Shown: positions 1 to 64,000, counted from the first letter of the stretch. The stretch is 64,000 nt of DNA from Lophium mytilinum (GCA_010093605.1 MU004182.1:1273032-1337031); one strand, 5' to 3'. The notes: generated by a model from the sequence alone, not told the origin. Made by a program: numbers and translations.

Positions 1-660
1 CTTCGTAACTGGGCTGCTCCCTGCAGTGGTATCAAGCGAGTAAGAGAGGAGCTTTTGTAGAGAGATTTTCAATGTGCTGGAAGTTATGGCGAGAAATATG
101 ATGTAAGTTCGGCGCAGTGGATATTAGACTGCCTCTTGACTAGCCGGCGACACACTAGCTGAGCTACTCCTTACAGGGGTGAGGAGCGAACAAGAGTGGC
201 GCGTTTGTAGAGAGATTTCAATGTGCTGGAAGTTATAGCATGTTCGTGTAATGTAATTTTGAGGCAGTGGAAATCGAACTACCTCTTAGCTTGCCAGCGA
301 CACACTAGCTGGGCTACTCCTTACAGTGGTGTCAAGCGAGCGATAGGGAAGCTTTTATAGAGGTATATCTAAGGCGCTGAAATTCATGGCATATTCATGT
401 GATGTAAAATTTGAAGCTGTGGAAATCAGACTACCTTTTGGCCGACCGGCTATACTCTAGCTGGGCTGCTTCTTACAGTAGCGAGGGGCGAGCAAGAGTG
501 AAGGTTGAGTAGGGCAATATGCAATGTGCTAGAACTCATAGAATGTTTATATGATGTAAATTTAATGCAGTGGAAATCTGATTACCTCTTGACTGGCCGG
601 GTAACCGCTCGCTGGAACACTCCTCACATTGGTAAGAAGTGAGCAAGAGTAGAGCTCGAG
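1..660. repeat. Degenerate tandem array, ~150-bp unit, ~4.5 copies (may extend beyond window start)
   Basis: CTAGCTG(G/A)GCT(A/G)CTCC-like anchor recurs near 7, 155, 305, 457 and 609. AATGTGCT, ATGTAA and GTGGAAAT blocks recur at the same period. No long ORF. Confidence 0.85.
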
Positions 661-1090
661 CAGTGGCATACCCGTGTACACTGACTTATGACATATGATG
701 CTATATCAAAATCTGCGTACACTTTGTGGCGGTTGCGTGGGGAGATCTTATGCACTCAGGGATGCGAAGAAATAATGCTTCTACTTTTTTTTGAATATTC
801 ATAGATGACACCGTCTGAGGTGGCCTGGCAGAGTCTTAGGATGCTCCAAACGATTCACTTACGCCTACTTCAGTTTTTTCGAAAATGCATCAGGGGACCT
901 CAGACCGTGGCACCCAGGTGTACGCAGAACTGTTGCAGATGGAATTTATCGTTTTTGGTATTATTCCCGAGCCTCTTTGATAATTCGAGGGTCTCGTTAG
1001 CTAACGCCGTGTGTCTTTATAACAGACACCATGTGAATTAACTCTCCGCAGTGTGAGCCATTTCAGAAACCATTCCCAGAAGCCATCTCC

Positions 1091-1757
1091 TCAGAAGCCA
1101 CGTCCTCCACCGCGTCCACGCCCCCGGCCACCTCCGCCACCGCGACCACCACCCCGTCCTCCCCTGGGACCACCACGGCCGCCTCGTCCTCCCCTGTCAG
1201 CTGCCTCCTTCCGCGCCTTGTTCTTCGGTTTCGGCTGATCGTCCACGAGCAGCGTGTCTAGTGGGAGACTGTCGGGTAGGATGAAGTATCGGATGGTTGA
1301 GCCGCGTAGATTAATGGAATCGAGGGCGACTGGCTCACGGCCTTTCTGCGTCATTTTGACGGTTCGGAGGGCGGTGTTCATCTGAGGCGTAACAGAAGCG
1401 ATAGTGCCGTGGATGACAGTTCCTATAAACGCGGTTAGTCGCGCCGACACATCCAAAAGCCTTTACCTGAACAGGATTCGCTAGATTATATTAGTTGCCC
1501 ATGCGCTAGGCCTCGAGGTTGCGACCAAGGGCAGAACTGAAAGGTCCGGGAAACAAGTGGGCAGAAGACATGATAGAGCAGTATTACCATTCTTCAGTTC
1601 AATCGTGACTGTTTCGTTCGCGCACTTCATCAGGAATCTGAACACCAGAGTCGTCAGTCACAATTCGCATGTCGGCGGGGGAAGCCTGGGGTAGAAAGCT
1701 CAGCTTGGGCGCCGCCTATGGAACAGCAGAGTGGGTAACTTGCCGTACGAGCTTCAT
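1091..1757 (-). CDS. SMD1: Small nuclear ribonucleoprotein Sm D1 (3 exons: 1744-1757, 1588-1637, 1091-1422)
   Basis: Spliced translation [46 protein letters not shown]...[16 protein letters not shown] plus an RG-rich tail. Intron 1 is GC-AG. Confidence 0.97.
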
Positions 1758-2191
1758 GGTGACCTCTACTTCTCTTCGAAGCTCTTCTCGTCCTCGCGGA
1801 GTGGTGTTTTGGTTGTGTGATGGAGGTGAGGGCGGTGTGGTGAGGTGGAGGGGAGCTTGCGCGAGAGTCGCGGTGATTTTGATGTTGGCGGGTCGGGTGG
1901 TATTTTATCCGGTTATAGATTAGCGTGGTGAGTCACTAGTATATTACAGTCTTCACCACGCTCCGCGATATTCAATGCAACAACATTTAGGTTGGTAGGG
2001 GAAGGATTATTGATAATTCCTGATCTAATATTCCAGCAGCACTTCGGCCTGACACGGAATAGAATAGCACAATGCTTTCTGCACCGCGATCCGATCTTTC
2101 TAGCCACCTCCATCCCTCAATTCATCGACAAGACCTCTTTCTTATGAACCCCACAAGACCCGGCGCTTCCTCTCTAGCATCATGCCACCCT

Positions 2192-2743
2192 TCAAGAACC
2201 TGTCTCGGACTCCGCCACCTGCGACAAAGCCAGCCAATCCTCAACCTTTTTCTTCGCCTTCAAGTCCACTACACAAAACTGCGCCGGGCCCCTCTCCCCT
2301 TCTCCATTAACAACCTTCGGGAGCTCTTCCAGTCCTGCGACCTGCCTAACTTTCTCCGCGCTCTCCAGCAAACCCCCCAGTCGAAGAACAAATGCCTGCT
2401 CCTCCGTCCCGTCCGCAGTAGTAATCGTGATGGTCGTTGACTGCTCCCTCAACACCTTCCCCAGACCCAGCGAATGCTCATAGCTCTCGCGATCATGGCC
2501 AGCTGCTTCGCGAGAGGCGCGCACGAGCTCCCAGTGAGCGTCAGAGATGCGGGTGCGCGTCAGGTCGAGGCGTTGAACGTTGATAAGCTCGATTGCTTGC
2601 TGGCGGTTGTAGTGGAAAAGACGTTGCCAACGAGCGATGGTTACGGGAGCTGGGTAATTGAAGGCTTCTTGGGCGTCCGTGGATAAGGCCGCGTTGGCGA
2701 GACGGTTCAGTTCCGCTATGGAGTCGAGGTCGAAGTCTGACAT
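2192..2743 (-). CDS. Hypothetical protein (183 aa); resembles the N-terminal part of fungal AIG2/GGCT-associated proteins
   Basis: Intact ATG ORF with ARWQRLF...ISDAHWELVR...DRESYEH motif. The family resemblance is from recall and is unverified. Confidence 0.6.
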   Translation of the reverse strand: MSDFDLDSIAELNRLANAALSTDAQEAFNYPAPVTIARWQRLFHYNRQQAIELINVQRLDLTRTRISDAHWELVRASREAAGHDRESYEHSLGLGKVLREQSTTITITTADGTEEQAFVLRLGGLLESAEKVRQVAGLEELPKVVNGEGERGPAQFCVVDLKAKKKVEDWLALSQVAESETGS

Positions 2744-4849
2744 CAGAGCATAGAGAGGTTTGTACTAGACCGCAAAAGGGCTTATCGTTTCTCTGACAAG
2801 AGTTTAGGTTGTTGAAATGAGAAGTGACGTCCTGGCAGCTTCTTCACATAGTCTTGGTAGTGTTGACGTGTCTAGCTGTGTTTTAAATGTGGAGAAAATC
2901 TACCACCAGTCAAAACCTTTGCGAAAATGCGATCAAGCTTTGGTTCAAGTAAGTTAGAAGAGGACTGCTCGAGACTAGTCCTTCAAAGTTCCGTTTCTGG
3001 GCTACACTGGACTTTATCATCCTCTGGAATGTGGCTGTGAGAATGACTAGGTAAGCTCAGGCTCGATGAGTCATGCGGTCAGTTTGAAGCCATCGTCAAG
3101 CCACCAGAGACAGCCATTACAAATGAATCACAGGAAGCTTTCAATTAGTCTAGCATGATTGAACCAGGCCTTGGAAATGGTCTAGCAGCCTTTCTGGGAG
3201 AGGTTTTGGACTCTTCGAGGACTGTCTCACGACCTTCCCTATTTAGCGCCAAACTATTATATACGCTTGTGTGTAGTAGGTTCAGTCTCGTTCAAGGATC
3301 AGTCTCATTCGCGCACTCAGGCATCTCACATTTGGCTTATTTCCGGATACCACGCTGGAGTATTATTGATCGAAGCCAAAAAAAAACCCCAATTGCGAGA
3401 GTTCGAAGCTTGTCCGTTTCTCACATTCAAGCAATTTAGATCCTTTCGAGCGTGTGTGCAATGCACTGAAGCACTCTAAGTGGTAACGAATGAATGTATA
3501 CATGATCTTACCTAGGCACTGTATCATTTCCTTTTCATTCTACTTCATCTTTCTTTGCGCGATGACATTTTCGAGAGTGATGGCGGACTTTGATGACATC
3601 CGCCTCACTCTGCTATGGCATATTAATCAGGAAGCCGGGGGTGCGAATGAAGGATAGTACGTGAAAGGCCAAGTAAGAATTACCCGGCAAACCATCCACC
3701 AAATTATGCTCATCTAGCCAATTCTCGCATCTTGAAGTTGTCATCCATAAGCTTCTCTGCGATGCTGTAGGCATTGGATATTATATTGATATCCTCGTCC
3801 CCTCAGGTCTCAGGGGCGTCGTCAAAAGCCGTAAGCACTTGGATAGCCTGTCGAATTCTCTGCGTGCTCTTGATATTGAAATGTACGCACACTTTTGACG
3901 AATCGTTGTACGGGTTGGCATGAAGTAAAAACCTTGCTGCTGTTTCGTCACTGGGCACATACTACCGCTTAGCATGATCCCCATCTACGGAAAAACTCTT
4001 TGGGGGCCTAGGGACGCGGAAGGAAGAGAAATCATGAGTAGAATGATGAAATGTAGCTATATGCTCAACCCTTGATACTAGTTGAATTCGACCATGGTTC
4101 GTTACGTACCAACCGGAAACGACATTTTTCTATGAAACGACTAACATATTGACACAGAATTTTGGACTATAAATTTCAATCTACTTTTTGTGCTTAGCTT
4201 TCCAGAATTTCATAAGATGTACCGCCTCAACTTGCCTTACCGCAGCAATCAACGCGGCGGCAATTACCACTACAGTCCAAGATCCCGGTCTATACAAGCA
4301 CGACAACTTTACTCGATCCAGTATGAACTAGTCTTCTTCGTTTTCTTCGTTCATCCTAATGAGACTTTTACGACGCATCGGCGCTGCCAAGTTTTCGAAT
4401 TCTATAGTCTGCACAGCTTTCCCCCTATCATAGCTGTCAGGGAGTAGCGGTGAAGGCCACGGCAGGCACGTGTTACCTCTTGTATATAGCCTCACCTTCC
4501 TCCAGACCTCTCTCTCTCCCACATCATCATTTATCCAATACATCAAATACACGGTCCTACAGCTCCTTGTTCCGTGACAATAGCACTACCACTCCAAGCG
4601 TTTCATATAGGTTACAAAGGAAGAGGATGTTTCCGTTGCGTCAGATTCATCTAAGGTTGATTCGACTTGCTAATGCTTGACAGAAACATGATGGCGAACC
4701 AAAGTGTGGGAAGATATCCTGACGCTCATTCGCACGTACCTCCTGTATCTGCCGGTCACTTTCAGGCCTCAACACAAAGCGCACGAGATTATCGCATCCT
4801 TCCCAACAAAGCTGAGAAGTAAGTCAGTCCATGTACTCCACATTCGTTT

Positions 4850-5434
4850 CCGAGTAGTGCCTCAACGTAGCTTTAGAGCTCCTCACAACATACAAAAGGG
4901 CCTTGCTTACTACAAGCAGGATCAACGGCCCGGTCATTTCAGTGGGCCGGAACACAAGAAGATTCAAGAGAGATTAAGCTGCCTGAAGACGACCCTGACA
5001 CTTTCCGATGCTACACGCAATGGGTTTACTGCAAGACTATACCCGTCCAGAGCGACAACACCTCTGGTCCAGACATCGCGGCCAGGTACATGAAGTTCGT
5101 GAAAGCATATATCCTAGGGGACAAACTGTTGGACGACGCCTTCAAGAACGCGGTTCTTCGTGGGATGATTGCTACATCTCAAATCCTCGCTTCGGACTCT
5201 GAGTGTAGGATCTTCCCATCCTCTAACGTGATATGGACGTTGTATGAGGGCACACTAGAAGGCTCACGGGCTCGGCTTCTTTTTGTAGACTTCTATACTT
5301 GGAACGCCGATGAGTCATGGGAGACACATCTGCAGACGTGTCCTGCAGAATTTCTGTTTGACTTGGCAATATCCTCAGCAAAGGACAGACCTAGGCCAGG
5401 AGGATATCAACCTTGGGAGAGGTATCTTAATTAG
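4850..5434 (+). pseudogene. BTB/POZ-domain protein with a degenerate or frameshifted 5' part
   Basis: In frame upstream of the 5090 ORF is EIKLPEDDPDTFRCYTQWVY, followed by KAYILGDKLLDDAFKNAV and TLYEGTLEGSRARLLFVD, typical of fungal BTB proteins. This frame hits a stop near 4856 with no ATG before the domain. Confidence 0.6.
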
Positions 5435-5744
5435 TCCTCCATACGATCAAGGTTGATGCTTAGTGAGAAAGAAGGGTTTATAGCTACCACAGTAGACATC
5501 TGAATACTCCAACCAATGATTGAAGGGGCATTCAGGCGTCTGGCATGGTCATACAAAGTTAACCTCCTGGACATCATGTAGCAAATCTACATCATGACTC
5601 CATCTTTAGCTTTTTGAGCTTCGTGTTATTTGCTATTTTGATTGAATGCACTTTGAAGGTAGAAGGCCTTTGAAGCTTTTGTGGTTTTGCCATGAATCCA
5701 TGGCGTCGAATACTGCTACGAAGAGTATCGTAAATGCCCTTCGA

Positions 5745-6340
5745 TCATGCGGCTATGGCAGTCTGTTGTGCTTGCTGAGCCTGAGACTGTATTTGAATTA
5801 TCTGTTTCAAATGATCAGCCGATTTAATTGCTACGCTGAAGTCTCCGCATACCTCCGCCTTCAGCTTCTCTGCTCGCTGCTGAATGTCTGATATTTGCTT
5901 CTCGAATCGTTTGCTTCGTCCCGTGTTAGCGACCATGATCTCAGCCACTAGAAGTACTGCACAAGCTCACATCTCCTTGTCGATAAACTCCAATCGTCCG
6001 TCAACAGCCATTACGGCTTCAGTCTTGTCTTGCTTTAGGAGTACTGGGCCGATTTGCTTGTATATGTTTGCCTCATCGTCGAGTTTGGCGAACTCCTGCA
6101 ATTTTCTGTGAGACCTTGTACTATCTCTACTTCGACTACGAGAGATCAACCTGCTGGACGCCTGCGTTCTCCTGCTGCTGTGATTCTAGCTTCTGGCGCG
6201 CATCGATAGCGGACGAAAGCTCTGCATGTTGATTAGCTCGCTGACAAACGTTGTGTAATGCGGAGAGGATTCGACAGACCTCCCTGAATCTTCTGGTAGT
6301 CGTCGGAAAGCTCCTGCAGCTTCTTCTGCTTGTCACCCAT
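5745..6340 (-). CDS. YKE2: Prefoldin subunit 6 (multi-exon)
   Basis: Exons give MGDKQKKLQELSDDYQKIQ / ELSSAIDARQKLESQQQEN / EFAKLDDEANIYKQIGPVLLKQDKTEAVMAVDGRLEFI / KRFEKQISDIQ. Confidence 0.93.
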
Positions 6341-6714
6341 GTTGAGAGTGGAAGTTGAAACAAAGTGGTGGTTTGGAGAGATAGATCGCGTTGCCGTGCC
6401 TTAGCGCGGGGTGAACATGAATCGCAGTGATGTCGGGGCAAATCCCAGCTCCATCAACAACAAATCGCATTCTACCCCCCGGGCGTCATTCACCATTTAC
6501 GCCGTAGTACAACGCTATATAGAGAATTACTACTGCAGACCTGCCCATCCTCTACCTCGCATTCGCCGCGATCAAAGCGTTGCCCCGCCAGAGCTATCTC
6601 CCTTGGTCCCGCTTCAAGGCCACCACCGCTCAATCGCACTTCCTCCACCCACGATTCGAGAAGTCGTTTCGAGACACATACACTTGATTCTGTTGGGAGG
6701 CTTTCGCAGACAGC

Positions 6715-8306
6715 ATGAGCAGTACAGACTTCCTGGGGCGGGCGATCGAGTCGGTGAAGAAGGCGATCGAGACAGATACCGCTGGGGAGTATGAGAAGGC
6801 ATACCAGATGTACTACTCGTCCTGTGAGTCAACTTGAACCCTAAGAAGAAAGACATACGAGCACAGCTCTGACTATATACAGTGGAGCTGTTTATGCTCG
6901 CCTTAAAATGTTAGTGATCCTCACTTTCGGTGTTAGCACCATCCTAATCGCATACCGTAGGGGAGAAGAACAACAAGTCGAAGGAGATGATTCGGGCGAA
7001 GGTGGCAGAATACATGGCACGAGCAGAGAAGCTGAAGAAGCACTTGGAAGAGAACGACAAGGGAAATCGCAAGAAGCCGAGTGCTGTGGGAGCCAATGGG
7101 AAGGTCACCTCTGGAAGTGGGAAGGGAAAGTGAGTCAATTTGGGATTGTGGAAGCTATTACTTCCTCGGACGGTGCTGACATGCGCCTCTCAGGGGTGAC
7201 GACGAAGACGAAGAGCAGGACCCAGAGTCTAAGAAGCTCAGAAATGCACTACAAGGTGCTGTCCTCTCAGAGAAGCCGAACATCAAGTGGGAAGACGTCG
7301 CAGGTCTAGATGCAGCAAAGGAGGCACTGAAGGAGGCCGTCATATTGCCCATAAAGTTTCCGCATCTCTTCACCGGCAAGCGTCAACCATGGAAAGGTAT
7401 CCTGCTATACGGACCACCTGGTACGGGTAAGAGTTATCTGGCAAAAGCAGTGGCAACAGAGGCGAATAGCACGTTCTTCAGCGTCAGCAGTTCCGATCTA
7501 GTGTCGAAGTGGATGGGAGAGAGTGAACGGTAAGCTGCATATTTATACCCTATGAAGTATCCTGCTGAACATTTCTTAGGTTGGTAAAACAGCTGTTTGG
7601 TATGGCGCGAGAGAACAAACCTTCCATCATCTTTATCGACGAAATCGACGCTCTGTGTGGGCCCCGAGGAGAGGGCGAATCTGAGGCATCAAGACGTATC
7701 AAGACAGAACTACTAGTCCAAATGGACGGTGTGGGCAAGGATTCAAAGGGGGTCTTGATTCTCGGCGCAACGAACATCCCGTGGCAACTTGATGCCGCTA
7801 TCCGTCGCCGTTTCCAGAGACGTGTACATATCAGTCTCCCAGATTCTCCGGCTCGGAGGAAGATGTTCGAGCTTGCGGTGGGCAATACCCCTTGCGAGCT
7901 AGCTCAGCAGGACTACGCAAAGCTGGCCGAGTTGAGCGAAGGATACTCTGGTAGCGACATAAGTATCGCAGTTCAGGATGCGCTCATGCAACCGGTTCGA
8001 CTCATCCAGACAGCGACGCATTACAAGAAGGTAAGATCGCTTTTTGATTACTTCAGCAATTCGTCTAGCTAACTTTCGACGCAGGTCTCGGTGGAAGGCG
8101 TAGAGAAGTGGACGCCGTGTTCTCCAGGAGACAGGGGAGCAGTGGAGAAGTCCTGGACAGAGATAGAGTCGGACGAACTACTGGAGCCTGCGCTGAAAGT
8201 GAAGGACTTCATCAAGGCCATCAAAGCTTCGAGGCCGACTGTCAGTAAGGAGGACCTGGACAGGAATTCCGACTGGACCAAAGAGTTTGGCAGCGAAGGT
8301 GCTTAG
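6715..8306 (+). CDS. VPS4: AAA ATPase Vps4 (multi-exon)
   Basis: MIT domain [11 protein letters not shown]...YEKAYQMY, Walker A GPPGTGKS, Walker [18 protein letters not shown] and the Vps4 C-terminus WTPCSPGD...WTKEFGSEG. Confidence 0.98.
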
Positions 8307-8716
8307 GCATAGTGTAAACAGGAAGATAGTAGTTCTTGGTTCTGGCGCATTGCTTCGATGACATGAATTGAGCGGGCTATTGGCGTCTTGGCAACTATAT
8401 AGTATTCTGATAATGGACGGTTCGAATGCTACAAATTCTCCGCATTGTTCACATAGCAGCAATTGCTCGTTGGCTAGTCTTGTGACACGTGAGAAGCTCT
8501 CAATAAGATCGAAAGATTCGCGTCTATTGATCGACCGTGCTGCCGGATATATCACGACATCAGCTATGGCCCTTTGATGGAAGGCAGCAACAACCCAAAC
8601 CCTACTCCGCATACCCTCCTGTTCATTCGTATATTCCCGCAGACTATTCTTCAAGCAATGACCTCACCTAGTTACTGATACTTTTAAAACAAATTGACCC
8701 ATCAGAGACATTGAAG

Positions 8717-10572
8717 ATGTCGTTGCTCAGAACCACTCTGCTGACGTTGGCTTGCGGACTCCCGTTCTCTAATTCTCTTCACAACCACAATGAAGCTTCA
8801 CAGAAGCTCGAGGGCCTTCGTACAGCCTCAAAGAAAGTCGCTATCATCGGTAAGCTCCTCTTCTTCCTAGACCTAGCTTGTCGGCTTGGGAGCTTCACAG
8901 CACCTCCGAAACCCCCGCATCACCCGTTGAGCTCCTTGAATTGACCCCAACAGGTGCCGGAGCTGGCGGAGCATCTGCAGCATACCATTTACGACAAAAC
9001 GCCCTCGAACGCGACCTCGATGTCGACATCACCGTCTTCGAACGCTCTGCCTACGTGGGCGGCCGTTCCACCACTGTTTACGCCTGGGACGCCCCCAATG
9101 TCCCCATCGAACTCGGCGCCTCCATATTCGTATCCGTGAACAGTATTCTAGTCGATGCTGTCAATAAATTCAACCTATCCATCGATAACGAAGACTCGCT
9201 GCGGACAGAGAACAGCCCCGAGCTAGGCATCTGGAACGGAGACGAGTTTGTGTTGCAGACACCGGCGCACAATGGGTGGTGGGACATCGCGAAACTGCTC
9301 TGGCGGTACGGGCTGGCGCCTATCAAGACGAACAGGCTCATGAAATCGACCGTGGGGAAGTTCTTGAAGATGTACGAGGAGCCCCAGTTCCCGTTTGCGT
9401 CGCTCACCGACGTGGTGTATGATATAGGGCTGGCACCTGTCACGGCTAGTACGGGAGAACAATACTTGAAGGAGAATGGCATTGGGGATAAGTTTGCGAA
9501 CGAGATCATTCAGGCCAGGTACGTTTTGTTGGAGCTTGAGTATCGAGTGTTTGGTGGCACATGGCTAACGTATCGCAGCACTCGAGTCAACTACGCACAG
9601 AACCTCCCACTCATACACGGTTTAGAGGCCATGGTCTGTATGGCCACCGATGGTGCTATGGCTGTCGAGGGCGGTAACTGGCAGATCTTCGACAACATGG
9701 TGCAAGCCTCAAAAGCGGACGTTCGATTAAACACTACAGTACAAACCATCTCGAAGCAATCTGACGGCACCTACATCTTGGATTCCGCATCTGCCTCGAG
9801 CGAGGAACTTTCAAATAACGGAGAAGCGTTCGATGATATCATCCTCGCCACTCCTTACCAATTCTCCAACATCAAGTTCTCTCCCGAGCCAAAACACACT
9901 CCTGACGCCATTCCTTATGTTCGCCTCCACGTAACCCTTTTTGCGTCTCCCTTTACCCTCAGCCCCAAAGCTTTCAATCTGGAACCAAGCGCCGTTGTCC
10001 CCACCTTCATCCTCACTACTCTACCACCCGACGAATCGGTTGGCACGGATCCTAACGGCGTTGGCAAGCCCGGCTTCTTCAGCATCAGCAACGTTGCCGA
10101 GTCCTGGAACCCCACTACCGGTGCTCCAGAGTACATCTACAAAATCTTCAGCCCCGCGCGAATCAACTCGACCTTTTTGTCGCATATCCTCGGTACTGCA
10201 CCACCTGACCAGGGAGTCGAGGACCTGGGCCAAGAGTTTGTGAGCTGGATTTACAGGAAGGAGTGGAACAGCTATCCGTATGAGTATCCACGCGTCACTT
10301 TTGAGGAAATCAAGCTCGATGAGGGGCTGTGGTATACGAGTGGGATAGAGTCATTCATCAGCACGATGGAGACGAGTGCGCTGATGGGGAAGAATGTGGC
10401 TAGGTTGGTTGTGGATGCGTGGGCGAAGGCGGAGGCCAATGGAGAGAAGATAGTAGAAGGGAAGCCGATGCCGAAGCCGAAGGGCGGACCGGCTAAGATT
10501 CAAGCCATCTTGGAGGCGAGCAAGGAGAGGGAGAGGGAGAAGGAGGAGGCTGAGGAGGGGCAAGACTTGTGA
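8717..10572 (+). CDS. Prenylcysteine oxidase / farnesylcysteine lyase
   Basis: Signal peptide, spliced VAIIG/AGAGGASAAY FAD motif, IELGASIFV, STRVNYAQN and ESFISTMETSALMGKNVARL. Confidence 0.93.
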
Positions 10573-11104
10573 ACTGGTACACCTGCGGGCAGGATGATGA
10601 TGAACTAAGCCGGGAGGTACATGGTTCCTGTTTACCTAGACTTCTTATGAATGCAAAAGAAAGTAATGACGAAGATTGGTAAAACATCTTGGTATGATCC
10701 TCAGCCATTTTGGCTTGTAGTTATATAGATTGTATGAACTGTCACATGCGATGCTCTAGGGTGGCTATTTAGCAGCTTTCGTCTGCTAGCGAACGTGAAT
10801 TGGACTATAAAAGGACTGTACAGGGTGAGCATGGTGAACTTGAGGTACTTTCTTGATATGAAAGTACTTCCGCGGTTTACTTAGTAATGACGTGTCTTGT
10901 TGGTGGTGGTCACGTAAAACAACCCACCCCGGACTCAGCCGACGCGACCTTGAAAGAGCTGTCGTGGCTTCAACAACTCCGGTTACGCCACTTGTCCAAA
11001 CACACCCATCCGACCGCTTTCGTGCGCAGTGAGGCCGTAACTGGCTTTCTGATGGAGCGTATCTGCCATTCTTTTGCTTGACGGTCCCAACATCCGCCTG
11101 CGCC

Positions 11105-13529
11105 ATGATGTCGCGATACACCATCTACGTCGGAGTAAGCGACAGCTCCCCTCAATAGCTCAGTCTTTGATCCGATACTGACTTCCTCAATTTCTAGGCC
11201 TCCACACTCCTGGCAAATGCTGTCCTCTTCCGCGCATACTATGAACGCCCGAACTTCTACTCCGCCGCCGTCTACATATCACAGAGCAATGGCTCGGTCA
11301 TGGTTTGTCTTCCGGAGCCCAGGAATCAAGACGAGATACAGAGTACTAATCGCGCGCCTAGCTCCTGGTCAATCTCGCCCTCATATGCTGCCTCAGCTTC
11401 GGATATGGCCTCCAAAGGCTTCTCTACGGCCCTCTTCGCCCAATCGAAACCGAACAACTCTATGACAAAGCCTGGTTTGCGGTCAGCGAGACACTGCTGG
11501 CAATGACCATATTCCGAGATGATATTGGGTTCTCATTCTTTGTCATGTTCCTATGCCTCCTCGGCGGCAAGGTCTGGCAATGGATTGGTGAAGGTCGCGT
11601 AGAGTTCTTGGAACAGCAGCCGCCCGCCAACCCCCGCCTCTTCCACTCCCGCCTCTCGGTGTCATTGTTATTGTCGGTGGTGTTTGACATCTTCATGGTG
11701 CAGTATTGCCTTGATGCTATCCTGCGAGAAGCTCGTCCCGGAATGATGGTCATGTTCGCTTTTGAATATGTTCTCCTGGCCATTGTCTCGGTGTCTACCC
11801 TCCTCCGATATGTCCTTTCCCTCGTCGAGATGTTGGTCATCCACCGCCAAACTAAGGCCAGGGACGAGTCTCGCAGATTAGCGACAGAAGAGGCGCAGCG
11901 ACAGGCGCAAGCCGGTGCAGATGGTCAGGCCGGTACCGCCGCCGATGCTCCAGCTGCTGTTGACGAGGATGATGAGGATGACGAGGATGTTCCTGGATGG
12001 GAAGAAAAGGGTCGTTGGGTCTTCTACCTTGACCTGACTACTGGTGAGTGACGTTTTCTTGTCGCCCGGTACATTCGGCTAACAGTGCAGTAGATTTCAT
12101 CAAGTCGGTGGTGTACTGTGGCTTCTTTACGATTCTCATAGCATTCCACGGAATACCCATTCATATCATGCGCGACCTCTTCTTCACTATTCGATCATTT
12201 CTCAAGAGGATCCACGACTTCGTGCAATATCGGAACGCAACTAAAGATATGAACTCTCGTTACCCAGATGCAACTGTCGAGCAGCTTGCCAACGAGAACA
12301 CTTGCATTGTCTGCCGCGAGGAGATGCGGCCCTGGGTTGAGCCTGGCGCAGAAGGAGCTCGTCCAGGCCGACGAATGGATGAAAGACAGCGACCTAAGAA
12401 GTTACCTTGTGGCCACATTCTCCACTTTGGCTGTCTACGCAGTTGGCTCGAAAGACAACAAGTTTGTCCGACTTGCAGGCGGCCGGTCCTCGCGGATGCG
12501 AATACGCCGCGTGCTCCACAAGCGAATCAGGGTAATGCAGGAGCTCAAGGGAATCAAGCGCAGCAAAATCCACCGAACGACTTACAAAATCTCTTGAACA
12601 GATTAGGAGGCCGACCGGCCAACCAGCCGCAAAATGGACAGAACGGACAGCCAGGAGGACAGATAATTCGAGCGAACAACGTGCGAACTTGGAATCTTGG
12701 GCCTTTCAGACTGGTGATTGGGAATGTGGCCGTTCCGCCAGCAGCCAACAATGCTCAGAACAGACCGCCAACACAGCAACACAACGCGCCATTAAACGCC
12801 CTCCTACACCAAGGCCAACCAATAAATGGCATGCTTGGTGTAAACAACGGCGACGTTCAAACAGACATCTTGCGTATCCAGGAGAACATCATCAATTCCA
12901 TCCGGCAGCTTCACGCCCAGCATGGCCAACTTGAGCAATTGCAAGCCCTACTCGCGCAACTTAACTCGCTCCAGCAGGCGAATGGTGGACCAGCGAACGT
13001 TCAACTTCCCAACATCCAACCTTTGAACGCGAATTGGGGTCCAGCTGGAGCTCAACGGGCGTATCTCCCTGTGGAAGGACAAGCAGCAATGGGGCCCGGC
13101 CATTCGGATCTCCCGGAAGGACTCACACTTCCACCAGGATATACTTTGCGACGGATGGCGCCCGTGCCAACTCCCACTGAGGTCCCGAGCACGTTGTCAT
13201 CTGCCCCGGCGCCACAGAGGGCACCTTCGGACCATATCCGACGTGCGCTCTACCCTGAAGCTCATCAGAACAACAATCCGCAAATCAGCCAGGGATCCCG
13301 GGCACCAAGTCCTGGCGTCAGCGGGTCGACACAAAACAACGTGTCTCCTAGCACTACTGCTAATGCAGACGGGCCGGCTCAGGGCACGCATCCAGGGTTC
13401 GTGCCGTCCGGTTGGAGCTTTGGAGACACCTCTGCTGCTAGTGCTCAAGCGGAGGGCTCGTCGAGCAGCAGTACTCAAAGCGCTCCTCGTCAGGCTACGG
13501 TGGAAGACTCGGAGGATCGAAATGAATGA
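11105..13529 (+). CDS. HRD1: ERAD E3 ubiquitin ligase Hrd1 (multi-exon)
   Basis: RPNFYSAAVYISQSN, AMTIFRDD, WEEKGRWVFYLDL and RING-H2 CIVCREEM...LPCGHILHFGCLRSWLERQQVCPTCR. Confidence 0.97.
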
Positions 13530-14425
13530 TGAAGAACTGGTCTTCCTTTGGCTCATCTGTATTTGGGCACTTTGGCATAGCGAGGCGTTGGGGTTTCTGA
13601 GGGTGGCACTTTTGAGTTTCCTCGAGCTGTAGAATAGCAATTTTAGGACACCGCACGCACGGTGTCTATTTTCCTTCACCGTCTCGTCTCGTTTCAACAA
13701 TTTGCACATTATGAGTCACCGAGCAACTTGACTCGTGGAATTAAAGCTCCAAGACGTCTATCCGAGCAGCCAGCAAGCCGGAACAAATTTAGCGTCTTCA
13801 AATGCCTCTCACGCTATTGAGAGAATGCCGAAGCTGCAAGCTTCACTCCTCCTGCGCGCGCTGAAGCTCCTCTCTCCTCACAAGGCCACAACCTCGCCCT
13901 CCGCACCTACAGCTCTGAAACAACCTGCAATGCAATGCACGAGCCTTTCCGCAACTCTCACCACTAACACTCCTGCCCACACTCAACCCCACGATAAGGA
14001 AACTCGCCTCCCCTCCGATACGTCCACGTATAAGAAATTCCCCGTGACTCCGAGCCTGCACCGCACCAGCGAGCCGTGGGTGCAGAGCCGGGCCCATAAC
14101 CAGGGCCACCCAGGCCCTGTTTCCAGCGGCCCTGGCGTCTGAATGGCGCGCCGGGCCCGCCATCCCCAGCCCGCGGGCGGCCACTCAGCGCGCACCGCCT
14201 ACCAAAAAATACCCACGGCGGCTACAGGCGCGTTGCTGGTGACTCCAACGAAGGCCGGATGCAGGCCTGCAGGACAGGCACCGCACCGCCCGAGGCTGGA
14301 GGGCTATGTATGTATGCAGCCGGGACCCGCCTGGTGGAGGACGTGTAGATCTCGCTCGCTCGTTCTCTCTTCCCTCGTAAATATTATCGTTGCTTTTGCG
14401 TTTGTGTGTCTGTGTTTCGGTGAGG

Positions 14426-15857
14426 ATGGCGCACCACCACTCGGACGTCTCGAACTGTGTGGACTCGATTGTGCATGCGTTTACGGATGGGTTTGCGGTG
14501 TTTCGCCGGCTGAGGGAGAAGCGGCGCAGGAAGAAGAGTCGGAAGGCGGGTGCTGGGGCGGCTGGCGTGCAGCTGGATGCGCGCGATGGAGCCGAGTTGA
14601 GGCTCAGTAATTCGCTAAGGAGGGGGCCGGCGGATATACAGACGCAGTATGAGAGGAGTTATGGGGTGGTGGGGGAGAGGTTTGCGAAGGGGGATGGTTA
14701 GTTGAATCTCCTCTTTATTTCGATATCGCAAGTCTATATGTGATGAGAATATGGGATGGTAGCTAATATGGATGTTTTGAATAGCGATTGCCCACGCCTC
14801 CCTCGCCGAAACCCTTCTCAAGCTCAACACCGGCCTCGTGGGCATCATAGCCTCGTTTCTGAACCATGACCGCAAGGATAATCTGAATCTGGACTATAAG
14901 TCGCTGACGAATCTGTCGGATGCGTCGAGGGCGGAGGCGATTGACACGCTCAATCTGCTATATCAGCGGTTGTCACAGTCAAATATAGCGTTGTATCAGC
15001 CTAAGCCAGGCTGTCCGCGCTGTGGCAGCTCAAAGCACGCGAACTGCGGCGCTGTAGCTACGAGAAATAGCAGCGAGAAGAGCAGGAAGAAACAGGGTGG
15101 TAGCAGTAAATCCGGGTCGACAACAACCAGCCGGTCCCGCTCCAACACACCCACCATCACGCGCGTGCCGGTCAAGAGCTCTTCACAGACCCAACTCGCT
15201 ATAGTACGGCCGCGCAATCGAAGGACAGGATCAACATCGAGCGCCTCGTCTGCAATCCCGTCGACGAAGTCACCTTCCACTGCCTCGACAGCAGTGAACA
15301 CACCCATGGCCTCGCCCCTTGCATCACCAGAGTTTAGAAAAGTCGACCCGTTCGCATATCCCGCGCCCCCGAGCCCACCAGAATACCCCTCCGCAAAGCC
15401 AACAGCGAACTCCCGCCGCAAAATGAGCTCATCCCACCCCGACCGCCCTCAGACTTGGCCCTACGCGCAACCGGAACCAGCTCCAACGCCGCAGATGCCA
15501 GCGGCGAAACCAGTCAAAGCGACTACGTTTCCCGTGACAGCGCCTCCTCCTCCACCGAAACCAAAACACCTTTCCCCAGACGCCACTAGCAAGCCGCTGT
15601 CAGCGATCCCGCGCCGGCTGGACAAAGCAACGCCCTCGTCGTACTCGTTTGCGTCTGATAGCACGAAGCTGGGCGAGATCCCGATGCGGAACTGGACGGT
15701 GCCGTTTGATTACGAGGTCAGTGGGCGGCTGAATGAAGAGGCGTTGGCGAGGGGGTGGCCGGTGGAGCCGCGGGAGGAGAGGGAGAGGGAGAGGCCGAAG
15801 AGGCGGTTGTTTGGGTTTTTGAGAAGGGGGAGTGGGGATGAGAAGGGAGGGAGCTGA
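14426..15857 (+). CDS. Conserved fungal hypothetical protein with a Ser/Pro-rich C-terminus (2 exons)
   Basis: MAHHHSDVSNCVDSIVHAFTDG...LSNSLRRGPADIQTQYE...GERFAKGD joined across an intron to AIAHASLAETLLKLNTGL...SYSFASDSTKLGEIP. Confidence 0.8.
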
Positions 15858-16298
15858 AGTGATCAGTTGGGTTGAGTTGATGAGGGTTTGGCTTTATGAG
15901 TATATGGGTTACGTGTTCATGATTTTGGTCACGATTTTGTTACGATTCTTCTTTCGGGTTCTGTTCTGCGTAATACCCTTTCTTATGAGCGTGGAGTTCA
16001 GTTAGGGTTTTGGACTGTTTCGGTCGTGGGTGTGAGAGGACAGGGGACGTGTGGTACAATAAGTGTTCAATTATTCCGTAGCTGTTGAATCTCCAAATTC
16101 TAATTCATCCATAAAATTCCCGTAAAATGAAATTCGAATGCTATTGCGATACGGTTCTCCTCCTCGAGCACTTCAAAACTAAAGCACTCTAGACATCACC
16201 GAGTACAATCCGGAGCATTGGATTTGGCGACCAGGTAGGCCAGATCATCGGTGCTTTTAAAGAAGCGTGTGCCACGGGTATGTGAATACAGGATAGGA

Positions 16299-16583
16299 TC
16301 AGACGATGGTAATGTGCTGTAGGGTCCACTCCGACCCATTTGTCTCCGGTATTGGCTGCCACCAAACTCCAATGCTCTGGTACGTTGCTCTACCAGTGAC
16401 GGGCTTGAGAACGATACCGGAGACCCATGAAGTCTCATCGAAGGATGTGAGCGACCCTATTGGACGCATGATTTGGAGTAAGGTATAATGTTCACCAACT
16501 GCTACATCCTCTGGGAAGTCTAGGAAGACGTCTGGCTCGCACCGAAAACGACCGTAGGAATTCAAGATCGCGTGCTGCTTCAT
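16299..16583 (-). pseudogene. C-terminal relic of a HET-domain-type gene
   Basis: SGIVLKPVTGRATYQSIGVW...TLQHITIV resembles the C-terminal tail of HET proteins. Upstream sequence turns into a TpA-rich tract. Confidence 0.45.
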
Positions 16584-16589
16584 GAAACT

Positions 16590-16820
16590 TCTCTTATTAC
16601 TATACTTACTATAGTAGTAGTTCTTAGGCTTATTTAAATAGAGGGGGTATTATTAGGCGTATTACTAGGTATAAAGGAGACGCATCTTCTATTAGTATAG
16701 GTAGTTAGTAGGGGCACTAAAATACTAAGAGAATATTAGTAAGTAGCTATATAGCACGGGCGAGGAACCTTACTTATTATTAATTAGGGGACGTTGAGAG
16801 GCTGACATTATTTAATTAGG
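16590..16820. other. AT-rich, RIP-like mutated tract
   Basis: Abrupt TpA/TAG enrichment (ttattactatacttactatagtagtag...) against ~50% GC flanks. Confidence 0.6.
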
Positions 16821-16925
16821 TGGTGCTCCCTGCGATTCTCATACAAAGTTTAGTGAGGAACGCGGAGATATCGGTGCCAAGGATTGTACGCTATTTCGCA
16901 CCCGACAAATGCCGAGGCCTGCTTC

Positions 16926-16950
16926 CCGATCTCTCCCCGACCTCTCCCCG
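16926..16950 (-). promoter_or_regulatory. Two overlapping CGG-N8-CGG (CGGGG-N6-CGG) putative Zn2Cys6 sites
   Basis: CCG ATCTCTCC CCG ACCTCTCC CCG upstream of the FAH gene. The same motif occurs in the other cluster promoters. Confidence 0.7.
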
Positions 16951-17094
16951 ACGAGGAGTGCATTGGGTCCAAATCGTGTTGCAAGATGTGTCTTCAATGG
17001 TTAATCCTGCTTCTGATTTAGGAATAAAGCATGAGAGCAGAACTGCGAGTTTTTCTCACGTGCAAGTCGCCCTGCATTCGTTCCATTGTCAATT

Positions 17095-18207
17095 ATGAAA
17101 GTTGTCTGGGAAAGGCTCATTCGCTTCGTCACAACGGACGGCCGCGTTCTGCGTGGAGACCCGATTCTGCCGTCGCCAGACTTCGACCTGGGCAACACCA
17201 CTGAAGAAACGAAACTCCAAGCACATGTCATCGCCGGCTCGGATCCCTATGACACCACTGGGTATACAAGGGTTACAGACGAAGTTGTCACCGTGAAGCA
17301 ACTATTAGGTCCGCTTGCACAGGACGATGTAGACATCCTGCGCTGTATAGGATTGAATTACGCGAAGCACAGTATGTCGCGCACCAGGATTTCATCTGAG
17401 GTCGTGTAACGAAATACAAAAATTGTCGCTCAAGTTCCTCGTTATGTGATTCAATGCTAAATGGTCACGCAATCTTTAGTTAAAGAAGCAGGCCGAAGCC
17501 CGCCCCCTTTCCCGTCCGTATTCTTCAAACCCTCGACATGCATCCAGGACCATGGGGCCAATGTGATTGTGCCAAAGATTGCCCAAGATGATCAAGCGGA
17601 TTACGAAGGTGAACTAGTACGTATGAGAGTTCTTCTTGAGCAGGTTTTCATCCCGCTGACTTGTTTACACTTTAGGCGATAGTCATTGGCAAAAATGCCA
17701 AAAACGTCTCGACAGAAGATGCTTTAGATTACGTTGCCGCCTACACCTGCGGCAACGACATCTCTTCGCGCAAGCTGCAACGTGATCCTGCGTTTGCAGG
17801 ACGAGTCCCTCAATGGGGATTCTCGAAAGGCTTCGATACATTTGCGCCAATTGGCCCATGTCTGGTCAATCCCGAGCTCATCGGCGACCCGAAGAAATTG
17901 CTGCTGAAGACGATAGTCAATGGGGATACAAGACAAGAAGAATATGTGGATGATTTGCTCTTTGATTGTGCCTACCTCATCTCGTACCTGAGTTCGGGCA
18001 CCACCTTGAAGAAAGGAAGCGTCATCATGACTGGAACCCCAGGAGGTAAGCTAGTCCAAACTTTTTGAGGGGGATAAACCAGCTGAACTATGAATATCAG
18101 GGGTTGGTGCCGGATTGAATCCGCCACAATATCTGGTTCCAGGAACAACGATGGAGGTGGTCATTGACAAAATCGGCACACTTCGCAACGGTGTTGAATT
18201 TGCATAA
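17095..18207 (+). CDS. Fumarylacetoacetate-hydrolase family protein (putative acylpyruvate hydrolase), multi-exon
   Basis: WERLIRF, LRCIGLNYAKH, PSVFFKPS, DYEGEL, GNDISSRKLQ, QWGFSKGFDTFAPIGP, TGTPGG. Confidence 0.92.
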
Positions 18208-18543
18208 TGAGATTCAAGATATTGGGTTACTTCTCCCATCGTTGTGTATATAGAATAGATAAATAGATACCACTTTAGTCGGTTGAGTCTGTCAAGCCGT
18301 ACGACTAACCTTGAGTTGATACTAAAGTGGACACATCCAACAGCCTGGCGAGACTATTTTCAAGTACACCTGTTACATGGGACCACATTCAGGGGCGCAC
18401 AGAACTAGGAACTTTATAGGTTTTTAGAGAGGTTAGCGTTAATATCACGAGTAATGTTTTGTCTTTATGGGCATCACGTCCTATCATTCAATGAACGTTA
18501 CCTTCGAGCCAGAATCGCCGCAGTATATAAAGTACAGCTCAAA

Positions 18544-19663
18544 CTACTCAGACACCAACGACTCGACGTCCACACCTTCCACACGGTAGAACCCTAACGA
18601 CTTCAACATCGGTTTGTCATCAAACGCATACAGATAGACATCTTCTCCCTGGTCGGCGGAGTGTTGGTACCTGAACCAAGCTGGGATGCAGAAGGTGTCG
18701 CCTTTCTTCCAAGCGATGACTTTGTCTCCAATTTTGGAGTAACCACACCCCTCGATAACGTGAATAACAGCGGATGAAGTCTCTTGAACTGCAGGCGAAG
18801 ATTTGCCTGGCGCGAGGCGTGCTGCCGAGCCGCCTAGGATCTTACTGACTATAGGGCATTAGCAAGTGAAACCAACGAAGACAGAGAGATCCTACCTTCG
18901 CTGCCATCGGCTTTCAGGTATGGCTTCGAGACCCAGTCTTTACCCTCAGCGTCAAGTGTTGCCCGCATGGTTGCCCAGGGGAAGACGATTGGCGATTTAG
19001 AAGTATCGATATCTTGGGCGGGGTATCGAGGCTGCGCAAAGTGCTCCACGAAATGTACCGGAAAGTGAACAAAGTTTGGCAGGTCAAGCCCATCAAGCCA
19101 GATCATGGGGCCTGAGCCGTCCTTGCCGTGGTCGTGCCAGTTCCACGTTGGAGTCAAAATAACGTCTCCACGCTGCATCTTGATTCTTCGGCCATGAACA
19201 GCCGTGAAGCCCCCGGTCCCTTCGATGATGAAGCGCATTGCAAACGCCGTATGGCGATGAGCAGGCGCAGTCTCGTTGGGCATAACAAGCTGGAGACCAG
19301 CATAGAGCGTGTCGGTCGTGAAAGGCGCATCTGACCGATTTTTTAGTTCATCTACCAGGCGTAGGGTACACGTATGGGAACTGCGTGTCTACCTCGAGCA
19401 GGATTGACGAGCATAAGAACGCGTCGTTCAGCCTGTTTTTCAGTGATCAATTCGCCAGCTCGTATGAGGTGCGGGCGGATTTCGTCATATTTCCAAATAT
19501 GTGGGATAGTTTTGGGATTTGGAAGAGGAGGGTTTAATCGAGCCATTTGATTCCAAAGCGGCTTCGTATAAGTTTGCTCAAGAACAGAAAGCAGCTCCTG
19601 GGTCTCGTGGTCCTTGGTGGAGATAGGAAGACCACCTGCTTCGGGTTGAGCGAGAGATGCCAT
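18544..19663 (-). CDS. Gentisate 1,2-dioxygenase (bicupin), multi-exon
   Basis: [65 protein letters not shown]. Confidence 0.93.
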
Positions 19664-19950
19664 AACGGAGGTTTTAGTCTTCTTCAGTCTGTGCACAGAA
19701 CAGATTCGACATTTGGCTGACCGAATTAGATATGTTCGCCTGCTAGAAATTGAGGAGGGTCAGTGAAATACTTCTTTTGTACCACGACTCCGATACCGAT
19801 GAGACGACTTATTCATCATCACTCTTCGCCGCGTTCTTTGTAGACCCTATAAGAATGCCTGTGACGTAGGGTTTCAAATATTACAGCGAAACACTTCGGG
19901 CGAGATGTCGTGCTACGATCAATCAGCCGACGAGCACGGAAGACGGGCAC

Positions 19951-19964
19951 CGGGGAGAGATCGG
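19951..19964 (+). promoter_or_regulatory. CGG-N8-CGG putative Zn2Cys6 site in the bidirectional dioxygenase/monooxygenase promoter
   Basis: CGGGGAGAGATCGG is the exact reverse complement of 16926-16939. Confidence 0.7.
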
Positions 19965-20276
19965 AAGTAGAGCGCGGGGGGACAACAACCGCGAGGATGT
20001 CGGCATTCGGACGGTCGCCGGGGAAAATCAGGCAAGCTTACTGCCAGAATGCACGAGTGCATACCACTTGAATTCACTAGATTTGGTGCCCTACTTTAGC
20101 CAACTCGCTCTAGAACTTTTACAGACATTTGTAGAAACAGGAGGAAGTGAGTACTGAAGGTTTTCCTGCCTCTTTTTTCTCGGCTCCCTCCCTTATTTAC
20201 TCGTTCTTTTCGTATTTTGAGGCCTTGCTGGTCTATGATCACGGTCCTCCTCTTAGATTGTATGTAAAAAATCCCA

Positions 20277-21982
20277 ATGGCGCTCATAATACGTGAACCA
20301 TCCTACCCTACACGAAGTCTACAATTTCTTCAGCAACACGCGATATCTGCTTCGCAAAATGGAGGCACCGGACATCCGGGTCCGATGCCTTCGGTTGAGG
20401 TACCACGGGCGGCTGTCCTACTGAACATCATAATTGTCGGAGCTGGCTTGGGAGGACTTTCAGCAGCTATTGCTTTATCCCGCCGAGGCCACATTGTAAC
20501 CGTTCTTGAGCAGGCTGAAGCACTCGGAGAGGCAAGCTCGTGTACAGTCCAGGTCGAGAGAGCTACTGCTGACATGCGCCAAAAGGTCGGAGCGGGAATT
20601 CAAATACCTTCGAATTCAACACGGCTTCTCCTGAATTGGGGATTAGGAGAATTTCTCGGCAGAAATGTTGCTGAGCCGGAAGCTATGAGTTTTTTGCGTT
20701 GGCAAAATGGCGAGAAGATTGGACACACGAAGCTAGTGCCAGACTTCCAAGAGAATTTTGGTGCACCGTACTACGTCGTGCACAGAGCGCATCTCCATGC
20801 TGCTCTATACAAATGTGCATTGAAGTTGGGAGTTACGGTGCACGTGGGGTGCAAAGTTGAAGCATATAGTGCAGACGCTGGGACTGTCCGATTAGCAAAT
20901 GGAGTCTCGTACACAGGAGACTTGGTAGTAGCCGCCGATGGTAATTCCGATATTGCGTAAAAGAGTTTGTTGGATTACAGTGCTAAATACCCGCAGGGAT
21001 TAACTCTATTGCTCGACGAGAAATTCTTAAGGAGAACGACATAAAGCCTACCGCAACTGGATTCGCTGTTTATCGTGCTACTGTTGATGTCGAAAAGATC
21101 AAAGCCGATCCGGAACTTGCGTGGATATTAGAAAAACCGTCTTTGAATATATGGTGGGTCTGGAAGTCCAACCTCATTCCAGTCTAACCAAATTGATCTA
21201 CTACTAGGATTGGAGAAGACAGACATGTCATGACCTATACAATTGCTGGCGGGAAATCATTCAACATGGTATTGTCGCACGTAGATCGCTCGAACCCAGC
21301 GACATGGAGAGCAGACACTGCCATTGAGGATATGCAAAGATACTTCCAAGGCTGGGATCCACGGTTCGTCATTCTCTGCCAGTAAAAGCTATACGCAATG
21401 ACTAATCTCGCGCCCTTAAGCCTAGTGAAGATTATACGGATGATAGACCAAACTATCAAATGGCCTTTGATGAACATACCCCCTCTCCCAAGATGGGTGG
21501 CGGTTTCCAATCGTTTACTAGTAATTGGCGATGCGGCACATGCCATGGTACCTTACATGTCTCAAGGAGCCGCAATGGCAGTGGAAGACGGGGCAGCCCT
21601 CGGTGAAGTTCTCAGCCTTATCAATCATCGTGCTCAGTTACCTTTGGCGCTAGCTGTTTTTGAGCAAGTACGTATGAAGCGCAGTTATCAGATGCAGGAA
21701 GCAAGTCTTCTAAATGGTAAGCTTTGGCATTTCTCGGATGGCCCAGAGCAGAAGGCGCGAGATAAAGCGATGAGACCTGAGGTAGAAGGGAAGCATTTCC
21801 TCTCCAGTGCGAATCAATGGAGTGATCCGGTAACACAATGGTGGGCATACGGGTATGACGCAGAGATTGAGGTAGCCAAAGAGTGGAGAAGTAGACATGC
21901 AGCTCTTGATTCTGTTCTGGGTGATTGTGGGAATGGACTCGAGAGGCTCAAGGTCAACGGCAATGACGCAAATGAATCCTAA
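20277..21982 (+). CDS. Group A FAD-dependent aromatic hydroxylase (salicylate hydroxylase / 3-hydroxybenzoate 6-hydroxylase-like), multi-exon
   Basis: IIIVGAGLGGL, VGAGIQIPSNS, DLVVAADG, IGDAAHAMVPYMSQGAAMAVEDG. Confidence 0.92.
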
Positions 21983-22730
21983 CTCCCGATTCACGTTTCT
22001 ATCTATCAATGCTTGTAAATCAAGTCTTTAACAGCGCAATTATATTCGCGCAAATATCACGAATGCTACAAATAGCGAGCACTGACATAAGTACGTAATG
22101 AATTGAACTGCCGGGTTAGTGTTGTCACACATTATAGTTACATACTAATCCATTTATTCATTGGAAGATCTAGGTAGAGAGTTAATCTTAGTAAGCGGGC
22201 GGAGCTTTTTGAGGCCTCTGAGGAGGAGAACTTTATTGATAAAGCCTTTGCAGATCTTCACGAGGTACTCCAGACCAATGGAAACCAATGGGACGAAGAT
22301 AATGAGCCTTCTTCAACGCCTAACGCAGGAAGATTGCGATACCTTCCATTTGAAGGACTGTACATGTAAGTACTCATCAACCCCTATACCCACCAGTGGC
22401 TCTTCTATGGTGATGGTACCTCCTAGCGGCGTCGTATTTGGTTATTGGAACCTCCACGTCAGATCGTGTGCTAAACCTAGGTAGCCACGGACATATAACA
22501 CGCACGTTGTACTATGTTAGAAGAGCCCTGCTTTCAGTGCCGAGATTCAGGTACGGTCACGTGGGATCACGTGGAATCAACGGTGATCCGCCAGTGTCAT
22601 TCCGGGGCCCCGCATCTCCTGAGCTCGCCTGTCCCTAACCCAAGGCGCGAGTCTGGCCTGGTCCAGGGATTTACCCCGCGATTTGAAATTTAGTATGGAC
22701 GTAGACTGTTTCATGAAGTGGGTTTCGCTC

Positions 22731-22744
22731 CCGATGGTTCCCCG
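22731..22744 (-). promoter_or_regulatory. CGG-N8-CGG putative Zn2Cys6 site
   Basis: CCGATGGTTCCCCG (reverse complement CGGGGAACCATCGG), ~125 bp upstream of the 22871 ATG. Confidence 0.65.
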
Positions 22745-22870
22745 CTGCTTGGTTTAGAATTCGTCCGGGCGGTCCGAATTTTAGATAGATTGAACAAACA
22801 TCAGGCTGATTTACCTCACCTACAACAGCAACGCTCTCATTGATTCGTTCCAAGAGATCACCTCGAAGTC

Positions 22871-23884
22871 ATGACGACCCTAAAACCGTCATATCGTTGG
22901 ATTCAAAAAAGAATCGAAACTCTGGACCCTTACAAGGACTATGAAGAGATATACAGACTGTCAGTCAGCTATGGCGGAAACGACTTCATCAACAACCTGA
23001 TCTACACCCTGATATTTCCGAATTTCGTGGTCACAGAGCATGGTGCTCGAGTTGTATGGCGCGAGGATGGCGGCAAAGTGTTTGCAGCAGCCACGGGACG
23101 AGTCGAGCAAACAGCAACAGCCAATGACACATGGTGGTACTACGGCCCCAGTGATCCCAGGACTCAGAAGTCGGTAGAGAAGATCAATAAGCTACACGAA
23201 TCCTGGGCCAAGCAGTATCCAGGCGACTTCTCGCACAACGACGACTACATCTATACTTTAGCATTCAGTGCTGTTTTCATGCATCGTCTGCGTCTCCGCT
23301 TGGGCCTTTGCGGCGTGTCTGAGAAGATCAAAATCGCCTCCTACATCTTCATGTCGGACATGGTCAAGCTTTTTTACGCCGAAGGCAGAGTGCCACTGAC
23401 CGACTGGCCTAATAGCTGGGATGGCCTCATCAAGTATTGTGAAGACTTCGAAAATCAGCCTCGCCCAGGTTCCGAACAGGGTCACCTCATTGCGTCCGCT
23501 ATTTATGAGCACTTTGCTTTTCGCTGGTTTCCACCTCCAATGCGCTGGCTCGGAAGGGCGATTCCGATATCACTGACTCTGCCCTCGACACTGGCGGCGC
23601 ATAAGGTCACCCCACCGAACCCTCTACTCAAAGCCATCATACTGTTTGCATTCGGCTGGCTAATATGGGTGATGGAAACCCTTGGTCCGGATCCTCAGTC
23701 GGCTTTTCTGCCCGAGCTTGAACAAATGTCCAAAACACAGCAGACTGAACGCGCAAAGGAACACAAGCAACTCGATCGCGCCTTTCCCTCATACTTTGCA
23801 GCTCGTCCAGGAAATCAGAGCATTGGTTGCCCCTTTCGCTCGAATATGAAGTTGCAAACATCAAAGGTTGTGGAAATGGAGTGA
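22871..23884 (+). CDS. MpaB/Lcp (rubber oxygenase, DUF2236)-like putative heme oxygenase, intronless
   Basis: RIETLDPYKDYEEIYRL, GRVEQT, KINKLH and SHNDDYIYTL match the recalled DUF2236/MpaB pattern. C-terminal hydrophobic segment and GCPF. Confidence 0.7.
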   Translation: MTTLKPSYRWIQKRIETLDPYKDYEEIYRLSVSYGGNDFINNLIYTLIFPNFVVTEHGARVVWREDGGKVFAAATGRVEQTATANDTWWYYGPSDPRTQKSVEKINKLHESWAKQYPGDFSHNDDYIYTLAFSAVFMHRLRLRLGLCGVSEKIKIASYIFMSDMVKLFYAEGRVPLTDWPNSWDGLIKYCEDFENQPRPGSEQGHLIASAIYEHFAFRWFPPPMRWLGRAIPISLTLPSTLAAHKVTPPNPLLKAIILFAFGWLIWVMETLGPDPQSAFLPELEQMSKTQQTERAKEHKQLDRAFPSYFAARPGNQSIGCPFRSNMKLQTSKVVEME

Positions 23885-24131
23885 TACATTGCCATACCTG
23901 GCGACTGATTTCATGCGATGGCATATGCTTTATATCTGTTCTAAGATTCGTTACACGGGAGCAGCTTTCATTGTTCAAACGATGGTCCGTATAATACAAA
24001 TACTGTACTCACCCGATATGCAAGCCATTTTAGCTGAGAGGATGAGGCTGGGTAGCTTCAATAGTGACAAGACCACATGATACCGCAAGTATATGTACTC
24101 GCAGGTGTGATAGACTGAGAAACGAAGCTTA

Positions 24132-26876
24132 CTAACCATGACCCCCATCTGGTGGAATAGCATTAGAAAGGGGTTGATTGATAGGAAAGTAATTCAAGAA
24201 GTCCAGATCACTCTCCATTATAAACTCGCCAAGATCCATGCCTAGAGGAGACTGGGGGTTTGCGTTCCCTGCCTGCGTCGGGATAGGCGTGATCTCACCA
24301 TGAGAGTTTAACAGGGCAGTGTCATTTCCAAGGGATAGAGGCTGTAGGGGCATGCCAGTTGGGGAGTCCGAAGCTGTGCGAGGCATTAGTATCTTGGTAA
24401 TCGGGGTTAGGACGAATGTGTCAAAACGACTTACCGAGTGATATTACTACATGGCCCAAGCGACTCAGGAATGTGGCACAGGTTTCCACCATGCTATTCC
24501 CTTTGTCAAGAAGCATCAGGGCGTCAACTGCTGCCTGTACGGGTCTCTCGGGTCCGCCTAACAAAGCTGGCAAAGATGTAGCAGCGCCAGTCAGACCAAT
24601 CTTCTGGTCGACTAGTATGCACGCAGATATCACAAGCCCTGCATTGAAGACTGATGAAAATTAGCTCGACAGTCTTTGGTCCGAACAGCAGGCTGGCCAA
24701 CGCACCATAGTAGAGAGAGAACCACCAAGCACCCAGATACTCATGGCGCACATCAGTCGAGTGAACTATGGTACTCACAATAGAGATGATCTCCAGTGAT
24801 GAGTGAGCACAGATCTGCACGCTGTTCAACCCAATTTGTCGGAGCAATGCGAGCTCCTGCTCGTCCCGGTCAGCCTTGCCACAAGTATCGAGGAATCGAA
24901 CCACCACAAGGCGGTGAATTAGAATGCGTAGGTTGTGATAACGTAAGGTTAGAATGATCCTGTAGCGCTCGGTATCGTCTTCTTCTGATAGAATCTCCTG
25001 AGATTTTCGGAGGGCCATGTTAGCTGGTAGAGAACGCTCCCACTCCATAAGCTGCTGTTCCATCTTGAACAGATATGCCATGAAGTCAAGAACGCTGGTG
25101 GATGATCCACAGCCAATGTTGGCCGCATAGAGGAGGTCTATCACGTTCCACATTACTTTGTAAAGCGTGCTGCTAGAAGTTAGTTGTGTTAGAAAAGTAC
25201 CTGAATATTGCCGCACATTGTCATGGTATAGAACAGGGTACTATTCCGCTTTCGTGGATCTACCGCCGAGTTGTCTGCAGCGATGCAATCGAAATCAACC
25301 GGCAGTTCCAATCTGACATAGCTGTCCGGGATTGCTGCAGGCCGACCAAAGGTCATGCTAAGTGTCCTAGATTATGTAATTATCAATACCTAAAGCCACA
25401 ACAACCGAACATTGGACAACCCACCTGTCTAAGATGACACAACCATACCATAGACGTTTGCTGGTTTCCCGTTCGATAGGTGACAGCTTTTCACAAGCTT
25501 CAGCCGAATGCAACCCGAGCTGCAGAGCGGCCTTGACGGCTAGTCCATGGATGTTCCAAGTTTGGGTAGACTTTTGAGTTCCTTGTAGATACTGCCCCAT
25601 CATGAGAAGATATTGGACTATATGAATGAAATCGTAAGTCTTTCTCGCGTGTTTTGGGATGATTTCGCAATGTGGTGCCGCAAGCAGTGGAACACTTACC
25701 CAGTTCTATACTTGCTCCTCGCCAGACGTGTTTATCACACAGACCAAGTGCCCTTCTATAATATACATCTGACATTTCTGCACGCTGTTCCGCACAGGTT
25801 CCGTTCGAGACAGTCGTGCTGATCGCAAAAGCCAGCACCATATTTAAGAGCCCTAGCCATGTTTTACGGACTTTTGTAAAGTCGGTTCTCTTCATGGCCC
25901 GGTACGTCTCTAGAAAGGTTTCTTCGTGCACATAAGGAAATAGCAAACCCGTGTTGGAGAAGTACCGGTGCACCAGGTCAAGGGTCTCGTCTTCTGGCGG
26001 TAAAGCGAAAAGATTCAACGGTTGGACTCTCAAATGGCGTAGACGCATGCTGTCCTGAGTTCTTGCTGGTGATGGGGGTCGAGACACTCTCATGAGTCCA
26101 CCATCCAAGTGCAGGCTTACGTGGGTGCCTGGCGTTGGATAAGTATGGTCGGTGTATGAGAGTCGGGCCACTGCTCGAGAGAGATGACGAGTGAAAGCGA
26201 TGTTTGATGAGGGGCCTATGCCCTCGTCAGTGACTCCTCAATTGACGGCATCATTACTCTGCGCATGTTCACCAAAGAAGCCGGAATACTCTTCATCGGT
26301 AAAGACGATTGCTCCCATGCCATCTGTCGAATCTTGGTTGGCACCATCATGTGCGTCTTCTTCGTTGGCACCATCATGTGCGTCTTCTTCGTCGACTGCG
26401 GCTAGTCCAGAACGGCGACTGGAGAAGAAAGGGCCCCGTTCTTCAGTGATACGCGCCTGTCTGCCCCGCCTCGTAGAGGAAGACGGGTGCAGTGGCGATG
26501 TATCGTGGCCGTTATCGACACCGTCCAGCCTCTGCTCAACATCTGACAGGCGATTCTCGAGTGCAGCAAGATAGCTATGGCAGCTGTGAGCAGTTGCATG
26601 CCAAAGATATACTGAGACGCTTACTCTTTCCCCACTATCACATTCGAAGATGCGGCTGACGCCACGTAGATACAATCAAAATCCAACTCGTCGCACGTGG
26701 AGCATTGTGGTCGCCGACCATCGCACTGCGCAGCCGCATGCGATCAGTTGATGCCATTTTCAAGCGAGGTGAGGCAAAAAAGGGGTCGTTACCCGAGACT
26801 TCCGCGTGCGACACGCCTGGCAGGCCAATGCGATGCGCCGCCTCTTGCTGGTGCTGCTTCTCCCATCTGCATCCAT
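24132..26876 (-). CDS. Zn(II)2Cys6 transcription factor with fungal-specific middle domain, multi-exon
   Basis: MDADGRSSTSKRRRIALACQACRTRKSR/CDGRRPQCSTC, DSTDGMGAI, GPSSNIAF, LAVKAALQLGLH, RLWYGCVILDR, LGAWWFSLYY. Confidence 0.93.
26337..26390. repeat. Perfect 27-bp tandem duplication inside the TF coding region
   Basis: GTTGGCACCATCATGTGCGTCTTCTTC x2, encoding EEDAHDGAN twice on the minus strand. Confidence 0.95.
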
Positions 26877-26999
26877 CGCTCGGCGGGTCTGATCAGAAAG
26901 AGATGCCGGCCGATGTGAGCTGTTCGTCGGACGTGCTGGGCGCAAAGTGCCCACGGTGCCCAAGTGGGGTTCGAGGACTGCCCTCGGGTAGGTGTCCGC

Positions 27000-27013
27000 C
27001 GGGGAAACGGCGG
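27000..27013 (+). promoter_or_regulatory. CGG-N8-CGG site upstream of the TF (possible autoregulation)
   Basis: CGGGGAAACGGCGG, ~125 bp upstream of the TF ATG. Confidence 0.55.
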
Positions 27014-27374
27014 ACTTAACGTTGCCATCCGAGAGGGCCAGGCGGCACGGGGACTCGGCAGTCAACAACAAGCGCCACAAATTTATTTCATTGGTGATGT
27101 GGCTCCATCAACGCCTCCAACAATCCCTAAAGGAGCAGGTTGCGATAGGAATACTATTAGAGACGTCTTCTTCTCTGTGAACACCTACAGCAGCCTTCCA
27201 TACGAACGTGCAAGCCTCGACAGTCCCGAAAATGTGGAGTTCAAAGCGTGGAGGAACACGTCAACATCTGCAGCTTCGCGGTGGCTCGAATTGCAAGCCA
27301 TTGAGGGCAAGACGAAACTGATTTCAATGTAGTCCTTTCCGGGCCTTCGAGCACACATCCCACCTCTCTATCTC

Positions 27375-29142
27375 TCATTTTGACGCTCGTAGGCCTACGC
27401 GCACGTTGCACTCTATGACCTTGACAAAGAAGCCTTCCCGGGACTCTGACGGCACGGAAATGGTACGCTCAAATTGGAACAGACGGAATATTGTTGCAAG
27501 AGTCTTCAACATCTCCATCCATGCAAAACTGCGTTTTGTTAGCACTACCGCCTACCCATCGAGCGCCATGTGTCTGTGCTTACTTTCTACCGACGCAAGC
27601 TCGTGGTCCTGTTGAGAAGGGCACGAAGTAATTCGTCAAGTCACTGGCATCCTCCACAAGCCAGCGCTGAGGATCCAGCTTTTCTGGGTTCTGTACCGTC
27701 ATTAGAACCTGTGCTACCAACGTTGCAGGAGCACATACACGATATATTTGGGTGTTGTGATGGATCGCGACTGTCGGCACACTGACCAAAAACCCTGCCG
27801 GTATAAATGTGCCAGCCACCACCCTACCTCCCTCTGGAACCACGCGCTCAAGACCAGTAGAACTCGTTGGTCTCAAGCGCATCACCTCTTTGAGCGTGGC
27901 GTTGAGAAGACGCAATTTGCCTGAGACCTCTTCTGATGCGACCCAATCAGAATCTTGCGACCCAGGGAAGGCTTCCAAGAGCTCCGTATAAATATCAGCC
28001 TGGAGCTTTTGGTCTCGAGAAACAAAGTCCATGAAGTTGGTCATTGTGCTGCTTGTCGTATCACTGCCGCCAACAATGAAGCTGATTGCCTCAGCAAGGA
28101 TTTCCTTGTCGGGAAGTCGATCACCAGTATCAGGGTCTTTAGCGTTGAGTAAGAAACTCATCAAGTCTTTACGCGCGGTGGAAGTATCTTCCTTGCGCTT
28201 GCCAAACGCCGCTCGCCCAATAGCCTCTAGACTCGCCGTTGATCGGAGACCTTTGTAAAAGAATGGATCAATGCGAACATACTTCATATACGGCCGCATC
28301 CAACGAGGCAGATGCCCCATTGCGTTCAGAACCTCTCCGCGGGTATCGATTGTGTGGATCAAATTGTAATCGTCACGTCCAGATTCCAGGAATCCAAATG
28401 GGCTTCCAAAAGAATACTCGCCAATGACATCGAAAGCCAGAAAGTTCGCTGTCGAAGTTAGATACATGGGAGTGGCTTAGGAAGAGGTAGACATACACCA
28501 ACGGCAAAAGTCAAAAGACTTGGACTCAGTGACACATTTTTGCATGTATTGCACGAGCCTTGTGATGCTAGGATTCATGTGCTCTTCAAAGTCCTGCAAA
28601 TTTCTTGCTGAGAATGCCGGACTGACATATTTCCGTTTCCTTTGGTGTATACTCATGTCACGGGTATTGAACAAGACAGGCTCTATTTGATTAAAGGGTG
28701 GACAGGGTCAGTTGTGGAATCCAAAAGCCTTGGTGGTAGGAGCCTTATCTTCATAAAAGGGACCTTTCAGAAATCCCGTCTTGTGTCCATATATTTGATT
28801 GAGAGCCTGTGGATCGGCAATAGAAACATGATCGGGGGCTATCCGCACAAAGACACCATGCTTCTCATGCTGCTCTAGAATCCAAGCGGACCTGCGGGCT
28901 TTCCGACATTGAATAATGAGCGGTAAAGGGCAAATTTTGGACCAGAAGGATCCTGGGAGGCGTCGCAAGGGATGAAGAGCAACCTGGTATAAACAGTAGA
29001 CTGTCTAAGAGTAGGATCAGCTAGAGTGTCTAATGTCGAGCTACTTCACACTCACAACTAGAACAGGTACGATCAAAATAAGCATTGAAAGGCTTGTGGA
29101 CACCCATGAAAGGAAAGCAGTAAGAGTCATTTTCAGGCTCAT
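27375..29142 (-). CDS. Cytochrome P450, CYP53 (benzoate hydroxylase)-like, multi-exon
   Basis: N-terminal TM segment, FVRIAPDHVSI, FNTRD...RKRK, FDVIGEYSFG, GGSDTT (I-helix), KEVMR (ExxR) and heme motif FSTGPRACVG. Confidence 0.93.
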
Positions 29143-29447
29143 TTTTTCGGAAGACCAAAGATACATGCTTCTGCCTGGCACAGCTACACAAAAAATAGTG
29201 GGCTTGATCAAAAGTAAGAATGCGGACCTGTGCTTATGACTTGATTTATATCTTCACAGATGCCTTGTCTGGTTGCAGGGGCTATGAGCCAAAGGACCGA
29301 TTGTGAATGCCTGTTCACCTATTGGAGTAGATGCGGGGTCATTGCTAGCGGTAGACATCTGTGAGTACGGGGGTCTGATCCATGTTACTCCGCACCCCAG
29401 ATTCAGTGGTGCACGGAGGTTGGGGAAAGTGCGGGGAGCGGGAAGCC

Positions 29448-29461
29448 CGGGGCTAGATCGG
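29448..29461 (+). promoter_or_regulatory. CGG-N8-CGG putative Zn2Cys6 site upstream of the P450
   Basis: CGGGGCTAGATCGG, with a near match TGGGGAAAGTGCGG at 29421-29434. Confidence 0.65.
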
Positions 29462-30019
29462 GAGCGGCTGGCGATCATTCTTTACGACGACGAGGAGTGG
29501 CATGCTACAGCTGGCTACGAGCCTAAGAAGAATGTGCATAGAGGGCCATCATGCTCTATCACGTAGGACGTCTTCGATCCCTCGCTGGACTTATTATAGC
29601 ACTTTATTCGCAACCCCGTCGGCTATTATATCGGAACATGCTAATCTATCCAAAGGTGCTCAGGCCTTGCTCAGAGATACTGAGTATTTGCGTAAGAATG
29701 CTTATGGCGCTCGGCGGCTGCTCGCTTTTAGCCCAGGATATGACAGACATAGCTCAGGACTGTTAACTCATAGCTTACTTGAAACAGTTGTTGCTAATAC
29801 CTAAGATGCGAGCGAGTTTTGGAGAGATTATCCCCATCAATGAGAGGATATGGCATTGGTAAAGGACGTTCCTCTTTAAATGATTTAGGTGCAACGAAAG
29901 ACTAGGATAAACTTAGAGAAAGAAGTGATAAGTAACACGATTAGAGGCGACAGAAACCCGGAAGAGATTCTCAGCGTCTATCAAATTAAAGTCGGTTTAG
30001 ACATTATTCGCTTCTTCAA

Positions 30020-30900
30020 GGCTCAGTGCAACTCATGGAAGCCAGATTCGCCCGCACCTTGTGCTGTCAAATCTCTCCCCTTGCATAACGCCGTGGATTA
30101 GCAGTCTCCGATAAGTTCGTACGCTTCGCCTTTCCGTCGTAGAACATATGGAACTCGTCCACCTTCTAAAAGCGCCAGGCAGTCACCTTTCTCCACGTTC
30201 CTGGGACCTAGACCAATGTATCTGTCGTTGGTAATAAACATGCTTCTTCCGTATGACAACTGGACTGACTCGTCGCTCGCAACAGGGCGGTGGGCCCTCA
30301 GAATACGGACCCTCATATCTTTGAAGACCACCCATGCGCAGAAGTAAGCGATCCAAATGAGTGTACAATCCATGACTCCTGACGGACCTATCCAATGTCC
30401 AATAAACTGCTCCCACTCTTTACGGGCTTCTTCTCTGTGATCTTTATTGTCGGAGGACCGGCCGCACGTAAACTCCTTCCAGAATACTTCAGACATGTCT
30501 TCACCGTTAACGTACGTTTTCATGAAAGCGCGCACCGATTTGGTGACGCCAATTTTTCCATGCTCCAGGCATGGTATACGATTAAATGAGACACCGGCTT
30601 ACCTAACCGAGACTTGACATTAAGAATTTTCCCACGCCACAACGTTAATCGAATTTCTTGAAATTGCATTAGGGTATGCATGTGCATTCCGCGAGTATCC
30701 CGTAAATTTTTGGAGGTGTGCATCCTTTGTCGTGGCATTAAATACGTTGAAAAGCGTCGTACTCTTACCATTTTGGAAGTGTCTCATTTAATCGTATACC
30801 ATGCCTGGCTCTTAAGTTTCTGCTTGCAAAGGCGAGCTGAAGTCCACTTTCAAGGCTAGCCTCTCTGGGACTAGTTTCGGCTTCCTGGCTCTCAGCCCTT
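30020..30900 (-). pseudogene. HET-6-like gene relic (3' part), frameshifted and interrupted by a MITE
   Basis: GRSMFITNDRYIGLGP...GDCLALLEGGRVPYVLR...YELIGDC then TAA. Restoring one base (TAC) gives the canonical CYIHGVMQGE. Confidence 0.85.
30566..30807. mobile_element. MITE-like element (242 bp) with perfect 29-bp TIRs and a GCTC flanking duplication
   Basis: CAGGCATGGTATACGATTAAATGAGACAC at 30566-30594, its exact reverse complement at 30779-30807, and GCTC on both sides. Confidence 0.88.
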
Positions 30901-31002
30901 CAATTCATCCTGAGGTCCCCGTCAGCCTCCATCCCCAAGGACCCACACCACAGTTCGCATCGTTCTTGCTCCGAAGGCTTGCTCAGAGCTATAGTTTATG
31001 CA

Positions 31003-33846
31003 TCAGGCCCATCGAAAGACTCTCCAAAAAGTTGATTGTTGACCCCGTTGGTTCTTCACAACCTCATCCATCCTGGTCAGTAGCCTCGCTGCGTCATCAC
31101 GCTGAAACACCATCTCTAATATCTCCTTCCCGCTCAAGTTACTCTTATATTTTGGTGTGTGTCCAAGCTTCCTGACCTGGTTCACAAATTTGACGGCTGG
31201 GTCCGCCCCGTGTTCCACCATCGTCTCCGCCGCCCCATACCAGGTACTCTTCACGTGCGCGGAGACCAGATCAGCGTTCTCAAAGCACGACAACAAGAAA
31301 AGGGCCCAAACACTCTCGCCGCGATAAATTTGCACTTTCTGATTTGGATCTGAGCCGGATTTCAGGAGGGCTTCCACCATTTTTACGTTTATATTCAAAT
31401 CCTGGTACATATGTTGATGTGGAAGCTCTGCGAGGGTACCGCGCATCGGTCTTAGTGCGTAGTCCAGTAACGGACGTCCACGCTTCTGGAATATGATCCC
31501 TTGGTTGGCTTCAAGCTCCTTGGTGACGTAGCAACGTAGCCGTGCTTGGATGGCTAAAGACAGGAAGCTACACTGCCCGTAATCCCGAAGCGTGGCGCTG
31601 GGCATTTTGATCCTATCTCGGGAGTTTGTCCAGTGCACTTTGGAGTCATTTGCGTGGAGCGTCATGACGCGGTCTAGCTCGTTGACTAGAGCAGTGTTGG
31701 AAGACGCAATTTGATGCTCAATTTCGCGAGCGTAGTGGAGTAACTCGTCGACCAGACCGAAAAGTTGATTCAATCGGTCCAGCGAATCCGTTGGTCCCGG
31801 GAGCGCCTTGATGAGGGCAATGAGCACACTGCATAGGGTTTTTCGCGCGTTGAAGTCGGCCGAAAGGCGATTTCGCAGCTCGCTATGGTAGTTGTCTCGC
31901 AGAAAGTCTCGAACAGTCCGATGAAGGAAACCGACTTTGTACTTGAGGAAAGTCCCGTCGTAAGGATAGATGTTTACCTCGAGAAGGTCTCTGCAGCGGC
32001 TGTTCAGAAGTTTCCTCCATCTCTTTACCGAGCTAACTACCTCGTCGTCAGACACGGGTGACATTGCCAACTTGAGAGCAAAATCTGGGCTCTCATGTTC
32101 CATATGCAAATATTTTAGCGCTAGGACTGGAAATGGTCGCACGGCTTCCACGGCAGTGAGAAATATCATCGCCGTCTCTTCGCGGTAGATCTTATCAATC
32201 CGACCTAGTATATCCTCAAAGTACTTCTCTAGCTCTTCTGGAAAGCTATCCAGCCTACGCTGCAGAAAAGGGTACTCTTCCTCGCCCTTGAGATCTCTTA
32301 AAAGATCTCGAACAACCAGGTAAACCCAGAGCCAGACTCCGTGAGCTTTCCCTGCAATCTGCGGCACGAGAGAGTTGCATCGGGGGTCCTGTTTAGCAAC
32401 TCGGGCAAAGGTGGGATCCTTTGCCAGCAGGTTGTGTACATACTCTCGCATATCGTCCCTAGTAAGATCTTCTAGGACCAACTTCCACTTGCTTTGGTCA
32501 AAGGCGTCTATGAAGGCATTCCAAGGCCGACTAGACACACAGAGTTTGATATTCTGAGATTTAGTAAGTCCTTGTAGAAGACCGATGATTTCTTCATTAT
32601 CACCCTCATACTCATCTAGGCCATCCACAAAGAAGCAAAATTTCGTCGGCAGAATGGTCTGTTTGGCGATGATCTCAAGGGCGTTGGAAAGCTCCTGAAA
32701 TCCCCAAGGGCCATCATGCGACAAACAGGCCTCGAATATCAGTACTGGACATGCAAGTAGTATCTGATATAGTAAGCTCTGTAGTAGCCCAACCTGGGAT
32801 TTTTGCATCGGTAGTCCAGGATTCCAGAAGAAGTAGCTTGCAGTTACAAGCTTTTGAGGTCCAGCCCACTCGTGAAGCTCCCTTAGAGTAAGGTTATTGC
32901 CACAGATGTACTTCATAAGCGTAGATTTGCCGCTTCCAGCCTTTCCTTTCACCCAATATATACCATTCTCCGACTTCAACCAGTCCATGAATCCGGTTTC
33001 GGGCTTCCTAAAGATCCATGCCAAGGTCTGTTCGTGGGCGTCTTTGATCTTTTCCTGGCGCTGCTTCATCGAATCGAAGATCAAGCTTGCGAGGATCCTT
33101 TGCTCCCGTTCTACCCTCTTCCCAGCATCAGCAAGAGCAGCCAGCTTCTGCCATAGGCTGTCTAGTACCACTGTATTGCTTGTAAAGGGTTGTGGCCGTT
33201 CGTTGAGGGCAACGATAACATCCGCTTTCAGTTGGTCGAGTTGTAATGTTGCGTTGATCTTCATGCGCTCATTTGTTTGGCAAAGGGTCTTGATCGCCGA
33301 GAGAACCTCAGAATGGTTGTTCCTTGGGGTTTTTATCAGCATTGATGTAAAACCAACCACATTGTAACTCATTGTAGAATCCACCTACTTTTGAAGCATG
33401 CTTGATATTCTAGATCGCAAACGTTCGTCAATACCCAGTAATCTCTGCTGCAGCTCCTGTATGTCCCTCCTTTTCCCCACACCCCTGAGGGTCTGCCTCA
33501 CCGTCGCTAATCCCCGGAATCGCGCATCCTTCGCGACTTTCAAATCTTCTAAGATTTCTAGTAGCTTGTCCGCCAAGGGCTCGCATGCCTCGGCTAGCTT
33601 CCTAAGCGCTTTTTCATCATTCGACAGTGGCCGTGGGAGCTCCTCGGACCCGTTCTTAGTCTTGGATTTCGCCTCCTCAACAAGGGTTTTGATGTCTTCG
33701 ATGATGATCTCGAGCTCGTGGTGCTCATCACTCGTGCCATGGTTCGCCTTATAGACGTCTTTTCCTTCGGAGATCAGCTTGATACCGTGGCTGACGAATT
33801 GCGCAATGTTCGCGGCGATCCCGAGAACAATGAATGCTTCGGCCAT
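31003..33846 (-). CDS. NACHT-domain NLR-like (STAND) protein with fungal N-terminal helical domain (2 exons)
   Basis: N-terminus MAEAFIVLGIAANIAQFV, Walker A WVKGKAGSGKSTLMK, YFFW, Walker B FCFFVDGLDE, KLCVSSRPW, GVWLWV, FLHRTVRDFL. Intron near 33326-33389. Confidence 0.92.
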
Positions 33847-34017
33847 ATTCCGTAGTTTGATATTGCAGAGTGAGGATAATTAGACCGACGCCATCGTATT
33901 TGAGGAGCGCCGAGGATATGACACATTCTCCGGTTCGCAAGGCTGTGACCGGTGAAGGTTTGAAGGTTGGCCAAGAGTACTTTAGCAATCACGCATACGT
34001 GTGCCAATTAGGGGCCG

Positions 34018-34162
34018 CAGTAGGCGAAGCGCAAGGCATAAAGGCATCCATGCAAAATCTGCGAGTTGTGTTCTACGAACTCAGCAACCAGTAGGCGAAG
34101 CGCAAGGCATAAAGTCATCCATGCAAAATCTGCGAGTTGTGTTTTACGAAATCAGCAACCAG
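34018..34162. repeat. 71-bp tandem duplication (3 mismatches) in the NLR/MFS divergent intergenic region
   Basis: TAGGCGAAGCGCAAGGCATAAAG...CAGCAACCAG starting at 34021 and 34092. Confidence 0.92.
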
Positions 34163-34751
34163 CGTCAAAAGCTCAGGAAAAGAGTAGCTTGCTGCGTAAG
34201 AGAAAACTGTTTCTGATCCACGCGATACTTCTCCTCATAGTTCTTGATCATTCTTAGATGCAAACAGGTTCATGGACGATTTCTACCTTGGTGCCTCATC
34301 CATACTTTCCGCCTACTGTTGGGCTGATTTATGAGGCTGTTGTGGGGGGCTGAACTTACGGTGACAGCCTCATTACCCTCAGCGCCCGCCTCCAGGCTGC
34401 AACCTCGTGGCACAGTCTAGACAACAGCAGTCGCAAATTGATAATAGGGACAAGGTGAAAGTTTTAGGAATCGGCAAGGCAAAGCCCTGAGTTCATTACG
34501 ACTTTCAGTTGCCGATCCAGCAACGGGTCGTGTCTATACCAGCGGCCTGCCTTGGAGCTCGTCAGGCTTGGACTGACTGGCACGCGGTAAGCATGTTTCT
34601 CTTCATGTGCTCCTAGCGCCTGACTTAGACCTACGACTTTGCATGGCCTAAACTCTAGAAGGTGCGTCGCAAGGGATTCACTGCGTCGACTGAGGGCCTT
34701 TTTATTGAGTTTTGCTAACTGTGGATTGTTATAGCGCGTTGATCCTTCACC

Positions 34752-36692
34752 ATGGCAACTCTTGAAGTCTACAACAATCCTGTCCCTCACCTCCATAACC
34801 TCAATGACCCATCGCTGGAGTTTGCCTACGACAGCGAGGAAGACCATGATGCCGGAATTTCTCCCAATCTGAGTACCTATACTTCCGTGCGGCAGTCCTT
34901 AGATATACAGCCTCAAGCACCAACTGGCGCTCCCGTCACGCAAGAAAGAACAGCGCACGATTCTGAAAAGGGTGATCTTAAGAAGGACGGCATTAGCCAC
35001 CCTACCACATCCAGCGAAGGCGTGGACGATAGGGCTGTTACAACAGGCGAATCGCCAGAAGAGGGCGCTGGATTAGCAGACCCAAATGTTATCTTTTGGG
35101 ATGGCCCAGAGGATCCAGAGAACCCTATGAATTGGTCCAATAGCTTCAAATGGGGAAACTTAGTGGTCATCCTATACATGGTCTTTGTTACGTACGTGAA
35201 TTTTCTTCTTAAGCTATAATTAAAGTTACTGGCGGAACTCCTTTTATACCTCAACTGCTCTCCCGGGACGGTTACTTGGTCGCCATTCAGGCTCAGCTAA
35301 CCTGATTAGACGTCTGGCCTCCACCATGTTGGCCCCTGGTGTGCCGGAAGTAATGGCTAAGCTTCACGAAACCTCCAGCCTTCTGGCGCCCTTTGTTGTA
35401 TCCGTCTTCTTCCTAGGCGAGGCATTTGGTCTACTTGTTCTGCTTCCTTTGAGCCAAATATACGGCCGCCGTTGGATTTATATTATCTCTAACATCCTTT
35501 TTATCATCTTTACTATTGCATGTGGAGTCTCTAGTAACTTTCATATGCTTATCGGCTTCCGGTTTCTTCAAGGGTCAGCTGGTTCTGCGTCTGTAACTCT
35601 TGCACATGGAACAATTACAGATTTAATGCCACTTAAAAAGAGAGTTTCGGTACAAGTCATCTTTGGGCTACTATATGGTGCTGGGTTGTTTCTTGGCCCC
35701 GTAACTGGTGGATTTCTTATACAAGCGAAAGGTTGGCAATGGGTCTTCTACTTGACTGCATCATCGGTAGGTTTAATCATCTTTTAGTCTCACGGCATAC
35801 TTATACGACTACGCAGACCGGGTTCATTCCCATTCTTGGATTCTTTCTCTTAAGTGAGACTTTCGCTCCGGTACTTCTGGAACGAAGAGCTGCGAAGCTT
35901 CGCGTAGATACTGGCAACCTGGACCTCCACTCACCCTCAACCATCTTACCGAACGAGGTTTTCCGCCTTAGCATCGTGCGGCCTATTAGACTGCTGCTAA
36001 CCTCGCCTATTGTCCTCTTTATGTCACTTTACGTAGCTTTGGCCTCTGGAATATTTTGCCTGCTCCTTTCAACTATGACTTTTGTCTTGAAAGAGAGATA
36101 TCACTTCTCCACCGGCATAGTTGGGCTCACCTATATTGGTGTAGGTGTCGGCCGAATTGTTGGCCAATTCTTTATCGGCGTCTTTAGCGCATATCTTCCC
36201 AACAAGGCTGAGGGCAAACTATTGAAGCTAGAACATTATATATCCATAACGCTAACGGTCCTTGGCGGTTTTTGGATGCCTATTGGACTCTTCATGTATG
36301 GCTGGGGAACAGAGAAAGTCATTCACTGGATCGTTCCACTCATTGGTACCGCATTTGTTGCGGCAGGGCTATGGCACAACTACGTATGTATCCCTAATTC
36401 GAGACCCTCTCTTTAGTTCCTTTAATAGATTTAGTTAACGTTCTTTCTATAGAAGACGGCCGTCAAATATATCATACGTGCGGTCAAGATAGAGGACAAC
36501 ACTTCTGCAACAACCGCTATAATAGTCTTGCGTCCCGTTATTGATGCTATACTTCCTCTCGCCGGTCTTGTGATATACGATAAGCTTGGTCTTGGCTGGG
36601 GGAACTCACTTCTAGGGTTTATTGCCCTTGCATTAATCCTCATTCCCGTCATCTTCAAGGTTTACGGAGAGCGGACAAATTCAAAGTACTAG
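34752..36692 (+). CDS. MFS multidrug transporter (DHA1-like), multi-exon
   Basis: WDGPEDPENPMNWS, PLSQIYGRR, LIGFRFLQG, ETFAPVLLERRA, LGLGWGNSLLGFIA. Confidence 0.9.
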
Positions 36693-36825
36693 ACTAGTAT
36701 GCTGTACTATCAGCCTTTGTGCCTCCAAAACTTCTACGACTATCAACGCTAAAGCGGCCCCAGTTGGCATCAAATGTTGAATTTGATCATTCCTTGCGAC
36801 AGTGGTGTGTCGTTAGACAGGCTGT

Positions 36826-47407: not shown

Positions 47408-47956
47408 TACCTCCCTTATTCTCACGTTTCATCCTCACCCCCTTCATGTCTACCTACATAGTCTTCACTGAAATGCCAAGATGACCGGGTATGAACTCAG
47501 TGCTACTGTGGTTCGGCGGTCGCCTACCTATCTATCTTAAACATGACGTTTCGCCCAAGCATGCGATCATCATTCTCCAAAACCTGCTGAAGCCGGTCCC
47601 TGTTCCAAGAACATCGACACCACCCAATCTCAGTGGCGATAAGGTAGATCGGCACTACCCACGAAACAGAGAGCTACAGGGAACGGCCATATTCGCTGTT
47701 GATGCAGGAGCCGGCCGGCATCGTGACAGGCTTTGGTACCTGGTATCTGGGTACCGGGCCGCCACTCCACGGCGGAGAGCGAGCGAAGCTTGAAGATAAG
47801 AAGTGGGATGATCTGTGGGTTTGGCTATAGTAGCTCTTCATATTTCAAAAACCTATATTAATATCTCAAACCTTGGAACGCATCTTTTTCCCCGCCAAAC
47901 ATTTTCAACTACCACAAAATATACAGCACGGTAATCTTTCCACACACCTCTTCACT

Positions 47957-48170
47957 ATGATCCCTAAGCACATCCCCACCGGCCCCATGTCCTCCTCCGA
48001 CGAACCCAAACTTCCAACAGAACCTGCTTCCCAAGAGGCCAACCCCAAACCCTTCAGCATAATGAACATCCACGTCCCCCGCAAAACCCCCTCCAACCCC
48101 TCCTCCCGGCCCACCCTCAACCGCACTCCCTCCGTCCAGACCCGCTACATGAACATGCTCCTCGCTCTGG
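47957..48170 (+). pseudogene. 5' fragment of a conserved fungal membrane-protein gene
   Basis: MIPKH...PSVQTRYMNMLLAL resembles the recalled start of a fungal membrane protein family. It then runs into antisense GH130 sequence. Confidence 0.5.
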
Positions 48171-48497
48171 GCCGACACGTTGTTGTAGGCCGTATATGTG
48201 ACGAAAAAGGTCCCATTGACTCTCACAATACGTGGATCTTCAGTGCCGCCTATGGTTTCGTATTCTTCCGTGGCGTAGATGATCGGCTTGTTCAGGCGCG
48301 TGAAGTTGTACCCATCCGTTGACCATGCCAGACCGATGCTTGACGTCTTCGAGGCATTTTTGGCTCGATATAGCAGGAAGATTGTCTCATTCAGTACCAC
48401 GGCCGTGGGATTGTACAGAAACACGCTCTCCCAGTCATTGGGTCAAGGAAAGTGACAGGCCTACCAGGAGGCAAAAAGTGAGAAGAATGGCCGCCAT
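48167..48497 (-). pseudogene. Truncated secreted GH130-like glycosidase
   Basis: Signal peptide MAAILLTFCLLVGLSLS is out of frame with NDWESVFLYNPTAVV...LLYRA...SIGLAWSTDG...GGTEDPRIV...TYTAYN. Homology ends abruptly at ~48167. Confidence 0.8.
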
Positions 48498-49237
48498 GCT
48501 GGTCACCCATGTGCCTTCTACGACCAATTCTACCCATCGTGCTTCTTAAGGCCCCATAGAGGGGCCATGACGTACCTACTCATCGTGAAAGAAGCCTCCT
48601 CTTCCCCGCGCGCAGCTTCTCGGAAGGGGAAGGCCGTGACGCTGGCCAAGGCAAAGTTAGTCAGTGGGATGATCGCACGTTAGGACCCCTTCGCCTGGTG
48701 AGTCGCTGTAGAAAATGTAAGAGAGGCGGAGGGATCCATTCGCGGCCGATGGGACATCAGGAAGGCCTTTCATTGAGTCTGTAGAGCGAGTTGCTGCGAC
48801 TCGGCCGTTTCTCGCTGTCGCAAAACGAAGCCCTCTGCGTTACGGCCGAGAGGGATAGGTGTCGCTGAGGCTGGACATGGGGCTGGCACAGCTGCGGGGA
48901 AATTCAGGCCGAAGCTCCAAGCTTTGATTGCCCCGAACCCCTTGACAAGCGGCAAGCCATTGCTCCTGCAACATGGAGCAAAACACCACACAGCCTCATT
49001 GTTGCTCGGACCCGTCTTCGCCATCTTCGAAATGAAGCAGCCGTCGGAGCCCGAGTGCACCCTTGAAACTAACAGCCTCCACATAAGACAGCAAAACGCG
49101 TTTGTATATAAGGGAGGATGCATTCATCACTTCGATCAGCCAACAATAACGATATCATCATCTATCATCTTCTCTCACCATAACCTCACTTATCATATCC
49201 TGTCAAATAGCAAATCATTTCATCAAACTCCCCCACC

Positions 49238-50257
49238 ATGTCTACCACCATCCGCAAAGCAGTCATCACCGGTGCCGGCGACGTCTCAAACATCTCCGTC
49301 ACTGACGGCCCCATCTCAGCGCCAGAGCGTCACCATGTTCAAGTCCGCGTCCTCTACTCTGGCTTCTCCGGCTCCGACATTAACATGCGCCTCGGCATCT
49401 ACCCATTCCAGAAAAAGGCTCCCTTCACGCCCGGCTACTGCCTCATTGGCCGCGTCAACGTCAACGGTCGGGACAGTCAAAAGTTCGCAAAAGGGGCTCT
49501 CGTAGCGTGTCTCTCGGTCTACGACGCTGAAGCCGAACTCGCCAACCTACCAGAAAAATACCTAATCCCAGTCCCAGAAGGCCTCGACCTCCAGCAAGCC
49601 ACTGCGCTCATCCTGGACTGGAACACCGCATACGGCATGGTCATGCACACCGCGAATGTTTCCAGCGGCCAAAGGGTGTTTGTGCACGGCATGAGCGGTG
49701 CTGTCGGGTACGCTGTCACCATCCTAGCCCAGCTCCAAGGGGCCGAAGTGTATGGCACCGCTTCACCCAAGAACCACGACGCCATCAAGCAATTAGGCGC
49801 TACCCCATTTACCTACGCCAACAAAGACTGGATCTCCGCAATGACCGAGCTCGGCGGCGTCCACGCCGTCTTCGACGCCCTTGGGTTCGAGAGCTGGGAC
49901 GAATCGTACTCGATCCTGACGCAGAAAGAACGGAGCATCCTCGTCGGGTATGGCGGCAATCTCCCAATGTTGACGGGACAGCCGCCGAGGTCTATGACCG
50001 TCGCCGTGACGAAATTGCTCGCCCAGAATATGAAGATCTGCAAGCGGAGGACGACATTTTACTACATCGGGCGCGATGACAAGACGTTTGTTCCGGATTT
50101 GACGGCGCTGTTTGACTTATTGAAACAGGGGAAGATCCAGGTGCCCATCAAGAGGGTCTACGGGCTGGAGGAGGTTCCGCAAGCACATAAGAGCTGGAAC
50201 ACGGGCGCTGGGATGGGCTCACTTCTCGTGAAGATCGCAGATGATACCCCGGCGTAG
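49238..50257 (+). CDS. MDR-family NADPH:quinone oxidoreductase-like protein, intronless
   Basis: GFSGSDINMRLGIYP, TPGYCLIG, FVHGMSGAVG, VFDALG. Catalytic Zn ligands are not evident. Confidence 0.9.
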   Translation: MSTTIRKAVITGAGDVSNISVTDGPISAPERHHVQVRVLYSGFSGSDINMRLGIYPFQKKAPFTPGYCLIGRVNVNGRDSQKFAKGALVACLSVYDAEAELANLPEKYLIPVPEGLDLQQATALILDWNTAYGMVMHTANVSSGQRVFVHGMSGAVGYAVTILAQLQGAEVYGTASPKNHDAIKQLGATPFTYANKDWISAMTELGGVHAVFDALGFESWDESYSILTQKERSILVGYGGNLPMLTGQPPRSMTVAVTKLLAQNMKICKRRTTFYYIGRDDKTFVPDLTALFDLLKQGKIQVPIKRVYGLEEVPQAHKSWNTGAGMGSLLVKIADDTPA

Positions 50258-50284
50258 TGCTTGATTTTCTTTTATTCTATTGGT

Positions 50285-51240
50285 CGCGGCGTGCACATAC
50301 TGTAGCCACTTTTCCAACCGCTTGCACGACCTTCTAGATTAAGCCTCGAATATTAGGTTTGGAAAAAGCTGCCAGGGCGTGTCTGTGGAGAATTTGCTTC
50401 CTCTGGTTACATAAAGTTACAGATCTAAACGAGTAACTTACTCTTTGCTTGACGCGAAGGGCACGCGGCGTACACAATTCCTAGTCACTTTTCTAACCGT
50501 TTGCCCGACTATCTGAATCAAGCCCGTAGAATTGGGATTAGATAGGGTTGCTGGGCAGGATTGGTGGAGATCCTGTCTCCTCCAGTTACAAAGATTTACA
50601 TTTCTAACCGTGCAACTTATTGTTTCCTAATCGTTTGCACGACCCTCTAAATCAGGCCCATAGAAGTAGGTTGAGAAAGGCTCGCGGGGGTGCGTTGATG
50701 GAGATCCTATCTCCGCCAGTTACATATAGTCACATTTCTAACCATGCAACTTATTTTTTACTAGACGCGGAGGGGAGCTCTCTAACCTTTTGCACGGCCC
50801 TCTAAATCAAGCCTATAGAATGAGGTTTGGGCAGGGTCGCTAGGGTGCATTAATGGAGATCCTATCTCCGCCAGTTACAAAGAGTTACATTTCTAACCGC
50901 GTAGAATTCTTTTTGCTAGACGCGGAGGGCACTTTTCAAACCGTTTGCACGACCCTCTAAACCGAGCCCACAGAATTAGGTTTGAAAAAGGCCACTGGGG
51001 AGCCGCCTGTGGAAAACCCACCTCCTTTAGTTATGAAGAGTCACATTTGTAACCGCGTAAATATATTTTGTCAGACGCGGAGGGCACGCGGCGTGCACCT
51101 ATAGTAGGGGTATTTCTTACTAGATTTTCACAACCCCCTAAATCGAGCTCGCGGTATTAGGTGTGGAAAGTGTTGCTGAGGTGCGCCTATAGGAAACTGT
51201 CTCCTTTAGTAACAAAGAGTTACATTTCTAACCGCGTGAA
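50285..51240. repeat. Degenerate tandem array, ~6 units of ~135-180 bp
   Basis: TTTCTAACCGTTTGCACGACCCTCTAAAT-like anchors near 50307, 50486, 50623, 50778, 50930 and 51111. GGAGATCCTATCTCC, GTTACATTTCTAACCG and GACGCGGAGGG recur. Confidence 0.88.
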
Positions 51241-51463
51241 CATGATCCACTTCGCCATTTAGGCCTATCGATAAGCCTAGGCCGGACTTATATGTCGTCG
51301 TGTAAGAGGAGAGTCAAAACGGACAACTCCAGGCGGGATTCAGACACTCAATCTTTTCTCCCAACCTTTACTGTTTCCATTGTTGCAGTCTATCCAAATT
51401 CCAGACATCCCGGAGCGACTGCGCTCTTAAGATCCCCCTACCACTTCCACCCTAATTCCGCGA

Positions 51464-53676
51464 TCATCCCTGCCACACACTCGAGAACCTCCTCCTCCTG
51501 ACCTGCGTCGCCGGACTCGCCTCCCGCGCCGCCGCAAAGCTATTCTCCAAAATCGCATCCTCAATCTCATCTTCCTCTTCAATCCGATCCACCACGCTCT
51601 GCGGCGGCTCGCTCTCAAACACGGCCTGGATATCCGCGTGCACATTGAAGCTCGACAAGCTCCACCAGCTCGCTTTCCCCTTTTTAGACGGGCCGTTCGG
51701 CCCCATTTTCTTGCTCTTCCAGAGGTAGCGCCGCTCGTAGAGGCAGATGAGCACGAGGATGGGCGCGTTGAGCACGCGCACGGCGAAGACGTTGACTTTG
51801 TGGAACCAGCGCGGGGAGATGAGGAACTTGAGGGGCACGAGGATGAGGAGGGCGAGGATGTTGAAGGGGGGTCGGTAGGCGAAGATGGCGTCGGACTTGA
51901 CGCCCTCGAAGGTGAGGACGGTGCGACGGAATTGGATCTCGGCGGTTGCGTCGGCGGCGATCTTGGAGAAGGTGTTGGAGAGGATGGCGACAAGGATGGT
52001 GAGGAAGAGGGTGTTGCCTAGGAAGGCGTAGGTGGTCATGAGAGCCGGGCCGAGGATTAGATGGAAGGTGGGGGATTCTTGGATGCCGGTGCCGTCGAGC
52101 CCGAACCAGATCCAAAGCATCCATTTGGAAATGGTGATGGAGTTGGGTGCGTCTTCGGGGTCCACGTGGGTGTTGCCCATGCTAAGCCATTTCATGGCTA
52201 GTAGGAAACCGCCGAAGCACCATACGGCGATAAGACTGAGGGCGGTGAAGTCAGCCATCATGGCGCGAAGTGAGATAAATAGCATGTTTTCGGGCATGAG
52301 GTTGAAGGCCAGGCGGGGCAGAAGGATGGGGGCGGCGATTGCGAGGATATCGAGAGCTTGGCGGCATTCCCCCAAGTTTCCAACTATCCATCCATGCAAC
52401 CGCATACCGAGATAGACGATATAAATGACGACGAAGGTAATGTCGAGGAATGACCAAAGATTCTGCGTGTGAACATGCCACCCATGCTCAAGCATCGAGG
52501 CAAATTCGTCGAGTACCCAGCCCGCAGCGTAGACGACAAAGCAGACCTCGTACCCAGTGAACCGCGTATGGTCTCGGTGTGCCATGCAGAGACAATACAG
52601 CAGGAGGAGAATGACAAATTGGCAGACCTCGATGATGTTACGAGACCTTGGGACGATCAAGCGATACTGGTTCAATAACGGCGCCTTCCGTGGGTCATAT
52701 AATGAGATTGGCTTGTGCTTGTAGTTGTCAGGTATGATGTCGATGAATGCATTTGGCGTGTAAACAACCCGTCCATAGTAGACAGCGTCCACTACCTTCT
52801 GGCAGGCGGTACTGCTGAGAAACATCTTGCTCTCTGAAATGATGGAGATTTCTAATGCATTCGACTTGCCCTCATAGCCGCCCCGCGAAATTAACGACAT
52901 ACGGGCGAACGGCACCTCTTCACAGACTTCATGGGGCGCGTTCTGGAACGGATCAAAACCAGCGACCAGAATGTTGGCAAGTAGAAGAAGGCCTGGACGA
53001 CCAGTAACATCTTCGTCGAATCGGCGGAGTATCTTCATGGCTAAGAGTTCGCAGAGATTTGCTCGGGTGACATTGACACTCTGATGGTGATGCTGATATG
53101 ATTGCTCGCGTAGAAACTGCACGCGATTGACAAGCAGACAATACACTATGAAAAGTTAGTGGTTGAGCAGAGTAGGCAGTGCGATGTTATTAAGGAAATC
53201 CTACCGATAGAAACGTCGTCTGGATCATACAATCGGTCGACAAGGGGCTTCACAATCAAGACGTTCATTCTCGGCTCCTTAAGTTGGTCCATGGTATATG
53301 GATCATCTGTGTTGGATTAGCAATCTGCAATCTCCTACTTTAGTTCATACTCAACTCACCAATGCTCGCTAACACAATTCTTCGGATTCTGTTCACACAT
53401 TTAGCATCATTGCCACTCTCAGCTGTTTGGACTGTGAAGAGTTGCACCATACCGATGAATGGATACATAAACTGGCAAGCCAGCATGTGGGTCTGGCACA
53501 AACACTTGCTGGGGCCCCGCATACGCCCTCAGACAGCCATCTGGGTCCGCAAGCTCCTCATCCTCATCTCCTAGCAGTGTCTCTTGCTCCTCGCGCGAAC
53601 GTACCGCACGTAGAGCATCGGACAGACTGCGGTGCGACGAAGTGTGAGTGATTGGGAAACCAGGCCGGGGAGACAT
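51464..53676 (-). CDS. TRP-type (Yvc1-like) non-selective cation channel, multi-exon
   Basis: LPVYVSIHR, DPYTMDQLKEPRMN, YCLLVNRVQF, multiple TM helices, pore region WIWFGLDGTG...FLGNTLFLTILVAILSNTF. Confidence 0.9.
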
Positions 53677-54169
53677 GGCTGCTACGGTTTGAAGCACAAG
53701 ATAGAAGTGTGTAGGAGGTGCTCTGAAAGAAGTGTCGATGATGCTATTGCTCTATTACTTTGATACTACCGAGGCCAAGGCGGGTTGCTGCAGAAAGCGG
53801 GGCTGTTGCGGGAACTAGGTTGCTTGAGGCTTAGGTATGTACAGAAATCCTGGTTCCTGGTTGTTACGGGCTAGGAAGGCTATAGAGATTATTCCTACGG
53901 CGATTGAGATAGGAGGCGCATGATGACGAGCAGGTGGACGGGACAGCAAGCGCAGTGATGGAGGTTCACCAGCTGGCAAAAGCAAAGGGGCAGGAACTCA
54001 GCCACAGATAACGTAGGGCTGAAACAAGCATGGGGCTTGGTTGCATCTCACGTGCCAAGACCGATCGCGCTCCGATTCGCTCGAGTCTTTTCGCAACGTC
54101 AACAGGTCGAGTCACAACTCGGTCGATGCCACTCAATCTCTCCTTGTCAACAATATCGTTCACAGCAAG

Positions 54170-55766
54170 ATGGAGTCATCCGCATTGCTTCACTACCCCC
54201 TCCCGTCTGATGCAGGCCTGAAAAATCAATATGTTGGCAGGAAAATTAGCGAAGTGGCCGCACCCGCAGCGATTATTGATCGAGCTGTCGCGAAGCGGAA
54301 CTGCGAGGCGATGCTTGAAGTGGCTAAGAGGCTGAATGTGGGCTTCCGGGCACACATCAAGACTCACAAGGTATATAGAACTCACCTGCATCTCTCGCGG
54401 TAGACTAGCGAAAGTGATTACCTATTTAGTTTGGTTGATTGCGTAGGAACCAATTATAGTGCTGACCCGTGTGATTGCAGACAACTGAGCTGTCTCGGCT
54501 TCAGGTGGGTAACACTGGGCCGGCTTCAATAATTGTATCGACCGTCATGGAGCTCGAGCAACTGTTGCCCCTACTCCGAATATTGCAAGTGGAAGGAAGA
54601 GATTGTAGTGTAAGCAAAATGCCCTCGATGATATGGGTGCGCCTGAAGAAACCCAATTAATTACTTCATAGGTGCTCTATGGAATGCCACTGCCTCCATC
54701 GAACGTGCAACGCTTGATGAGTCTTGCCAAAAAGCTGAAATCTCTGACCATTAACGTTCTCATCGATCATCCCGACCAAGTGGAACATTTCAGTCAAACC
54801 TCTTTCAAAGAACCTGACACCAGGATTGGAGCCTTCATCAAGGTTGATACTGGGTATCACCGCTCGGGTGTCGCGCCAGAAAGTGCAACCCTTAAAACCA
54901 TCGTCGACGGGATCATGACAGCCGACTGTCTCGTTTTGAGTGGCTTCTACAGCCACCTTGGCCACAGCTATGGCGGGAACTCGGCCGCTGAAGCTATACA
55001 GGGACTGATTCATGAGATTAGGTCTACCAAGGAGGCAGTAGATTTAGCCTGTGAGGGCCTAAAAGTGCAGAACAGGCTGACAATATCAGTCGGGGCGACA
55101 CCAACTGCGACAGCAGTCCAAAACATATTGATGAAGAGCGACCCTGCAGCCGATGAAGCTCGCAAAGTGATTGAGCAAGTAGCCGCGACATGCCATCTCG
55201 AACTTCATGCTGGCGTCTACCCGCTGCTAGATCTCCAACAGCTCGCAACACACGCACGCCCAACTGAGGTACCCGGTGATCTTGGCGAGAGCTCCAACGC
55301 CGTTGCACCGCTATCTGTGGAAAATATTGGGCTCCGTATGCTTGTCGAGGTGGCAAGCCTTTACGATGATCGAGGGACTCCCGAGGCGTTGATTGGGGCT
55401 GGTACGCTAGCATTGGGAAGAGAACCATGTAAGAGCTACCCAGGCTGGGGCATCGTCACGCCTTGGGAGGATAGCACTGCGGCAGATGATGATAGGCAAT
55501 TATTCTTCCAAGAAGCGTCGCCTGTTTACGACGAAATAGGCCGGACTGGATGGATTGTTGGAAGAATAAGTCAAGAGCACGGAATCCTTGTGTGGCAAGG
55601 CGACCAGCAAAATAAGAGGAAGCTCCGTGTTGGCGAAAAGCTCCTGGTCTGGCCCAACCATGCTTGCGTGGCCGGGGCTGGGTCTGGGTGGTATTTAGTC
55701 GTCGATTCAGACGAGCAGGATCCGGACAGGATTGTGGACGTCTGGGTAAGATGGCGGGGTTGGTAG
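54170..55766 (+). CDS. DSD1: D-serine dehydratase (fold-type III PLP enzyme), 3 exons
   Basis: FRAHIKTHK (PLP Lys), FIKVDTGYHRSG, YSHLGHSY, ELHAGVY, SQEHG, PNHAC. Confidence 0.92.
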
Positions 55767-55890
55767 TTACTGGGCAGATGTTTTGCCCAGAAAACGACTC
55801 GCTGTCGCAATGCTTCAAATAATGCTGCTAAAGTTGGAACATTTAGATGGGATATATTGCAATCGTAAATATGTCTCGATGGGGACGCGT

Positions 55891-57231
55891 CTATGGATGA
55901 CGTCCGGCGTGCTGTGGTGGCGCTTGGGGGTGTTGACTCGGCCTCATGCCTTGTCCTTGTTGAGGATGTGACGGTACTGGTGCAGGATATGGCGGGGGAT
56001 ATTGACCTGGTGTCTCCCACTTCAGACTGAATGCGACGCTGGCCAAGCCTTTGACTTCGCTCAGAATCTGGCTCAGCATGGTGCCCTGAATGGCGCTTTC
56101 ATTGAGCATCCTCGTCTCAAAGTTTTCCCGCTTCTGGCGGTTCTTGTCGTGAAACGAAGCCGAACTTGTCCTCCATGTCTCTTCTCGCGCGTCGTGGGCC
56201 TCAGAGGCAATTCTTCGGCATTGTTCTACCCAGCGTATCTGGCTGGACAGCTGCTTGGATTCCTTTCTCACGAGATCAGGTATATTCACCATGCCGGAAA
56301 CTGGATCCATCTGTGGAGTGGGAACAGCAAAGACATCTGAGACAGATGGCCGGGTCCCTGACCTAGTACCGCCAACAGCACTTTTATCGCCAGCACCACC
56401 TCCTCGTTCAAGCTTCGTCAAGGTATCGTATTCCCAGCTACTCTTCTCGTGCCACTGCTCTCGCCACTTTCGCAGAAGCCGCTGGACGTGGTTGACGCAT
56501 TCGGTGGTGTCTTCCTGTATGTCTTCCCTCTGCCTGGCTAGCAGATCTTGCAGGTCTTCCTTGGATATTAATGGCATAATATCTTCGTCCTCATCGCCCA
56601 TGCGCATGCGCTTGCTTTCGAGGGGCCCGTCATCAACAAGAAGGTCGTCGTCGGCTGCCTTGCGCTTGCGCCTCGAAAGTATGTCTTGCTCGAGCGCTGC
56701 ATCGGAGCCGCGGCGTGTTGGTTTGTATGGAGTGGTTTGGGGAACAGGAGCACAGGCTTTGGCGATTGAGCGGCCATTTGGTGCTGAAGGGCTCTTCTTG
56801 TGAGTTACTTTGACGGAGATGGGGTGTTCTTCGCCCTCGACGTCGTGCACAATCGACAACTTGTAACTACGCGGAGGGTCGCTGTCCACCACAATCTCAA
56901 TGGCACCCAGAGCGGCTGCAGAAAAGCCGTCGCGTTCGTCGAGCTCGCGCTTGAAGCTGTTGATCACGGCCGCAAGCTTCTTCGCAGCATCGTCAACCAG
57001 CGGATCCGGCCCCGTCGCGGCGGCAGTGGACAACGGCGAGAGCAATTGGTCGTCCTGCGAGGGCAGCGGCGTGGAGAAGGGCGTCGTATGCGACGAGTCC
57101 GTCACTGGGTCTGGCGACGGCATCGCTGGATTTGTTCGGTGCGCGTCGCGTTGGGGGCGCGGAGGGGCGTGTTGAGGCGCGGCTCGGGATGTGTGCCGAA
57201 GGATGAAGCTCAGGAGCAGCTGTTTTGGCAC
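55891..57231 (-). CDS. Conserved fungal hypothetical protein (start may be 57123)
   Basis: Long ATG ORF with REDIQEDTTECVNHVQRLLRKW and QIRWVEQCRR...REETWRTSSASFH. Confidence 0.75.
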   Translation of the reverse strand: MPKQLLLSFILRHTSRAAPQHAPPRPQRDAHRTNPAMPSPDPVTDSSHTTPFSTPLPSQDDQLLSPLSTAAATGPDPLVDDAAKKLAAVINSFKRELDERDGFSAAALGAIEIVVDSDPPRSYKLSIVHDVEGEEHPISVKVTHKKSPSAPNGRSIAKACAPVPQTTPYKPTRRGSDAALEQDILSRRKRKAADDDLLVDDGPLESKRMRMGDEDEDIMPLISKEDLQDLLARQREDIQEDTTECVNHVQRLLRKWREQWHEKSSWEYDTLTKLERGGGAGDKSAVGGTRSGTRPSVSDVFAVPTPQMDPVSGMVNIPDLVRKESKQLSSQIRWVEQCRRIASEAHDAREETWRTSSASFHDKNRQKRENFETRMLNESAIQGTMLSQILSEVKGLASVAFSLKWETPGQYPPPYPAPVPSHPQQGQGMRPSQHPQAPPQHAGRHP

Positions 57232-58022
57232 TGGATTGCGGCGAGCGGGTGCCTGCGACGAGGTCGGCGGCGGTAGGCTGGGCGTTGGGAGATGGAGGGT
57301 CGCACTACAGGCGCGGTGTACGCCCGCTGTCCGTATCGCTTTCTGGCTAAAGCTAGGAGAGAACGGGCGAGATTGGTGGTGATGAGGCGGCTAGTCGCTG
57401 CGGGAAGCGATGCGGCCCGAACGGTCAAGCTGATTCGAATCTGGGGCATCGGGAGCTTTCTGCGCGGAAGACAGCCCCAAGACAGCCAGGACACCCCCCC
57501 AGCGGCCTCTCAGGGCCTCCTCCTGCTCCTCCTGCAACCAATTGGGCCCAGAAATCCCCCGTCATCCTCGTCCTCCGCTGCCCCAGCAGCGATCCTCCAC
57601 TCAGACGCCGCCCAAAAACTGGATGCTGCCGCCGCCTGCACTCGCCTCCGCCGCCGAAATCGACACGCCCCTCTGGCTGGCCGCCCCTAGGCCTCACCTC
57701 GCGCAGCCTTGCCTCTCTCCACACCACTCCACTGCCCACCCTCTCTCTCGCGGGCCGAATCCTCCAGCCGTCATCTGTGCAGCTGCAACATGCAGACCCG
57801 GCCTGCACCTCGCGCACCCTGTTTCTGACTTGTTCCGGCTTCTGCGGCCAGCGTGCCCCTGTCGTTCCCTCTCACCCGCCGGCCACAGTGCCCACGTCCT
57901 GTCCTTCCTTCAGCGCCTTATAGCCCCATATTATATCCCCTCCGGCACGCATAGCACGCCTCAAGAACCGTTCCTGTCCTTAAAGTCCCGATTAGCCATT
58001 CTGCGACCCTCGCCGTCCCGCC

Positions 58023-59867
58023 ATGGCCCCTGGCCCGCCGAACGAGCGCGCACATAAACACCACGAGCCCTCTATCTCCTCCTCCCTTCTCACCGACGAC
58101 AGCGACGCCGCCGACCATGCCTCCCCTCCGTTCCCGGTTCCAATACACCCCCTTGAGTCGATGCAGGGCCCCTTCGAGGAGTCCATGCTTGATGCAACGG
58201 GGGATTCGCACTCATCGCCTTTCCAAAATCCTGCTCTGAATGCCGAGTTGCGACACCAGGCGCTGTGCAAAGTCGGCTCAAAGGCGCTAGAGAGCGAGTG
58301 GAACTTCACCTACAACTGCTACTGGCGAGACAACTCACGGGCCAAATTCCATCCCCTGCGGAAGACGGTTGCCCAGGTCGCTTTCGGCGTGCACCTGCTC
58401 CACCAGCATCTGGAGAAGTCAGTGTCCGACGTGGCCGACATTTTGCAGAAACATGTACACGAGCTGGACACCTTCCTACAACGCGCCAACGAGGATATGG
58501 AGAGTGGTATCAAGGACATGCTCTTCCGGTGCAATTGCCTCCGGGTGCCCATGGAGCATGTCAGCGAGTTTGATCGCCTCCTCGAGGATCGCCAGTACCG
58601 AGCCCAGCTTCTAGACGGGAACATCACAATCGAGCGTACAATACAGCGGATGTCACAGTTGATGAACGACTACCTTGTCGATCTACAAACGCTAAAGGAC
58701 GCGAACAACGAGCTAGACACCTATCTAGAGAATATCGGGGAGGAGTGGACGGACGAGAACGACGACGTTGCCCGCATCTATTCGGCCATGTGTGGGAATG
58801 CGCTGGGATGGTCTCAATATGTGCAGAGTCTCATCTCAAAAACGGAAAAGTTGGGACTAGTGCTGGTTCGTGTAGGCAGCTACTGCAACGAGATCGAGAA
58901 GCGTTGTGGTGCTGCCAGTAGGAGAAGCCTGGTGAGTCCCTGCCATGCTTGTGGCCTAGGGAGAGCTTTTTATCACTAACAAATCTCCCAGATTGCAAGC
59001 AGATCGTCGTCCCGCAATTCGAGTTCCAAGGATGGTGTTCGCTCTTTCAAGAATTTCACCGACAACAAACCGCTACCAACCGTTCCGAAAGACCAATACT
59101 CCAAGACGAATTTATCTCCACCCAGAAGTGCCTCCGCAAGCGGCCACCACAATTACCCAGAGAAGCGTCAATCATCGCTGACAGGAGAGGTACGGCAGAC
59201 TACCAGCAGAAGTGGTTCCACGCCAGACCTAGCTCTGGTAGAGCGGCAATATAAACCAGCCGAGTCTGCAAGAGACTCTATATCAAACTTACAAGACAAG
59301 AAGCGAATATCGAAACTTGATGACACGACATTCTTGTCTGGGGATAAGTCCGATCCACTTGATCCTGGGGACGACAAGTCCATCGAAAGAGGGAGGTCAC
59401 GTCACACCGGCAACGGGAAATACCTTGGATCCGAGAAGAAAGGAACGGCCGAATTCTCACCATCAGACGCGAGCACCGTTAAGGTTAGACCCGCAATGAA
59501 TGGAGACACAAGTCCCCCTCTCACTGCGCAAGACTCTGCCTACTCCTCGGTGTCAGGGTCCTTTGCATCTCCGGCGACGCTCCCTTCCCTAGCATCTCCC
59601 ACTCCAATATCGCAACGTCGAGTGACCCTCGGCTTGTTCCCAAGTAGTGCCCCTCCAACACCAAAATTTGCCTCTGGAGGTCACAGCAACGCCTCGGGTC
59701 TCACCCTACCACTATATACAAGGCCGCTTCTTCAAGAGGAGCGGTCTCAGTCACAGCTAAGCAGTCGCAGCACTCGCCGAATGCTCAAGAAGCCCAGTCT
59801 ATCATCACTAAAGAACTTCTTCACGCGGAAGAAAACGTCGAACACTGTGGGAGTTATTAAGGAGTGA
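58023..59867 (+). CDS. Conserved fungal hypothetical coiled-coil protein (2 exons)
   Basis: 318-aa helical ORF, GTGAGT donor near 58932 and CAG acceptor near 58991, then a Ser-rich tail ending LKNFFTRKK...VIKE. Confidence 0.75.

Positions 59868-64000: not shown

Follow-up and report, generated by a model that had tools for sequence, protein, structure and literature searches.

A conserved CGG direct repeat in the promoters of a gentisate-type gene cluster of Lophium mytilinum, and its likely recognition by the cluster's own Zn2Cys6 regulator

We analysed a 64,000 bp stretch of Lophium mytilinum DNA, called the window throughout, that carries a gentisate-type catabolic gene cluster. The element CGGGG-N6-CGG occurs in every promoter region of this cluster. 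Furthermore, it is kept, in position and spacing, across orthologous clusters of many other Pezizomycotina. We regard the element as a sound new case of a known type, the CGG direct repeat of Zn2Cys6 proteins, with binding predicted from sequence.

Genes and sites in the Lophium mytilinum window

The cluster consists of six genes, listed here by position in the window.

17095 to 18207, plus strand: FAH-family hydrolase (FAH), fumarylpyruvate-hydrolase-like, 296 aa; Pfam PF01557; three introns, from spliced contigs
18544 to 19663, minus strand: gentisate 1,2-dioxygenase (GDO), 336 aa; Cupin_2; PDB 2D40 (E = 4e-37) and 3BU7 (E = 6e-33)
20277 to 21982, plus strand: FAD-dependent hydroxybenzoate hydroxylase (FMO); FAD_binding_3; start at 20277 or 20385
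22871 to 23884, plus strand: MpaB/Lcp-family oxygenase, homologue of trans-anethole oxygenase; PDB 8S1J (E = 1.8e-47)
24132 to 26876, minus strand: Zn2Cys6 transcription factor (TF), 755 aa, eight introns; gene model and spliced contigs
27375 to 29166, minus strand: cytochrome P450; PF00067; exons from an automatic model, uncertain

Fungal gentisate and gentisate-like clusters are recognised by a hydroxybenzoate hydroxylase, gentisate 1,2-dioxygenase, fumarylpyruvate hydrolase and C6 factor encoded side by side. All four are found here, according to Pfam, PDB relatives and 13 loci with the same neighbours. The full 'gentisate' type also has maleylpyruvate isomerase, which the 'gentisate-like' type lacks. 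A scan at the level of ORFs, which took in 26 of them from 12 to 34 kb, showed none that is GST-like. The nearest solved structures to FMO are vanillate 1-hydroxylase (8X38) and the decarboxylating 4-hydroxybenzoate hydroxylase (8GSM), with E about 1e-34. The MpaB-like gene scores 22.9 bits against PF09995, slightly below the cut-off of 23. An RNA contig is unspliced across 27393-29010 and, hence, introns in the P450 model lack confirmation.

An exact search for CGGGGN6CGG, on both strands of the window, returned all six sites at the positions named in the sequence-only reading. They are listed below, together with one weaker match. Scores are from a position weight matrix trained on 17 foreign sites, one of which (L050, 1096) is really TF coding sequence for a KRRRIPV stretch.

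16926 to 16939, minus strand: CGGGGAGAGATCGG; FAH promoter, about -163 from the ATG; highest score in the window, 21.2
16937 to 16950, minus strand: CGGGGAGAGGTCGG; FAH promoter, part of a -152/-163 pair; score 19.5
19951 to 19964, plus strand: CGGGGAGAGATCGG; shared divergent GDO/FMO promoter, -294 from GDO and -320 from FMO; score 18.6
22731 to 22744, minus strand: CGGGGAACCATCGG; -134 from the ATG of the MpaB/trans-anethole-oxygenase-like gene; score 18.5
27000 to 27013, plus strand: CGGGGAAACGGCGG, a variant; -130 from the TF ATG, candidate autoregulatory site; score 17.6, rank 6 in the window
29448 to 29461, plus strand: CGGGGCTAGATCGG; -288 from the P450 ATG; score 20.6
29419 to 29437, plus strand: GTTGGGGAAAGTGCGGGGA, weak second match in a CGG-rich stretch of the P450 promoter; score 10.8, at background level

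The six sites are between 130 and 320 bp upstream of start codons, and distribute over five promoter regions that serve six genes, with one or two copies in each. Given these distances, taken from the gene models, the earlier claim that the motif is in every cluster promoter holds. The description as a CGG-N8-CGG direct repeat is also correct, since N6 after CGGGG is N8 between the CGG triplets. In the FAH promoter, the overlapping sites at 16926 and 16937 have one CGG in common, which leaves three CGG triplets in phase at 11-bp intervals. Separately, the P450 promoter contains CGGGGAG at 29432. Only two other matches to CGGGGN6CGG occur: at 19202-19215 (minus strand), in a coding exon of the gentisate dioxygenase gene, and at 53798-53811 (plus strand), outside the cluster.

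This distribution is far from random. The window has eight matches, compared to 1.43 expected, a number reached in one of 100 dinucleotide shuffles. The cluster promoters, which occupy 2,613 of the 64,000 bp, take six of the eight (binomial p = 1.2e-7). All five exact matches to the stricter CGGGGN5TCGG are in cluster promoters. When all 5+3 dyads with gaps of 0 to 10 were considered, CGGGG-N6-CGG and the shifted version GGGGA-N5-CGG were the sole dyads common to all five promoters. By comparison, no dyad was present in all five promoters in any of 40 Markov shuffles. With the matrix built from foreign sites alone, the six window sites rank first to sixth among 127,964 positions, scoring 21.2 to 17.6; the scores that follow are 16.3 and then 12.9 or less. 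The sites at 16926 and 19951 share an identical 14-mer, as could arise by chance or by duplication of a promoter fragment. This explanation is refuted by the unrelated flanks of the two sites, by the shuffles and by recovery of the element from 13 other clusters.

We also considered a promoter-proximal or leader element, near or in the transcript start, acting as core promoter or as a 5'-UTR RNA signal. Spliced contigs extend the GDO 5' leader to at least 19964, with an intron at 19717-19771, and the 19951-19964 site lies where the RNA contig bearing this leader, itself spliced, terminates (an end position obtained by summing two tables). Hence, for GDO, the site is in transcribed leader rather than well upstream, in contigs that cannot themselves define a transcript start. 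However, this one site is common to two divergent genes. Furthermore, relative to the gene downstream, some sites point one way and some the other, which argues for an element that works at the DNA level and independently of strand. A leader signal is thus highly improbable, and we continue to treat the element as a DNA site.

The element in orthologous clusters

The sequence-only reading had proposed footprinting of orthologous promoters. From metagenomes, 71 loci were retrieved, 69 of which sort into 39 independent TF groups. Thirteen independent loci have a homologous TF beside FAH, GDO or FMO; these provided 30 promoter regions, with the window excluded. In an unbiased enumeration of 5+3 dyads, CGGGG-N6-CGG ranked first, being present in 15 of the 30 regions (at most 6-7 in shuffles). 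Among 4+4 dyads, GGGG-N5-TCGG came first, with 14 of 30. Footprinting has therefore recovered the same dyad, de novo, from 13 independent clusters.

The dyad is concentrated in promoters, with 17 copies in 16.4 kb versus nine in 201 kb elsewhere. These densities, 1.04/kb and 0.045/kb, differ 23-fold (p = 1.3e-13). At least one exact promoter site is present in 10 of the 13 loci; the dyad is absent from the remaining three orthologous clusters (L014, L051 and L068). Spacing is sharp: N6 gives 17 matches, and each of the other spacings between 0 and 13 gives from none to three. Half-sites in inverted arrangement show no peak. In the window and seven other loci, the FAH site falls within -134 to -234 relative to the ATG.

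The protein most likely to bind

Which protein reads the element? The cluster encodes one candidate. The six cysteines of the TF follow the pattern C-X2-C-X6-C-X6-C-X2-C-X6-C, and are followed by a linker and a heptad-like stretch, a putative coil; the DNA-binding domain comprises 31 residues, then YLAALENRLSDVEQRL. An identical database protein, P0001, has precomputed matches to PF00172 and PF04082, and the named database matches are uncharacterised C6 factors. CGG triplets at fixed spacing are the binding grammar of Zn2Cys6 proteins (PMC10954478). The element has two such triplets, the Gal4-type half-site, in fixed direct orientation and at fixed spacing.

The earlier proposal that the motif is the site of the cluster's own TF gains support from the comparison, where this dyad is the top one in clusters with a homologous TF and only N6 is enriched. 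Homologues of the TF also occur outside gentisate clusters (L035, L037, L063 and L067), with strong sites 158-242 bp upstream. Indeed, four of 11 strong matches are upstream of such homologues, in 7.4 kb out of 262 kb (p = 1.8e-4). Of the clusters with a window-type DNA-binding domain, all 10 have a promoter site with a score of at least 14, versus none of the three whose domain is divergent (Fisher p = 0.0035, uncorrected for relatedness). We conclude that the element travels with the TF lineage and not with the pathway. Taken with the comparative data, the motif is probably an activator site for the in-cluster Zn2Cys6 TF.

The divergent-domain clusters carry CGGGGAG(T/A)T(A/G) in place of the dyad. 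This pattern, picked post hoc, occurs nine times in 4.9 kb of promoters versus twice in 52.8 kb elsewhere. The DNA-binding domain of this lineage reads KR(N/H)RI...ACTxCR...SAC..H..C. Conceivably, what the cluster TF reads is no more than the extended half-site CGGGGA(G), either as a monomer or together with some other partner, and TCGG belongs to a heterodimer partner or is a second monomer site. Retention of CGGGGAG in the divergent-domain clusters, with the second half swapped for (T/A)T(A/G), would fit, the pattern again being post hoc. Heterodimers and single-CGG binding are documented for the class in passages of PMC10954478, and weak binding of AmyR to a single CGG is described in part of PMC4943734. 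However, a homodimer on a direct repeat fits the fixed 11-bp register, the in-phase triple array of the FAH promoter and the heptad-like stretch after the linker. Moreover, the cluster contains no second TF gene. We therefore think half-site reading unlikely, and favour the homodimer.

A second alternative is a SYGGRG site for a CreA/Mig1-type C2H2 repressor, formed by the element or by its CGGGG half and acting in carbon catabolite repression. SYGGRG fits 17 of 23 promoter sites, by virtue of a C or G preceding CGGGG. Such sites are also present in the glucose-repressed gentisate and 3-oxoadipate promoters of Candida parapsilosis, according to the portion of PMC8929692 consulted. Conversely, six of the 23 sites do not match, and SYGGRG leaves the second invariant CGG, the preceding T and the sharp N6 spacing unexplained. 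Nor can it account for a dyad that tracks the TF lineage and is found before TF homologues in other contexts. In place of the cluster TF site, a repressor site is thus a quite improbable explanation. Since 17 of 23 sites match, a second protein may nevertheless use the same bases, and overlap between CreA and the activator, resulting in competition, is possible.

Known systems provide precedents for recognition by the cluster TF. Hap1 binds CGG-N6-CGG, a direct repeat, asymmetrically as a Zn2Cys6 homodimer (complex 1HWT). Over residues 11-80, the window TF can be aligned with the DNA-binding domain, linker and coiled coil of Hap1 (E = 2e-5), although Ppr1 or Gal4 match at least as well and the CGG spacing of the Hap1 site is 6 rather than 8. 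Closer at the level of the site is AmyR, the Zn2Cys6 activator of a catabolic regulon in Aspergillus, which recognises CGG-N8-(C/A)GG in amylase promoters (PMC4943734, consulted in part); titles among the references of that paper speak of a 'CGG direct repeat'. From these excerpts, and for the site alone, AmyR shares the direct repeat, two CGG triplets, 8-bp spacer and a catabolic regulon. It differs in preferring T at the fifth spacer position, where the present element has GGA after the first CGG and T before the second; pathway and regulon also differ from those of the gentisate cluster.

Closer in function is the homologous Gtf1p of C. parapsilosis. The sections of PMC8929692 available describe Gtf1p as a proven activator of its gentisate cluster that binds the cluster's promoters, with a site, GGA-N7-TCC, bound in EMSA, and a regulon defined by knockout RNA-seq; relatives in Pezizomycotina are reported. 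By the same sections, the two systems share a hydroxylase, gentisate dioxygenase, fumarylpyruvate hydrolase, in-cluster Zn2Cys6 activator and a motif upstream of cluster ORFs. However, GGA and TCC form an inverted repeat in the Gtf1p site, and the window has a direct CGG repeat. GGA-N7-TCC is absent from the window's five promoters and is not enriched in orthologues (0.73/kb in promoters versus 0.46/kb elsewhere, p = 0.09). Furthermore, those sections place no site upstream of GTF1, whereas the window's TF promoter has one.

A tentative reading, which we think somewhat less probable than not, is that one type of cluster, with homologous Zn2Cys6 regulators, has had its site architecture rewired at least twice. 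The three forms would be the direct repeat CGGGGA-N4-TCGG of the window's lineage, the single extended half-site CGGGGAG(T/A)T(A/G) of the divergent-domain lineage and the inverted GGA-N7-TCC of yeast Gtf1p. If true, this is a natural series for reading how half-site orientation is re-specified by changes to the zinc-cluster linker and dimer, with the first half-site and the regulon both retained.

Predicted regulon and its significance

We propose that this fungal gentisate-type catabolic cluster is controlled from upstream activating sites with the consensus (C)CGGGGA-N4-TCGG(G/A)A, in which two CGG half-sites, 11 bp apart, are repeated in direct orientation. The cluster-encoded Zn2Cys6 regulator, from the ctfG/Gtf1 family, is the protein that most probably binds them. 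As a homodimer, it would use its two zinc clusters to touch both CGG triplets, in tandem and from the same helix face, as Hap1 and AmyR do on direct repeats. Specificity would come from purines 3' of each CGG (GGA, then GA/AA) and from the T before the second CGG. In response to an aromatic inducer, the bound TF would co-activate the lower pathway (hydroxylase, gentisate dioxygenase and hydrolase). It would also co-activate two upper-pathway oxygenases, the MpaB/trans-anethole-oxygenase-like protein and the P450, and its own gene.

The last three assignments, all made previously, are strengthened by comparison of sequences. At L043, a P450 homologue (49% identity) has a putative site, CGGGGGTAGATCGG, at -398. 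An MpaB homologue at L060 (50% identity) is preceded, by about 200 bp, by CGGGGAACTATCGG, and at L043 the MpaB homologue and FAH use common promoter sites. Autoregulation is similarly suggested by TF-promoter sites in L036, L050, L043, L035, L037, L063 and L067. The corresponding site of the window is weaker, having GGCGG as its second half instead of the consensus ATCGG; CGGGGACACGGCGG, upstream of the L067 TF, is a similar variant.

Gentisate catabolism (GC, 'gentisate-like') clusters with a C6 factor, ctfG, were described by Greene et al. 2014 (PMC3914699) and Martins et al. 2021 (PMC7842363). On the basis of passages from both, the core genes and in-cluster C6 TF are the same. The clusters differ in that others have a stilbene dioxygenase and an aldehyde dehydrogenase, and here there are the MpaB/trans-anethole-oxygenase-like gene and P450. 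The word 'motif' has no occurrences in the consulted text of PMC3914699, and passages of PMC7842363 hold nothing relevant to a cis-element. Hence, in the portions of the literature searched, no cis-element is described for gentisate-type clusters outside Candida.

The element draws two genes of unclear role, encoding the trans-anethole-oxygenase-like MpaB protein and the P450, into a unit with the ring-cleavage genes. An upper pathway is thereby suggested, which would lead from propenyl- or methoxy-aromatics to a hydroxybenzoate. The 14-bp site is a ready probe for binding and reporter tests, and the weight matrix offers a means of annotating regulons of this kind in further genomes. Throughout Pezizomycotina, gentisate-type clusters are accompanied by an uncharacterised family of regulators, for which the element supplies a regulon that is concrete and can be tested.

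Cluster genes and the shared promoter dyad

Gene models were built from Pfam matches on long open reading frames, manual or scripted splicing, and spliced contigs of sequencing run X1. The label of this run, 'RNA?', is a guess. Its contigs cross 15 listed introns with GT..AG or CT..AC ends and, hence, were used, but for gene models only. Ascomycota clusters of a 'gentisate catabolism' or 'gentisate-like' type, with a C6 factor, are described in PMC3914699 and PMC7842363. The cluster in the window is of this type.

Cluster genes in the window (coordinates, strand, product)
17095-18207, +, FAH-family (fumarylpyruvate-hydrolase-like) hydrolase; Pfam, splicing, X1 contigs
19663-18544, -, gentisate 1,2-dioxygenase (GDO); PDB 2D40 and 3BU7, E = 4e-37 and 6e-33
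start 20277 or 20385, +, FAD hydroxybenzoate hydroxylase (FMO)
22871-23884, +, MpaB/Lcp-family protein; best solved relative trans-anethole oxygenase 8S1J, E = 1.8e-47
26876-24132, -, Zn2Cys6 factor (TF), 755 aa
about 29166-27375, -, P450

The nearest solved relatives of the FMO are decarboxylative vanillate 1-hydroxylase and 4-hydroxybenzoate hydroxylase. For the MpaB-like protein, the 8S1J match covers residues 6-282, and the score against Pfam MpaB_Lcp_cat (22.9 bits) is narrowly below the cut-off of 23. An alkene-cleaving oxygenase here would fill the role of stilbene dioxygenase in other gentisate clusters. The TF exon is identical to a protein annotated from Lophium mytilinum, and its next relative (87% identical) is from Mytilinidion resinicola. 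A 9-residue acidic stretch of the TF, EEDAHDGAN, is tandemly duplicated (26340-26400, minus strand) and present as a single copy in the Mytilinidion orthologue. At the right edge of the cluster (30101-33879, minus strand) are an NLR-like gene, with a SesA N-terminal domain, NACHT and DUF7791, and an unassigned open reading frame. A single X1 contig spans the P450 region (27393-29010, minus strand) gap-free, though the reading frame requires introns; this could reflect intron retention, an unlisted joint or a wrong gene model.

The sequence-only reading had placed six copies of the dyad CGGGG-N6-CGG in the cluster promoters, and a pattern scan found all of them exactly where it had put them. 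The 64-kb window holds eight matches in total (1.43 expected). The other two are listed below.

Further CGGGG-N6-CGG matches in the window
19202, within a coding exon
53798

Six of the eight matches lie in the cluster promoters, which make up 2.6 kb of the window (p = 1.2e-7). The backgrounds used for enrichment were the 64 kb of the window and, separately, the fetched loci. Sites are 130-320 bp upstream of six start codons. Hence, the claim of a motif in every cluster promoter holds for five promoter regions, serving six genes. All 5+3 dyads with gaps of 0 to 10 were enumerated, so the pattern was not picked post hoc. The only dyads present in all five promoters were CGGGG-N6-CGG and its one-base-shifted form, and none of 40 shuffles of the window promoters gave any dyad common to all five. 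The stricter CGGGG-N5-TCGG has five exact matches in the window, all among the six sites. With flanking bases included in the alignment, the site consensus is (C)CGGGGA-N4-TCGG(G/A)(A). The FAH promoter has two copies that overlap and, together with the next CGG, make three in-phase CGG triplets, in 11-bp steps.

Conservation in other fungal loci

Alignment of TF homologues retrieved 71 metagenome loci. At a threshold of at least 90% nucleotide identity in the TF exon, 69 of these formed 39 groups; L069 and L070, with no TF-exon match, were excluded from grouping. Homologues of FAH, GDO or FMO adjoin the TF in 13 independent loci. The groups of L059, L035, L047, L038 and L049, which have a distant FMO-like neighbour only, are outside this set. 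The 13 loci, among which the window is not counted, supplied 30 promoter regions (16.4 kb).

The top-ranked 5+3 dyad in these foreign promoters was again CGGGG-N6-CGG, found in 15 of 30 regions compared to a shuffle maximum of 6-7. The top 4+4 dyad was GGGG-N5-TCGG (14 of 30 regions). Dyad density in the 16.4 kb of promoter was 23-fold that of the other 201 kb of these loci (17 versus 9 matches, p = 1.3e-13), and the strict form matched 12 times in promoters versus twice elsewhere. At least one exact promoter site was present in 10 of the 13 loci; L014, L051 and L068 lack the exact promoter dyad. Spacing was sharply defined, with 17 matches at N6 and 0-3 at any other gap from 0 to 13. Inverting CGGGG relative to CGG gave no peak at spacings 0-13 in the orthologous promoters. 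In the window and seven loci, the FAH site is at -134 to -234.

A weight matrix was trained on 17 sites from the other fungal loci, one of which (L050, 1096) is coding sequence for the TF basic stretch. It placed the six window sites at ranks 1-6 of 127,964 positions, with scores of 21.2 to 17.6. The next score, 16.3 at 55671, is for a sequence without the second CGG, and scores thereafter are 12.9 or lower. A near-match, CGCGGAGATATCGG at 16861-16874, scored below 10 and was dropped. The proposed check on orthologous promoters recovered the dyad de novo and top-ranked across 13 loci, with position and spacing kept. We conclude that the motif is real and conserved.

Proposed assignment of the element to a regulator

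CGG triplets at fixed spacing are the grammar of zinc-cluster protein sites (PMC10954478). The sequence of the cluster TF shows a canonical cluster of six cysteines, followed by a linker of 14 residues and a heptad-like stretch. Homologues of this TF outside gentisate clusters (L035, L037, L063, L067) have strong sites 158-242 bp upstream. Of 11 matches scoring at least 14 in 262 kb, four fall in the 7.4 kb upstream of such TFs (p = 1.8e-4). Similarly, all ten clusters with a window-type DNA-binding domain have a promoter site scoring at least 14, compared to none of three with a divergent domain (Fisher p = 0.0035, relatedness ignored). The sites at non-gentisate homologues, and the split by domain type, suggest that the element goes with the lineage of the TF and not with the pathway.

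The divergent domain, KR(N/H)RI..ACTxCR..SAC..H..C, occurs in L051, L068, L059, L038 and L014, and promoters of these clusters lack the direct repeat. Instead, these loci, the three from the domain comparison above plus two others of that TF lineage, carry CGGGGAG(T/A)T(A/G), a pattern picked after inspecting sites, nine times in 4.9 kb of promoter and twice in 52.8 kb elsewhere. A candidate site of this lineage (L051 or L068 type) is CGGGGAGTTAAG. CGGGGAG is kept with another second part; the first half-site is thus common to both lineages, and the second half varies with the protein.

Several other motifs were considered. The Hap1 site is CGG-N6-CGG, and this form was enriched 2.5-fold, against 23-fold for the dyad. 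The Gal4-type CGG-N11-CCG was enriched 1.4-fold. In a homologous Candida parapsilosis cluster, Gtf1p activates via GGA-N7-TCC, as established with EMSA and knockout RNA-seq (PMC8929692). In contrast, GGA-N7-TCC is absent from the window promoters and is not enriched in orthologous promoters. These three alternatives were rejected. A known form with the spacing of the present motif is that of AmyR, whose canonical site is also a CGG-N8-CGG direct repeat (PMC4943734). Competition by a CreA/Mig1-type repressor at the same bases is possible; its hexamer, SYGGRG, also fits 17 of 23 sites. The literature search, with most subscription journals outside its reach, returned neither a description of the present motif nor a characterisation of ctfG/Afu4g01510.

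The sequence-only reading took the motif to be the site of the cluster's own TF. To the extent that sequence comparison can tell, this interpretation is supported; the TF would bind the motif and, with an aromatic inducer, probably activate the cluster genes.

Probable regulon membership, possible autoregulation, and transcripts

The P450 and the Lcp-like gene had been assigned to the regulon. The gene set of L043 nearly equals that of the window (FAH, GDO, FMO, MpaB-like, P450, TF). Its P450 promoter site is CGGGGGTAGATCGG, compared to CGGGGCTAGATCGG in the window, and its FAH promoter sites are common to the MpaB-like gene. The MpaB homologue of L060 (50% identity), which adjoins a TF homologue, has CGGGGAACTATCGG about 200 bp upstream. 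Such sites argue for both genes as predicted regulon members. The Paecilomyces variotii protein P0076 (1177 aa), annotated as a P450 monooxygenase, combines a p450 with a Fungal_trans domain. The annotation has probably fused two genes that lie side by side, which hints at recurrent P450-TF adjacency in Eurotiales. In L026, a strong site, CGGGGATGTATCGG (6445-6463), is just upstream of a minus-strand RPE65-family (carotenoid/stilbene dioxygenase) gene; genes of this type, sdoG, are already known in gentisate clusters.

The suggestion of autoregulation gains from sites at TF promoters. These are at -130 in the window and -180 in L036, are common to GDO in L050 and L043 and to FAH in L015 and L053, and recur in L035, L037, L063 and L067. 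The TF may, hence, control its own gene.

The site at 19951-19964 is inside a spliced RNA contig bearing the GDO leader (contig end obtained by summing two coordinate tables) and so may be promoter-proximal or transcribed with respect to GDO. That leader (19664-19964, minus strand) is at least 246 nt when spliced, with one intron (19717-19771) and three upstream ATGs. X1 cover is almost nil from 19965 to about 20118, as estimated from bin depths, and the FAH-bearing contig begins at 16958, 8 nt beyond the site pair; cover gaps and contig ends do not count as evidence for transcript starts. Upstream, at 16857-16912, bin depth exceeds what contig 1 alone explains, and an X1 contig follows the window to 16912 before continuing in unrelated letters. 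This loose end could stem from a repeat, from a chimera or from a further transcript. The TF mRNA contig continues beyond the TF coding sequence to 23310 (23310-24132) and so overlaps the convergent MpaB-like gene, covering the final ~575 bp of its coding sequence; either the TF has a long 3' UTR, antisense to the MpaB-like gene, or convergent transcripts overlap.

Relative to the gene that each precedes, the sites are found in either orientation, which favours an element acting at the DNA level. The motif and the TF are a predicted new site-regulator pair. This kind of pair is already well known; the prediction is useful, testable and moderately surprising.
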